From the NCBI GenBank assembly GCA_020724485.1, contig DYGW01000001.1, positions 2,559 through 66,558 of the forward strand: a DNA stretch of 64,000 nucleotides, written 5' to 3'. The notes under the pieces are model-generated. The model was given only the letters and a program-made list of their open reading frames with translations. It did no database searches and had not been told where the DNA came from. This DNA is from Thermoflexus sp. GTDB taxonomy: Bacteria; Chloroflexota; Anaerolineae; Aggregatilineales; Aggregatilineaceae. Numbering within the stretch: position 1 is the first letter of the stretch; each line of letters begins with the position of its first letter. The translations under genes and the position numbers were made by a program. Shown here piece by piece: positions 1-64,000 of the stretch.

Positions 1-214
1 GTAGCAACTCAGCGGGCGGCGTTGGGGTGGGCGTCGCTTGCGGCGGTCGAGCGGCAACGGTGATCACCTGGCTGGCACCCAGTGTAGTGGCAAGCGTGAC
101 CGGTTGGGGCAGGGGCGAGCCGGTGCGCACGGGTGGCTCAGGGGCGCACGCGGCCAGATAGAAGAACATCGTCGCCAGCGCGCACAACCTGGCACCAGGG
201 AAACATGGGTTCAT
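1..214 (-). CDS. putative lipoprotein, N-terminal fragment (gene runs off the window start)
   Basis: A minus-strand ATG at 212-214 opens a frame with no stop before position 1: MNPCFPGARLCALATMFFYLAACAPEPPVRT... This is a hydrophobic signal peptide with a lipobox-like LAAC, followed by a Pro/Thr-rich linker. It is absent from the ORF track because it is truncated by the window edge. Confidence 0.35.
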   Translation of the reverse strand, partial: MNPCFPGARLCALATMFFYLAACAPEPPVRTGSPLPQPVTLATTLGASQVITVAARPPQATPTPTPPAELL

Positions 215-391
215 AAGCGGCATCCTCGTGACAATCATACCGCCGGAGCCACGCGGCGGCCACCGGGCAGGGGCACGCTTTCCCTGCGGCCAGCAGGCGT
301 TGGCCGGGCGCGCGTTCGGCGGGAGCGCGGGCGCACGCTATAATCTACTTGGCTTAGAGACAGCAACCGGAACCAAGCGCGGAGCAATCGA

Positions 392-1339
392 GTGGCCGAC
401 CAGATTCGTACCGACGAGATAAGCGCCATTGACAGGGCCGCTGGCGCACGACCGAAGCGGCGTCCCGAATGGATCAAGGTTCGCGCGCCGAGTGGCGAGA
501 CCTATGAGATGGTGCGCGGCCTGATGCGCAGCAAGCAACTGCACACAGTCTGCGAAGAGGCGATGTGCCCCAACCTCGGCGAATGCTGGGGCGCTGGCAC
601 GGCGACGTTTCTCATGCTTGGCGACACGTGTACGCGCTCGTGCCGTTTCTGCGACATCAAGACGGGGCGACCGGCCCCGCTGGACTGGCAGGGACCCAAC
701 GGGATCGCGCAGTCGGTGAAGGCGATGAATTTGCGCCATGTGGTCATCACCAGCGTCAACCGCGATGAGCGGCCCGACGGCGGCGCGCCGATCTTTGCCA
801 TGGTCATCCGGCGCATACGCCAGGTACAGCCAGGGTGCAGCATCGAAGTGCTGATCCCCGACTTCAAGGGCAGCCGCGACGCGCTGAAGATCGTCATGGA
901 CGCTCAGCCGGAGATTCTCAACCACAATGTCGAGACGGTTCCGCGCCTGTTCCGCCAGGTTCAGCCGCAAGATCACTACGAGTGGGCCGAGGCGACACTG
1001 CGCAATGCCAAAGAGATGGATCCGCTGGCGCTGACCAAGAGCGGCATCATGGTTGGGCTGGGCGAGACGTTCGACGAGGTTGTGGCGGTGATCGAAGACC
1101 TGGCATCCTGGGACGTGGACATTCTGACCATTGGGCAGTATCTCCAGCCGAGCAAGAAGCATATGCCCATTGATCGCTACTACCGCCCGGAGGAATTCTC
1201 CGAACTGAAGCGCATCGGGCTGGAACTGAGCTTCAAGTGGATCGAGTCCGGCCCGTTGGTGCGCAGCAGCTATCACGCTGAGCAGCAGGTGCGCCAGCTT
1301 TCGCAACGCTACCAGTTCCGGCTGCGCGGCGAGCATTAG
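392..1339 (+). CDS. lipA: lipoyl synthase
   Basis: Two Cys clusters, [12 protein letters not shown] and the radical-SAM CTRSCRFC, plus an RSSY-type C-terminus. GTG start with GGAG-like sequence upstream. Confidence 0.93.
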
Positions 1340-1358
1340 GGTGGCCGGAACACAGCAA

Positions 1359-1383
1359 GCACCGGAGCGATCCGGCGCTTTTT
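1359..1383 (+). terminator. rho-independent terminator after lipA
   Basis: Stem gcaccgga/tccggcgc (7 of 8 pairs), loop gcga, followed by TTTTT at 1379-1383. Confidence 0.5.
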
Positions 1384-1410
1384 GATTCGTGTGGTGGGCG
1401 GGCCAGGGGA

Positions 1411-2610
1411 TTACGTCTCGATGATCTTGTCGTCAATGAGCTGTTGCTGCACGCGCTGCCCGCGCGGGTCGAAGGCGAAGTATGGCGCGTGAAGCTGGAA
1501 CTCCATGTCGAGCATAGCGCGACCAGCACGGTTCTTCTCGACGGTGAAGACCACCCAGTCACGATACTGGCGGGCCTGGTACGGGTTAAAGGCGACGTGT
1601 TCCTTTGATAGGATATGGTATTTGTTGTTCATGATGATGGCGATGTCGCACTCGTAGTCGAGCGCCGAACTGCCCCGCAGGTGGAACAGATGCAGCCGGT
1701 TGGCCTTCAGCCCTTCGCGGTCGGCGGCGACGATGGCCCACACCGGTACGCCCAGCGCCAGTGCGATGTCTTTCAGCCCCTCGACCACGATGGTCACTTT
1801 CTCCGCCTCGTCAGTTGCTCGCTCCGGGTGGATGGCGACCTTCTGCAAATAGTCCACGAAGACGCTCACATTGCCGCCAGTGGCATCGCACAGGCGGGCG
1901 GTCATCTCGCGGATGGCGCGCAGAGTGGTCACAGCGGGGCTGGCCTTGACCAGGATGAGCCGGTCGGCGTAGCGGTTCATGCGCGCCAGGGCCATCGCCG
2001 TCTTGGCGTTCTCGCGCAGAATAGTCTGCAACGAGCCGCCGCCGTCGGCCCCACCGCGCAGGGTGCTCTTGGCCCGTTCAGCAATGATGATGTCGTATAA
2101 GTCCTTGAGGCGCACCCCGTTCTTCAGATCGATCTCCGGCGGGTTGATGCTCTCCAGACACAGCAGCCGATTCATCAGATGGGTTTCGGTGTGTTCGTAG
2201 GAGAGATAGAAGGCGAACTGACCACTGCGCATAGCGATGTTGCGGGCGATTTGCAGCGTGGCAATGGTCTTGCCGATGCCCTGGGCACCGCCCAGCAGCA
2301 CCAGTTCGGTCTTGCGCAGGCCGCCGCCGATCATACCGTCGAGCGGGTCGAAGCCGGTCGGGAGCGGGACGTATTCGGTCAGATCGCCGCGCACGACCAT
2401 GTCGTTGGCCTCAGACATCACCTGGGCCAGGGTGCGCGGCATATGGGCTGCATTGCGGTTGCTGCGGCTGCGCGCAGTCACGCGCGGCTGGCGCGGAGCG
2501 CTGCCGGGCGTGCTGTCTCCCTCGGCTACGCGCTGCTGAGCCGGGTCTTGCCCTCGCGGGCTGGTAGCCGGTCGATCTGCCATGTCATCGTGGAATCGTC
2601 GTGTAGACAT
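1411..2610 (-). CDS. stand-alone DnaB-C-terminal/RecA-fold ATPase with a disordered Arg/Pro-rich N-terminus
   Basis: Walker A GGAQGIGKT, Walker B-like VFVDYLQKV and an RGSSALDYECDIAI motif, like DnaB C-domain RESGxIEQDAD. No DnaB N-terminal domain is present. The first ~70 aa are low complexity, so the true start could be an internal Met. Confidence 0.7.
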   Translation of the reverse strand: MSTRRFHDDMADRPATSPRGQDPAQQRVAEGDSTPGSAPRQPRVTARSRSNRNAAHMPRTLAQVMSEANDMVVRGDLTEYVPLPTGFDPLDGMIGGGLRKTELVLLGGAQGIGKTIATLQIARNIAMRSGQFAFYLSYEHTETHLMNRLLCLESINPPEIDLKNGVRLKDLYDIIIAERAKSTLRGGADGGGSLQTILRENAKTAMALARMNRYADRLILVKASPAVTTLRAIREMTARLCDATGGNVSVFVDYLQKVAIHPERATDEAEKVTIVVEGLKDIALALGVPVWAIVAADREGLKANRLHLFHLRGSSALDYECDIAIIMNNKYHILSKEHVAFNPYQARQYRDWVVFTVEKNRAGRAMLDMEFQLHAPYFAFDPRGQRVQQQLIDDKIIET

Positions 2611-2851
2611 ATCCCGTTCTTCCCCTCTCGGACTCCCAGGCTAATCTGATTTTACTGCCGGGCGAAGTTCTGCGCAATTCGCCTGAGATCGAGCGACGCG
2701 CACTTTTGAGGACATTGTCACGTCACTGGAGAGCGGCGTCCCTGCTTTTGCACGCAAGGACAGCCACCTGGCCCCGCGAACAGACCTGGGTTTGTGCTAT
2801 ACTCCATCTAAGCGAGACCAGGCACAGTCTGTCATTTCCCGCGGGGTTGTA

Positions 2852-4984
2852 ATGAGCACGCTCACTGCTGACGAACAAGAAATCTCTTCATCGCCAGACT
2901 TGCGGGACCCCAAGCTGTACATCAACCGCGAACTGAGTATGCTGGAGTTCAACTACCGGGTTCTGGAAGAGGCGCTTGATCCCAGCATCCCGCTCTTGGA
3001 GCGCGTCAAGTTCCTGGCGATTTTTGCTAACAACCTGGACGAGTTCTTCATGATCCGGGTGTCGGGCTTGCGCGAACAGGTGGCTGCGGGTGTGATAGAG
3101 ACTCCAGCTGACGGCCTGATGCCTGCCCAACAGCTTGCGGCCATCCGCAAGCGGCTGCTGCCCATGCTGGAGACGCAATACCGGTGCCTGCACGACGAGA
3201 TTATCCCGAAGCTGCGGCAGCACAAGATCAGCGTGGTTCCCTACCAGAGCCTGCCGGAAGAGTACAAGGAGGCGCTGCGCCTGTTCTTTGAAAGCGAGAT
3301 TTTCCCGGTGCTCACCCCGCTGGCAGTTGATCCGGGCCGCCCGTTCCCCTTCATCTCCAACCTGAGCCTGAACCTGGCCGTCCTGCTGCTGGACCACAAC
3401 CAACAGCAGCGATTCGCGCGGGTGAAGGTGCCCCAGGCTCTGCCGCGCCTAGTCCCCGTGCACGAAATGGCCCGCCGCTACGCCGGATTGCGCGTAGGCA
3501 AACACAAGCAGTTTGTGTTCCTGGAAGAGATCATTGCTGCTAACCTGGGCGCCCTGTTCCCAGGGAGCCAGATTCTGGAGGCTCACCCGTTCCGGGTCAC
3601 GCGCAACGCCGACATGGAAATTGAAGAGGACGAGGCATCTGACCTGCTGGAGACGATTGAGGCCGGGGTGCGACAGCGGCGCTTTGGGCGCGTGGTGCGC
3701 CTGGAAGTGCAAGAGGATATGCCTCAGTACTTGCTCGATCTGCTCAAGGCGCACCTCAATATCGAGCGGTCGGACATTTACCAGTTGCCCGGCCCCCTGG
3801 GGTTGAGCCAGTTGTTTGAGCTGGCCAGCCTTGATGTGCCGGCCCTGCGCGACACGCCGTATATTCCGGTGATCCCCGACGTTCTGAGCCAGGCAGACGA
3901 CATCTTCTCCGTGTTGCGCGAACAGGATGTGCTGCTCTACCATCCCTACGACTCGTTTCTGCCGGTCATTCAGTTCTTTCGGCAGGCAGCACACGACCCA
4001 AAAGTATTGGCGATCAAAACGACGCTGTACCGGGTGGGCATCAACTCCCCGATTGTGAACGCGCTGCTCGAAGCGCAGGAGAACGGCAAGCAAGTGGCAG
4101 TGCTCGTTGAGCTAAAAGCGCGCTTTGACGAGGAGAACAATATCGTCTGGGCGCGTAAGCTGGAGGCACAGGGCGTTCATGTGGTGTACGGCTTGCTCGG
4201 CCTAAAGACGCACTGTAAGGTGGCGCTGGTGGTACGGCGTGAGGACGACGGTCTGCGGCGCTACGTACATTTGAGCACAGGGAACTATAACGCAACAACC
4301 GCCCGCATCTATACTGACATTGGGCTATTGACCAGCCGCCCCGACATTGGGACGGACGCCAGCGAGCTATTCAACCGCCTGACGGGGTACGCCCCTGGTG
4401 CCACATACAACAAACTGCTCGTGGCCCCCGAATATCTGCGCGAGCAATTTGAGCAGTTGATCTGCCGTGAGATCGGCCATGCCAGGGCCGGGCGCGAAGC
4501 GCGCATGATCCTCAAGATGAACGCGCTGGTGGACGCCAAGCTGATCCGGTTGCTCTACGAGGCGTCCATAGCGAACGTGAAGGTTGACCTGTTGGTGCGC
4601 GGCATTTGCTGCCTGCGCCCTGGCATCAAGGGGGTTAGCGAGAATATTCGCGTCACCAGTGTGGTGGGGCGATTCCTGGAACATCCCCGCATCTATTACT
4701 TCGCCAACGGCGGCCACCCGGAGATTTACATGGGGAGCGCCGACCTCATGCCGCGCAACCTGGATCGGCGCGTCGAGACAATCTTCCCTGTAGAAGACGA
4801 GCAGATCAAAGTTCGGCTGCTCGATGAAGTGCTACGCATCTCGATGATGGACAACGTCAAGGCGCGCGAGCTACAGCCAGACGGCACGTACAAGCGGTTA
4901 GCCCCTGGCGACGGCGAGGCCCCCCTTGACAGCCAGACCTGGTTCATGGAGCGGGCGCGGTCGAGTTATTCCGCTTCTGGGTAG
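2852..4984 (+). CDS. ppk: polyphosphate kinase 1
   Basis: N-terminal LYINRELSMLEFNYRVLEEA and the full-length PPK1 pattern. ATG 2852 is preferred over the track start TTG 2792, which lies just upstream of a TGcTATACT extended -10 (2798-2803). Confidence 0.93.
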   Translation: MSTLTADEQEISSSPDLRDPKLYINRELSMLEFNYRVLEEALDPSIPLLERVKFLAIFANNLDEFFMIRVSGLREQVAAGVIETPADGLMPAQQLAAIRKRLLPMLETQYRCLHDEIIPKLRQHKISVVPYQSLPEEYKEALRLFFESEIFPVLTPLAVDPGRPFPFISNLSLNLAVLLLDHNQQQRFARVKVPQALPRLVPVHEMARRYAGLRVGKHKQFVFLEEIIAANLGALFPGSQILEAHPFRVTRNADMEIEEDEASDLLETIEAGVRQRRFGRVVRLEVQEDMPQYLLDLLKAHLNIERSDIYQLPGPLGLSQLFELASLDVPALRDTPYIPVIPDVLSQADDIFSVLREQDVLLYHPYDSFLPVIQFFRQAAHDPKVLAIKTTLYRVGINSPIVNALLEAQENGKQVAVLVELKARFDEENNIVWARKLEAQGVHVVYGLLGLKTHCKVALVVRREDDGLRRYVHLSTGNYNATTARIYTDIGLLTSRPDIGTDASELFNRLTGYAPGATYNKLLVAPEYLREQFEQLICREIGHARAGREARMILKMNALVDAKLIRLLYEASIANVKVDLLVRGICCLRPGIKGVSENIRVTSVVGRFLEHPRIYYFANGGHPEIYMGSADLMPRNLDRRVETIFPVEDEQIKVRLLDEVLRISMMDNVKARELQPDGTYKRLAPGDGEAPLDSQTWFMERARSSYSASG

Positions 4985-7335
4985 ATCGTCAGCGTGTGCC
5001 CATTCGTGACAAACTCGACGGTGCCATGCCGGTTGGTGTGATAGAGCCGTGCGTTGGCTGCTTCCAGACGTTCTATAGTCGCCGTACCCGGCAGGCCGGC
5101 CCGGTTGCCAGTGCCGACCATCACAACTGCCACCTGAGGATGCACGGCGGCGAGGAATCCGGCAGGGTTTGCCTTGTCGCTGCCATGCGCTGGCAGCAAG
5201 GCAACGGTGCTGCCGAGATACTCCCCGGAGTCCAGTAGCTCCCCGACTGCCGCAGACGAGAGTCCCGGCGCGACCAGGAACGTGGCCTGGCCGAAGGTGA
5301 TCCGCAGCGCCAGGGCGACATCGTCAGGATCGTCGTCCAGGATAGGGGGCTGCTGGGGATGGATGACATCGATCAGCAGGCCATCGTCGGTGAGAATCTG
5401 CTGGCCGGCTGCTAGGGTGAGCGTCTGAATACCCTTGCTGGCGAGGTGCTCGGCGAGCGCTTCCGTGACACTGTTCTGCTGAGCGTGGCCGTTGGTAGCG
5501 AGGAGACCAGCGTCATAGTGGGCCAGCAGCGCGGGCAGCGCACCAATAGCGGAGGGCGTGGGCTGGGTGACGATCACCAGGTCGAGCGCGCGATCCCAGG
5601 CGGGCAGCGCATCGCCAACTGCCTGGCGCAGCCGGCTGGGATTTGGCCCGCCGTCGAGCAGAATCTGCGCTCCGCGCGGCGACTGGATTAGAACAGCGTG
5701 GCCATGCCCAATGTCCAGAAACCAGACATGCAGCTTGCCGTCGGGCTGGGTCAGGGCCGTGTACCACACCGCGACGCATACCACACCAGCAGCCAGCAAC
5801 GCAGTCCCCGTCTTGAGGCGGCGGCGCAAGCTGCCCAGCAGCGCCGCCCGGTCTTCAGGGTGCATCAAGCGCAGCCAGCCAACCCCGAAGAGTAAGAGGT
5901 AGAAGCCCCGCACGGCTGATGATGCGACTGAGACATTGACTGAGGCCCACGAGAAATCAGCCAGCCGCCGGACTACGGCAAGCGTGTACGCCAGCGGAAG
6001 CCAGACGCTCCAGGCCAGTATGTTGCCCAGGGGTGCGGCAACCATACCAGTGACGAGCGTCAACCATCCGAAGATCATAATGTAAGGCTGGACGGACACC
6101 ACCAGCGCATTAGCAAGTAGCGAGGCAATCGAAACGCTCCCGAAGTAGATCATCGCCAGCGGCGTGGTGGCGACCTGGGCTGCCAGGCTGATCGCCACCG
6201 GCTCGGTCAGCCAGCCGGTAACCTTGCGGGCTGTTTCACCAGGCAGCAGCAAACGCAACCCGGCTTCAAGCGCGTGGGTGAAGCCATCACCGAGTAGGAC
6301 GAGACTCGCAGTGGCGGCTGCGCTGAACTGGAAGCCAACGTCCCACAAAATGGCCGGGTTGTGGAGCGACATCAGCCAGATGGCAAAAGCCAGCGAGGTG
6401 ATGCCGTGCGCCTTGCGCCCGGTCTGTGCGGCGAACAGAGCCAGGCAGCCCATGATCGCCGCGCGCACCACGGTCGGGTCGCCGCCCACGAGCGCGGTGT
6501 AAGCTGCCACGCTGGCGACTGTAGCCAGCCGCGCTCGCCGGATGCCGAGCAGGGGTGTCAGCAGGCTCAGCACAACCTTCATGACAATGATCAGGTTGGA
6601 ACCGGAGATGGCGATGATATGCGCGGTCCCTGTGCGGCTGAAGGCTTCCTGGATGTTGGCAGGCAGCTCGTCATCAATGCCGAGCAGAATGCCAGCGAGC
6701 AGCGGCGCTTCGGGGCTGGGCAGCAAGCGGTCGAGAGTCTGGCGGGCGTTGTCGCGCAGGTCGAAGAGGGCTTGTGCCCAGGGGTTGCCCTGGTGACGGT
6801 CCAAACGCTCCACGCGCGCATTGGGCATGATGGCGTAGATACCCCGGCGGGCCAGGTAATCGCGGTAGGAGAACGTGTCGAACTCCGGCGGAGTGAGCAG
6901 GCTACCGGCTGCGCGAACGCGATCACCGAAGGCGTAATCACCGTAGCGCGGGGCCTGGGCCAGAATCAGCCCTTGCGCCCGCACGGTGCTCGTCTGAACG
7001 GTCAGTGTTTCGACCTCAACGGTCAGGTTGACCAAGGTCTCACGGATTTCGGGCGTGCGGGCAACGGTGCCGACAACTGTCACAAAGCCGGAGTCGGTGT
7101 AGCGCGTGATGTGGTCAGCGGTAGGCGGGCGTTGGTACCAGGCGTGGCGCGCCGCTCCCATAGAAAAAGCAGCAGCCATGACGAACGCCAGCCGTAGCGA
7201 GCGCTCCGAGCGAAAAGCGACAGCCAACAGTAGCCAGGCTGCGCTGCCCGCCAGCCATACCTCAGCGCCTGGCTCTGCCGAGTGAACAACCAGAATGCCC
7301 GCTACCCAGGCTGCTACCAAGTAGACCAGCGTCAT
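4966..7335 (-). CDS. comEC: DNA internalization competence protein ComEC/Rec2 (polytopic membrane core plus C-terminal metallo-beta-lactamase domain)
   Basis: Many TM segments, a competence-domain motif region (AHIIAISGSNL) and a C-terminal MBL-like HVWFLDIGHGHAVLIQ. Its 3' end overlaps the ppk stop by 19 nt (convergent). Confidence 0.88.
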   Translation of the reverse strand: MTLVYLVAAWVAGILVVHSAEPGAEVWLAGSAAWLLLAVAFRSERSLRLAFVMAAAFSMGAARHAWYQRPPTADHITRYTDSGFVTVVGTVARTPEIRETLVNLTVEVETLTVQTSTVRAQGLILAQAPRYGDYAFGDRVRAAGSLLTPPEFDTFSYRDYLARRGIYAIMPNARVERLDRHQGNPWAQALFDLRDNARQTLDRLLPSPEAPLLAGILLGIDDELPANIQEAFSRTGTAHIIAISGSNLIIVMKVVLSLLTPLLGIRRARLATVASVAAYTALVGGDPTVVRAAIMGCLALFAAQTGRKAHGITSLAFAIWLMSLHNPAILWDVGFQFSAAATASLVLLGDGFTHALEAGLRLLLPGETARKVTGWLTEPVAISLAAQVATTPLAMIYFGSVSIASLLANALVVSVQPYIMIFGWLTLVTGMVAAPLGNILAWSVWLPLAYTLAVVRRLADFSWASVNVSVASSAVRGFYLLLFGVGWLRLMHPEDRAALLGSLRRRLKTGTALLAAGVVCVAVWYTALTQPDGKLHVWFLDIGHGHAVLIQSPRGAQILLDGGPNPSRLRQAVGDALPAWDRALDLVIVTQPTPSAIGALPALLAHYDAGLLATNGHAQQNSVTEALAEHLASKGIQTLTLAAGQQILTDDGLLIDVIHPQQPPILDDDPDDVALALRITFGQATFLVAPGLSSAAVGELLDSGEYLGSTVALLPAHGSDKANPAGFLAAVHPQVAVVMVGTGNRAGLPGTATIERLEAANARLYHTNRHGTVEFVTNGHTLTIYPEAE

Positions 7336-7424
7336 GCGCTTGACCCTTGTCCCCTGGCATGTACTCTCCAGCGTCAGGCCGTCATAGGCCAGGGCATCAG
7401 CTCCCGCAACTCAGCGGCAACCAG

Positions 7425-8150
7425 TCAGGGCTGGCTCGCCGACGCATTGACCGGCGCAGAGCGGTGCCTGTCCCAGCCGACAACGATCTGGTAGGCGGCT
7501 TCGACGGCCTGTTCCAGCGAAAGCATCGTGGTATCCAGATAGACGGCGTCCGGCGCTCTCAGCAGGGGAGCAACGTCGCGCTGGCTGTCAATGGTGTCGC
7601 GCTGGCGTAACCCCTCGCTGATCTGGGCCAGGTCTGCTGGCTCCCCGTTACTGATCCGCTGCGCGTAGCGGCGTTCCGCGCGCTTTTCCAGGCTGGCATC
7701 AATGTAAATCTTGAGATCGGCATCAGGCAGCACAACCGTGCCAATGTCGCGTCCGGCCATGATCACGCGACCGCGCGCGGCCAAGGCGCGTTGGGCAGCG
7801 AGCATAGCCTGGCGCACGCCGGGGTTGGCAGCCACCACAGAAACATGCGCATCAACCTGGGGCGAGTGAATCTCCCCAGTCACGTCTTCGCCGTTGGCCA
7901 GCACCGTGTACTGCCGCCCATCGCTACCCAGGTCGCTGGTTATGTCCAGCACCGCGCTGCGCGCCAGCGCGGCCACGCCTTCGCTGTCGGACGGGTCTTG
8001 ACCAGCGCGCAGGGCCAGCAGCGTGATAGCCCGGTAGAAAGCGCCAGTATCCACCAAGAGGTAGCCCAGGCGCTGGGCTACGGCGAATGATACGCTGCTC
8101 TTGCCAGAACCGGCTGGCCCATCTATGGCAATTGTGCTAGGAAGCGCCAA
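7425..8150 (-). CDS. cmk: cytidylate kinase
   Basis: P-loop IAIDGPAGSGKSS near the N-terminus and Cmk-like overall length. I place the start at TTG 8148-8150 with GGAGAG 8-9 nt upstream. The track ORF extends to 8318, but the extra 56 aa look non-coding. Confidence 0.85.
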   Translation of the reverse strand: MALPSTIAIDGPAGSGKSSVSFAVAQRLGYLLVDTGAFYRAITLLALRAGQDPSDSEGVAALARSAVLDITSDLGSDGRQYTVLANGEDVTGEIHSPQVDAHVSVVAANPGVRQAMLAAQRALAARGRVIMAGRDIGTVVLPDADLKIYIDASLEKRAERRYAQRISNGEPADLAQISEGLRQRDTIDSQRDVAPLLRAPDAVYLDTTMLSLEQAVEAAYQIVVGWDRHRSAPVNASASQP

Positions 8151-8302
8151 AGGTGTCTCTCTCCGTTGCGGTGTTCGTGGCTCAGTGGCTCTACTATATC
8201 GCACAACTGGGGCTGCCGGGAACTGCTTATATCCAACTTCCTCGCCGTGAGATGCGCGCGCAGCGATTGCAGCAAAGGCAGGGTGTTGGGTAGAATGCAG
8301 GC

Positions 8303-8860
8303 ATGATGAGCACACCACGCAGCCAATTTATTGTGCGCGAACTACACTCGGACGAGGAATTGGCCGAGTGCCTGGCGCTCGAACGCTCCTATCTGACTGA
8401 CCATGTCTGGCAAATGGATGTCCGCGATGATCGTGGTGAGGTCGCAGTGCGGTTTCGCTCGGTGCGGCTGCCCCGGCTGGTGGAGGTCGAGTATCCGCGC
8501 GACGCGGCGACTCTGATGCGCCTCTGGCAGCAGCGCGACTGCTTTTTGGTGGCGCTCGCCGAAGGACTTATCTTGGGGTACATCAATGTGCGCATCAGGC
8601 CGGGTGAGCAAGGAGCGTGGGTGGAAGACCTTGTCGTTAACACTCCATTTCGCCGGCACAGAATCGGCAGCGCGCTGCTAGAACAAGCAGGCGAGCAGGT
8701 GCTGGCCAGCGGGCTGCGCCATGTGATGCTGGCCGTGCAGACCAAGAATCACCCGGCGATCAGCTTCGCCCAGGCTAACGGCCTGGTGTTCTGCGGTTAC
8801 AATGACCACTACTACCCGAACCAGGACATCGCTATTTTCTTCGCCAAGAACCTGCGGTAG
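8303..8860 (+). CDS. GNAT family N-acetyltransferase
   Basis: Acetyl-CoA binding motif A RRHRIGSALLEQA and typical GNAT length. Confidence 0.8.
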   Translation: MMSTPRSQFIVRELHSDEELAECLALERSYLTDHVWQMDVRDDRGEVAVRFRSVRLPRLVEVEYPRDAATLMRLWQQRDCFLVALAEGLILGYINVRIRPGEQGAWVEDLVVNTPFRRHRIGSALLEQAGEQVLASGLRHVMLAVQTKNHPAISFAQANGLVFCGYNDHYYPNQDIAIFFAKNLR

Positions 8861-10897
8861 GTGCAGAGGCAGGCGCGGCTCACGATGACTTCACGCGAAC
8901 TCCTCGCCATTCTGGAATTGACCAACGAGACTCTGACGGCCACAATCGTCATCGTGGCCATGTCTATCGTGCTGTACAACTTGGCTCGCAACACGCGCGA
9001 CCGCGTGACGCGCACTTCTAGCCTGGTGCTGCTGTGTGTCGTCTTCGCCTTCCTGGGGGACGTCTTCATCGCGCTCGATCCTGGCGACGAATACCTGGCG
9101 GTCTGGCTGCGCTTCCAGTGGATCGGGATCGCGTTTGTGCCGGCCACGCTGCTGCACCTGTCCGATGCGCTGCTGGCTACGACCGGGCGGCCATCGCGCG
9201 GGCGACGGCGGGCGGCCATTCGCCTGTCGTATGCGATGGGCGCGACGTTCACGTTGCTGGCCCTTTTCACCGATGCTGTGATCGCCGGGCCGCTCACTCC
9301 CGACATTCCGTACCTAGCCGCCAGGCCAGCGTTTCCCGTTTACGTCGCTTTCCTGCTGGTCGCTGCCGCCTTCTCGATGGTGAACGTCATCCGCGCACGC
9401 CAACGCTGCCTGACACGCTACACGCAGCGCCGCATGACGTATCTGCTGTCGGTGTTCCTGGCCCCGGCTTGGGGTATCTTTCCCTACTCGCTACTGGGGA
9501 GAATCGGTGTCGCGCGCGACACGACGTTGTTGATCGTGCTCAACCTGGCCAACATGATCCTGATGTTGATGCTCGTCTTCCTGGCCTATCCACTCTCCTT
9601 CTTTGGCTCGGAACGCCCCGACCGTGTGGTGAAATCGCAGCTTATGGAGTTCATGCTGCGCGGGCCACTCACCGGGGCGGCTGTGCTGGCGGTTGTTCTG
9701 TTCGTGCCGCGCGTGTCCAATGTTCTTGGCCTAGACGGTGATACATTCATGCCGTTTGCGGCAGTCGCCACGGTGCTTTTCTTGCAGTGGTCCATCACAC
9801 TGCTGTTGCCCGTGTTGCAGCGGTGGCTGATCTACACACAAGATCAGCAGCGGGCGCAATGGATTCAGCGGCTCAGCGACCGCTTGCTGACCCCGGCGGA
9901 TGCGTCCCAATTGCTTGAGGCGATTCTGGCGGCCATCTGTGACAACCTGCGCGTGCCTACGGCGTTTGTGGCCCAGATAGAGGCTGGCGGAGCGCGGCTG
10001 GTGCAGGTCGTAGGCGAGCTTGCACCCTCGTCTGAGGCGCTAACTTCGCCGGAGTTCTCGCGTATCGGCGGGGGCGATATAGCTGAACCGGACAGTCCCG
10101 CCCAGGAATTGCCGCGCTCCGGCGATTTCTACATCTGGCGATCTTACTGGCTGGTGCCCCTGCGCAGATCATCGGCTGCGCAGAATGGCGTGCAGGCCCG
10201 CTTGCTGGGCGTGCTGGGCGTGTGGGCGCGCGCGCCTCAGCCGGACCTGGGCGCTGAGGAGCAAGAGGTGTTCGCTGCGCTCACCGGGCAGGCCGCGCGC
10301 GTGTTGGAGGGCGTTCAGCACCAATCTGAGGTTTTCGCCGTGCTCGAAGGGCTGGCCTCGCAGATGGACATCATGCAGCGGTTGCGCGGCCTTTCGCGCT
10401 ATGGCCGTGTGGAGACTCTGCCCGAACCCGCCAATGATGTGCTGGCATCTTCCGACTTGCTGAACTTGGTCAAGGATGCCCTGCGCGACTACTGGGGCGG
10501 CCCCCGCCTGACTGAGAGCGAGCTACTCAAGCTCAACGTCGTTTGGCGCGAGATGGAAGAAAGCCAGGATCAGAACCCGGTGCGCGCGCTGCGCACGGTA
10601 CTGGCCCAGGCCATCGAGAACCTGCGCCCGGAAGGGCAGCGCAGCATGACGACCACCGAATGGATCCTTTACAACATCCTGGAAATGCGCTTCCTGCAGG
10701 GCCGCAAGGTGCGCGACGTGGCGCTGCGCCTGGCAATGAGCGAGTCAGACCTGTATCGCAAGCAGCGGGTAGCGATTGAGGAGGTGGCGCGGCAAGTTGA
10801 GGAGATGGAGCGGCAAGCCATCTCGGAACGCAGGCGGGCGGACGAGGAGCAAGCTTCTCAGGAGGCGCAGGCACCGGTCACAGCCGCGCCAGAATGA
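8861..10897 (+). CDS. membrane-embedded regulator: 7-9 TM sensor module, GAF-like domain and C-terminal sigma-70 region-4-like HTH
   Basis: The N-terminal ~300 aa form a polytopic hydrophobic region resembling the 7TM input of the kinase at 50067. The central part (LLEAILAAICDNLRVPTAFVAQIE...) is GAF-like. The C-terminus WILYNILEMRFLQGRKVRDVALRLAMSESDLYRKQRVAIEEVA matches the region-4 HTH pattern. GTG 8861 directly follows the GNAT stop TAG, with ATG 8885 as an alternative start. Confidence 0.6.
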   Translation: MQRQARLTMTSRELLAILELTNETLTATIVIVAMSIVLYNLARNTRDRVTRTSSLVLLCVVFAFLGDVFIALDPGDEYLAVWLRFQWIGIAFVPATLLHLSDALLATTGRPSRGRRRAAIRLSYAMGATFTLLALFTDAVIAGPLTPDIPYLAARPAFPVYVAFLLVAAAFSMVNVIRARQRCLTRYTQRRMTYLLSVFLAPAWGIFPYSLLGRIGVARDTTLLIVLNLANMILMLMLVFLAYPLSFFGSERPDRVVKSQLMEFMLRGPLTGAAVLAVVLFVPRVSNVLGLDGDTFMPFAAVATVLFLQWSITLLLPVLQRWLIYTQDQQRAQWIQRLSDRLLTPADASQLLEAILAAICDNLRVPTAFVAQIEAGGARLVQVVGELAPSSEALTSPEFSRIGGGDIAEPDSPAQELPRSGDFYIWRSYWLVPLRRSSAAQNGVQARLLGVLGVWARAPQPDLGAEEQEVFAALTGQAARVLEGVQHQSEVFAVLEGLASQMDIMQRLRGLSRYGRVETLPEPANDVLASSDLLNLVKDALRDYWGGPRLTESELLKLNVVWREMEESQDQNPVRALRTVLAQAIENLRPEGQRSMTTTEWILYNILEMRFLQGRKVRDVALRLAMSESDLYRKQRVAIEEVARQVEEMERQAISERRRADEEQASQEAQAPVTAAPE

Positions 10898-10947
10898 GAT
10901 GCACCTGACGTGCCGCAGAGGGGGCAAGCCGAGCGCAGTGAGGCAGT

Positions 10948-10977
10948 TTGACAACGATTCGGGGCGTTATCTATAAT
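10948..10977 (+). promoter_or_regulatory. sigma-70-type promoter for the S1-domain gene
   Basis: TTGACA (10948-10953), 18 nt spacer, TATAAT (10972-10977). Confidence 0.45.
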
Positions 10978-11068
10978 GGGCACGCCTTAGCATGTTTTCT
11001 CACAAAGAACACGAAGGCGGCGATCAGAACAGTCGGAGATGGCGAGAGGTTGAGGAAGGTGAGAGACG

Positions 11069-12052
11069 ATGTCTTCAGAGGTTCGGCACTACAGTTCTTC
11101 TCCCCCTCTTCCCCCGGATGAGGCGTACTGGGAAGCATTGCTCCACGAGGGAGAGAACGCGGCTACTGGGGGGGGGCCTCAGGAACACATTGCGTTCTGG
11201 GAAGACGCATCATCTTCAAGCGAAAAGAAGGGGCTGGCGGCTGAGGATCAGCCGGACGGTTCATCCGCAGATTGGGAACAAGTCCGCCACGCTTTTGAGA
11301 CGGACGCGACAGTGGAACTGCGCGTGATGGGACATAATCGTGGTGGGCTGCTGGTCGCGTGGAACAGCTTACGTGGGTTTGTCCCGGCCAGCCAACTGGT
11401 GGATTTTCCGGCGATGGCCGACGGGCGCGCCCGGCTTGACGCGCTGGCCCAGTGCATCGGGCAATCCCTGCGTCTGCGCGTGATCGAACTGGATTGCGCG
11501 CAGAACCGGCTCATACTCTCTGAACGTGCCGCTCAAGTCCAGCCCGGCACCCGTGCTTACGTCCTGAGCACCATTAAAGCGGGGGATGTGTGTCGGGGCC
11601 AGGTTACCAACCTGTGCGATTTCGGCGTGTTTGTGGATTTGGGTGGGCTGGAAGGACTGATTCACATCAGCGAGCTAAGCTGGGGGCGTGTCGGACATCC
11701 CAGTGACATCCTGCGGCGCGGCGATGTCATGGATGTCCACGTGATGAGTGTGGACCCCGCTCAGGAGCGTGTGGCGCTCAGCCTCAAGCGGCTGCGCCCA
11801 GACCCCTGGGAGACGGTCGAACAACGCTACCAGGTCGGGCAAATCGTGGAAGGCGTCATCACCAACGTGGTGGACTTTGGAGCGTTTGCGTGCATCGAGG
11901 AGGGCCTGGAGGGGCTGATTCATGTCTCCGAGCTGGCGGAGGGGCATTTTCTGCACCCCAGGAATGTCGTCCGCGAAGGAGATACAGTCAAGGCGCGCAT
12001 TCTCAACATTGACGGGCGCGCGCGGCGCCTGGGGCTGAGCCTCCGCCGCTGA
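11069..12052 (+). CDS. S1 RNA-binding domain protein (acidic N-terminus plus three S1 repeats)
   Basis: Repeated S1 signatures, e.g. GDVCRGQVTNLCDFGVFVDLGGLEGLIHISELS and GQIVEGVITNVVDFGAFACIEEGLEGLIHVSEL. Confidence 0.8.
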   Translation: MSSEVRHYSSSPPLPPDEAYWEALLHEGENAATGGGPQEHIAFWEDASSSSEKKGLAAEDQPDGSSADWEQVRHAFETDATVELRVMGHNRGGLLVAWNSLRGFVPASQLVDFPAMADGRARLDALAQCIGQSLRLRVIELDCAQNRLILSERAAQVQPGTRAYVLSTIKAGDVCRGQVTNLCDFGVFVDLGGLEGLIHISELSWGRVGHPSDILRRGDVMDVHVMSVDPAQERVALSLKRLRPDPWETVEQRYQVGQIVEGVITNVVDFGAFACIEEGLEGLIHVSELAEGHFLHPRNVVREGDTVKARILNIDGRARRLGLSLRR

Positions 12053-12154
12053 CTGCTGGCTCCACCCAGGTTATGCTGTGGACTGTGGGGACGCACGGTG
12101 AAATGCGGTGCGTCCCTCCTTTTATCCTGCAAAGCAGTTAGGAGTGAACAGATC

Positions 12155-13090
12155 ATGACTTTGCGACCGTCTCAGCTTTTCAGCACGTACAGCATCGTGG
12201 CTCGCGATGCGCAGACGGGCCAGCTTGGCGTTGCCGTGCAAACGCACCAGATGTGCGTGGGCAGCGTCGTCCCCTGGCTGATCCCAGGGGTGGGAGCTGT
12301 GGCCACGCAATCGCTGGTCAATATCTCGTTTGGCCCCATCGCCCTGGCTATGCTAGGCGAAGGGGTGCCCGCTCCCCAGGTTATTGCCGCGCTGGTGGCA
12401 TCCGACGCAGACGCGCACCGGCGTCAGGTCGCTGTGGTGGATGCGACAGGACGTGTCGGCGCGTGGACAGGGGAAGGGTGCATTCCTGAGGCGAGCCATC
12501 ACATCGGCGAAGGGTACAGCGTCCAGGCCAACATGATGACCAACCCCTCTGTCGTCCCGGCGATGGCCGCTGCCTTCGAGTCCGCAGGCGGCGACCTCGC
12601 CGGGCGGATGCTGGCAGCATTGCAGGCGGCGCAAGCGGAAGGGGGCGACATTCGCGGGATGCAGTCGGCGGCGCTGCGGGTCGTCTCTGGCCGGCGAGAA
12701 GACCCGTTCTGGCGCACCGATTACGATCTGCACGTTGACGAGCACGATGATCCCGTCACAGAATTGGGACGGTTGGTACGGCTCCGCCACGCCCAATTGC
12801 TTGACCAACAGGGCTACAAGGCGCTTGAAGCGGGCGACCGGGCGCAGGCGATGAGTCTATGGGCGCAAGCGTGCGCCGAAGCGCCGGAACTGGAAGAACT
12901 CCCCTTCTGGCAGGCAATGGCACTGGCCGATGACCTTGCCGATGCCGAGGCAGGCGCGCGGTTGCTGCGTCCGGCTCTGCGCGACGACCCGCGCCGCGAA
13001 CATTGGCTTGACCTGGCGCTGCGTTTGCAGGCGTGTGGGCTGGTCAAGCGCGAAGGGGCGGCTTCCGAAGTGGTAGAGCGCCTGCGCTAG
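12155..13090 (+). CDS. DUF1028 family (Ntn-hydrolase fold) protein with helical C-terminal extension
   Basis: N-terminus TYSIVARDAQTGQLGVAVQTHQMCVGSVVPW is typical of DUF1028. ATG 12155 has AGGAG at 12140-12144. Confidence 0.78.
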   Translation: MTLRPSQLFSTYSIVARDAQTGQLGVAVQTHQMCVGSVVPWLIPGVGAVATQSLVNISFGPIALAMLGEGVPAPQVIAALVASDADAHRRQVAVVDATGRVGAWTGEGCIPEASHHIGEGYSVQANMMTNPSVVPAMAAAFESAGGDLAGRMLAALQAAQAEGGDIRGMQSAALRVVSGRREDPFWRTDYDLHVDEHDDPVTELGRLVRLRHAQLLDQQGYKALEAGDRAQAMSLWAQACAEAPELEELPFWQAMALADDLADAEAGARLLRPALRDDPRREHWLDLALRLQACGLVKREGAASEVVERLR

Positions 13091-13169
13091 CCGGAAGGCA
13101 ACCGAACACAGGGCCAGTGGTGCTCATGGTCTGAGCAGCCAGTGCGCGTCTGGCTGTTGCACAGACTGC

Positions 13170-13610
13170 TCACCCCTGCCGGTAGGCTTTGGCAGCCACC
13201 TGCACCATCGTCACCATACCCATCAAGCCTTGTCCCTTGCCCATCGAGATATCGTTGCCGAACAGCTTCAAGACAATGTCCGGCGTAACGGTGGCGATCC
13301 ACGCCGCCGGCAGACCAGAGAGCGACTCGGTCAGGATGGCCGCGAGGGCCATCGCCGAAAGCCCCTGAGGATTCTCGACGGCAAAGTAAAGGCGCAGCGA
13401 ACCATTTCCTTCTGGATTGGCCCAGACGTAGGCGTCCGATTCGCAGAACGGCACGCGGTGGTCTGCGGGGTAGGGCGGAGCAGCGATGTCTGCCGGCACC
13501 GGCGTGAAGCGATCCGCCCAATCCATCAGCAGCTCAGCGCGCTCTGACCGCGACGTGACAAAGGCGAAATCGGCGAGTACCTCGTTCAGTCTGCCAGGAT
13601 AGTCTGTCAT
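13170..13610 (-). CDS. sufE: SufE-like sulfur acceptor protein
   Basis: SufE pattern with the conserved Cys context VPFCESDAYVW. ATG 13608-13610 lies 17 nt downstream of the rhodanese stop. Confidence 0.8.
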   Translation of the reverse strand: MTDYPGRLNEVLADFAFVTSRSERAELLMDWADRFTPVPADIAAPPYPADHRVPFCESDAYVWANPEGNGSLRLYFAVENPQGLSAMALAAILTESLSGLPAAWIATVTPDIVLKLFGNDISMGKGQGLMGMVTMVQVAAKAYRQG

Positions 13611-13627
13611 TCGGCGTCCGTGATCCC

Positions 13628-14500
<873 letters not shown>

Positions 14501-14638
14501 TCCTTCTCACCATCTGCCCACCGGGGCAGGCGCTTCTTCCATATGGAATGCCTCACTGGAAATATTATAGACGATTATCATAAAAATTACCCAGTGGGTG
14601 GGCGCGCTCTGGCGCGACTCTGCCTGCTGGTCGCTGGG

Positions 14639-14819
14639 TCCACGAACAAGTCGTGAACGTGTTTGTCCTCCCTCCTCCCCGGCCTTTCCCCCACGAGGGG
14701 GGAAGGGAGAAAAGCGGCGGGCCGGCTTCCCTTCCCTCCGCGCAGCGTGGGGGAAGGGGTTGAGGAATGGGGGGCAATCCCAGCGCCCAAGTGCCCAGCC
14801 CTAACAGGTTGTTCGTGGA
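14639..14819 (+). mobile_element. MITE-like intergenic repeat, family 1, copy 1
   Basis: 181 bp bounded by perfect 11-bp terminal inverted repeats TCCACGAACAA...TTGTTCGTGGA. It is roughly 90% identical by eye to 56733-56921, apart from a few substitutions and an approximately 8-bp indel, and has a G/C-rich palindromic interior. Confidence 0.75.
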
Positions 14820-14881
14820 CCCCTGGTCGCTTGCCAAGTGGAAACCGGGGCGGTATAGTTCGGGACGTAAGGGGTAGAATT

Positions 14882-15541
14882 GTGCCTGAGAGAGAGCACG
14901 CCTTGAGCCGACGAAAAACTTCCTGCGTTGGCCAGCGCCGCGCCTTGTTCGCGGAACTGCTGCTGGTCTACTACTTCTTCTTGCGCCCGCAACTACGCAA
15001 ATGGGGCACGCGCCTGGGTGAGGCGCAGCGACGGCTGCCGGGTGATGAGATCATCCCCAGCCCCACTTTCGAGACGACGCACGCGGTTAACATTGACGCG
15101 CCGCCAGAAACCGTGTGGCCCTGGATCGCGCAGATGGGGCGCGAGCTGACCGGCTATTACGCGCTGGATTTGCTGATGAATCAGGGCATCCCCAGCGTGG
15201 ATTTTCTGCGGCAGGACTTGGCGGCTCCCGCTGTTGATCAGCCGATGGACGGCGGCTTCCGCATCCTCGATCTGACGCCTGGCCGGATGCTTCTCTTCGG
15301 CGGCTTCAACTTGAAGTTGCCGCTTGGTGCCGCGCACGATGTGACCTACCTCTATCTGCTGGAGCGCCGGCGGGATGGCCGGACGCGACTGCTGGTGCGC
15401 CGGCGCGGCTATTGCTACAGCGCGCTGGGGACGGTTTGTGCCCTGGCGCTGGAAACCGTGCACTTTGCGTTCATCTTCCCACAGCTCAGACGCCTGAAAG
15501 CCTACAGCGAGTCGCAGCCCCGCCGGTGGGCGTCAGGCTAA
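14882..15541 (+). CDS. SRPBCC (START/Bet v1-like) family protein, putative
   Basis: THAVNIDAPPETVWPWIAQMG is typical of the first strand-helix of SRPBCC proteins. GTG 14882 has AAGGGG upstream. The track ORF start (14663) runs through the MITE-like repeat and is not credible. Confidence 0.55.
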   Translation: MPEREHALSRRKTSCVGQRRALFAELLLVYYFFLRPQLRKWGTRLGEAQRRLPGDEIIPSPTFETTHAVNIDAPPETVWPWIAQMGRELTGYYALDLLMNQGIPSVDFLRQDLAAPAVDQPMDGGFRILDLTPGRMLLFGGFNLKLPLGAAHDVTYLYLLERRRDGRTRLLVRRRGYCYSALGTVCALALETVHFAFIFPQLRRLKAYSESQPRRWASG

Positions 15542-15625
15542 GCTAGGCGGCACAACTCTCAGCGACGAAGTGCGTATATCACTACAGATGCACGCAGAAG
15601 TCTGAGAGGCCGTAAAGAGGATACC

Positions 15626-15928
15626 ATGAACCCACAGAAGCGACTCTACCGCTCGACACAAGACCGTATGTTCGCCGGAGTCTGTGGGGGGATTGGTGAG
15701 TACCTGGACGTTGATCCCACGCTGGTCCGCCTGGTCTTCGTGGCGCTGACCCTGCTGAGCAGCGGGTCGGGGCTGGTCATCTACGTCATCCTGATGCTGA
15801 TCGTCCCTGAGCGGCCCGCCGACAAGCGCAAGCTCAAGAGCAAGCACGACGCGGCTGAGTGGCCTGATCAGGGCCTCACAGACGATGCACCACCGCCAGA
15901 CGCCCCAGCAGATTATCGCACAGACTGA
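15626..15928 (+). CDS. PspC domain membrane protein
   Basis: LYRSTQDRMFAGVCGGIGEYLDVDPTLVRLVFV PspC signature followed by a TM helix. Confidence 0.85.
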   Translation: MNPQKRLYRSTQDRMFAGVCGGIGEYLDVDPTLVRLVFVALTLLSSGSGLVIYVILMLIVPERPADKRKLKSKHDAAEWPDQGLTDDAPPPDAPADYRTD

Positions 15929-15951
15929 CAGAACGACACGAGGTCGGCGGG

Positions 15952-17394
15952 CTAGTCGCTGCTCACGAGCGGATCGAGCGCGCCGCTGACAGGAGCCGAG
16001 ATCGGTTCGCCGGAAGTGGCGCGCAGATCGGCGACTCGCTGCTGGATGTCCCGCAGATACTCCCCGTGCAGTGGATAGATGCGCAGCAGGACGATCCCGA
16101 CCGCGAGAGCGAAGAGCGGTAGGAAGGCGACGAAGGCGCGGATCAGCGTGGCGACTGCTTCGGGCTGAGCGTCCGCAGCGAGATCAGCGTCGTACCCGGC
16201 CAGAGCCAGACCTTCGCCCAGCAGTAAGCCAGTCACTGCGGGCGGAAAGCGGAAGATGAACCCCAAGATGCCGCGATAGGAACCTTCTCGGCGAATGCCA
16301 GTCTTCGCGTAATCCTCGTCAACCACCTCAGCGAAAAGCATATCCGGGCCTAACACGACTCCCCCGATGGACGCGCCAAGCAGGGCCATCACGATGAGGG
16401 TGGCGGTCAGGCTGGACGTGACCAGCAGCGGCAGGGCAAAGACAACGGCAATGCTCATGGAGGCCAGCATAGCGGTGCGCGTGCCCACACGCCGGATGAC
16501 AACCTGCCACAGCAACACTGAGACGCCCGACGTGGCGAACAGCGCCAGCAGAATCTGGGTGAGTTGTTCCTCGCTGATGCGCAGGACGTAATCCGCGTAG
16601 AAGGGCATGGCGGCGACAATCACCGCCATGATGAAGCGCGTCGTGAAATTGATGCCCAGCACGATCAGGAAGGTGCGGTTGCCCAGCACCACGCGCATTT
16701 GCTGCCGCCAGGGCTGGTGCGGCTGCCGGGCGTAGGCTGGGTTTTCCTGGATGCCGATGAGCGACGCGAAGTACATCAGCGCGGCCAGCGTCCCCCACAG
16801 CACCGCGAGTGCATCCCAGCCCAGCCTGCCGTAGACCGTGGGGGTGAGCGCCACTGCCGTGCCATTGCCCACCACGAAACCGACCAGTTGGCGGGTGCTG
16901 GCGCTGGCGGCCCGGCTGCCCGTATCCTGGTACATTTCCGGGAACAGGGCGTCCTGGTTGAGCGTGACAATGGATTGCAGCAGGTCGTAGAGGCTGATGA
17001 TGACCAGGAAGTAGACCAGCAGGGCACTGGGATTGGAGTTGTCCAGCGGCGGGAGCCAGATCAGCGCGAAGGCGATGGCGGTCGGGACAGCCAGCAGTCC
17101 AATGAAGAAGCGCCGCCGCCCCCAGCGCGTGCTCGTGCGGTCGGACAGCCAGCCAGCGACCGGGTCATTGACGGCGTTCCAGAACCCGAACGCAAACCAG
17201 CCGCGCCCCACCCATTGTGGGGGCAGGCCCTTAACATCGGTGTAGAAGTACTGGATGAAGGTGTTGAAAGTCGTGTAAGTCAGCAGTCCGGCGGCATTGC
17301 CGAAGGCGTAGAGCAGGGTACGCCAGAAAGGAATGGCGCTGGCGGCGGCGGCGTGACTGGGCTGGGGCGGAGTGCCAGCAGACTCATGGGGCAT
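15952..17394 (-). CDS. GPH-family (glycoside-pentoside-hexuronide) MFS cation symporter
   Basis: 12-TM-like profile and GPH motif NAVNDPVAGWLSDRT. Start placed at ATG 17392-17394 (MPHESAG...). The track extension to 17787 overlaps the upstream PPC gene and is Arg/Ser/Cys-rich with no recognisable domain. Confidence 0.8.
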   Translation of the reverse strand: MPHESAGTPPQPSHAAAASAIPFWRTLLYAFGNAAGLLTYTTFNTFIQYFYTDVKGLPPQWVGRGWFAFGFWNAVNDPVAGWLSDRTSTRWGRRRFFIGLLAVPTAIAFALIWLPPLDNSNPSALLVYFLVIISLYDLLQSIVTLNQDALFPEMYQDTGSRAASASTRQLVGFVVGNGTAVALTPTVYGRLGWDALAVLWGTLAALMYFASLIGIQENPAYARQPHQPWRQQMRVVLGNRTFLIVLGINFTTRFIMAVIVAAMPFYADYVLRISEEQLTQILLALFATSGVSVLLWQVVIRRVGTRTAMLASMSIAVVFALPLLVTSSLTATLIVMALLGASIGGVVLGPDMLFAEVVDEDYAKTGIRREGSYRGILGFIFRFPPAVTGLLLGEGLALAGYDADLAADAQPEAVATLIRAFVAFLPLFALAVGIVLLRIYPLHGEYLRDIQQRVADLRATSGEPISAPVSGALDPLVSSD

Positions 17395-17452
17395 ACAGGT
17401 CAGTGTCCTCGGCTGGGATAGCACTGGTCGGGAAGGTGGGCGCGCGGCGACT

Positions 17453-18985
17453 TCAACCGCCCGGACGCACAAGCTCCAACGTGAGCAGGTAGGAGCCGCT
17501 GGTTGTGCCCTTCGCCCGGTCGAAACGCGAGGCGATGAGCAGGTACATGCCATCGGCGGGCAACTCAAAACGGTCAAGCCGCGCATTCTGCTCGCCGCCG
17601 CTGTCATCATCAAAGGCGATCTGTTTGCGCTCACTATCGTACAGCGTAACCAGCGAGTCGAGGTCGCCGTCAACGCGCTCCATCGTAATGCGCACGACAT
17701 CGCCCGCCTGGCCGACGAAGACGTACTCCTCCTCCGGGGTCTGGTCGGAGATAAGCCCGCTGACGGTCGCCCCATAGATGATCTCAAGCGCCTGCCCGTT
17801 GGTCAGCCCTGGCCGCCCGCTTAGTCGCAGCGCGAAAGCGCCTTGCGAGCGCCCTGCCTGCTCGCCGCTGCGCGACGCTGCGATGTAGTAGGTGCCGCGC
17901 TGGGGCAGGGCGAGCGCGGCAATGCGCGCGCCCCGGTCGTCTCCGCTGTTATCGTCTTCGGCCAGGGGGGTGAGGCTGGCATCGAGCACACGCACGAATG
18001 GGTCAAGCGAGCTATCCTGCCGCTGCATCGTCACGGCGATGACATCGCCACGCTCCGCCTCGAAACGGAAATAGCGAATCGGCGTCTCGTCGCTGATCGT
18101 GCCGGTGAGGGTCATTCCATAGTCAATCAGACGGGCGCTGTCCGGCTCCAGGCCGAGCATCTCGGCGGGCGTCTGCGTCACTGACAGAACAAACGTCCCT
18201 TCGGTGGTGCCCGCCTCGCGCCCGAAACGTGTGGCAACGATCAGGTAAACGCCGGAGCGGAGGGCGGTGTAGCTGGTGATGGCAGCGTCCAGCGTGCCGC
18301 CTGCCGACATGCCGTCGTCGTCGGACATCAGCACGATGCCGTCGGGGGTGGCGAGGTCGAGGTAGGGGTCGAGGTTGCCGGAGGTGCGTTGCATGGAGAT
18401 GGTGATCACATCTCCGCGCTGCGCTCGCAGAAAGTAGAAGGCCAGCGGTGCCTGGGCGGTGATCCGGCCCAACACCTGATCGCCGTAGGCCAGCGTGCTG
18501 TCTGCGGTGGGGCTGCTGCCGACGCGCTCAACGAACAAGGAAAAGTTGCCCGCCGTAGTGCCGTGCTCCTGCCCGAAGCGCGTGGCAATGATGAAGTAGC
18601 GCCCCGTAGCCGGAAGGCGCTCAAGTTCGATAAGGGCATCGGTACGGTCGCCGTCGTCGTCGCTGATGTTGAGGATGACGCCGTCACTGTTGGTGAGCAG
18701 CAGGAGGGGATCGAGGTCACCTGACAAGCGGCTCATGCTGATCGAGATGACCTCGTTTTCCTGGCCCGCGAAGATATAGATGTGGCGATGGCTCTCCCCG
18801 CCGATGGTGCCGGAGACCGGCTGCCCAACCTGAACCTCGACGCCGGTCTGCAGAAGGTCTCCCGCTCCGGCGTGGGGTAGGCCCCCGCTCAAGAAGTGGG
18901 GGGGCAGGGTGAGGCACACCAGAGCTAGGCCGAGGGCCAGCGTTCGTCGCCACCATCTCGCTACGGTATACCCGGTGCAGATCAT
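17453..18985 (-). CDS. secreted protein made of four PPC (pre-peptidase C-terminal) type repeats
   Basis: Signal peptide, then 4 units of ~105 aa with the pattern G.I......Y.F.G..GD.V.I.M.R..G.LD..L.L......L..DDDSG.....A.L....LP..G.Y.I.A.RF....GTT.G.F.L. No catalytic domain. Confidence 0.75.
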   Translation of the reverse strand: MICTGYTVARWWRRTLALGLALVCLTLPPHFLSGGLPHAGAGDLLQTGVEVQVGQPVSGTIGGESHRHIYIFAGQENEVISISMSRLSGDLDPLLLLTNSDGVILNISDDDGDRTDALIELERLPATGRYFIIATRFGQEHGTTAGNFSLFVERVGSSPTADSTLAYGDQVLGRITAQAPLAFYFLRAQRGDVITISMQRTSGNLDPYLDLATPDGIVLMSDDDGMSAGGTLDAAITSYTALRSGVYLIVATRFGREAGTTEGTFVLSVTQTPAEMLGLEPDSARLIDYGMTLTGTISDETPIRYFRFEAERGDVIAVTMQRQDSSLDPFVRVLDASLTPLAEDDNSGDDRGARIAALALPQRGTYYIAASRSGEQAGRSQGAFALRLSGRPGLTNGQALEIIYGATVSGLISDQTPEEEYVFVGQAGDVVRITMERVDGDLDSLVTLYDSERKQIAFDDDSGGEQNARLDRFELPADGMYLLIASRFDRAKGTTSGSYLLTLELVRPGG

Positions 18986-18995
18986 GACACGCCTG

Positions 18996-21626
18996 CTACG
19001 ATTCGCGGGTCAGCGTGATGGTGAAGGTGCCGGTGGTTGTCTCGCGCTCCAGTCCGTAGCGGCTCACCGCGATCAGGTACTTGGCGGTCTGGGGCAGGAC
19101 GATGTTGCTGAGCAGCGCCTCGTAGGTGCCCCCAGCGGAGCTGTCATCGTTGCTGGCGATCTCGATCCAGCCCGTTGCAACCGACTGGTAGAGGTGCAGA
19201 ACCGAATCCAGGTTGCCGCTGGTGTGGGTGATGCGAATGGTGACAATGTCACCGGCCTGGCCGTCGAAGACGTAGAAGCGCAGGTATTGATCCGCCGTGA
19301 TCTCGCCCGCCTCCGTTTGGCCGTAGCTGAGCGGGACGATTTGCGGCCCGGCTGTGATCACGGGCGAGTCCGGCGAGTCGTCAACGCGCTCCAAGAGTAG
19401 CTCATATGTGCCGCTGCTAGGCTCGGCGTCGGGGCCAACATAGCGCGAGGCGATGACCACGTAGCTGCCGTCGGCGGGCAGTTCGGTGGCGATCTGCGCG
19501 TCGCGAACCTGGCCGGGAACGATGTCGTCATTCGCGTCAATCACCGCGCCGTCGGCGTCCTGTAGCTCCAGGTAACTGTCCAGACTGGACCCGGGCGAGG
19601 CCTTCATCGTGATCTGGATGCGTTCGCCCGCAGAGCCGGTGAAAGAGTACATCTGGCTTGTGGTATCGTCGTCTATAGCGCCATTGACAACAACGTCGTA
19701 TGCCAGTTGGCGCACGCCATTGGCTGGCACTGCGCTTGGTTCGCTCGTGCCAGCGACGGTCAGCGCCAAAATATAGCCCTTGCCCAGGTCATCTGCCGGG
19801 CCAAAGCGGGGTGTCACCAAAACGAGGTATTTCCCGGTTGCCGGGATCGTGACTCCACTCAGCACGCCGGTGTTGCTGGCGTGAAGCTCAGTGAGATTCT
19901 CGTCGGCCAGGATGAGCAGCACGTCAAGGCCTGGGTCGGTCGTCACGGAAATGTCGGCCAGCGTACCAGCGAAGGCCGTAAAGGTGAACAAGCCCGCTCC
20001 TTTTTCGAACACGGTCTGGATCGGCTCATCAGAGACAAGCTGAGTGGCCGAAAGACGGGCGAGCGGCGTCTCAGCGGTCGTTGGGAGAGGGGAGACGGTA
20101 GAAGTGCCGCCAGGCCCCCACAGCGAGAGAGAATACGGCCCGGTAGTGGTTCCTTCTGCCTGATCAAAGCGCGTGGCGACAACAGCGTAATAAGCAGTGC
20201 GCGGCAGAGCGAACTCCAGCCGAGAATCGCGCTCGACTCCCTCCACGATGTCGTCATGCTCGGCCAGCGGAATCCGGCCATCGTCGAGCAGGATCAGCAA
20301 GGGGTCAAGGGCGGAGAGAGAAGAGCCAGCGTCCAGGCTTTTTAGCTCGATGGTGATAAGGTCGCCTTCCTGGCCGAGGAAGACGTAGACATCCATGAAC
20401 TTGGCGTCCGAGATTTCTCCTTCAACCGTGTCGCCGTAGGTGAGCAGAGGCAGGTCTGCGTAGTCATCAGGCAAGACCGGCGCAAATACCTCGCCTGCCA
20501 ACAGTTCCAACACGTAACCACCCGCAGTCGTCCCCTGCGCCTGCCCCTCGCACGTCGCACTGATCAGATACACCCCATCAGCTGGCAAGACATACGCAAT
20601 CTCCGCAACGCCATCCCCATCGCCCCCCTCAGCCAATACCTGTCCGTCCTCAGCTAATACATACAAATAGCTGCTGAGATCGCCCTCAGTCCGGCTCATC
20701 CTGACCACTACCGAATCACCAGTCACGCCAGAGAAGCGATAGGACACAGCAGGGGTTGCTCCATCAATCGTTCCCTGCTGGCTTTCGCCAATCTGGATTT
20801 CCTGATACTCCCCAGCCGCAGATGCTCCCGTCCTGTCCACCGACAGCTCAAACACTCCCCCAGCGCTGCCCACCCCCGGCAACGACACGGCAAGAAAGTA
20901 GACGCCATCGGCAGCTATTGCGGCCCGCAGATTCACCCCTGGCTGCGCCCGCCCAAGCTCATTGAACGCCGAGTCATACAGCACCAGCAAGGGCTGAAAC
21001 TCAGCCATCTGCTGCGGCATGACAACCACTTGCTCACCCGCCACCGCCTCAAACCAGTACAGCCGCAGCGGACTCTGGCGCGTCAACTCATTCGTGAGCG
21101 CCCCCACCACGTTCAGCGGTGCCAGGAAAGGCGCGCCCGCGAGCGAACCCACAACCCCCGCGCCTGGCGACTCACTGCCAGCAGGGAGCGCGGGCTGCGC
21201 CGCCGTCAAGCTGAGGGTAAATGACCCTCCTTCCGGGGGAATAATGCCGCCCGCGTGGGTAGCCTGGACAATATACGAGCCATCCAGCGCGACCTCATAG
21301 CTTAGTCGGGCATTGCGCTCACCCCCACCATTATCGTCCACTGCCAGCGGAGTCCGATCCGCGCTATTCAGCACAAGGAAGGGATCGAGCGAGCCGCCCG
21401 TAACAATCATGGTGATCACAAGCACATCGCTCGCCCGCGCGTCAAAGCGGAAGAAGGCGCTCGGCTGATCAGGGCCAAGATCACCGTCAACCGTCTGACC
21501 GTAGACAAGCTCAACCGGCGCATCCTGGAGCAAGGGGGCTGCCAACACCCACGACCTGCCAACCCCAACATTCTTCGCCAGCAGGACAAGACTGGATACC
21601 AGAATAATCCGCCACAACGCGCGCAT
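18996..21626 (-). CDS. secreted protein made of seven PPC-type repeats (two degenerate)
   Basis: Signal peptide MRALWRIILVSSLVLLA, then the same repeat pattern as 17453-18985. Its stop is 10 nt upstream of that gene's start. Confidence 0.75.
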   Translation of the reverse strand: MRALWRIILVSSLVLLAKNVGVGRSWVLAAPLLQDAPVELVYGQTVDGDLGPDQPSAFFRFDARASDVLVITMIVTGGSLDPFLVLNSADRTPLAVDDNGGGERNARLSYEVALDGSYIVQATHAGGIIPPEGGSFTLSLTAAQPALPAGSESPGAGVVGSLAGAPFLAPLNVVGALTNELTRQSPLRLYWFEAVAGEQVVVMPQQMAEFQPLLVLYDSAFNELGRAQPGVNLRAAIAADGVYFLAVSLPGVGSAGGVFELSVDRTGASAAGEYQEIQIGESQQGTIDGATPAVSYRFSGVTGDSVVVRMSRTEGDLSSYLYVLAEDGQVLAEGGDGDGVAEIAYVLPADGVYLISATCEGQAQGTTAGGYVLELLAGEVFAPVLPDDYADLPLLTYGDTVEGEISDAKFMDVYVFLGQEGDLITIELKSLDAGSSLSALDPLLILLDDGRIPLAEHDDIVEGVERDSRLEFALPRTAYYAVVATRFDQAEGTTTGPYSLSLWGPGGTSTVSPLPTTAETPLARLSATQLVSDEPIQTVFEKGAGLFTFTAFAGTLADISVTTDPGLDVLLILADENLTELHASNTGVLSGVTIPATGKYLVLVTPRFGPADDLGKGYILALTVAGTSEPSAVPANGVRQLAYDVVVNGAIDDDTTSQMYSFTGSAGERIQITMKASPGSSLDSYLELQDADGAVIDANDDIVPGQVRDAQIATELPADGSYVVIASRYVGPDAEPSSGTYELLLERVDDSPDSPVITAGPQIVPLSYGQTEAGEITADQYLRFYVFDGQAGDIVTIRITHTSGNLDSVLHLYQSVATGWIEIASNDDSSAGGTYEALLSNIVLPQTAKYLIAVSRYGLERETTTGTFTITLTRES

Positions 21627-21666
21627 CGCCCGCTCCCTTCAGAATCATCAGGGACTTCCTAACGCC

Positions 21667-21695
21667 ATTTTACGGCAGGCGACACCTCGCCGCAA
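21667..21695 (-). promoter_or_regulatory. sigma-70-type promoter for the PPC-PPC-transporter operon
   Basis: On the minus strand: TTGCGG (21690-21695), 17 nt spacer, TAAAAT (21667-21672). GAAGGGAG RBS before ATG 21626. Confidence 0.4.
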
Positions 21696-21756
21696 CCACC
21701 CCCTACGGTGGGGTGCGTGCAAAGGGTGTCAGCGAATCGCTTGACAGCGGGGCATA

Positions 21757-21856
21757 GACTTCACCCCCTGGCCTCGCTGTGCTCGGCCTTTCCCCCTCTC
21801 CGCGGCGGAGAGGGAGAGGCAAAGCGCGCCAGCGCCGAGCGGGGATGAGGGTGGCC
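21757..21856 (+). repeat. palindromic G/C-rich intergenic repeat, family 2, copy A
   Basis: About 100 bp, roughly 80% identical by eye to the reverse complement of 41631-41733. Central hairpin ccctctccgc/gcggagaggg and outer pairing gctcggc/gccgagc. Confidence 0.65.
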
Positions 21857-21949
21857 AAACGGCCTGACAGATTTTGCACACACTCCTATGGTGCAATACT
21901 TCCCACAAACAGACCTTTTGGCGTCGCTGTGTGCGGGAAACGTCACCGA

Positions 21950-21978
21950 TTGGCACATAGCCCCATTTTTGCTACAAT
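21950..21978 (+). promoter_or_regulatory. sigma-70-type promoter for the ABC transporter operon
   Basis: TTGGCA (21950-21955), 17 nt spacer, TACAAT (21973-21978), with a ~100-nt leader before ATG 22085. Confidence 0.45.
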
Positions 21979-22084
21979 GAGGTTGACTGTGCTCTGTGCC
22001 AACTGTGCCGTCAAGATCGTTGCGACACAGACAACACCAGCGCACAGCCGCAAAGAATTCTATTTAGCCATAAGGAGAGTTCCG

Positions 22085-23392
22085 ATGTTCAAGCGTTTCG
22101 TTGTGCTCATGATTGTTGCCGTACTGACGATTGGCCTGCTGCCAACCGCCAGCGCCCAGGAGGGTGAGGTATGGTGCGGCACCGATCAGCCGGTCACCAT
22201 CACCTGGATCGCCGGCACCGTCGGTGGCGAGCATGAGGCAGCCCTCGCCCTGGCTGACAAGTTCATGAAAGAGGCCTGCCCCAACGTGACGGTCAAGGTA
22301 GTTCAGCGCCCCGAGAGTACCACAGAGACTATCGCGCAGTACCAGCAGTTCTTTGAGGGCCAGAGCAGTGAAATTGATGTCTACCAGATTGACGTGTTCT
22401 ACCCGGCCATGTTCAAGGAACATCTGACAGACATCAGCGAGTATGCCACTGACGAGTTCCTGGCGCAGTTCTACCCCGCCGTGTTGAATGCCTATACGAT
22501 TGAGGGGCGCGTGGTCGGTCTGCCCTGGTTCGCCGGTGGTGGGATGCTGTACTACCGCACCGACCTGCTGGAGAAATACGGTCTCGCCGTGCCGCAGACG
22601 TGGGACGAGCTGGCGGCAGCCGCCAAGACCATCCAGGACGGCGAGCGCGCCGAGGGCAACGCCGCGTTCTGGGGCTTTGTGTTCCAGGGCAAGGCGTATG
22701 AGGGCCTGACCTGCGATGCCTTGGAGTGGCAGGTATCGTACGGCGGAGGCCGCATCCTCAGCCCTGAGGGCGTCATCGAGGTCAACGATCCCGCCACAAT
22801 CGAAATCTTTGACAAGATCGCAAGCTGGGTTAGCGATTTCGTGCCGCCAGAAGTGCTGAACTACCAGGAAGAGGACGCCCGTGCAGTCTGGCACGCGGGC
22901 AACGCTGCGTTCATGCGCAATTGGGGTTACGCCTACACCCTCAGCCAAGCTGAAGACAGCCCCATCAGGGACAAGTTCAGTGTCGTGCCGCTGCCCGGTA
23001 AGGAAGCGGGCATGAGCGCCGCGACGCTGGGCGGCTGGGGTCTGGGTGTGTCCAAGTACTCCCAGAACATCGAGGCTGCGTCCGCGTTCGCCATCTGGCT
23101 GACGTCCTACGATCAGCTTGTGGACTTCCACCTGATGCGTGGCGAGCAGCCAGTCCAGCCTGCGCTGTACGAGGATGCAGAACTGGTTGAGGCGCTCCCC
23201 TATCTCGCCTCGATGGGTAATGTTCTCGAATTCGCGATAGCGCGTCCCGGTGTCGCCGGCGCCCAGTACAATACGGTCTCCGAGAAGTACTACACGGCGG
23301 TGAACAATGTGCTGGCCGGCAGCGTAGACGCTGCCACAGCGATGGCTGACCTTGAGCTGGCTCTCGCCGATCTCGGTTTCGAGTTGCCTTAG
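22085..23392 (+). CDS. ABC transporter substrate-binding protein (family 1, carbohydrate type)
   Basis: Signal peptide MFKRFVVLMIVAVLTIGLLPTASAQ and a family-1 SBP pattern (GLPWFAGGGMLYYRTDLLEKYG). TAAGGAG RBS. The track start 21779 runs through a repeat. Confidence 0.9.
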   Translation: MFKRFVVLMIVAVLTIGLLPTASAQEGEVWCGTDQPVTITWIAGTVGGEHEAALALADKFMKEACPNVTVKVVQRPESTTETIAQYQQFFEGQSSEIDVYQIDVFYPAMFKEHLTDISEYATDEFLAQFYPAVLNAYTIEGRVVGLPWFAGGGMLYYRTDLLEKYGLAVPQTWDELAAAAKTIQDGERAEGNAAFWGFVFQGKAYEGLTCDALEWQVSYGGGRILSPEGVIEVNDPATIEIFDKIASWVSDFVPPEVLNYQEEDARAVWHAGNAAFMRNWGYAYTLSQAEDSPIRDKFSVVPLPGKEAGMSAATLGGWGLGVSKYSQNIEAASAFAIWLTSYDQLVDFHLMRGEQPVQPALYEDAELVEALPYLASMGNVLEFAIARPGVAGAQYNTVSEKYYTAVNNVLAGSVDAATAMADLELALADLGFELP

Positions 23393-23428
23393 CGCGCAAT
23401 CAGGCGTGCGCAAACTAACAGCTTAACC

Positions 23429-23465
23429 GTTGGGGGCAGAGTTGATCTGCCCCCAACCCTTATTT
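23429..23465 (+). terminator. intercistronic hairpin / partial terminator between the SBP and permease genes
   Basis: Perfect 11-bp stem gttgggggcag/ctgcccccaac with a 7-nt loop, followed by ccTTaTTT. Confidence 0.5.
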
Positions 23466-23503
23466 CGCAAGAAACCCTTCTTGTTTGAGCGGAGGCGTTC
23501 CAC

Positions 23504-25414
23504 ATGACCCTGATCCCTCCTGCGACTGGCCGGCGCCGACCCACAGAGCAAGAAGTCATCGCCCTGGAGTTGGTGAGCGGCCTATTGATGATCATCGGAC
23601 TGCTCGCGTTTGCGTATCTGTTCTATGCCATTGCGACGGATGACGGAATCCGCGAAGCCACCCAGGGGCCGGAGATCCCTGGGATAGGCGTGGACATCCG
23701 GCAGGTGGTGCCGGAGGCCGAAGGCGAACAGCCCTATTTCGAACTCAGGCCGATTGCCGGCGGCCCAGCCGATACAACGGGCGTCAAGCTGGGCGACCGC
23801 CTGCTGGAAGTGGACGACACCGATGTGACGGGCATGAGCATCGAAGAAGTCCGCGCTCGTCTCGCTGAAAAAGATGTCAAGCTAGAAGATGATGACTTTG
23901 AGATCACATTGGTTTTCCTCAGACCTTCAGCCGACGGCACCTTTACGGAACAGACCAGGACGATTCAAAAAAACGTCGCGCCCACTGCGGCGATCGCCTA
24001 TCTCAAGAGCTTCGGCTTCGTAGTCCCGCTGATCTTCATTGGCCTGGGCGTTCTGTGCCTGCGTCTGGGAGCGCGCCTGCGCCAGTTCGACCTGGGAGCC
24101 GCGCGCTGGGCGTTGGTCACGTTCCTGTGGCTGGCGATCGGTCTGGTAGTGGGCGCTGTGTGGGCCTTCTGGGTCAACGGCAAGGGAGGTCTGACCGGAA
24201 ACGAGCCGTTTGACTACGGCAAGGCAGTGGCCGGCGCCGTGCCGTTTCTCCTGGCGATCGTCCCTATGGTAATAGCTTACAGATGGCTTGGCGCTGTCAC
24301 TGACCAGCTATTCATCGGCGAAGAAACCCTGAGCGTGCGGCAGACACGGTTCGCCTGGACATTGCTCGTCCCCACGCTGGTGATCCTGGCGCTGGTCGCT
24401 GCGCGCCCCCTGGAGCAGACGTTCATCAAAAGCCTGACCGATGACGAATTCGGCACGAATCGTCCCGCGCGCTATGTCGGGCTGGACAACTATCAAAACA
24501 TGCTGAGTCTCAAGTTCGCAACGGTGAACTGCCGGAAGGACGACAACGGGGAGTGCGCGCGCACGCCCAATGGCTCAATCGTGTGGGAGCCATCGAGCGT
24601 AGAAGAGCTGGAACGCGAGCGGCTGAGGACTCTCACCAGCGAGGAGCGCAAGAAATCAGTCCGTTATCAGGAAGCTACAACCTGGACTCTGCCCGGCGGT
24701 GACACAGGATTGCGGCTGCTCGGCAAAGACCCGGTATTCCTGAACTCAATCTGGAATACGCTACGCTTCACGGCAGCGTCAGTCGTACTTGAACTGACTC
24801 TTGGCCTGATCATCGCCATGGTCGTCAATTCCAGCTTCAGAGGGCGCGGCCTGATGCGCGCGGCAATGCTGGTGCCCTGGGCAATTCCAACTGTCGTCTC
24901 AGCGGTTCTCTGGCAGACCATCATGCGCGGCGACCAGACCGGCATCCTCAACAAGCTACTCATGGACCTGGGACTAGCCTCCAGCCCGGAGCAGTGGTTC
25001 GCCACCACAGGACCATGGATGAGTTCGATCATCGCCGTAGATGTGTGGAAGACGGCGCCCTTCATGGCGCTGCTGCTGCTGGCCGGCCTGCAGGTCATTC
25101 CAGGCGACTTGTACGAAGCGGCCTCGGTAGATGGCGCCTCGAAGGTTCGCCAGTTCTTCTCGATCACGCTGCCGCTGCTGCGGCCCACCATCGCAGTGGC
25201 GCTGATCTTCCGGACGCTGGACGCCCTGCGCGCGTTTGACGTGTTCCAGGTTCTGCTGGACACGACCCGTCCGTCAATGGCGAGCTACAACTACAACCGT
25301 CTGGTGCTCAATCGCCAGGACGGTTACGCCTCCGCCGTAGGGGTGATGATCTTCATCCTCATCTTCATCTTCACCGTCCTTTATGTCAGGTTCGTGGGGA
25401 TAGAGCGAGAATGA
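23504..25414 (+). CDS. ABC sugar permease (MalF-type) with N-terminal TM-anchored PDZ module
   Basis: C-terminal half has the EAA loop YEAASVDGASKVRQFFSITLPLLRP. Residues ~60-150, between TM1 and the next TM cluster, read as a PDZ domain (RPIAGGPADTTGVKLGDRLLEVDDTDVTGMSIEEVRARL). Confidence 0.85.
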   Translation: MTLIPPATGRRRPTEQEVIALELVSGLLMIIGLLAFAYLFYAIATDDGIREATQGPEIPGIGVDIRQVVPEAEGEQPYFELRPIAGGPADTTGVKLGDRLLEVDDTDVTGMSIEEVRARLAEKDVKLEDDDFEITLVFLRPSADGTFTEQTRTIQKNVAPTAAIAYLKSFGFVVPLIFIGLGVLCLRLGARLRQFDLGAARWALVTFLWLAIGLVVGAVWAFWVNGKGGLTGNEPFDYGKAVAGAVPFLLAIVPMVIAYRWLGAVTDQLFIGEETLSVRQTRFAWTLLVPTLVILALVAARPLEQTFIKSLTDDEFGTNRPARYVGLDNYQNMLSLKFATVNCRKDDNGECARTPNGSIVWEPSSVEELERERLRTLTSEERKKSVRYQEATTWTLPGGDTGLRLLGKDPVFLNSIWNTLRFTAASVVLELTLGLIIAMVVNSSFRGRGLMRAAMLVPWAIPTVVSAVLWQTIMRGDQTGILNKLLMDLGLASSPEQWFATTGPWMSSIIAVDVWKTAPFMALLLLAGLQVIPGDLYEAASVDGASKVRQFFSITLPLLRPTIAVALIFRTLDALRAFDVFQVLLDTTRPSMASYNYNRLVLNRQDGYASAVGVMIFILIFIFTVLYVRFVGIERE

Positions 25415-26271
25415 ACAGGCTAACGATCTCCAGAAAAGGGATTGGCGAAGGGCTTGGGCGGGGGCTGTTCTGGCTGCTGGTGCTGGTCATCGCCTTCTAC
25501 ACTATGTCTCCTTTCTTCTACGCGATCAGCATCTCCTTCCGAACCAACGCGCAGGTGCTCATTGCAGCGCGCTACCTGCCAGAAGACCCGACGCTCGTCA
25601 ACTACCAGAACCTCTTCAGCGACAGCGACTTCATGCGCACGATGTTCAACTCCGCTCTTGTTGCCACGGTGACCGTGGTCACCGCCCTGATCGTCGGTTC
25701 CTTTGCAGCCTACGCCCTGGGCCGGGTTCGCTTCAAGGGGCGGATGATCGTGCTCTATACCGTGCTGGCGATGACCATGTTCCCACAGATCTCCATTCTG
25801 TCGGGCCTGTTCGCCATCGTCAACGACTTGAACATCTACGGCTCAACCGCCGCGCTGATGTTCACCTACCCGATTTTCACGCTGCCGTTCACGGTGTGGG
25901 TGCTAACCAGCTTCTTCCAGGGGCTTCCGGGCGAGATCGAGCAGGCCGCGCTGGTAGACGGCGCCACGCCATTCCAGACGTTCTGGCGCATCCTGGTGCC
26001 GCTGACAGCGCCCGCCCTGGTGACAACCGGACTGCTGGCCTTCATCGCCGCCTGGAATGAGTACCTGTTCGCCTTGACGTTCACGCTCGTGAGCAAGGCG
26101 TCGCAAACTGTCCCCGTAGCCATCGCCAACTTCGGCGGCTACGGCTACGAGATCCCAGTCGCGGACCGGATCGCGGCTACGGTCGTGGTGACCGTGCCGG
26201 TGCTCGTGCTGGTGTTGATCTTCCAGCGCCGGATCATCGAGGGCCTGACGGCAGGAGCCGTCAAGGGGTAG
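25411..26271 (+). CDS. ABC sugar permease (MalG-type)
   Basis: EAA loop EQAALVDGATPFQTFWRILVPLTAPAL and six TM segments. 4-nt overlap with the upstream permease gene. Confidence 0.9.
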   Translation: MNRLTISRKGIGEGLGRGLFWLLVLVIAFYTMSPFFYAISISFRTNAQVLIAARYLPEDPTLVNYQNLFSDSDFMRTMFNSALVATVTVVTALIVGSFAAYALGRVRFKGRMIVLYTVLAMTMFPQISILSGLFAIVNDLNIYGSTAALMFTYPIFTLPFTVWVLTSFFQGLPGEIEQAALVDGATPFQTFWRILVPLTAPALVTTGLLAFIAAWNEYLFALTFTLVSKASQTVPVAIANFGGYGYEIPVADRIAATVVVTVPVLVLVLIFQRRIIEGLTAGAVKG

Positions 26272-26421
26272 TCCCTCCGCCGTGCAACAACAGCTTGAGG
26301 CAGAGCAGTGCCTAATGAAGTTTGACATTCAGGACAGGCAACGCGCACCAGGTGTTTTGTAGGGGATGGGTAGCAAACCATCCCCTACAGGCAGTCACCG
26401 ATCATGATCGTCAATTCGCAT

Positions 26422-26453
26422 CAGGCCGCTCGCAACCGGGCGGCCTGTCCTTT
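26422..26453 (+). terminator. terminator-like hairpin after the ABC operon
   Basis: Stem caggccgc/gcggcctg followed by tccTTT. Confidence 0.35.
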
Positions 26454-26460
26454 AGGCGAT

Positions 26461-26489
26461 TTGTGCTGGTAAGGGTGTTCATGTACAAT
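26461..26489 (+). promoter_or_regulatory. sigma-70-type promoter for the 26559 gene
   Basis: TTGTGC (26461-26466), 17 nt spacer, TACAAT (26484-26489). Confidence 0.4.
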
Positions 26490-26558
26490 GCTCACAGCGC
26501 ATAAGGGTTGTGAGCCAATGCTGCCCAAACCGTCTGGCAGCTTGAACAGAAAGGCGAG

Positions 26559-27734
26559 ATGTCAATGATCAAACGCCTGACAGGTCAGTTCAATGTCATT
26601 GGCAAGGCGGCTTTGAGCACCCTGGCGCCATCGTTGTACCGGCTGGGGTTTGTGCTGCTGGGCGTCATCATTGGTCTTGCTTGGGCGTACCAGGGCGCGC
26701 CAATCAAGTTCCGCGATGCAGAGCCGGTTCACCTGGCCGATGGGTACAAAGAGCAGTGGATCAAAATGACCGCCGTAGAGTTCGCTCAGAGCGGTGACAC
26801 TGCAGAGGCCCAGCGCAAGATCGTTGAGGCGGGCGTGACCCCTAAGATGATCCAGGCGCTCATTGACGCCAACGCCACCGACGAGCCGGAACTGGCCGGC
26901 CAGTTGCAGGTCCTGATGGTCATCGCTCAAGATAGCAGTGCAGCGGCGGCCAAGCAGAGCGACAAGGTCAAGGCCGGTTTCCTGAGCGGGGTCTTGGGGC
27001 CGCTGGCGTGTATCGGCGGGACGGCAGTCATCGGGGTGCTGCTGGCTGTGTTCTTCACGTTCTACTGGGCAGTGCCAGTTGGGAAGTGGGCCAGGAGCAA
27101 GCCTGCCCCTGAGATGGCGCTTGGCACCACCGCCCCCATCGGGCCGGGGGGAGCCGGACGCGCGGAAATTGTCGCCATGAAGCGGGCGGCGGCCAAAGAG
27201 AAAACGGACTTCGAATCACGAGGTGAAGCACCTCCGGCGGGGCAGTTTGTGTCCACCTATGTGCTCGGCGATGATCTGTATGACGACTCCTTCAGCATCG
27301 AGACGGCGAAGGGGGAGTTCCTGGGCGAATGTGGATCGGGCATCTCAGAGACGATTGGGGTAGGGGAGCCGAAGAAGGTCACGGCCACCGAGGTCTGGTT
27401 ATTCGACAAGAACGACATTCGCACGGTCACCAAGGTGCTCATGTCAGAACACGCCTACAACGACCCGGCGCTGCGCACCAAACTGGCCCCCAAAGGGGAG
27501 GCTGTTCTGGCACGGCCTGGCGCAGTGACGACCCTTGAGACCGAAACGCTGCGCGTTCAGGTGCGGATCGTAGATATGCAGTACGGCGAGGGACCTCTGC
27601 CGCCTAGAAGCTTCTTCGAGCGGCTGGCCGTCGAGATCGCGGCCTGGCCCAAACAGGCCAGCAGCGCGCCATCCAGCCAACCGCCAGACTCATCGGCGGC
27701 GTTTGGAGATACGGCGGAGTTGCTCAACTACTAA
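26559..27734 (+). CDS. hypothetical two-TM membrane protein with an unrecognised ~190-aa C-terminal domain
   Basis: Long ORF with coding-like composition. TM helices LGFVLLGVIIGLAWAY and GGTAVIGVLLAVFFTFYWAV. I recognise no family motif. Confidence 0.6.
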   Translation: MSMIKRLTGQFNVIGKAALSTLAPSLYRLGFVLLGVIIGLAWAYQGAPIKFRDAEPVHLADGYKEQWIKMTAVEFAQSGDTAEAQRKIVEAGVTPKMIQALIDANATDEPELAGQLQVLMVIAQDSSAAAAKQSDKVKAGFLSGVLGPLACIGGTAVIGVLLAVFFTFYWAVPVGKWARSKPAPEMALGTTAPIGPGGAGRAEIVAMKRAAAKEKTDFESRGEAPPAGQFVSTYVLGDDLYDDSFSIETAKGEFLGECGSGISETIGVGEPKKVTATEVWLFDKNDIRTVTKVLMSEHAYNDPALRTKLAPKGEAVLARPGAVTTLETETLRVQVRIVDMQYGEGPLPPRSFFERLAVEIAAWPKQASSAPSSQPPDSSAAFGDTAELLNY

Positions 27735-27760
27735 CTCAGCGCCCCCTGGGAGAAGAATCG

Positions 27761-27786
27761 CGGGGCCTGGTCAAAGCCAGGCCCCG
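27761..27786. terminator. bidirectional hairpin between convergent genes (26559 gene and greA)
   Basis: Perfect 10-bp stem cggggcctgg/ccaggccccg with a 6-nt loop. Confidence 0.5.
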
Positions 27787-27805
27787 TTGCATTCGCGTGC
27801 CGGAA

Positions 27806-28285
27806 CTACCGCGCGATCTTGATGATCCGGAACTCGACGACGCCACCCGGAGTCTGCACGCGCACCGTATCGCCCACGCGACGCCCCAACAGCGCAGCGC
27901 CCAGCGGACTCTCGTTGGAGATTTTGCCGCTGCGCGGGTCGGCTTCTGCCGCGCCAACAATGCGATAAGTCTCTGCCGGCTCGCCGTCCATCTGCACGGT
28001 CACTTCCGCACCGGGCTGGACAAGAGCGGCTGCTTTGCCATCATCGCGGTCATCAAGGATCGTTGCCACACGCAGCAGGTTTTCCAGGTACTTGATCCGG
28101 CCCTCCAGAAAAGCCTGCTGTTCCTTGGCGTCTGTGTAATCGGCATTCTCAGACAGATCGCCCTGGCTGATCGCCTCTTTGAGCAGCGCCGCCAGTTGAG
28201 GACGCCGCACGTTGACCAATTCTTCCAGTTCGGCGCGTAGCTCGGCTGCGCCCTGTGCCGTCAGGTATTGGTGCTCGTCTGCCAT
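27806..28285 (-). CDS. greA: transcription elongation factor GreA
   Basis: Full-length GreA pattern: LTAQGAAELRAELEEL coiled coil and a C-terminal ISNESPLGAALLGRRVGDTV domain. Confidence 0.93.
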   Translation of the reverse strand: MADEHQYLTAQGAAELRAELEELVNVRRPQLAALLKEAISQGDLSENADYTDAKEQQAFLEGRIKYLENLLRVATILDDRDDGKAAALVQPGAEVTVQMDGEPAETYRIVGAAEADPRSGKISNESPLGAALLGRRVGDTVRVQTPGGVVEFRIIKIAR

Positions 28286-28322
28286 GTTGTCACCTTCAAC
28301 AGAAGTTCCGATCTGAGGTATC

Positions 28323-29480
28323 TCACGTGCGTGTGAAGGGGTCGAAGAGCTTCTGCCACTCTTGCAGCGCGTAACGGTCGGTCATGCCAGCGATGTAGTC
28401 GGTGACAGCGCGGTAAAGGCCACGCTCGTCTATTGCGCGCTGCACGGAAGGCGGGAGTTGGCCCGGCTCGGCGACGTATGTCTCGAAGATTTGCGTGATG
28501 AACCGCTCCGCCTTGACCGCCATGCGCGCCACGCGGTGGTGGCGGTACATCTCGTTGTAGAGAAACGCCTTAAGCTCCGCGTTGCTGCGCTTGATCTCAT
28601 CTGAGTGCTGGACGACGTTGTGCGACAAGCGTTGGATCGCCTCTGGCGACTCTGGCTGCAGACGCGCCAGCACCGCGCCGGTCGCCTCGATCACGTCGTT
28701 GATCTCAATGCCCAGCATCCGCCGGATCATACGGTGGCGGACCTGCTCGGTGAATTGCCTGCCATCCCAGCCAATGCTCTCCTTAAGCATCTGCCAGATG
28801 CCCAGCGCGTCAAGTTGGCGCGGCACCAACAGCCCAGACCGCAGCCCATCGTCCAGGTCGTGCGCGTTGTAAGCCAGCTCATCGGCGATGTTGGCGATCT
28901 GCGCTTCCAGGCCGGCGCGCAGATCGGGATCGAATCCTTCTGCTGCCGAGTCGCTGAGATCGTACTCCGTCTCATGTTTGACAATCCCCTCGCGCAGTTC
29001 GTAGGTCAGGTTCAGCCCCGGCCAGTCGGGATAGCGCGCCTCCAACTGCGTCACAATGCGCAGCGACTGCCGGTTGTGATCGAAGCCGCCGTGCCCCGCC
29101 ATCAGCTTGTTGAGAATCGCCTCACCGGAGTGACCGAACGGCGGATGGCCGAGATCGTGCCCCAGGCAGATCGCCTCGACCAGGTCTTCGTTGGCCCCAA
29201 AGGCGCGGGCCAAGCTGCGCCCGATCTGGGTCACTTCGAGCGTATGCGTCAGGCGCGTCCGGTAGTAGTCGCCCTCGAAGTTGACGAAGACCTGCGTCTT
29301 GTATTCCAGGCGGCGGAAGGCCGTCGTGTGCAGGATGCGATCGCGGTCGCGCTGGAACGCAGTGCGAAACTCCGGCTCGTCTTCTGGATGCTGACGCCCC
29401 TTGCTGGCACGGCTCTGCAGGGCGTAAGGGGCTAGTGTGCGCTCTTCAATCGCTTCAAGCTGCTCACGTGTGATAAGCAT
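28323..29480 (-). CDS. dGTP triphosphohydrolase-like HD-domain protein
   Basis: HD motifs RLTHTLEVTQIGRSLA and HDLGHPPFGH. Start at ATG 29478-29480 (MLITREQLEAIEE). Confidence 0.88.
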   Translation of the reverse strand: MLITREQLEAIEERTLAPYALQSRASKGRQHPEDEPEFRTAFQRDRDRILHTTAFRRLEYKTQVFVNFEGDYYRTRLTHTLEVTQIGRSLARAFGANEDLVEAICLGHDLGHPPFGHSGEAILNKLMAGHGGFDHNRQSLRIVTQLEARYPDWPGLNLTYELREGIVKHETEYDLSDSAAEGFDPDLRAGLEAQIANIADELAYNAHDLDDGLRSGLLVPRQLDALGIWQMLKESIGWDGRQFTEQVRHRMIRRMLGIEINDVIEATGAVLARLQPESPEAIQRLSHNVVQHSDEIKRSNAELKAFLYNEMYRHHRVARMAVKAERFITQIFETYVAEPGQLPPSVQRAIDERGLYRAVTDYIAGMTDRYALQEWQKLFDPFTRT

Positions 29481-29619
29481 GGCACGTACCGTTGGACTTG
29501 AACTGATCTGATGGAAGCTGGTCTGGCGGACAGGATCGAACATACGCTGCGCGGAAGCCCGCGCACGTGTGCAGAGAATATCCAATTACGGCACGCGCTG
29601 CAATCAAATTTCGGGATGG

Positions 29620-31677
<2,058 letters not shown>

Positions 31678-31771
31678 GGCGACACTCCGTGTGAGACCCC
31701 CGCGCTCGAACGCAAATTCTATAGTATAGCGCAAATTGGCTGTGTTGACGAAGATTGTGAGGCAGCGCGGC

Positions 31772-32863
31772 TCAGCGTATCCGCCCTGGGTTCGGCTCGA
31801 CGTAGATGGGATTGCTCAGAATCCACATGCGCTCGCGCCCGTGATAGGAACGCCAGACCTCAACCCGGTACGGGCCAGGATCGCGCACGACATGGGTGAG
31901 ATTCTCGGTCTGCCTCTCCTCGGCGATGATCTCCCCACAGCGCACCAGGCGGATGCGCGCGCGGGCCGGAGCTAGTGTCTGGAGCGTCACACCGTGACCC
32001 AGCCGGATCGTCTCGCCCATGATCGCTGTGGCGTTCTGTCCCTGGGCAGAGAAACGAAAGCCGCGCGTGCTGCCGGGAATGTCGTAGCCGATGAAGGCCC
32101 GCCCCTGCTTGAGCGCCTGGTATACCTGGGCTTTGTCGTAGTCCAGCTCGCCAGTCAGCGCGGACTTGGTGAAGATGTGCGTGTTCACCGAGCTAAACAG
32201 GAAATCATAGGGGAAGACCACATGTGACAGCGGCCCCATTGACACGCGCGTGCCGTGTGCATCGGCGGAGCCGATCCCCACGACCTGGAGACCCATTTCC
32301 AGAAGCTCATCCCACAGGGCAAGCGTCACCGGCGAGGGGCCGGTCATCACATCGTCCGGGCGAAAGACATTGCGGATCCCAGTCCAGCGGTCGGGCAGAT
32401 AGTCCTTGAAGCGGGACATGAAGTTCCACACTTCAAGGCCGGTGAACCCATCCACATAGCGATCCAGCCAGGGAATCGCCGGCTCGCCCAACCACTCGAC
32501 AGCGTTATCGTCCGGGTGGGCGATGAAGCTCAGGCCGCCGGCCTGCTCGACAGCGCTCAGCAGGGTGGGGAGGCTGTGCGCGTACCCCGCCAGCTCTGAC
32601 TCCGCGCCAAAGACGAGCACATGGTTGCCCTGTGGGTTGCGCGTCCGGTCGTGGACTTCCTCTCCGGCGAGCAGCAGCACGTAGCCGCGCGAGTCGTCAC
32701 CGTAGTAGCCTTCGATCCCCTCCACGCGGACATTGTGGTCGGTGAAGATCAGAAAGTCCAGCCCGGCCAGAAGCGCAGCCTGGGCGACGTGTTCGTGGCT
32801 GCCCTCTCCGTCCGAGTAGGGGGTATGGACGTGGAGATTCCCGGTGTACTCGAAGTACGGCAT
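31772..32863 (-). CDS. PHP-domain (CehA/McbA-like) metallohydrolase
   Basis: N-terminal [18 protein letters not shown] motif with further His/Asp ligand motifs (FTDHN, IAHPDD, SADAHG). Start at ATG 32861-32863. Confidence 0.75.
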
Positions 32864-32992
32864 GACGCTCTCTCGTGCGGTAACGTGCGGGCGCAGCGTG
32901 CTAAGCGTACTGCTCCGGTGGATGGCTGTCAAGAGAGCGACGTGTAGCACCCTTCGGCTGTGGTATACTAACGCCATGACTCAAACAGCGTA

Positions 32993-33859
32993 GTGACAAG
33001 TCAGGAAGTGAGCAGAGTCATGCAGTCTTCAGGCGGAAGCGCGCCCAATAGCCAGCCCCCACGTGCCTCAGATAATCTGCCGGATCAGCGGGAACGGCGA
33101 CCGCCGCTGGACACCGGCGCGGCCCAGCCAACCCGCCCGCTCGTGCCGTTGCAGCCTCTCGGCGCGCGCCCTGACCCGCCAGCCCCGCCCAGCAGCCAGC
33201 ATGACCGGCGCGCCCGCCGTCGCCGCGACAGCCGGCAGGCCCGCAGCAGTGCCCCGCCGCGACAAGCACTTCCGGGTATGCCCGCCCGCCCGGCAACGCG
33301 GCGAGACGCGCGGAGCAGCGGATTGTACCTCCCCTGGTGGTCACTGGTGATCATGGTCGCGGTCGTGGGGGCCGTCACCCTGGTGCTCGTGCTGGCGTTC
33401 TCGGCTTTGGCGGAGCCGCAGACTCCGGGCGATCAGGTGCCGCGCGTCCAGGTGGTCACTGCGCAGCCAACGCTCAGCCAGGACTTCCTGGGCGGGGCAG
33501 GGCAGGGGGAAACAGATAGCCAGGGCTTGTGGCCGACGCCGATTCGCCCCGCGCAACCCACGCCCACTATCGCGCTGCCGACACCGATCCCCAGCCCCTC
33601 GCTCCCTCCCGGCAATATCACTATAGGCGTGCTGGTCAAAGTGGTTGGGGTGGGGGCCACGGGGCTGAATATCCGCTCGACGCCCGGCACCGGCGAAGCC
33701 AGCACACCGCGCTTCGTCGCCCCAGAAGAGTCTGTCTTTGTCGTCGTTGAGGGGCCGCAAACCGCCGACGGCCTGGAATGGTGGCGGTTGGAAGACCCTG
33801 ACGACGCAGAGCGATTCGGCTGGGCAGCGCGCAATTACCTGGAAGTCGTCTCTGAATAG
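32993..33859 (+). CDS. single-pass membrane protein with Pro/Arg-rich cytoplasmic tail and extracellular SH3b-like domain
   Basis: TM LVIMVAVVGAVTLVLVLAF. C-terminus GLNIRSTPG...VVEGPQTADGLEWWRL...GWAARNYLEV resembles bacterial SH3. The start is uncertain (GTG 32993 or ATG 33020). Confidence 0.6.
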   Translation: MTSQEVSRVMQSSGGSAPNSQPPRASDNLPDQRERRPPLDTGAAQPTRPLVPLQPLGARPDPPAPPSSQHDRRARRRRDSRQARSSAPPRQALPGMPARPATRRDARSSGLYLPWWSLVIMVAVVGAVTLVLVLAFSALAEPQTPGDQVPRVQVVTAQPTLSQDFLGGAGQGETDSQGLWPTPIRPAQPTPTIALPTPIPSPSLPPGNITIGVLVKVVGVGATGLNIRSTPGTGEASTPRFVAPEESVFVVVEGPQTADGLEWWRLEDPDDAERFGWAARNYLEVVSE

Positions 33860-37130
<3,271 letters not shown>

Positions 37131-37139
37131 GCGAGGCGA

Positions 37140-38066
37140 TCAGCCTTCTTCGCTCTTGGCGGCAAGCTGGGCGATCTTCTGGCTGGTCTCGCGCCAGCTA
37201 ATGCGGCTGAGGCCCATCTTCTCGCGGACGGTTTCAGAGTCCATGCCGCGCTGGTGATCGCGCACGGCGCTCGTCCAGCGCAGAATCTCGAACGAGACGC
37301 GCGCGCCGACACCTGCGGCCAGCGCCACGTCATGTAGAATGTACTCCAGGTTGCGCGCTGTACACTCGAAAATGAACGTCCCCGGCTGGTACTGCGCCAG
37401 ATACTCGTCCAGCACTGCCAACCAGTCGGGGTTCAGGGGAATCTTGCGCTCCCGGTACACATTCTTCGGACTGCGGTGGCGCACAATGAGATACGGGCGG
37501 CGCGGGTCGTCCCTGATCACGTCGTCCGGCTTCAAGCGCATACATTCGCTTTTCTTGAGGCCCGTGTCGAGCAGCAGGCGGACGAGCAGATCAGGGCGGG
37601 CGTCCGGCGACTCTGCCACGCGCAAGCTGGCCGTGTGGCTCAGCAGCCGCTCGATCTCCTGCTCCGACAGCACGGTTTGCAGCGGCGCCGCGCCCGACCG
37701 CTGTAGCAGGGCATCGGCTGGATCGTGCCGGAGCACACGCTCAGCCTTCAGGAACTTGAAGAACACTTTGAGCGTGGTCACCCGGCGCGCATAACTCTTG
37801 CGGCTGCACGGCACTCCCCGGCCATGCTCCAGCCATTCCAGAAAGTGATTGAGCTTGGAGGTGGTGAAGTCCTTGAGTGCGAAGTCCTCGCCGAAGAACT
37901 CTTCGACCAGGCGCAGGTCAGACGAGAACGCGGTGATCGTGTGCTCGCTGCGCCCCTCTTGGCGCAGGTGCGCCAGGAAGGGCATATGAGCGTCCGCCAG
38001 GCGGCTACGCGAGGTAAGCCCGTGCTCGGCATCACTGGGGAAGAGAGGAAGTTGCCGGTGAGTCAT
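37140..38066 (-). CDS. tyrosine-recombinase-fold protein with degenerate active site (probably non-catalytic)
   Basis: SAM-like N-domain (HTITAFSSDLRLVEEFF) and a recognisable catalytic fold. Canonical residues are replaced: GLRxSE is GLKKSE, HxxR is EILR, LGH is MGL, and there is no Tyr anywhere in the last ~50 aa. Confidence 0.7.
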   Translation of the reverse strand: MTHRQLPLFPSDAEHGLTSRSRLADAHMPFLAHLRQEGRSEHTITAFSSDLRLVEEFFGEDFALKDFTTSKLNHFLEWLEHGRGVPCSRKSYARRVTTLKVFFKFLKAERVLRHDPADALLQRSGAAPLQTVLSEQEIERLLSHTASLRVAESPDARPDLLVRLLLDTGLKKSECMRLKPDDVIRDDPRRPYLIVRHRSPKNVYRERKIPLNPDWLAVLDEYLAQYQPGTFIFECTARNLEYILHDVALAAGVGARVSFEILRWTSAVRDHQRGMDSETVREKMGLSRISWRETSQKIAQLAAKSEEG

Positions 38067-38322
38067 GTCGCTTCGATCAGTGGGTGCCAGACAACCGGCG
38101 GCCAGCGGTGTCTTTGAGACAAGATTGTGATAGGTACATATCTCTATTAGAATGGCTATAGTATGATTATGGAAAAATCAGCCCAAGTCCGCACGAAAGG
38201 GCTTTGCATCCCGCGTTTTGGGAAGTGAGTCGGCCTGAATTCCAGCCTCACGACTCAAGTCCTGGGACTCAAACCCCACACTCCGCCCGCCGCCAAAACA
38301 GGCCCAGACCAGCATCAGGGAG

Positions 38323-40101
38323 GTGCAGCACATGGTCACGTATCAGGACAAGCCCTGGCTCAAGCACTACGATTCGGGTGTTCCGCACAGTTTAGCACCA
38401 TATCCCAGGCACCCGCTACACCAATACCTGACCGACGCTTCCGCCGCTGACTACGGAGCGATGGCGGTCATCACTGCCGCGCACCTGCCATTGGTGGGCC
38501 ACGTAACCAGCCATATGTCATACGGCACGCTGAATGATCTCACCGATGCGCTGGCTGTGGCCCTGGTAGACCTGGGTCTGAAGAAGGGCGACCGTGTGGC
38601 CCTGATCCTGCCCAACTGCGCGCAGTTCGTGCTGGCTTTCTACGCCACGCTCAAGGCGGGTGGAGTCGTGGTAGCGGTCAACCCGACATTCCCCCCCGCC
38701 AAAATGGCTGAGCAGTTGATTGACAGCGGCGCTACCTTCGCCATCACGCTGACCTTGTTTTATGAGAATCTGAAGAAGATTCAGGCCCAGACGAAAGTCC
38801 AGCAGATCATTGCCACCGGCATCAAGGAATACCTGCCTCCCTCAGCGCGCGTCCTGTTCACACTGGCTAAAGAGAAAAAAGAGGGACACCGCATCACCAA
38901 GCGCCCCGAAGACCACTGGCTGCAAGACCTGCTGACCCGCTACGCGGGCCGGCGGCCCAGCGTGGACGTGCAGGGCGACGACATTGCCATCTTCCAGTAC
39001 ACCGGCGGCACCACAGGGATTCCAAAGGCGGCGATGTCAACCCATAGCGCGCTGGTCGCCAACACGGTGCAATGCCGGGAATGGCTGGCGCGCAAGGGAG
39101 TACAGGAGAGCTTCCTGGCGGCTATCCCGCTGTTTCACGTGTTCGGCATGGTGGCGGTGATGAGCTTCGCCGTATCGCTCGGTGCCGCCATGATCATGGT
39201 GCCCAACGCGCGCGACATCACCGATGTGGTACAGAAGATTGACCGCTACCGCCCGACGCTGTTTATGGGCGTGCCCGCCCTCTACAACGCGATCAACCGC
39301 CACCCAGGGATCATCGCCGGCAAGTACGATCTGTCGTCCATCTACGCCTGCATCAGCGGATCGGCCCCGCTGCCCCCCGCGACCAAGCGGCGTTTCGAAG
39401 AACTCACCGGAGGCGTGCTTCTCGAAGGGTTCGGCATGAGCGAAGCGCCCACCGCCTCCCATGTTAACCCGGTGCGCGGCGAGAATCGCACCGGCTCAAT
39501 TGGCCTGCCACTTCCTGACATGGAGATGCGCATTGTTGACCTGGATGAAGGCGTCGCCGATGTGCCGGTGGGGGAGGTAGGCGAGCTGATCATGCACGGC
39601 CCTCAACTGATGCGCGGCTACTACGAGATGCCCACCGAAACGGCCAACGCGCTGCGTCCTGATGCCGACGGGAAGCTCTGGCTCTACACTGGCGACATCG
39701 CGCGCATGGACGAGGACGGCTACTTCTATATCGTGGACCGCAAGAAGGATATGGCGCTGATCGGCGGCTTCAACGTGTACCCGCGTCTGGTCGAAGATGT
39801 GCTCATGGAGCATCCAGCCGTGCAAGAGGTGGGTGTGGCAGCTATTCCCCATCCCGATCCAGAAAAGGTGGGGCAGGAAGCCCTGAAAGCCTGGGTCGTC
39901 GTCAAGAAGGGGCAGACTCTGACGGACAAGGAACTGATCACCTTCGCCAGCGAAAAACTGGCCCGTTATGAAATCCCGACCCGTTTCGCGTTCGTGGACG
40001 AACTGCCGCGCACGACGGTCGGCAAGATTCTGCGGCGCGAGTTGGCGCGCATGGAACTGGAAGCCCGCGAGCAGCAGGAAGAAGCCGGGCCGGCTGAGTA
40101 A
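38323..40101 (+). CDS. fadD: long-chain fatty acid-CoA ligase (AMP-forming)
   Basis: AMP-binding motif YTGGTTGIPKAAMSTH, plus YTGDIARMDEDGYFYIVDRKKD and a C-terminal GKILRR. Confidence 0.88.
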   Translation: MQHMVTYQDKPWLKHYDSGVPHSLAPYPRHPLHQYLTDASAADYGAMAVITAAHLPLVGHVTSHMSYGTLNDLTDALAVALVDLGLKKGDRVALILPNCAQFVLAFYATLKAGGVVVAVNPTFPPAKMAEQLIDSGATFAITLTLFYENLKKIQAQTKVQQIIATGIKEYLPPSARVLFTLAKEKKEGHRITKRPEDHWLQDLLTRYAGRRPSVDVQGDDIAIFQYTGGTTGIPKAAMSTHSALVANTVQCREWLARKGVQESFLAAIPLFHVFGMVAVMSFAVSLGAAMIMVPNARDITDVVQKIDRYRPTLFMGVPALYNAINRHPGIIAGKYDLSSIYACISGSAPLPPATKRRFEELTGGVLLEGFGMSEAPTASHVNPVRGENRTGSIGLPLPDMEMRIVDLDEGVADVPVGEVGELIMHGPQLMRGYYEMPTETANALRPDADGKLWLYTGDIARMDEDGYFYIVDRKKDMALIGGFNVYPRLVEDVLMEHPAVQEVGVAAIPHPDPEKVGQEALKAWVVVKKGQTLTDKELITFASEKLARYEIPTRFAFVDELPRTTVGKILRRELARMELEAREQQEEAGPAE

Positions 40102-40146
40102 CTGCGCTGCTCTCGCGCTCTCCCATGACGGGGGTACGGCGAGCGG

Positions 40147-41427
40147 CTAAGGCTGCGTGGGGCTTCGCTTGCCCCAGCCCTCGCGGAGCATCCGTAAGGC
40201 GTTGCCCCCCAGGATGTTCTCGATGTCCTGGTTCGTGTACCTGCGGCGCGTGGGCGAGTCGTGCTCGGCCAGCAGTCGCTCAGTCAGGCGCGGTAGTTCG
40301 GAGGTATCCTTGAGATCATCGGGCGGGTCGGTGAATCCGTCGAAGTCGCTGCCAATGGCGATGTGCTCAGTCGAGCCTCCCGCTGCGGCGACGAACTGCC
40401 CGATGGTGCGCGCGACACAGTCCAGCCCCAGGTCCGTGCGGTAGGGGGCCAGCCAGTAATTCATGAGGATGACGCCAACCACACCGCCATGATTGGCGAT
40501 CCAGCGGATCTCCCAGTCTTCGAGGTTATAGGGGCTGGGGTTCAGCGTGTACGCGCCGACATGCGACGCCATGACCAACGAACTTGCGCCGCTCTGCCCG
40601 ACGATCTCATACACGTCGCGGCGGGCGGGCGGAGTGCAGTGGCTGATGTCAATGAGCATGCCCAGCTCGATCATGCGCCGCACAACGATGCGCCCCACCG
40701 GCGTCAGGCCGCGCGTCAGGTCAATGTCCTCCATCAAGCGATCCAGCCGCCGCCGAGGTAGCAGGGGCAGGATGTATTGTGGGTATGGAAACACCGTCAT
40801 GCCCAGGGCATTGGGATAGAAGTGCACCAGCGTGAGCGCTGCACAGCCTCGCTCAAAGAACTTCTCCAGGTTAGCGATGATCTCTGGCTCGCTGCCCGTC
40901 GCACCTTCGAGGCAATGCCCCCCTTCCAGCGTGTGCACGAAGGCGATGGGGCCATCCGACCCCTGGCTCAGGAGGATGTGCTCAAGCTCTGCGCTGGAAC
41001 GGGCCAGGACGACAGGACGCTGTCCGGGGGTCTTCTCGGCTTGTTGGCTGTAAGTGGCCAGACGCTTCTCCAGATCGCCGAACAGGTGTTGCGTCACCTC
41101 TGCATAGGGCGGTTCCATCAAGTCCTTCCACGTGCGCCGCACAAACGACCAGGGAATCAGGCGCAGCAGTCTGATCAGGGGCAAGTCCTCGATCAGGCGC
41201 TTTTCTGGCGCGTAGATCGCGGAGAGCAGCACATCTACCCCGCCAGCCTGCAACGCCGGAAAGTTTGTGCGCACGTTGAGCGGCCAGAAGAATGCCTGGA
41301 TCGCCTTGTCGCGCCGCAGCAGGTTCTTATGGAACAGGGCGCTTTTCAGAGCGGGATGGGCGTGAATGTCAACAACGGTAGCACGGTGATGCAAGTCCAA
41401 CCAGGGTGAGGGAGTGCTCTCGTTCAT
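40147..41427 (-). CDS. membrane dipeptidase family (peptidase M19) protein
   Basis: VVDIHAHP metal-ligand start and the IGSDFDG motif. ATG 41425-41427 has GGAG 6 nt upstream. The track start is 41463. Confidence 0.8.
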   Translation of the reverse strand: MNESTPSPWLDLHHRATVVDIHAHPALKSALFHKNLLRRDKAIQAFFWPLNVRTNFPALQAGGVDVLLSAIYAPEKRLIEDLPLIRLLRLIPWSFVRRTWKDLMEPPYAEVTQHLFGDLEKRLATYSQQAEKTPGQRPVVLARSSAELEHILLSQGSDGPIAFVHTLEGGHCLEGATGSEPEIIANLEKFFERGCAALTLVHFYPNALGMTVFPYPQYILPLLPRRRLDRLMEDIDLTRGLTPVGRIVVRRMIELGMLIDISHCTPPARRDVYEIVGQSGASSLVMASHVGAYTLNPSPYNLEDWEIRWIANHGGVVGVILMNYWLAPYRTDLGLDCVARTIGQFVAAAGGSTEHIAIGSDFDGFTDPPDDLKDTSELPRLTERLLAEHDSPTRRRYTNQDIENILGGNALRMLREGWGKRSPTQP

Positions 41428-41530
41428 CGGGGTCTCCGCGCAGATGCCACACCAGGTGTTCACGGATGCGGAAGCTACCCTGCATTGTACATGCAGTCCG
41501 TCCAGGTGGGCAATGCCGGACGGCAGGTGT

Positions 41531-41559
41531 AAAAAAGAAGCCCCGCCGGGCGGGGCTTC
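41531..41559 (-). terminator. rho-independent terminator of ftsH
   Basis: Stem gaagccccg/cggggcttc with A6 on the plus strand (T6 on the minus strand) at 41531-41536. Confidence 0.6.
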
Positions 41560-41630
41560 TCAGCTTGTTGACCAGAGGTTAGGCAGGTTCAGGAGCGGAC
41601 AGGCATTAAGGCTGGTCTGTGATCTGGAGC

Positions 41631-41733
41631 GGCTCTTCACTCTACCCCCCCTCGGCGCTAACGTTCCTCGCCTCCTCCTCTCCGCAGCGGAGGGGGGGGA
41701 AGGCCGAGCGTAGCGAGGCCAGAGGGTGAGGTC
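41631..41733 (-). repeat. palindromic G/C-rich intergenic repeat, family 2, copy B (inverted relative to copy A)
   Basis: Its reverse complement aligns with 21757-21856 (gacctcaccctctggcctcgctacgctcggcc...). It lies between the ftsH stop and its terminator. Confidence 0.65.
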
Positions 41734-41784
41734 AGCAACAAGGCGGTGTCTTAATGCTTCCTTTGTTGCTGTCCGCCCCTGAAG

Positions 41785-43728
<1,944 letters not shown>

Positions 43729-43943
43729 TCTAAGCCTCCAGCCCCCACAACAGACGTGCCCATTACCGTACCCCTTGCCAAAGGACAGATGTCTCTCTCG
43801 ATCTGAGGAGTTTGCATGATTGCTAACTAGAATTATACAGGATCGAACAGTCGAAGGCCAGATGATTAGGCGAATGGTGAATTAACGTTGCATAAGAAAC
43901 CCCGCGCAGAGATAACTGTTCGCGCGCTGAGCAGGCGCACTCA

Positions 43944-45203
43944 TCACCCAGCCCACGCCTGGTAGACTGCTATCCACAAGGGGATGAGCAGCATGACGGC
44001 AATGAGCGCGATGAAAGCCAGGACCAGCGTCACCAGATCGAGCTGTGGCGGCTCCTCAATTGCCCGGTAACGTGACTGAATCATGGGATCGGGCGGCTGC
44101 GGCGGAGAGTACGCGGGGCGGGCGACGGACGCCATGCCCGGTGCTGTGGCCGGACTGCGATAGGCAGGCTCCGAGTAGATGTAGGTAGGAGCCTCAGAAC
44201 GGGGCGAGCCAGCAGGTGCCGGGATCGGCTGCGGGATTGCCGGTTCCGGGCTGCCCGCCCGATTGTCGCTCTGGATGGGCGGCAGAGGACCAGAGGGCGG
44301 CACCGTCGCCGCCGTGTCTGGAAAGGAGGCTTCGGCACTGACTTCCGGCACCACGTCAGTGGTCACCTGACCGCGACGGCGATAGCTGACCAGGATACGC
44401 CCGAACTGATCTGCCGTGCGGTAACGCGACGTGGGTTCCTTGGCCAGCACCTTCAGCAGAATGCGATCCAGGTGTTCTGGCACATTGGGGTTGAACTCTG
44501 CAGCGCGCGGCGGCGTCTCGCGGATATGCGCCATCGCCAATTCCTGCTGATCGGTGCCCACGAACGGGAGCCGCCCGGTGAGCATCTCGAACAGCACGAT
44601 GCCAATCGCGTACACGTCCGAAGCGGGCGTGGGCGCTTCGCCCTGGGCCTGTTCGGGCGAGAAGTAGTGCGGGCTGCCCCACACCACGCGCTGGCGCTCG
44701 CGGTCGCGCGGCTTGGTCGCCGTCAGCGCCTGGGCGATGCCGAAGTCGGTGACCTTGACGTTGTCGCTCTCCGTCACCAGGACATTCTGCGGCTTCACAT
44801 CCGCGTGAACCAGCCCGGCGCGGTGCGCATAACCCACGCCAGCGCAGATTTTGATGGCGATGCTCAGCGCCCGGTCAATGGAGAAGGGGGCACCGGCCCG
44901 GATCAGGCGCTTGAGGTCTTCGCCATCCACGTACTCCATGACGATGTAATGGGTGTTCCCATCCTGGCCTACGTCGTGGACGGTGACAATGTTCGGGTGC
45001 GACAGGTTGGCGACGTTGCGCGCTTCCTGGCGGAACCGCTTGAGGAATTCCGGGTCGCTGGTCAGGCTAGGGCGCAATATCTTGACCGCCACTGTGCGGC
45101 CCAACGCGAGATCGGTGGCCTTGTAGATGACGGCCATGCCGCCCGATCCCTGCTGCGCCAACAACCGGTACCGCCCGTTCAGAAGCGTCTCTTGCGAGGA
45201 CAT
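43944..45203 (-). CDS. Ser/Thr protein kinase with Pro-rich linker and C-terminal TM anchor
   Basis: Hanks motifs GSGGMAVIYKA, HADVKPQNV, DFGIA and SPEQ. C-terminal TM LVLAFIALIAVMLLIPLWI. Confidence 0.9.
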   Translation of the reverse strand: MSSQETLLNGRYRLLAQQGSGGMAVIYKATDLALGRTVAVKILRPSLTSDPEFLKRFRQEARNVANLSHPNIVTVHDVGQDGNTHYIVMEYVDGEDLKRLIRAGAPFSIDRALSIAIKICAGVGYAHRAGLVHADVKPQNVLVTESDNVKVTDFGIAQALTATKPRDRERQRVVWGSPHYFSPEQAQGEAPTPASDVYAIGIVLFEMLTGRLPFVGTDQQELAMAHIRETPPRAAEFNPNVPEHLDRILLKVLAKEPTSRYRTADQFGRILVSYRRRGQVTTDVVPEVSAEASFPDTAATVPPSGPLPPIQSDNRAGSPEPAIPQPIPAPAGSPRSEAPTYIYSEPAYRSPATAPGMASVARPAYSPPQPPDPMIQSRYRAIEEPPQLDLVTLVLAFIALIAVMLLIPLWIAVYQAWAG

Positions 45204-45423
45204 CCGCCATCCATTCTCTGGCTCTGCGTGAGTTGAACACTGTTTTGGTACATCTTAATAATGCTCGGTCTCTGGCGATAATGCAAGTACTTTTTCATTC
45301 CGGCACAGGAGCTAGTTAGGAGGCAAAGCACCGTCTATAATCTGTTCTGTATCATGCGGCTATGCCGTCATTCATCTCTTTTGCGGCGGGCCTGGTGAGG
45401 CCAAGCACAAGGAAGGAATCCAG

Positions 45424-48156
45424 ATGACAGACCATACACTACGCGACCCGTTCAATGCGCGGGCGTCCCTGCAGACCGACGAGGGGCGCGTGACCTACTA
45501 TCGCCTGGCAGCCCTGCAAGAGCAGGGCATCGGCGCGGTGGAACGCCTGCCCTTTTCGATCAAGGTGCTGCTAGAGTCCGCGCTGCGCAGTAACAACGGG
45601 TTTGAGGTCACCGACGACGATGTGGCGAGGCTCGCCCGATGGTCACCGGCAGCGCAGGATGCACAGGAGATTCCCTTCAAGCCGGTGCGCGTGGTTCTGC
45701 AGGACTTCACTGGCGTGCCATCCCTGGTTGATCTGGCCGCTCTGCGCTCGGCGATGCAGCGCATGGGCGGCGATCCGGCGCGCATCAACCCGGCGATCCT
45801 CGTTGATCTGGTGATTGACCACTCGGTGCAGGTAGATGCCTTTGGCTCGCCGAATGCGCTGCGCATCAACGCGCAGTTCGAGTTCGAGCGTAACCGCGAG
45901 CGCTACGAGTTCATTCGCTGGGGCCAGGAAGTATTCTCGAACTTCCGGGCCGTGCCGCCAGCCACAGGCATTGTGCACCAGGTGAACCTGGAATACTTGG
46001 CGAAGGGCGTGCTCACCCAGCAAATCGGCGGCGAAGTCGTGGCCTTCCCCGACAGTCTGGTTGGCACCGACTCGCACACCACGATGATCAATGGATTGGG
46101 CGTCGTGGGGTGGGGCGTTGGCGGCATTGAGGCCGAGGCGGTCATGCTCGGCCAGCCGATCACCATGCTCATGCCCGAAGTCGTCGGCTTCAGGCTGGTC
46201 GGCCAACTGCCCGAAGGGGCAACCGCCACCGATCTGGTGCTGATCGTCACGCAGATGCTGCGCAAGAAGGGCGTTGTCGGCAAGTTCGTCGAGTTCTTCG
46301 GCCCCGGTCTCAGTCACCTGAGCCTGCCCGACCGCGCGACACTGGCCAACATGGCCCCTGAATACGGCGCGACGATGGGCTTCTTCCCGGTTGACGCCGA
46401 GACGCTGCGCTATCTCGCCTATACCGGGCGTCCGCCTCAACTGGTACGCCTGGTCGAGCAGTACACGCGCGCGCAGGGCATGTTCCGCACCGACGACATG
46501 CCCGATCCGGTCTTCTCCGACACCCTGGAATTAGACCTCGGCAGCGTCGAGCCGAGCCTCGCCGGGCCGAAACGCCCCCAGGATCGCGTGCTGCTCTCTG
46601 AGATGCAAGCCAGGTTCCGGCAGGCGCTGGTCGCGCCAACCGCCGAGCGCGGCTTCGCGCTGCCGCTCGAAGCCCTGGGTCGCCGCGCAAGAATCGAGAT
46701 CGGGCGCAACGGCCACCAGACTGTTGAAGCGGGGCATGGGCTGGTCGTGATCGCCGCCATCACAAGTTGCACGAACACCTCCAATCCCTCAGTCATGGTC
46801 GCCGCCGGACTGCTCGCCAAGAAAGCCGTCGAGCGCGGGCTGAAGGCTGCTCCCTACGTCAAGACCAGCCTGGCACCTGGCTCGAAGGTGGTGACGGCCT
46901 ACCTCGAAGAAGCGGGTTTGCTGCCCTATCTTGAGCAGCTAGGCTTCTATGTCGTTGGCTACGGCTGCACCACGTGCATCGGCAACAGCGGCCCGCTGGC
47001 AACGCAGGTGGCCGACGCCGTGAAGGGGTCCGATCTTGTGGCGGCGGCGGTGCTCAGCGGCAATCGCAACTTCGAGGGGCGCATCAACCCGCATGTGCGC
47101 GCCAACTATCTGGCTTCGCCGCCGCTGGTGGTGGCCTATGCCCTGGCTGGCACGGTTGACATTGACCTGCACGCCGATCCGCTCGGCTACGATCCGCAAG
47201 GCGATCCGGTCTATCTGCGCGACATCTGGCCGACGCAACGCGAAATCCAGCAGACCGTCGCGGCGGCGCTCAAGCCAGAAATGTTCGCCGAGCAGTACGG
47301 CAATGTCTATGACGGCAACGAAACCTGGAACGCAATCCCGGTAGCGGCCAGCCCGGTCTACCAGTGGGACCCGGACTCGACGTACATCCAGGAGCCGCCC
47401 TTTTTTGTAGACTTGACACCGGAGCCGGCCTCCATTGCTGACATCCGGGGAGCGCGGGTGCTGGTCTTGTTGGGCGACTCGGTGACGACTGATCACATCT
47501 CGCCAGCCGGTTCGATTGCCCCGGACAGCCCTGCCGGGCAGTACCTGATCGCGCGCGGCGTCGCCGTCAAGGACTTCAACTCCTACGGCTCGCGGCGCGG
47601 CAACGACCGGGTGATGGTGCGCGGGACTTTCGCCAACATCCGCCTGAAGAACCTGCTGGTGCCGGACACAGAAGGCGGCGTGACAGTGCATATTCCCAGC
47701 GGCGAGCAGATGACCATCTTCGACGCTGCCGAGCGGTACCGCGCCGAGCAGACTCCGCTTATCGTCGTGGCGGGGAAGGAATACGGCACGGGAAGCTCGC
47801 GCGACTGGGCGGCTAAGGGAACGCTGCTGCTGGGCGTGCGCGCCGTCCTGGCCGAGAGTTTCGAGCGCATTCATCGCAGTAACTTGATCGGCATGGGCGT
47901 GCTGCCGCTCCAGTTCCAGGAAGGTCAGAGTGCTGCCGCCCTGGGGCTGACGGGCTATGAGCGGTTCGATATTGAGGGCCTAGCGGACAATCTCGTACCG
48001 GGCGCGGAGTTGCCGGTGCGGGCTACCCGCAGCGACGGCACCAGCAAATCCTTCACCGTCATCTGCCGCCTGGATACGCCCGTCGAAGTCAAGTATTACC
48101 GCAACGGCGGCATTCTCCACGCCGTGCTGCGCGACTTGATGCGCCAGAGCGCGTGA
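45424..48156 (+). CDS. acnA: aconitate hydratase A
   Basis: Full-length AcnA pattern including Fe-S ligand regions ([21 protein letters not shown]). Confidence 0.95.
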
Positions 48157-48185
48157 TTGGGCGCACTTGCAAATACTCTCTGTGT

Positions 48186-48218
48186 TGGCGGCTCTCGAAA
48201 ACGAGCCGCCAGTTTCTT
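48186..48218 (+). terminator. rho-independent terminator after acnA
   Basis: Stem tggcggctc/gagccgcca with an 8-nt loop, followed by gTTTcTT. Confidence 0.55.
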
Positions 48219-48329
48219 GGTAGCGCTGGCTGGGTTGCCGAGATGCGCAAATGCGGCTGACTAGAGTAAGATAAAGGAGGGTTGCCCCGGCAACCCAGCA
48301 CAACTTCTCGTCCACCAGAGGAGCGCGAG

Positions 48330-49253
48330 ATGCCACGAGTGATCGTTGTTGGAAGCGCCAACGTTGATTTTGTCGTGCAGACCCCGCATATTCCCCGCCC
48401 CGGCGAGACCGTCCTCGGCCATCACTTCGTCATGGCGATGGGCGGGAAGGGGGCAAATCAGGCGGTCGGGGCTGCCCGGCTGGGCGCGGACGTGATATTT
48501 GTCGCCAGGGTTGGGCGCGACATCTTTGGCGATCAATGCATTGAGGCGTATCATGCTGAAGAAATTAATACTGAGTATGTTACCTATGATGATCACGAGG
48601 CTACGGGCGTCGCGCTGATCGCAGTGGCGGCAGATGGCGAGAACAGCATCACGGTGGCTTCCGGGGCGAACATGCGTCTCCTGCCGGAACACATCGCGGC
48701 GGCGCGAGAGGCGATTGCCCGCGCTGATGTGCTCGTCATGCAGCTTGAGGTTCCGGTCGAGACGGTGCTTGCCGCAGCGCGTATTGCGCGCGAGCACGGC
48801 GTGCGCATGGTGCTCAATCCCGCTCCGGCGCGCACCCTTCCTGACGACTTGCGCAGGCTGGTGGACGTGCTGACGCTCAATCGCATTGAGCTGGCTCAGC
48901 TTGCCGGACTCAGCGAAGGACAGGTCAGGCAGCTTTCCGAAGAACAGCTTGGCCAGGTGCTCTTAGGTCTAGGCGTGAAGCAAGGGGTCATCACACTCGG
49001 CGCGCAAGGCGCGTTGGTCGCGGATTCCGCCGGGGTTGTGCACGTGCCCGCGTTCCCGATCACGCCGCTCGACACCACGGCGGCGGGAGACGCATTCAAC
49101 GCAGGACTGGCCGTAGCCCTCGGGCGGGGTGGGGGGCTTGTTGGGGCGGCTCGCTTCGCCAGCGCATGTGGTGCCCTGGCCGCGACGAAGATGGGGGCGC
49201 AGCCGTCGCTGCCGACAGAAGTGGCTGTGGAAGCTTTTCTCGCTGAGCGGTGA
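48330..49253 (+). CDS. rbsK: ribokinase
   Basis: GGKGANQAV and DTTAAGDAFNAG PfkB/ribokinase signatures. ATG 48330 has GAGGAG upstream. Confidence 0.85.
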   Translation: MPRVIVVGSANVDFVVQTPHIPRPGETVLGHHFVMAMGGKGANQAVGAARLGADVIFVARVGRDIFGDQCIEAYHAEEINTEYVTYDDHEATGVALIAVAADGENSITVASGANMRLLPEHIAAAREAIARADVLVMQLEVPVETVLAAARIAREHGVRMVLNPAPARTLPDDLRRLVDVLTLNRIELAQLAGLSEGQVRQLSEEQLGQVLLGLGVKQGVITLGAQGALVADSAGVVHVPAFPITPLDTTAAGDAFNAGLAVALGRGGGLVGAARFASACGALAATKMGAQPSLPTEVAVEAFLAER

Positions 49254-49331
49254 TGCCCCACACATCATGGCGTGGGGCGGCGCGACCGGGCCAGCGAGCA
49301 TGGCTGCCCAAGCAAGGGGGAGATAAGGCAC

Positions 49332-50048
49332 ATGACAGCGAAAGTGCTCATCGTTGACGATGAACTGGCCATTCGGGACGCGCTGGGGCGGAAGCTGCGG
49401 CGCGAGGGGTTTGACGTGACGCTGGCCGGCGATGGCCTGGAAGGATTGCGCGTGTTCCACACCGAGCGCCCAGACCTTGTCGTGCTCGATATTGTGATGC
49501 CCGAAATGAGCGGCCTGATCGTCTGCGCGCGCATCCGCGAAGTGGCCGAGACGCCGGTGATGATGCTGTCCGCCCAGGCGGTGACGGAAGAAGACATCAT
49601 CGAAGGGCTGAACGCCGGCGCCGACGAGTACCTGGTCAAGCCCGTCCGCCTCAACGAGTTTGTCGCGCGCATCAAGGCGCTGCTCCGCCGCGCGCAGATG
49701 GCGTCACCGGGCGTCGAGGCCGGCTACAACGACGGCTACCTCAGCGTAGACCTGCAGCGCCGCCACGTCCATGTGGACGGGCAGAAGGTTCACCTGACGC
49801 CCACCGAGTTCAAACTGCTGATCGTCCTGCTGGAAAACGCCGGGCGCGTCGTGTCGCAGCGTGAGCTACTGGAGCAGGTGTGGGGGCCGGAATACGTGGA
49901 CGATGTGTACTATCCCCGCGTCTATATCAGCCAGCTCCGCCGCAAGATCGAGCCTGATCCCGCCAGCCCGATCTATATCTTGACCGAGCACCGCGTCGGG
50001 TATCGCTTCGAGAAACAAGGCAAGTACTCGCACAACTCGCATAAGTAG
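49332..50048 (+). CDS. OmpR-family response regulator
   Basis: Receiver domain (VLIVDDE ... DLVVLDIVMP ... K) plus a winged-helix output (LTPTEFKLL, GYRF). Confidence 0.9.
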   Translation: MTAKVLIVDDELAIRDALGRKLRREGFDVTLAGDGLEGLRVFHTERPDLVVLDIVMPEMSGLIVCARIREVAETPVMMLSAQAVTEEDIIEGLNAGADEYLVKPVRLNEFVARIKALLRRAQMASPGVEAGYNDGYLSVDLQRRHVHVDGQKVHLTPTEFKLLIVLLENAGRVVSQRELLEQVWGPEYVDDVYYPRVYISQLRRKIEPDPASPIYILTEHRVGYRFEKQGKYSHNSHK

Positions 50049-50066
50049 TGTTGGCCGATCCCAGGC

Positions 50067-52319
50067 ATGAACGCCACCACGCTCACGCTGCTGCTCAATG
50101 GCCTGACCCTGGCCTTTGCCCTGGGCCTGCTGGTTCTGGTCCTCTGGCAGGACTCGCGCAGCGCGGCTAACCGCTACTTCGCGCTCTTCGTGCTCATGGT
50201 CGCCATCTGGTCAGCAGGATCGCTGCTGGGGCGTGCGGCGGCCTACACGGGTGGCGAGCGCGCGGTCATCCGGCTGGGCCTGCGCCTGCTCGATTTTGGC
50301 TACGTGGGATCGAGCCTGGCGCTCTACGTTTATGCGGTGATCGTCACAGGCGTGCGCGGGCGTTTGTTTCGCCTGGTGAGCACAGCGAGCCTCGCCATCA
50401 TTCTCGCCTATGTCTTCTTCCTCGTCTTTGTCGTCGAAACCAGCCGGCCATTCGAAGTAACGGATGCCGGCCTGCTGAGCTATCGCTATGGCACGTCAGA
50501 GACCGCTCTGTTCCTTGCGCTGCACGCGGTCACCATGTTCATCGTCTGGCGTTATAGAGCCAAGATTAAGGCGCGCGGGCTGACGGTGGGCATTCTCATG
50601 GTCTGTGCGGGGCACATCCTGACGCTGATCAGCCCGCGCCTGCTTGTGCTCGGCACCGCCGAAGATGTGAGCGCGCTCGCCACTTTGATCATGACCTATG
50701 CCATTGTCCGCCACCAGATCATGGTTCCCTTGCTGGGGCGCGCCAAGCAGCTTGAAGCCGTCCGCGATGTCGGGTTGGCGATCAGCAGCCGTCTGCGCCT
50801 GAACGAGACATTGGCGGCCATTGCTGCTCAGGCTGCCGGACTGCTCGGCGCCGACGGCGCGGCGATTTACTTGAAGCGTGGGGATACGCTCAAGCTTGCT
50901 GCTGTGTTCAACATGCCCGCGCAGTTTGTCGGCATCGAGACCAGGGTAGGGGAGGGCATAGTCGGCACAGTGGCCGTGGAAGTGCGCGCCAGGCGTCTTG
51001 ATCATTATGGCCGTGACTGGACGGGGACCCCCGATCTGCCACTGGCGCGCGAGACGTTCGGGGCTGTGCTGTGTGTGCCCCTCGTCTTTGGCGGGGAGGT
51101 CGTGGGTGTCTTGCTGGTCGTGCAGGGCCAGCAGGGCGGACTCTTCGACCCCGAAGACCTACGCTTGCTAGAGCTGCTTGGCCCCCAGGCGGCAGTGGCG
51201 ATCACCAACAGCCGGCTTTTTGAGGCGGAGCGCGAGCTTCTCACCGATCTGGCGGTGGCCAAGCGCCAGCTTGAGGCGGTGCTGACCAGCACGGAGAACC
51301 CCGTGATCGCCGTAGACCGGCGGTTGCGCGTCCTTTTCGCTAACCCTGCTGCCAGCACGCTCCTGCATACGGAAATTGATCCGGTTGGGCAGTCATTGAC
51401 CGATCTCGTGCCGCGCCAGTTTCTTCCTGGCAATGTCCGCACGGTCTTGCGCGACCTGCGCAGCCGGCGCGCCCATGTGTACGAGGTGACAGTGCACAAC
51501 CACACCTATCTATGCCATGTCGCGGGCTTGGGGCGACCGCACCCGGAGGGATGGGTCGTAGTGTTGAACGATGTCACCGAGCTGAAAGAGTTGGATCGGC
51601 TCAAGAGCCAGATGATCCAGATGACCAGCCACGACCTGAAAAACCCGCTCCAGGCGGCGATGAGCTATATGGAGCTGTTGATCGAGGACGGCCAGGCGGC
51701 GTTCACGTCCGATATGGAAGACTATGTAGAGGCCGTCTGGTCGCAGTTGTCGCGCATGTACCGCCTGATCAACAGCATCCTCGACCTGGAACGCGCGGGA
51801 GGTGGGCGGCGCGTCAGCGAAGAGTGCGACCTGGCCGCGCTCCTGGGTCGAGTCGCGGTGGATATGGCGATGCCCGCGCGCGAACATCATGTCACGCTCG
51901 ATCTGCACATTGCCGAGGCCCTGCCGCCGATCAGCGGTGACGGCCAACAGTTGTCCCAGGCGTTCGCCAACATTGTGGACAACGCGATCAAATTCACCCC
52001 CGCCGGAGGGCGCGTGGACATCTACGCCTCCACCAACCACGCGGAGGTGCAGGTAGACGTGCGCGACACCGGAATCGGCATTCCAGAGGATGAGCTTCCC
52101 CACGTGTTCGAGCGTTTCTACCGGGGCAAGCAACGCGCTGCGCCCACGGTCAGTGGATCAGGGTTGGGGTTAGCACTGGTGAAGGTCGTCGTGGAGAGCC
52201 ACCGGGGTAGGGTGTTCTTGACCAGCGCGCCAGAGAAGGGTACTTGCGTGACCGTCATCCTTCCCGCTGCAGCGGGCGCGCTGCAGGGACTGCCAGACGC
52301 CAAGAAGGGGTTGCCGTGA
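50067..52319 (+). CDS. sensor histidine kinase (7TM input, GAF, PAS, HisKA, HATPase_c)
   Basis: N-terminal polytopic domain, GAF-like (LNETLAAIAAQAAGLLGADGAAIYL), H-box MTSHDLKNPL, and N/G boxes (DNAIKFTP, DTGIGI, GSGLGLA). Confidence 0.88.
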   Translation: MNATTLTLLLNGLTLAFALGLLVLVLWQDSRSAANRYFALFVLMVAIWSAGSLLGRAAAYTGGERAVIRLGLRLLDFGYVGSSLALYVYAVIVTGVRGRLFRLVSTASLAIILAYVFFLVFVVETSRPFEVTDAGLLSYRYGTSETALFLALHAVTMFIVWRYRAKIKARGLTVGILMVCAGHILTLISPRLLVLGTAEDVSALATLIMTYAIVRHQIMVPLLGRAKQLEAVRDVGLAISSRLRLNETLAAIAAQAAGLLGADGAAIYLKRGDTLKLAAVFNMPAQFVGIETRVGEGIVGTVAVEVRARRLDHYGRDWTGTPDLPLARETFGAVLCVPLVFGGEVVGVLLVVQGQQGGLFDPEDLRLLELLGPQAAVAITNSRLFEAERELLTDLAVAKRQLEAVLTSTENPVIAVDRRLRVLFANPAASTLLHTEIDPVGQSLTDLVPRQFLPGNVRTVLRDLRSRRAHVYEVTVHNHTYLCHVAGLGRPHPEGWVVVLNDVTELKELDRLKSQMIQMTSHDLKNPLQAAMSYMELLIEDGQAAFTSDMEDYVEAVWSQLSRMYRLINSILDLERAGGGRRVSEECDLAALLGRVAVDMAMPAREHHVTLDLHIAEALPPISGDGQQLSQAFANIVDNAIKFTPAGGRVDIYASTNHAEVQVDVRDTGIGIPEDELPHVFERFYRGKQRAAPTVSGSGLGLALVKVVVESHRGRVFLTSAPEKGTCVTVILPAAAGALQGLPDAKKGLP

Positions 52320-52879
52320 AAATCTACACACGAACGGGAGACGCAGGGCAAACCAGCCTGTTTGCGGGAGGGCGTGTCAGCAAGGATCATGTCCGGTTGC
52401 ATGCCTATGGCAGCGTGGACGAGCTAAACTCTCTGCTGGGCGTCGTGCTGGCAGCGGGTCTGCCAGACGCGCTCAGCGCCAGCGTGCAGCGCGTGCAGCA
52501 TGACCTGTTCGTCGTCGGCGCAGACCTCGCCACGCCGCTGGACGCCGCGAGCAGCTATGTCTTGCGCGTCGGGCCGGAGCGCGTGCAGGCGTTGGAGGCG
52601 GAAATTGACGAGTGGGAGGCGCTCCTGCCGGCGCTAAAGCACTTCATCCTGCCGGGCGGCTCGTTGGGGGCTGCTCTGCTCCACCAGGCGCGCACGGTGT
52701 GCCGGCGGGCCGAAAGGTGGGTCGTGGCGCTCCAGACGGGCGAGAGCATCAACGGCGAAGTCCTGCGCTATCTCAACCGGCTGTCGGACTGGCTGTTTGT
52801 CGCGGCGCGCTGTGCCAACCGCGACGCCGGCGTCGCGGAGGTGCAATGGCGACGGCCTGACGGGACAGAATCATCGTAG
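52316..52879 (+). CDS. ATP:cob(I)alamin adenosyltransferase, PduO type
   Basis: N-terminal KIYTRTGDAGQTSLF signature. GTG 52316 overlaps the kinase stop (GTGA). Confidence 0.85.
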   Translation: MKIYTRTGDAGQTSLFAGGRVSKDHVRLHAYGSVDELNSLLGVVLAAGLPDALSASVQRVQHDLFVVGADLATPLDAASSYVLRVGPERVQALEAEIDEWEALLPALKHFILPGGSLGAALLHQARTVCRRAERWVVALQTGESINGEVLRYLNRLSDWLFVAARCANRDAGVAEVQWRRPDGTESS

Positions 52880-52880
52880 A

Positions 52881-52940
52881 AATAGTTTTATTTGCCATAC
52901 TGTATTATATATACACATATTTATATGGATTTCTCTACTG
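52881..52940. other. sharply AT-rich tract (23% GC by hand count)
   Basis: aatagttttatttgccatactgtattatatatacacatatttatatggatttctctactg has 14 G/C in 60 nt, directly after the pduO-type stop in a ~63-70% GC context. Confidence 0.8.
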
Positions 52941-53134
52941 GGCAGATGAGTGACGAACCGGACTCGCGCAGCGCGATCCGTCAATTTAGGCGACGATGAT
53001 CGGGACGAGCACGGCGTGGCGCGCCATCACGGGGAAGCAGGCGCAGAACCGTTGCGCGGTCGAGCCAGCGGCAGAGCAGGGCGGCTTTGTGCCGTGTGAC
53101 TTCTGGCAGCCAAGTGGGGTTGCCAGATTGCGGA

Positions 53135-53191
53135 TACTATAGTAACATAACGAAGGAAATGCACGATAGGGGCTTCTTATGTTACACATAA
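53135..53191. promoter_or_regulatory. nested AT-rich palindromes / inverted repeat upstream of the TIR-recombinase gene (candidate operator or recombinase site)
   Basis: TACTATAGTA (53135-53144, perfect 10-bp palindrome). GTAACATAAcGAAG (53142-53155) is inverted against CTTCTTATGTTAC (53173-53185). TTATGTtacACATAA (53177-53191) is a perfect 6-3-6 palindrome. The start codon is at 53207. Confidence 0.35.
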
Positions 53192-53206
53192 TGAGGACAG
53201 AGGCGA

Positions 53207-54697
53207 ATGGACATATTTATCAGCTATGCACGCGAGGATTCTCTCTTTGCAAACTGGCTCAGCAGCGAGCTACAGCGCAGAGACTTCTCCGTTTTCCTTG
53301 ACACCAGTGATCTTGTTCCTGGAACTGTATGGCAGAATGAGATCGAGAAAGCAATCCGCGCATGTCGCATCGTGCTCCTTGTCCTCAGTCCTCATAGCAT
53401 GGCTTCTAAGTGGGTCAAGTGGGAGTGTATGCTTGCGCAACACTATGGAAAGAGACTGGTTCCGCTTCAGATAGCCCAACTCCCACACGAGCCAGACTTT
53501 GTTCGTGGCCTACAGCTTGTGGACTTGACAACTCTTCCCATGAACGCGGTGGCGATCAGCCACATTGTCAGCTTGCTGCCCAAAATAGACCAACGGACTC
53601 TTGGCATCGTCCGTGACGCTTACCTCCAGCGTGCCACTCTTAAGTCCGACCACACTATCACTGCCTATCGTCGCGCGATTGAGCTGTTCCTCGAATTCCT
53701 GGGCGATCCGTCGCAGCGCGGGCGTCTGCCAGTGCATAGTCGCGTACCAGCCGCACCTGATGACACACCCCTTAACGCCCTAACTGCGGCAGACGCTCCA
53801 ATCTTCCTGCATTTCGCAGAATGGATGTTATCTAGCCCCACTCGCAAATCAGATGACAAGCGGCCATACAAGGTCTCTACGGTCGAACTGCGGCTGGCGG
53901 GCATCCAGAACTGGTTCCAGTTCATGGACGATCATGGCTGGCTGCCGCCGGACTTCCCGCTGGCCAAGGCCAGACGCATCGTGCGCGACGAACTACGCGG
54001 ACAATCGCGCCAGGGCGGCCCACCTGAGCCGCCGCTGAACATCGAAGAGGTCATCTACTTCTACGATAATCTCAAGCCCCCACGCCGTCTCGCCGATCCC
54101 GACGCGCCCGCCGAACGCCGCGAGCGCTGGGAATTGACGCGCCTGCGCAACTGCGCCCTGCTGCGCGCGCTGGCCGAGTCGGGCGGACGAGTCAGCGAAG
54201 TGCTGAGCCTGAACCTCGACGACTTCCCAGAACGCTTTCTGCAGCGCGACGACGTGCTGCGCGTCGCTGTGCGGGGCAAAGGCGGCCATGTGTACCATTT
54301 GCGCTTCCACGACGCGCTGCCGGCCATCCGGGCCTACATCGAACGGCGCGGCGCGGCATTGCGCGCCACGCGCTCCGGCAAAGTCCCGCTGTTCGTGAGC
54401 CACGACGCGCGCTTCGACGGCAGCCGCATGAGTCGTATCGTCGCCTGGCGAGTGGTGCAGCGCGCCGCCCGTGCCCTGGGACTGGGCAGCATCACGCCCC
54501 ACGACTTCCGCCACTGGCGGGCGACACAACTGCTCAACGCGGGCTATCCGCTGGATGTCGTGCAGGATTACCTGGGGCACCGTTCGGTCGAGACGACGCG
54601 CGCCTACTACGCGCATACCGATCCGCTGCGCGTAGACGAGGCCGCGCGTAGCGTGGGACTGCCCCGTTTGCCCGATGATGATTCGCAACCTGGTTGA
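53207..54697 (+). CDS. TIR domain fused to a tyrosine site-specific recombinase (SAM-like core-binding domain plus intact catalytic domain)
   Basis: Residues 1-~125 (DIFISYAREDSLFANWLSSELQRRDFSVFLDTSDLVPG..WQNEIEKAIRACRIVLLVLSPHSMASKWVKWEC) match the TIR_2 pattern, including the conserved Glu (E73). Residues ~150-260 carry the HTITAYRRAIELFLEFL SAM-like domain. The C-terminal part has the full R-K-HxxR-H-Y set: GGRVSE, GKGG, HDFRHW, LGHRS, RAYYAH. Confidence 0.85.
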   Translation: MDIFISYAREDSLFANWLSSELQRRDFSVFLDTSDLVPGTVWQNEIEKAIRACRIVLLVLSPHSMASKWVKWECMLAQHYGKRLVPLQIAQLPHEPDFVRGLQLVDLTTLPMNAVAISHIVSLLPKIDQRTLGIVRDAYLQRATLKSDHTITAYRRAIELFLEFLGDPSQRGRLPVHSRVPAAPDDTPLNALTAADAPIFLHFAEWMLSSPTRKSDDKRPYKVSTVELRLAGIQNWFQFMDDHGWLPPDFPLAKARRIVRDELRGQSRQGGPPEPPLNIEEVIYFYDNLKPPRRLADPDAPAERRERWELTRLRNCALLRALAESGGRVSEVLSLNLDDFPERFLQRDDVLRVAVRGKGGHVYHLRFHDALPAIRAYIERRGAALRATRSGKVPLFVSHDARFDGSRMSRIVAWRVVQRAARALGLGSITPHDFRHWRATQLLNAGYPLDVVQDYLGHRSVETTRAYYAHTDPLRVDEAARSVGLPRLPDDDSQPG

Positions 54698-54716
54698 ACA
54701 CCTGGCACGGCGATGG

Positions 54717-55112
54717 TCACCTGTCCCGGTAACCCTGGCCCAGCGGCACGGCGAGCATGATCCCGATGAAGCCGACCAATACGCCGAGATGGAGCAGCAC
54801 AGCGGGGATGCACAACCAGTAGAGACCGGCGTCAAAGCGGCCCGCCTCCACGAGCAGCGCAATGACAAGGCCGCTGGCCAGCAGGCTGAGCACAACCAGC
54901 ACCGTGCCGACGAGCAGCGGCACACCGCGCTGCGGTGCAATGGATGAAGACAGCGCAGTAATCACGTTGCCAAATCGCGGCGACGCATCCACTCGCCGGA
55001 GAAAAGGCCCGCTCACCACCATCAGTCCCGCCCACAGCAGCCTGGCGGCGCTGCGCAAGAGGTACAGCAGCAGTGCGATCAGCTTGCTGAGGCCCCCAAC
55101 AATACGCTTCAT
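54717..55112 (-). CDS. hypothetical small membrane protein (about 3 TM helices)
   Basis: 131-aa ORF with an ATG start and hydrophobic helices (LIALLLYLL..., VGTVLVVLSLLASGLVIALLV, CIPAVLLHLGVLVGFIGIMLAV). No recognisable family. Convergent with the TIR-recombinase gene. Confidence 0.5.
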   Translation of the reverse strand: MKRIVGGLSKLIALLLYLLRSAARLLWAGLMVVSGPFLRRVDASPRFGNVITALSSSIAPQRGVPLLVGTVLVVLSLLASGLVIALLVEAGRFDAGLYWLCIPAVLLHLGVLVGFIGIMLAVPLGQGYRDR

Positions 55113-55283
55113 GGCTGCACGTCATCCCCTCAGTCCTATAGGGTGCAATTCGCGATGGGGGCGGAATTCTTGAACCGCAGGGACGCAGAGCACACAGAGG
55201 AGAACTATGAAGATTCTTTGCTTTTCTCCGCGCTCTCTGCGCCCTGCGGTAATGCTTTGCTCCAGAACTGAAATGCACCCGTC

Positions 55284-56606
55284 CTATAGCAGGCCCGCCT
55301 GCCGCATGCGCCCGGCCAGCCAGTGCGGTACATGCGCTTCGATGGCCACGCCCTGCTCTGTGTGACGCTCATCAAGCACGACCCCACGACCATGAATCGC
55401 CGAAATCAACTCTCCCTTCTCATACGGAATTGTTATTTTAATCATGACAAAGTCTACTAACAGCACGTTACTGATGGCCTCTCGCAGGGCATCCAGGCCA
55501 ACCCGCTCCTGGGCTGAAACGCGCACCATGGCCTGGTAGCCCAGCGCCGCATAGTCAATCGGCCCGCAGGACTCGCCTCGATCAATCTTGTTCAGCACGA
55601 GCAACTTCGGAATCCGCGTGGCTTCTAGCTCGGCGAGCGTATCTTCCACCACGTCAATGTGATCCCAGGCGCGCTCGTGGCTGGCATCCACCACATGCAC
55701 CAGCAGGTCTGCGTCAGCCACTTCTTCCAGAGTCGCCCGAAATGCAGCGACCAGCGTCACCGGAAGCTTCTGGATGAAGCCCACGGTGTCGGACACGAGC
55801 ACGACGCGGCCATTGGGCAGGTCAACACGCCGGATGGTGGGATCGAGGGTGGCGAACAGTTGATCCGCGACGTACACATCTGCGCCGGAAAGCGCGTTGA
55901 GCAGCGTTGACTTGCCGGCGTTGGTGTAGCCAACCAGAGCCACCGTGGGGATGCCCGATCGCATCCGTTGTTGGCGATGCCGCTGCCGGTGAGCGCGCAC
56001 CGACTCCAACTCGTCGCGCAGCCTGGCGATCCTGCGCCCGATCTCGCGCCGGTCTACTTCAAGCTGAGTCTCGCCGGGGCCGCGCAGCCCGACTCCCCCT
56101 GCCCCACCGCGCGCCGCGCCGCCCCCTGCCTGGCGCGCCAGGTGAGTCCATTGCCGCGTCAAACGCGGCAGACGGTACTCGTACTGCGCCAGTTCGACCT
56201 GCAGCGCGCCCTCGCGGGTGCGCGCGTGTTGCGCGAAAATGTCGAGGATCAGCGCGGAGCGATCCAGCACTTGCACGTGCTCGCCCAGCGCCTTCTCTAG
56301 CTCGCGTTGGTGGCGTGGCGAAAGCTCATCGTCAAAGATGATCATGTCCGCGCCGGTCTCAACGATGGTCTCGGCGATCTCCTCCAGCTTGCCGGAGCCG
56401 ATGAAAGTCGCGGGGTCAATGCGCGCCACACGTTGCACTGCCCGCCCGACGACCTGCACGCCCGCCGTGTTGGCCAGCAAGGCCAGCTCGTCCAGCGAGT
56501 CCTTGGCGGAGAACAGCGCATGAGAGCCGCGCAACTCCACGCCCACGAGCAGGGCGCGGCTTGGGCCAAGGTCGTTAGTTGTGCTGCCGTTGCGCTCAGA
56601 AAGCAT
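55284..56606 (-). CDS. hflX: GTPase HflX
   Basis: HflX N-domain and G-domain motifs (VALVGYTNAGKSTLLNAL, DTVGF, NKID). Start at ATG 56604-56606. The track extension to 56879 translates the MITE-like repeat. Confidence 0.9.
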   Translation of the reverse strand: MLSERNGSTTNDLGPSRALLVGVELRGSHALFSAKDSLDELALLANTAGVQVVGRAVQRVARIDPATFIGSGKLEEIAETIVETGADMIIFDDELSPRHQRELEKALGEHVQVLDRSALILDIFAQHARTREGALQVELAQYEYRLPRLTRQWTHLARQAGGGAARGGAGGVGLRGPGETQLEVDRREIGRRIARLRDELESVRAHRQRHRQQRMRSGIPTVALVGYTNAGKSTLLNALSGADVYVADQLFATLDPTIRRVDLPNGRVVLVSDTVGFIQKLPVTLVAAFRATLEEVADADLLVHVVDASHERAWDHIDVVEDTLAELEATRIPKLLVLNKIDRGESCGPIDYAALGYQAMVRVSAQERVGLDALREAISNVLLVDFVMIKITIPYEKGELISAIHGRGVVLDERHTEQGVAIEAHVPHWLAGRMRQAGLL

Positions 56607-56732
56607 GGGCAGGGTGCTCGCCTGATGGCACTTTGCGACTCTCGCAGCGCCGTGCGTCGCAGCATGGCGCTGCTCATAACGCGCATTATAACTCAGGCGA
56701 TGCTTTCGCCCAATTCGGTGGGAGATCGCGGG

Positions 56733-56921
56733 TCCACGAACAAGTCGTGAACGTGTTTGTCCCCCCCCATCCTCGGCCCTTCCCCCCTCAGCCCACGAGG
56801 GGGGAAGGGAGAAAAACGGCGGGCCTGCTCCCCTTCCCTCCGCGCAGCGTGGGGGAAGGGGTTGGGGAATGGGGGGCAATCCCAGCGCCCAAGTGCCCAG
56901 CCCTAACAGGTTGTTCGTGGA
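56733..56921 (+). mobile_element. MITE-like intergenic repeat, family 1, copy 2
   Basis: 189 bp with the same 11-bp terminal inverted repeats TCCACGAACAA...TTGTTCGTGGA and the same orientation as 14639-14819. It lies between the trmFO stop and the hflX promoter region. Confidence 0.75.
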
Positions 56922-56954
56922 GCCGGAGATCGCAGAGATCGCACGGATCGCGCT

Positions 56955-58328
56955 TCAGCTTCCCTCGGACGCCAGGAAACTCTCCAGATCGCTGGCGGCG
57001 CGCTCGGCGAAGGCCCGCTTGCGCTCGCTCTTGCGGCGCGGGGGTGTGGCAAGCGGCGGCATGATCCCGAAATTGGCCTTCATCGGCTGGAAGTCCTGTG
57101 GCTCGGCATGGGCCACATAATGGCACAGCGCGCCTAGCATTGTGGTGGGTGGCAGCGTCCAGACCGGCTGGCCCAGAACCAGGCGGGCGGTGTTGATTCC
57201 GGCCAGCAGTCCCGTGCCGATACTGCCCACGTAACCTTCGACTCCCGTGATCTGCCCGGCGAAGAAAAGATCGTCGCGCTGCCTGAACTGGAGCGACGGT
57301 CTCAGATGGGCCGGCGCGTTGATGAACGTGTTACGGTGCATCATGCCATAGCGGGCGAACTCGGCCTTTTCCAGTCCGGGTATCATGCGCAGGACGCGCT
57401 GCTGCTCGTCCCATCGCAGATTTGTCTGGAAGCCGACCATGCTGTACAGCGTGCCGGCCAGGTTGTCCTGGCGGAGCTGCACGATGGCAAAGGGACGCTG
57501 CCCGGTGCGTGGGTCGCGCAGCCCGACGGGACGCATCGGACCGAAGGCCAGCGATTGCGGCCCGCGCGCGGCGATCTGCTCAACAGGCAGGCACGCCTCG
57601 AAGAAGCGCGGGTCTTCGCGCTCAAAATAGCGCAGCGCGATAGTCTCCGCTTCCAGCAGGGCCGCGACAAAGCGGTGATACTCTTCCTCGGTCATCGGGC
57701 AGTTGATGTAGTCGCCTTCGGCCCCTTCGCCCCGGCCATAGCGGCTGGCGCGAAAGGCGACCGCCATGTTGATTGTCTCGGCGTACACCGTCGGGGCGAT
57801 GGCATCGTAGAAGTACAGGTGCTCCGTGCCCAGCAGCCGGCCCAGTTCCTCGGCGAGCGCCGGACTGGTCAGCGGCCCGGTGGCCATCACGCACGGCCCA
57901 TCGGGGATGCCCGTCACTTCCTCGCGGATAATCGTGATCAGCGGATGGTCGCCCACGGCCTGCGTGACCTGTGCCGCGAACACATCGCGGTCTACGGCCA
58001 GCGCACCACCGGCGGGGACAACTGCCCGGTCGGCGCAGGCCATCAGCAGCGACCCCAAACGGCGTAGCTCATTTTTCAGCACACCCGGCGCGCGGTCCGC
58101 CAGGTCCGACCCAAGCGAGTTGCTGCACACCAGTTCCGCCAGCCGGTCGGTCTGGTGGGCGGGCGTCGTCCGCTGCGGGCGCATCTCGTAAAGCTGCACC
58201 GGCACGCCGCGCTGGGCGATCTGCCAGGCCGCTTCTGACCCGGCCAGCCCGCCCCCAATGACGCGCACAGGTGTGCGTTCGGTCTCACGCATGAGCCGCT
58301 CCTGGAATCCCTCCAGCGACATTGGCAC
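56955..58328 (-). CDS. trmFO: methylenetetrahydrofolate-tRNA-(uracil-5)-methyltransferase TrmFO
   Basis: FAD motif [16 protein letters not shown] and the full-length TrmFO/Gid pattern ([17 protein letters not shown]). Confidence 0.92.
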
Positions 58329-58482
58329 CGCGCTGCCTTCTCGACCCGGTGACTTAAATCACCCCACCCCGATTGTAATGAGTTGCGCTACCATTGCCCA
58401 GGTGCGTTTTGCGCGCACTCTGCATGGGACAATGGGCCGCGCCGACGCTCTGCGGACAGGGCATTTCCTGCGCGGAACACCC

Positions 58483-58512
58483 TTGACTCGCAGAACACAA
58501 ATCTGGTATCCT
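58483..58512 (+). promoter_or_regulatory. candidate promoter for the lytic transglycosylase gene
   Basis: TTGACT (58483-58488), 18 nt spacer, TATCCT (58507-58512). Confidence 0.3.
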
Positions 58513-58518
58513 AGAGAC

Positions 58519-58544
58519 AGAGATAGAACGCATGTTCTATCTCT
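58519..58544. promoter_or_regulatory. 26-bp perfect palindrome at the start of the leader (operator or RNA hairpin)
   Basis: agagatagaac-gcat-gttctatctct has 11-bp perfect arms and is AT-rich. It lies immediately downstream of the candidate -10. Confidence 0.4.
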
Positions 58545-58597
58545 AACCATCCCGCTACCTGCGTAAGTCCGCACTGGTACACGAGGGAAAAGAACCG

Positions 58598-59326
58598 GTG
58601 ATCACTCGCCTACCGTCACTCATCTTCGCCGCCGCCGCACTGCTCTCCTGCGCCGCCATCGGCTTTGCCGCCACGCTGGGGACGGCCCTTGTATGGCACG
58701 CCGCAACAGGGAGCCGAGTCTACACTGTGGCCGATCCGTATCGCTACGGATACGCCGATTCTCCGGTCGGGCCGCAGGCAGCAGCCAGCCCCCTGTCGGG
58801 AGTCTTCACCGACGAAGTGCTGTACTGGACACCGCTCATCCAGGCGTGGGCTGTCCTCTACCAGATTGATCCCAACCTGATCGCCACCCTCATCCAGATC
58901 GAAAGTTGCGGCGACCCTGCTGTGTCGTCTCCGGCAGGAGCGCAAGGGCTGTTTCAGGTGATGCCCTTTCACTTCGATCCCAGCGAAGATATGCTGGACG
59001 TGCCAACGAATGCGCGGCGAGGGATGAACTACCTGGCCGGCAGCCTGGAGATCGCCGGTGGTCATGCCGGGCTGGCGCTAGCTGGCTACAACGGCGGGCA
59101 CGGAATCATCCGCAGCGGGTGGGCAACGTGGAGCGCAGAAACCCGGCGCTACTATTACTGGGGGGCGCGCATCTACGCGGAAGCGGTGTCCGGCATGGCG
59201 ACCAGCCCTACACTGGACGAGTGGCTGGCCGCCGGTGGAAGCCGCCTCTGCGCTCAGGCGCGGCTGACACAGAGCCAACTGGAACAGGCCAAGCGCGCCC
59301 AGGTGATAGTCATTCCGGGGAATTGA
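58598..59326 (+). CDS. lytic transglycosylase (SLT domain) with N-terminal signal/anchor
   Basis: SLT motifs LIQIESCGDP (catalytic Glu), AQGLFQVMP and AGYNGG. Confidence 0.8.
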   Translation: MITRLPSLIFAAAALLSCAAIGFAATLGTALVWHAATGSRVYTVADPYRYGYADSPVGPQAAASPLSGVFTDEVLYWTPLIQAWAVLYQIDPNLIATLIQIESCGDPAVSSPAGAQGLFQVMPFHFDPSEDMLDVPTNARRGMNYLAGSLEIAGGHAGLALAGYNGGHGIIRSGWATWSAETRRYYYWGARIYAEAVSGMATSPTLDEWLAAGGSRLCAQARLTQSQLEQAKRAQVIVIPGN

Positions 59327-59361
59327 ACGGCTACCACCTGATCGCCGCTGGCGTGCACATT

Positions 59362-60618
59362 CTATGCCCGGCCAAAAACCACGCAGGCGTTTTGTCCGCC
59401 GAGGCCAAAGCTGTTCGACATGGCGAAAGTCAGCTTGGCATCGCGCGCTTCATTGGGCACGTAGTCGAGATCGCATTCCGGATCGGGCGTCTCCAGGTTA
59501 ATCGTCGGGTGTAGTATCTGCTCGAACAGCGACATGACAGTGGCGATTCCCTCCACAGCGCCCGCCCCACCGAGCAGATGTCCGAGCATACTCTTGGTCG
59601 AGTTGGCCGCCAGCTTATAGGCGTGATCTTTGAAGACCTGCTTCATGGCGCGGGTTTCAACCGCGTCGTTCGCCTGGGTGGACGACCCGTGCGTGTTCAC
59701 GTAGTCAATCTTGTCGGGGTCTAGCCCGGCATCCTGGATTGCCCAACGCATGGCATTAGCCGCGCCCAGCCCGGTCGGTTCCGGTGCCGCCACGTGGTAA
59801 GCGTCGGATGACGCCGCCATACCAAGCACCTCGGCGTAGATGCGCCCCCCCCGCTTGATCGCCCGTTCCAGCGTTTCCAGGATCATCGCCCCCGCGCCTT
59901 CGGAGAAGACGAACCCGTTGCGATTAAGATCGAAGGGACGGCTTGCTTTGTCCGGATTGTCGTTGTAACCCGTCGCTAGGCCCTTCATCGAGATGAAGCC
60001 AGCGATGCCATAGTCGAGGATCATGGCCTCCACGCCGCCAGTCACCACCATGTCCGCTTTCCCATAGCGGATCAGGTTCATCGCGTCGCCGATGCTGTGC
60101 GTACCGGTGGCGCAGGCCGTCGAAAGGCACACCAGCGGCCCCAATGCGCCCAGCACCCGGCTAACATGGTGGGCGGGAATGTTTGGGATCGATTCGATCA
60201 ATGAGAAGGGGCCAGGACGCCGCCCTTTCGTGCGGAAGCCGAACGACGCCTGCTGAGCTAGATCGTGTGCGCCCAGCGATGACCCGAAGTCCACCGCTAC
60301 GCGCTCCCGGATCGGCTCGATGTCCTCGACAGTCAGCCCGGCATCTTTGAGAGCATCCATCGCTGCTGTCACCGCAAACTGCGCTGGCCTGCCCATGCGC
60401 CGTGCTTCCTTTGACTCGATGTACTCCGTCGGGTCAAAGTCGAGGACTTCACCGGCAATCTGCACTTCCAGGTCTGACGGGTCGAAGCTCTGAATGCGTC
60501 TCACGCCGGATATACCGGCTTTGAGCTTCTCCCAGTACTCCGGGAACCGTCCCAACGGGGTGACGGCCCCCATCCCAGTGATCACCACACGCGGAAAACC
60601 ATTGCGCATGAGTTCCAT
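59362..60618 (-). CDS. fabF: beta-ketoacyl-ACP synthase II
   Basis: VVITGMGAVTPLG start, active-site Cys context (LSTACATG), His motifs (NTHGSST, GHLLGGAG) and a C-terminal NSFGLGGQNA. Confidence 0.93.
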   Translation of the reverse strand: MELMRNGFPRVVITGMGAVTPLGRFPEYWEKLKAGISGVRRIQSFDPSDLEVQIAGEVLDFDPTEYIESKEARRMGRPAQFAVTAAMDALKDAGLTVEDIEPIRERVAVDFGSSLGAHDLAQQASFGFRTKGRRPGPFSLIESIPNIPAHHVSRVLGALGPLVCLSTACATGTHSIGDAMNLIRYGKADMVVTGGVEAMILDYGIAGFISMKGLATGYNDNPDKASRPFDLNRNGFVFSEGAGAMILETLERAIKRGGRIYAEVLGMAASSDAYHVAAPEPTGLGAANAMRWAIQDAGLDPDKIDYVNTHGSSTQANDAVETRAMKQVFKDHAYKLAANSTKSMLGHLLGGAGAVEGIATVMSLFEQILHPTINLETPDPECDLDYVPNEARDAKLTFAMSNSFGLGGQNACVVFGRA

Positions 60619-60653
60619 AGCACTCGTCCTTTTCCTTGCGCTCTCACTCAGCC

Positions 60654-61661
60654 CTATTCATCTTGTGCGGGCACGGTGTGCAGACCATCGGCGATGGCCT
60701 GCACGATCCGCCCGGATACGGCATATTGGGCCTGGCGGATGGCGTTCTTCACAGCAAACGCATTCGAGCGCCCATGCCCGATGATGACAACACCGTTGAC
60801 GCCCAGAAGGGGTGCCCCGCCGACCTCGAAGGGATCAATCGCCCGGTACACGCGCCGGAAGGCCGGTTTGCCGAGCAGCCCGGCCAGCTTCGACCGCCAA
60901 TCCGCGCGCAGTTCCTGGCGGATGAGGTCGAAAACAGTAGCCCCAATCGCCTCCATAGACTTAAGCAGCACGTTACCGGAGAAGCCGTCCATGACGGCCA
61001 CATCAACACTGCCCCCCAGGATTTCTTTCGGCTCTACGTTTCCTACGAAATTAACCCCACTGCGCTGGAGGAGTTCCGCCGCTTCCTGAACCAATACCGT
61101 GCCCTTGCCCAGTTCCTCACCGTTGGAGAGCAGCCCCACACGCGGACTGCTGTGGCCGAGCGCGTGCTGCGCGTAGAGACTTCCCATCACGGCGAATTGG
61201 GCGAGCCATTCCGCCTTGCAGTCGGCGTTAGCGCCGATGTCCAGCACCATCACCGACGTGCCGCCAAGGGGAAGAAGCGCACACAGAGCCGGGCGGTGAA
61301 CGCCAGGAATACGCTTGAGCGTATGCAAAATGGCGATGGCCAGCGCGGCGCCGGTGTTGCCCACCGTCACGAAGGCATCGGCCTGACCATTCCCAACCAG
61401 CCGCATCCCGACGTGCATAGACGAGTTTAGCTTGGCGCGACCCACCACACCTGGCTTGTCGGACATCGCCACGGCCTCCGGCGCGTGGACGATCTCAAGC
61501 GGCAGCCCCTGGCAGTCGTGCTTTGCCAGTTCCGCTCGCACCCTCGGCTCATCGCCGACCAGGAGAACCTCCACCCCTAGCTCGCGAGCAGCCAATACAG
61601 CCCCTTCGACATCAGGGGCCGGGTGACGGTCGCTACCCATCGCATCGAGGGCAATCTTCAT
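60654..61661 (-). CDS. plsX: phosphate acyltransferase PlsX
   Basis: MKIALDAMGSD start and the full PlsX pattern. ATG 61659-61661. Confidence 0.92.
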   Translation of the reverse strand: MKIALDAMGSDRHPAPDVEGAVLAARELGVEVLLVGDEPRVRAELAKHDCQGLPLEIVHAPEAVAMSDKPGVVGRAKLNSSMHVGMRLVGNGQADAFVTVGNTGAALAIAILHTLKRIPGVHRPALCALLPLGGTSVMVLDIGANADCKAEWLAQFAVMGSLYAQHALGHSSPRVGLLSNGEELGKGTVLVQEAAELLQRSGVNFVGNVEPKEILGGSVDVAVMDGFSGNVLLKSMEAIGATVFDLIRQELRADWRSKLAGLLGKPAFRRVYRAIDPFEVGGAPLLGVNGVVIIGHGRSNAFAVKNAIRQAQYAVSGRIVQAIADGLHTVPAQDE

Positions 61662-61752
61662 TGCACGGCTTCCTCTTTTGAGCCAATTCGCAGCCACAGA
61701 CACACAGGGCACAGCCTTCGATTGTACGCCGGTCAGGCGGTGTTGCCAACCA

Positions 61753-61782
61753 TTGACAGAACCGCGACGGGCTGTATATAAT
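61753..61782 (+). promoter_or_regulatory. sigma-70-type promoter for tRNA-Leu
   Basis: TTGACA (61753-61758), 18 nt spacer, TATAAT (61777-61782). The tRNA 5' end is 12 nt downstream. Confidence 0.5.
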
Positions 61783-61793
61783 TTGCCTTACTT

Positions 61794-61879
61794 GCCCTGG
61801 TGGCGGAATTGGTATACGCGGCAGGTTGAGGGCCTGTGCCCGTACGGGCGTGGAGGTTCGAGTCCTCTCCAGGGCACCA
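61794..61879 (+). tRNA. tRNA-Leu (anticodon GAG), class II with long variable arm, CCA encoded
   Basis: Manual fold: acceptor GCCCTGG/CCAGGGC, anticodon stem GCAGG/CCTGT with loop TTGAGGG (GAG at 34-36, G37), variable-arm hairpin GCCCG-TA-CGGGC, T-arm GGAGG-TTCGAGT-CCTCT, and 3' ACCA. Confidence 0.9.
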
Positions 61880-61915
61880 ATCCTTGCACATTAAGCGGTG
61901 TGCATTTGCCAATTA

Positions 61916-61951
61916 CGAGGAGCGCGCAAGAGCGGCGCTCCTCGTTTGTTT
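61916..61951 (+). terminator. rho-independent terminator after tRNA-Leu
   Basis: Perfect 10-bp stem cgaggagcgc/gcgctcctcg with a 9-nt loop, followed by TTTgTTT. Confidence 0.6.
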
Positions 61952-62107
61952 CCTCGCTCTTTGCTTTGCGTCGTCTGCGTCGCCGCCGTTTAGAGAACAT
62001 CGCCCCAGTCTGGGATACGCTGCTGCGCAGCCGCCTTGCACCACAATCCAGTCTGGCTATAATCCGCCTTATGAGGATTGCGTCAGGCAGCGCGTGGAGG
62101 GAGCGAC

Positions 62108-63265
62108 ATGAACGAGATACGCGAGCAGTTGGAGCGCGCCTACCGGTACATCAAGCACGACCGCACCGCCGAGGCGGAGCAGATACTGCGCTCGCTCCTG
62201 GACGAAGACAGCGAAAACGTCCACGCCTGGTGGCTTCTCGCCCACGCGCAGACAGACGCGGACGAGATACGTCACGCGCTGAATCGCGTGCTGGCGCTCG
62301 ATCCCGACTATCCCAACGCCCACAAAGCGCGCGAGTTGCTGGATGCGCTGGAAAGCCATTTCCCCACGCCCGCCGATCTCGACGCCCTGGCGTTCTTCGC
62401 TGATGATAGCGCCGCCGCCCCCGAAGAGGGCGTTCTCGTGGAAGGAACGTTCACGCCACCTGCGCCTGCCCACGAGCCATTCCATGGAGAGTCACTTCCG
62501 GAGCTTGATGAAGTGTATCTCGTTGAGGAAGAGGACGCTCAGGTGGCAGAGCTGGCTGCCTCTGAAGACCCATTCCACGATCTCGAACAGGATTTGCTGT
62601 CGGCAGGAGGCGAAGGAGAAGAAGAAGCAGGCGTGGACAGCGCCGATCTGCTGCTGGCGCTCGGCGATGACGATGTGGACCTCGAAGCGTTGCTCCAATT
62701 AGAGGACAGCAGCGAGGAAGAGGGTTCTGCCCCCCGAGCCCCCCGGCGACGGGCTGGCCGCCGTCGGCGGTGGGGAGTGCTGGCCTTCCTGGCAGCCATC
62801 CTCATCGCAATCGTTGCCCTATGGGGCTTCTTCCTGCGCGAAGAAGACGGCGCGCGGCAAGACCCTGGCCCGCTGACCGTGCTCCCTGTCGAAGATGTCG
62901 CTGTAGCCAGTCTGCTCCAGACACTTAATACGCAACTGGAAACCGCCGGTCTCGGCCAGGACTACCGCGCCGTCGTCGCCAACAGCGACCTGGGCAAGAC
63001 GCTCTATGTTGAGTTCTGCACTGAGCCGCGTCTCGCCCTGGCAGATGCCATCACCCAGGGAATGGAACTGGTCGCTCGCCAGGCTCCCCAGGCGGCGGGT
63101 CAGGTTGATGCGGTAGGTATCTGGATCAACCGCTGCCAGGCCGACCCGCATGATACACTCTTTCGCGCCGAAGTCGCGCTGGAGACGGCACAACGCTACG
63201 TGAGCGGCGAGCTTGGCGCTGGTGAGATCGGTCTGGCCAGTTTCCAGGCGCTCTGGACGAAGTAG
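62108..63265 (+). CDS. TPR-like N-domain, acidic linker, single TM and extracytoplasmic C-domain protein (hypothetical)
   Basis: AEAEQILRSLLDEDSENVHAWWLLAHAQ...ALNRVLALDPDYPNAHKA is TPR-like, followed by a long Asp/Glu-rich segment and TM WGVLAFLAAILIAIVALWGFFL. ATG 62108 has GGAGGGAG upstream. Confidence 0.6.
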   Translation: MNEIREQLERAYRYIKHDRTAEAEQILRSLLDEDSENVHAWWLLAHAQTDADEIRHALNRVLALDPDYPNAHKARELLDALESHFPTPADLDALAFFADDSAAAPEEGVLVEGTFTPPAPAHEPFHGESLPELDEVYLVEEEDAQVAELAASEDPFHDLEQDLLSAGGEGEEEAGVDSADLLLALGDDDVDLEALLQLEDSSEEEGSAPRAPRRRAGRRRRWGVLAFLAAILIAIVALWGFFLREEDGARQDPGPLTVLPVEDVAVASLLQTLNTQLETAGLGQDYRAVVANSDLGKTLYVEFCTEPRLALADAITQGMELVARQAPQAAGQVDAVGIWINRCQADPHDTLFRAEVALETAQRYVSGELGAGEIGLASFQALWTK

Positions 63266-63286
63266 CAGGGTTCGTGCCAGCTCGCG

Positions 63287-64000
63287 TTAGTAGGGCGGCT
63301 GGACAGATTCTGGTCGTTCGCAGGGTAGCCAGACAGCAAACTGGCTGCCTTCTCCCACTTCACTGTGGACGCGGATCGTCCCGCCGTGTCCCTGCACAAT
63401 GCCGTAAGTCACGGACAGCCCCAGGCCGGTGCCGTCGTTCTTGGTGGAGTAGAACGGCTCGAAGATCCGGTCAACCGCCTCATCGTCTATGCCCATGCCC
63501 GTGTCCGACACGGCCAGGATTACTCCCTGCCCTTCTGGATACACCTCAATTGTCAGGTCACCGCCCTCAGCCATAGACTGGGCCGCATTGAGCACCAGGT
63601 TCAAGAGAACCTGCTTCAACTGGGTAGGAGTACCATATACGGGGGGCACTTCACGCAAGGACTTCGACACGCGAATATGCATACGCTCCAACTGCTTCTG
63701 CGTGAGGAGAACCACTTCGTCAACCAGCGCGGGCAGGTTTACCGGGATCGTCTCCCCCGCGCTGGGGCGCGCGAAGTCCAGCAGCCGTGCCACAATCCCT
63801 TTGATTCGCTGCACTTCCTGTTCAGCGATGCGCAAACTCTGTGGATCGACCGGCTGGCTGTTAGCAATATCCTCGATGGCAACCTCCAGGGTGTTTAGGA
63901 TCGGCTGCAAGGGATTATTGACCTCGTGCGCGATTCCCGCCGCCAGGCGGCCCAGCGCGGCGAGCTTTTCGGATTGGATAAGCTGCGCCTGCGCCGAGCG
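63287..64000 (-). CDS. sensor histidine kinase, C-terminal part (gene continues beyond the window end)
   Basis: The minus frame stays open to position 64000 and reads ...SEKLAALGRLAAGIAHEVNNPLQPILN (H-box), followed by N/G boxes (NLVLNAAQ, DTGMGI, GTGLGLS). Confidence 0.85.
   Translation of the reverse strand, partial: RSAQAQLIQSEKLAALGRLAAGIAHEVNNPLQPILNTLEVAIEDIANSQPVDPQSLRIAEQEVQRIKGIVARLLDFARPSAGETIPVNLPALVDEVVLLTQKQLERMHIRVSKSLREVPPVYGTPTQLKQVLLNLVLNAAQSMAEGGDLTIEVYPEGQGVILAVSDTGMGIDDEAVDRIFEPFYSTKNDGTGLGLSVTYGIVQGHGGTIRVHSEVGEGSQFAVWLPCERPESVQPPY

Follow-up and report, generated by a model that had tools for sequence, protein, structure and literature searches.

The gene at 53207-54697 (+ strand) of the window, which is the whole 64-kb stretch of DNA analysed, raises the question of what a TIR domain does on a tyrosine recombinase. 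To our knowledge, the TIR domains described in bacteria otherwise belong almost exclusively to immunity. A preliminary description of the locus offered three readings: a stand-alone defence gene, a recombinase whose assembly is influenced by its TIR, and a mobile-element integrase. No description of a TIR domain combined with a tyrosine recombinase, Xer or integrase was found in the literature, and this architecture is likewise not described in the literature on Xer/dif in Chloroflexi or Anaerolineae, of which Kono 2011 covers only Dehalococcoides among the Chloroflexi.

The gene is an uninterrupted ORF encoding a protein of 496 residues, with an N-terminal TIR domain followed by an Xer-like tyrosine recombinase, as first described. 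The TIR domain (53207-53581, + strand; residues 1 to ~125) matches Pfam TIR_2 over residues 3-109, with an E-value of 7.6e-27 and 94.7 bits against a cut-off of 28, in addition to a TIR profile (45.6 bits against 21.3) and the ThsB_TIR profile. In the AlphaFold model of the full protein (pLDDT 91.3), the TIR part superimposes onto the TIR domain of SARM1 with a TM-score of 0.75-0.77, and onto SARM1 and AbTir within a range of 0.72-0.77. The TIR_2 and TIR scores exceed their gathering thresholds and the fold is the flavodoxin-like one of TIR domains, which places the segment in the TIR family. Alignment by phmmer pairs the segment WVKWE with WVHKE of SARM1, which places Glu73 (codon 53423-53425, + strand; motif WVxxE) on the catalytic Glu of SARM1 and bears out its proposed retention. 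The dN/dS of the TIR segment is 0.135 against the closest relative, L001. By its sequence, the TIR of the window gene is thus canonical, Glu-bearing and under purifying selection. Matches in PADLOC and NCBIfam, to Thoeris, SAVED and pAgo-associated proteins, are limited to this part.

The recombinase part consists of an all-helical core-binding (SAM-like) domain (53597-54130, + strand; residues 131 to ~308) and a catalytic domain (54140-54619, + strand). The latter is matched by Pfam PF00589 (Phage_integrase) at residues 312-471, with an E-value of 1.1e-24 and 87.6 bits against a cut-off of 27.1, and holds Arg328, Lys358, His432, Arg435 and His458. The active site is complete, as had been claimed: Arg328, Lys358, Arg435, His458 and Tyr468 are invariant in 121 of 121 aligned homologues, and His432 is kept in 119 of the 121. 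Two adjacent tyrosines, Tyr467 and Tyr468 (codons 54605-54610, + strand), stand out in the conservation among these 121 sequences; since Tyr467 is replaced by Phe in four of them, Tyr468 is the likelier nucleophile. With the full R-K-H-R-H-Y set and a Phage_integrase-type fold, the protein is a member of the tyrosine recombinase superfamily. The SAM-like assignment of the core-binding domain, also made at the outset, has a weak, sub-threshold profile match (residues 138-167, 18.9 bits against 22.3), but it agrees with structure, as the AlphaFold model aligns with XerA (PDB 4a8e) and XerH (PDB 5jjv) over ~364-384 columns.

Structural comparison revealed that the recombinase fold resembles XerA, XerH and Tn1549 Int, with XerA and XerH-difH ranking top. 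The nearest solved relatives by sequence are XerA (4a8e, E 1.5e-10), XerD (1a0p), XerA (5hxy) and XerH (5jjv). Compared to the cut-offs of the NCBIfam equivalogs, the partial matches score far lower, at 96.5 against 335 bits for XerC, 96.4 against 330 for XerD, 84.7 against 220 for XerA and 62 against 267 for XerS, indicating that the protein represents a separate family and is no orthologue of any named Xer.

Homologues were sampled as the 120 best-scoring clusters of 226 matches, with 114 near full-length sequences. Among these 114, the N-terminal domain lies within one ORF with the recombinase in 76, and the possibility of two genes joined by a frameshift was rejected on account of these many independent fused orthologues. 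The domain is absent from 38 of the 114, present without the catalytic Glu in 40, and retains the Glu in 36, that is, in 36 of the 76 that bear it; the N-domains are only ~30% identical among themselves. The TIR-less orthologues begin just ahead of the core-binding domain, which starts at residue 131. Both forms share one slot in a conserved gene order in ~35 species-level genomes, with aconitase, ribokinase, response regulator, histidine kinase and cobalamin adenosyltransferase on one side, and membrane protein, HflX, TrmFO, SLT and FabF on the other. The window itself has Cob_adeno_trans, a small membrane protein, HflX, TrmFO, SLT, a histidine kinase and a response regulator as neighbours. 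The housekeeping flanks are preserved on both sides down to ~55% protein identity. On this evidence of gene order, the gene belongs to the core set of Anaerolineae (Chloroflexota) and has been inherited vertically.

None of the neighbouring genes encodes ThsA, SIR2, SLOG or another effector, and no second recombinase, element genes, att repeats or flanking direct repeats were found beside the gene. There is also no adjacent tRNA, the sole tRNA lying at 61794-61879, and an Rfam search of 52000-58000 matched no family. An exhaustive TIR-only search, which returned 34,875 TIR proteins, gave giant multi-TIR proteins as best matches (~30-39% identity), and identified neither a donor lineage nor a further TIR-recombinase architecture.

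The preliminary description had reported flanks free of other defence or phage genes. The surroundings are not featureless: a conserved recombination-type site occupies 53140-53187, 20-67 nt upstream of the start codon. Its core (53140-53167, + strand), recognised by motif comparison and present in a single copy beside the gene, is composed of arm1 TAGTAACATAA (53140-53150), a 6-bp spacer CGAAGG (53151-53156) and arm2 AAATGCACGAT (53157-53167), in which the inner AAATG alone is conserved. A third half-site, arm3 TTATGTTACAC (53177-53187, + strand), repeats the arm1 core perfectly in inverted form; it is oriented like arm2, and its first base lies 20 nt past that of arm2. The arm core TTATGTTA is identical in sequence to the XerD arm of dif in E. 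coli. Two inverted arms of ~11 bp around a 6-bp centre are the layout of a dif-type site, whose centre measures 6-8 bp, and arm1-N6-arm2 is the candidate recombination core, with an arm2 that appears weak beyond AAATG in the TIR-bearing loci, the window included. In addition, a G-rich block GGCAGAGCAGGG (53070-53081, + strand), ~60 nt upstream of arm1 and invariant in six close relatives, is KOPS-like and directed towards the site.

The pattern GTAACATAA-N6-AAATGTTA, allowing up to three mismatches, occurs once per locus beside the gene in 40 related loci, a count that, like the other locus counts, is not fully independent as many loci share ancestry; stray matches number two in ~1.1 Mb. The site is likewise single in the 64-kb window and in each related locus of 13-21 kb. 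One locus, L039, carries a perfectly palindromic site, GCTAACATAA-CTTATG-TTATGTTAGC, and one clade shows a compensatory change across the two arms (G>C and C>G). Searching metagenomes for the exact site yielded 71 matches, mostly chance occurrences in AT-rich contigs; the six in GC-rich contigs, the only informative ones, are each found either 76-113 nt upstream of a family gene or at the end of a contig. The distant members L034, L037, L038, L040 and L043 have no recognisable site beside the gene, and a search for palindromic sites near these loci and L063-L071 gave nothing convincing. In the paralogue-like loci L047-L057, TTATGTTAC 9-mers repeated at a distance of ~5.5 kb resemble flanking sites but are coincidental matches within conserved coding sequence.

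Judged by strand composition, whose bias switches sign there, the site marks the replication terminus, and the terminus signature is centred on it within the window (1-64000). The cumulative G-C maximum of the entire window falls at 53459, and in 12 of 19 related loci of 13-21 kb the maximum lies at most 100 bp from the site. Third-codon skew is positive to the left and negative to the right of the site irrespective of gene strand, which rules out a transcription-driven artefact. An unbiased scan for the 8-mer most strand-polarised relative to the site returned GGGCAGGG, at 90 to 6, which fits GGGNAGGG, the KOPS consensus of E. coli (PMC2800217). Counts of GGGNAGGG on the two strands are 104:7 to the left of the site and 4:62 to the right, compared to a polarity of just 2.6:1 for words of the same composition; in the window alone, the left side has 18 on the + strand and one on the - strand. 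Whether a locus is syntenic or not, its skew switch and GGGNAGGG polarity come together at the site; the paralogue loci show no GGGNAGGG polarity. This decisive context, the site beside the gene included, had escaped the preliminary description.

A dif-like site next to the gene, a switch in skew at that site and word polarity of the KOPS kind jointly suggest that the recombinase part acts as an Xer-type chromosome dimer resolvase. We consider it likely that the gene encodes the Xer-type recombinase of the chromosome and forms, with the dif-like site upstream, one genetic module at the terminus in Anaerolineae. In a mechanism modelled on XerS, XerH, XerA and XerCD, recombinase protomers would occupy the inverted arms (...GTAACATAA, 6 bp, AAATG...) on each of two sister dif sites; synapsis would be followed by strand exchange with Tyr468 as the nucleophile, by which chromosome dimers would be resolved into monomers. 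A translocase of the FtsK type would probably be steered to the site by the GGGNAGGG words aimed at it from both sides.

As to the TIR, its presence correlates with that of arm3. Arm3 is almost confined to loci whose recombinase bears the N-terminal domain: both are present in 20 loci and both absent from 14, with three exceptions, and on the tree the two were gained together about once and lost together about three times. The N-terminal TIR is probably an accessory that was gained within the family and afterwards degraded or lost many times. Protein-protein assembly is the most likely option for a role shared across the family, and we put it forward tentatively. TIR-TIR contacts would then tie a protomer on the strong extra half-site arm3 to one on the weak arm2, or else tighten autorepression of a promoter that overlaps the site. 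An influence of the TIR on recombinase assembly, proposed in the preliminary description, agrees with the evidence and comes nearest among the early readings. We know of no DNA-binding role for a TIR domain.

A catalytic role in NADase activity or signalling, in the members that retain the Glu, the window gene included, is possible though less probable. Its more specific form appears rather unlikely to us: the Glu-retaining TIR would be an NADase or nucleotide-signal synthase triggered by protomers gathering on dif, which would place a surveillance device within the segregation machinery. The trigger might be the occupation of three half-sites or the four-protomer synapse of a chromosome dimer; the cell would thereby read the dimer state, or a takeover of dif by a phage or integrative element, as an NAD+-derived signal or as NAD+ depletion, with delayed division or cell death as the result.

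These proposals have to be weighed against readings in which the gene has no part in chromosome resolution. One of them takes the protein for a stand-alone anti-phage or abortive-infection factor, whose recombinase part senses foreign or branched DNA and activates the TIR NADase to deplete NAD+ or produce a signal. The canonical TIR (TIR_2 match and PADLOC and NCBIfam TIR matches), the retained Glu with a SARM1-like pocket motif, the dN/dS of 0.135 and the persistence of the Glu in 36 lineages despite such divergent N-domains would all suit it. It conflicts with the conserved core position at the terminus, outside any defence island and next to a dif-like site with KOPS-like polarity, and with the housekeeping neighbours that include no ThsA, SIR2, SLOG or other effector; a Thoeris-like or other TIR defence system was rejected for want of a partner gene. 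The TIR is missing in one third of the same-locus orthologues and the Glu in half of the remainder, and the invariant active site of the recombinase argues for real recombination rather than mere sensing. We therefore regard defence as most unlikely to be the main function, which the first of the early readings had made it. The third, an integrase of a prophage, ICE or IMEX with the TIR as cargo, draws on the Phage_integrase domain and on the GC content of the TIR segment and the upstream spacer, 0.51-0.52 against 0.63-0.65 elsewhere (0.51 for the TIR segment against 0.65 in the remainder of the gene). Moreover, between the TIR-bearing window and TIR-less relatives the dS of the recombinase is 0.67-0.81, about twice the ~0.3-0.45 of the flanking genes, which suggests that the module is exchangeable. 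It is nevertheless contradicted, and was rejected, on synteny: identical housekeeping flanks accompany the gene in dozens of genomes down to ~55% protein identity, its tree broadly tracks those of the neighbouring genes, and element genes, flanking direct (att) repeats and an adjacent tRNA are all absent, making this reading extremely improbable.

The remaining rival concerns the site. A consensus scan places promoter-like hexamers, TTGCCA and TAACAT separated by 17 nt, at 53120-53148 (+ strand), so that the -10 hexamer falls inside arm1, which makes autoregulation possible; part of the site conservation could be regulatory. The motif might then be a promoter or operator for autoregulation only, with the recombinase acting elsewhere, for instance on an inversion or another site, and the position at the terminus being coincidental. 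It fits this proposal that arm1-N6-arm2 of TIR-less loci has an alternative reading, TTGTAA-17-TATATT plus a TG extension, and that arm3 is located past the promoter but ahead of the ribosome-binding site. On the other side, it is GTAACATAA and AAATG that are conserved, and the TT of the -35 element varies among loci; L039 has a separate good promoter upstream of its palindromic site. In L036 the site is inverted and ~350 bp from the gene, indicating that it is more than the promoter of that gene. As skew switch and GGGNAGGG polarity also meet at the site in both kinds of loci, and the arm sequence is that of the XerD arm of dif, a purely regulatory motif is very unlikely.

If the Xer/dif reading holds, the large and largely uncultured Anaerolineae have a single-recombinase module that had not been described before, in which E. 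coli-like GGGNAGGG polar words and a terminus-marking dif would be useful to orient and check metagenome-assembled chromosomes. The same reading attaches a TIR to an enzyme of core chromosome maintenance, where such an addition to a housekeeping protein is unexpected. The natural variants at one orthologous locus, with a canonical TIR, a Glu-less TIR or no TIR, provide an unusually clean system for TIR function apart from a death effector, and the co-variation of TIR and extra half-site gives a bench-testable hypothesis on how an accessory domain reshapes a recombination site.

Among the known systems, XerS/difSL of Streptococci and Lactococci shares a single tyrosine recombinase with dif immediately upstream of its gene, the location of the module at terC, where the strand bias switches sign, and a site possibly in or beside the gene's promoter (PMC1914069; PMC5357621). 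By contrast, difSL is 31 bp long with an 11-bp centre, compared to the 6-bp spacing and XerD-arm-like arms of the Anaerolineae site, and XerS has neither the TIR nor the third half-site that the window combines. XerH/difH of Helicobacter and Campylobacter and archaeal XerA/dif are likewise single-recombinase dimer-resolution systems, and some archaea keep xerA and dif as one module (PMC5357621). In sequence and in fold, the recombinase part is best matched by XerA (4a8e) and XerH-difH (5jjv), yet at an identity of ~18-21%, and both lack an extra N-terminal domain. XerA is reported to be FtsK-independent (PMC5357621), whereas the window locus shows KOPS-like polarity. In this respect it resembles the XerCD/dif system of E. 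coli, with a ~28-bp site of two arms and a 6-bp spacer at the skew switch and GGGNAGGG words polarised towards it for FtsK (PMC2800217); however, E. coli encodes two paralogous recombinases far from dif, neither with a TIR, compared to one recombinase beside the site in the window.

The TIR NADases SARM1, AbTir, Thoeris ThsB and SPARTA TIR-APAZ share with the window protein the fold and the FISY...D...SP...WVxxE motif with an aligned Glu. They differ in that the TIR of the window has no partner effector or sensor gene nearby and is fused to a housekeeping recombinase, in a family where the catalytic Glu is dispensable. Finally, heterobivalent integrases of the lambda Int type (PMC9791396) have an extra N-terminal domain and extra half-sites by the core and offer an analogy only. 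The N-domain of lambda Int binds DNA of a different sequence, whereas the extra site in Anaerolineae has the core-arm sequence and the extra domain is a TIR. Nevertheless, by this analogy an accessory domain together with additional half-sites could control the assembly or directionality of recombination.

The recombinase part of the TIR-recombinase gene (53207-54697, +) is best explained as a Xer-type chromosome dimer resolvase that forms one module with its own dif site. The ORF is uninterrupted and encodes 496 residues, in which Pfam search revealed a TIR_2 domain (residues 3-109, E-value 7.6e-27, 94.7 bits against a cut-off of 28) and a Phage_integrase domain (residues 312-471, E-value 1.1e-24), confirming the fusion recognized in the preliminary description. 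The AlphaFold2 model, computed from 121 homologues, is confident, with a pLDDT of 91.3 and a pTM of 0.60. Its closest folds in the PDB are archaeal XerA (4a8e), difH-bound XerH (5jjv) and the Tn1549 integrase, and its N-terminal part resembles the TIR domain of SARM1 with a TM of 0.75-0.77, in line with the TIR fold assigned earlier. The SAM-like core-binding domain gave a weak Pfam match under the threshold, but the fold matches to XerA and XerH speak for it. The top phmmer matches among PDB sequences are, in order, XerA, XerD, XerA and XerH; the same search aligned WVKWE with WVHKE of SARM1, and therefore Glu73 is the retained counterpart of the SARM1 catalytic glutamate, E642. The recombinase active site is also complete as described: R328, K358, R435, H458 and Y468 are kept in all 121 aligned sequences, and H432 in 119. 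As Y468 is invariant and Y467 is replaced by Phe in four of the 121, Y468 is the likelier nucleophile, despite the phmmer alignment of Y467, not Y468, with the XerD tyrosine. The NCBIfam models of XerC, XerD, XerA and XerS match only partially, with scores far under their cut-offs, and judged by sequence the protein is not orthologous to any named Xer. NCBIfam also matched Thoeris and retron proteins in their TIR parts, and the PADLOC matches cover the TIR portion only.

A search of 5.8 billion proteins yielded 226 relatives, and all named ones belong to the Chloroflexota class Anaerolineae. The scan of species-representative genomes gave 76 loci from MAGs labelled Thermoflexus, Aggregatilineaceae, Anaerolineaceae and Ardenticatenales. 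One member of 57% identity (L064, contig CAVPJJ010000001.1) is binned as “uncultured Gammaproteobacteria”, and its contig is probably mis-binned Chloroflexota. Among the 114 near-full-length members of the 120 best-scoring clusters, 76 carry the N-terminal TIR-type domain (N-domain, ~125 residues), with the catalytic Glu kept in 36 and gone in 40; the other 38 have no N-domain and start a few residues before residue 131. Mean pairwise identity is 70% in the recombinase part, which is highly conserved, but 30% in the N-domain, whose conserved positions (D11, A15, L22, S61-P62, A77, P96 and D106) are core or structural. The TIR of the window's gene is of the canonical class (FISY...D...SP...WVxxE) and under purifying selection, with a dN/dS of 0.135 against a 94%-identical relative. 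In neighbour-joining trees the N-domain is missing from the outgroup as well as from basal, Ardenticatenales-like members, and at least nine changes of presence/absence, or ~24 changes among three states, are counted; this suggests a single gain of the N-domain, with repeated loss or degradation thereafter.

Comparison of the window's neighbouring genes, named with Pfam, against related loci by tblastn showed a single gene order across ~35 genomes: aconitase, ribokinase, response regulator, histidine kinase, PduO-type cobalamin adenosyltransferase and the recombinase, followed by a small membrane protein (-), HflX (-), TrmFO (-), SLT transglycosylase and FabF (-). Across syntenic loci the same slot is filled by a TIR-bearing or a TIR-less recombinase, the latter in L004-L007, whose neighbours are ~90% identical to those of the window. 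Near the window's recombinase gene we found no tRNA, no second recombinase and no defence or element genes, in agreement with the earlier remark on its flanks. This conserved housekeeping slot and these absences exclude a mobile-element integrase with a TIR cargo and argue against a defence-island setting; at such a core chromosomal position, the proposed defence or abortive-infection gene is not supported.

The 131-residue predicted membrane protein (54717-55112, -), which has no Pfam match, lies tail-to-tail with the recombinase gene at a gap of 20 bp. Its position is kept in almost all syntenic loci, beside TIR-bearing and TIR-less forms alike, and it is thus not linked specifically to the TIR. 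The longest HflX ORF (55284-56879, -; 531 residues, TTG start) has ~125 N-terminal residues ahead of its first Pfam domain and overlaps a hairpin region, and translation thus probably starts near 56600. This region between hflX and trmFO (56777-56860) comprises two tandem GC-rich, REP-element-like hairpins, the first being CCCTTCCCCCCTC...GAGGGGGGAAGGG (56777-56809) and the second a 76% identical copy 51 nt downstream (56836-56860). They account for the plus-strand GGGAAGGG matches right of the dif-like site.

Comparison of the spacers upstream of the recombinase genes revealed an invariant dif-like motif, which in the window consists of arm1 TAGTAACATAA (53140-53150), the spacer CGAAGG and arm2 AAATGCACGAT (53157-53167), followed after 9 nt by a third half-site, arm3 TTATGTTACAC (53177-53187), ahead of the start codon at 53207. 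The XerD arm of E. coli dif is TTATGTTAAAT, and the arm core TTATGTTA is identical to it. The 9-mer GTAACATAA and its complement have no other occurrence in the 64 kb. Allowing up to 3 mismatches, GTAACATAA-N6-AAATGTTA is present once per locus, always beside the recombinase gene, in 40 loci, with only two stray matches in ~1.1 Mb. A metagenome-wide scan for the exact site gave 71 matches, mostly by chance in AT-rich contigs; the six in GC-rich contigs are all located either at the end of a contig or upstream of a family gene, at a distance of 76-113 nt. Moreover, one clade (L032, L035 and L039) has a compensatory G>C/C>G change in both arms, and the L039 site is palindromic in the textbook form GCTAACATAA-CTTATG-TTATGTTAGC, downstream of a separate TTGACA-17-TAGAAT promoter. 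In L036 the site is inverted and ~350 bp away from the recombinase gene. The exact crossover core in the window is uncertain because arm2 is weak there. Arm1 is overlapped by a promoter-like TTGCCA-17-TAACAT, and the site may thus have an additional role in autoregulation, as proposed for difSL-xerS (PMC1914069).

A strongly AT-rich patch (52880-52945) directly follows the stop codon of the cobalamin adenosyltransferase gene and holds a promoter-like TTGCCA-18-CATATT (52892-52921). Its position is conserved in the close relatives L001, L005 and L006, and in L001, the closest relative, another dif-like half-site, CCATTAACATAATTATATGAATG, is present within the equivalent patch.

The site lies at a replication-terminus signature. 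Over the whole window, cumulative G-C is highest at 53459; the 19 related loci (13-21 kb) all have their maximum within 760 bp of the site, 12 of them within 100 bp. The skew is positive left of the site and negative right of it in every locus with at least 53% identity, and the switch also holds in the non-syntenic loci L023, L032, L036 and L037. Since convergent transcription could mimic such a switch, we measured third-codon-position skew per gene strand: on the plus strand it is positive left of the site and negative right of it for genes of either orientation, indicating that the switch is replication-linked. In addition, when all 8-mers were ranked by polarity relative to the site over 545 kb (window and 28 loci), the most strand-polarised was GGGCAGGG, at 90 to 6. 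The degenerate word GGGNAGGG occurs 104 (+) and 7 (-) times left of the site and 4 (+) and 62 (-) times right of it, compared to a polarity of only 2.6 to 1 for words of the same composition and none for GGGNAGGG in control loci. In the window it is over-represented (26 observed, 10.7 expected) and almost perfectly polarised towards 53.1 kb (18 to 1 in the 53-kb left arm), for example at 107, 265, 17903, 18902, 33495 and 35282 (+) and at 56097 and 63525 (-). In E. coli this word is the consensus for the FtsK-orienting polar sequences (KOPS), which point to dif (PMC2800217), suggesting that Anaerolineae FtsK reads the same word. A conserved GGCAGAGCAGGG block (53070-53081) lies ~60 nt upstream of arm1. 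Le Bourgeois et al. recognized dif sites by dif similarity, uniqueness and position at the bias switch (PMC1914069); the window's site resembles dif and sits at the switch, and its uniqueness was checked locally, in the 64-kb window and the related loci.

A TIR-less relative of 41-47% identity in other Anaerolineae MAGs (L047-L051, L054 and L057; recombinase at ~10001-11008) adjoins an inverted copy of the orthologous response regulator/histidine kinase pair. These loci have no skew switch, KOPS polarity or dif-like site, and the recombinase is a paralogue, or else an orthologue that has been displaced. Other “Chloroflexia” MAGs (L063, L066, L067 and L071) encode far more distant recombinases, of 33-39% identity, at a distance of a few kb from HflX and TrmFO. 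These too coincide with a GC-skew switch, where GGGNAGGG is weakly polarised, and have no recognisable site adjoining the gene.

Across related loci, many of which share ancestry so that their counts are not independent events, the presence of the N-domain correlates with site architecture. Loci with it have arm1-N6-AAATG(variable) and, after 6-9 nt, a strong third half-site TCTTATGTTRC (20 loci; exceptions L003 and L009); those without it have a well-conserved arm2 (AAATGTTAYAT) and no arm3 (14 loci; exception L024). On the tree, N-domain and arm3 are gained together about once and lost together about three times. The correlation fits an assembly or directionality device, in which a protomer on the strong arm3 would recruit a second onto the weak arm2 via TIR-TIR contacts, conceptually reminiscent of the arm sites of heterobivalent integrases. 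It also suits arm3 as an extra operator, located between promoter and ribosome-binding site, that could tighten autorepression of a potentially toxic TIR protein. Of the three functions previously offered, a recombinase influenced by its TIR comes closest; the preliminary interpretation is partly supported, and the description of the protein was correct.

Since the Glu is missing from half of the N-domains, a role shared by every one of them can only be non-catalytic. Nevertheless, the persistence of the Glu and the FISY/W motif in 36 lineages despite ~30% overall N-domain identity, together with the purifying selection on the window's copy, suggests that catalysis or NAD binding matters in the canonical class, and the TIR of the window's protein might thus have a NADase or signalling role.

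The GC content is low in the TIR segment and upstream spacer (0.51-0.52, compared to 0.65 in the recombinase part and 0.63 in the window). Between the window and its close TIR-less relatives L004 and L005, the recombinase gene shows about double the dN and dS of its flanking genes (dS of 0.67-0.81 over 53597-54697, against 0.26-0.47), an excess not seen between the two TIR-bearing genomes. This excess hints that related lineages can exchange the dif-recombinase module, with or without the TIR, in the manner of a cassette.

Kono et al. covered Dehalococcoides as the only Chloroflexi, and we found no paper describing this Xer/dif system or any TIR-Xer fusion. Altogether, what is new is an Xer/dif module located at the terminus and served by a single recombinase; this enzyme bears an N-terminal TIR, which is often canonical and is linked to an additional half-site. 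In this reading the recombinase and dif constitute one module, as they do in XerS-difSL, some XerA systems and XerH.
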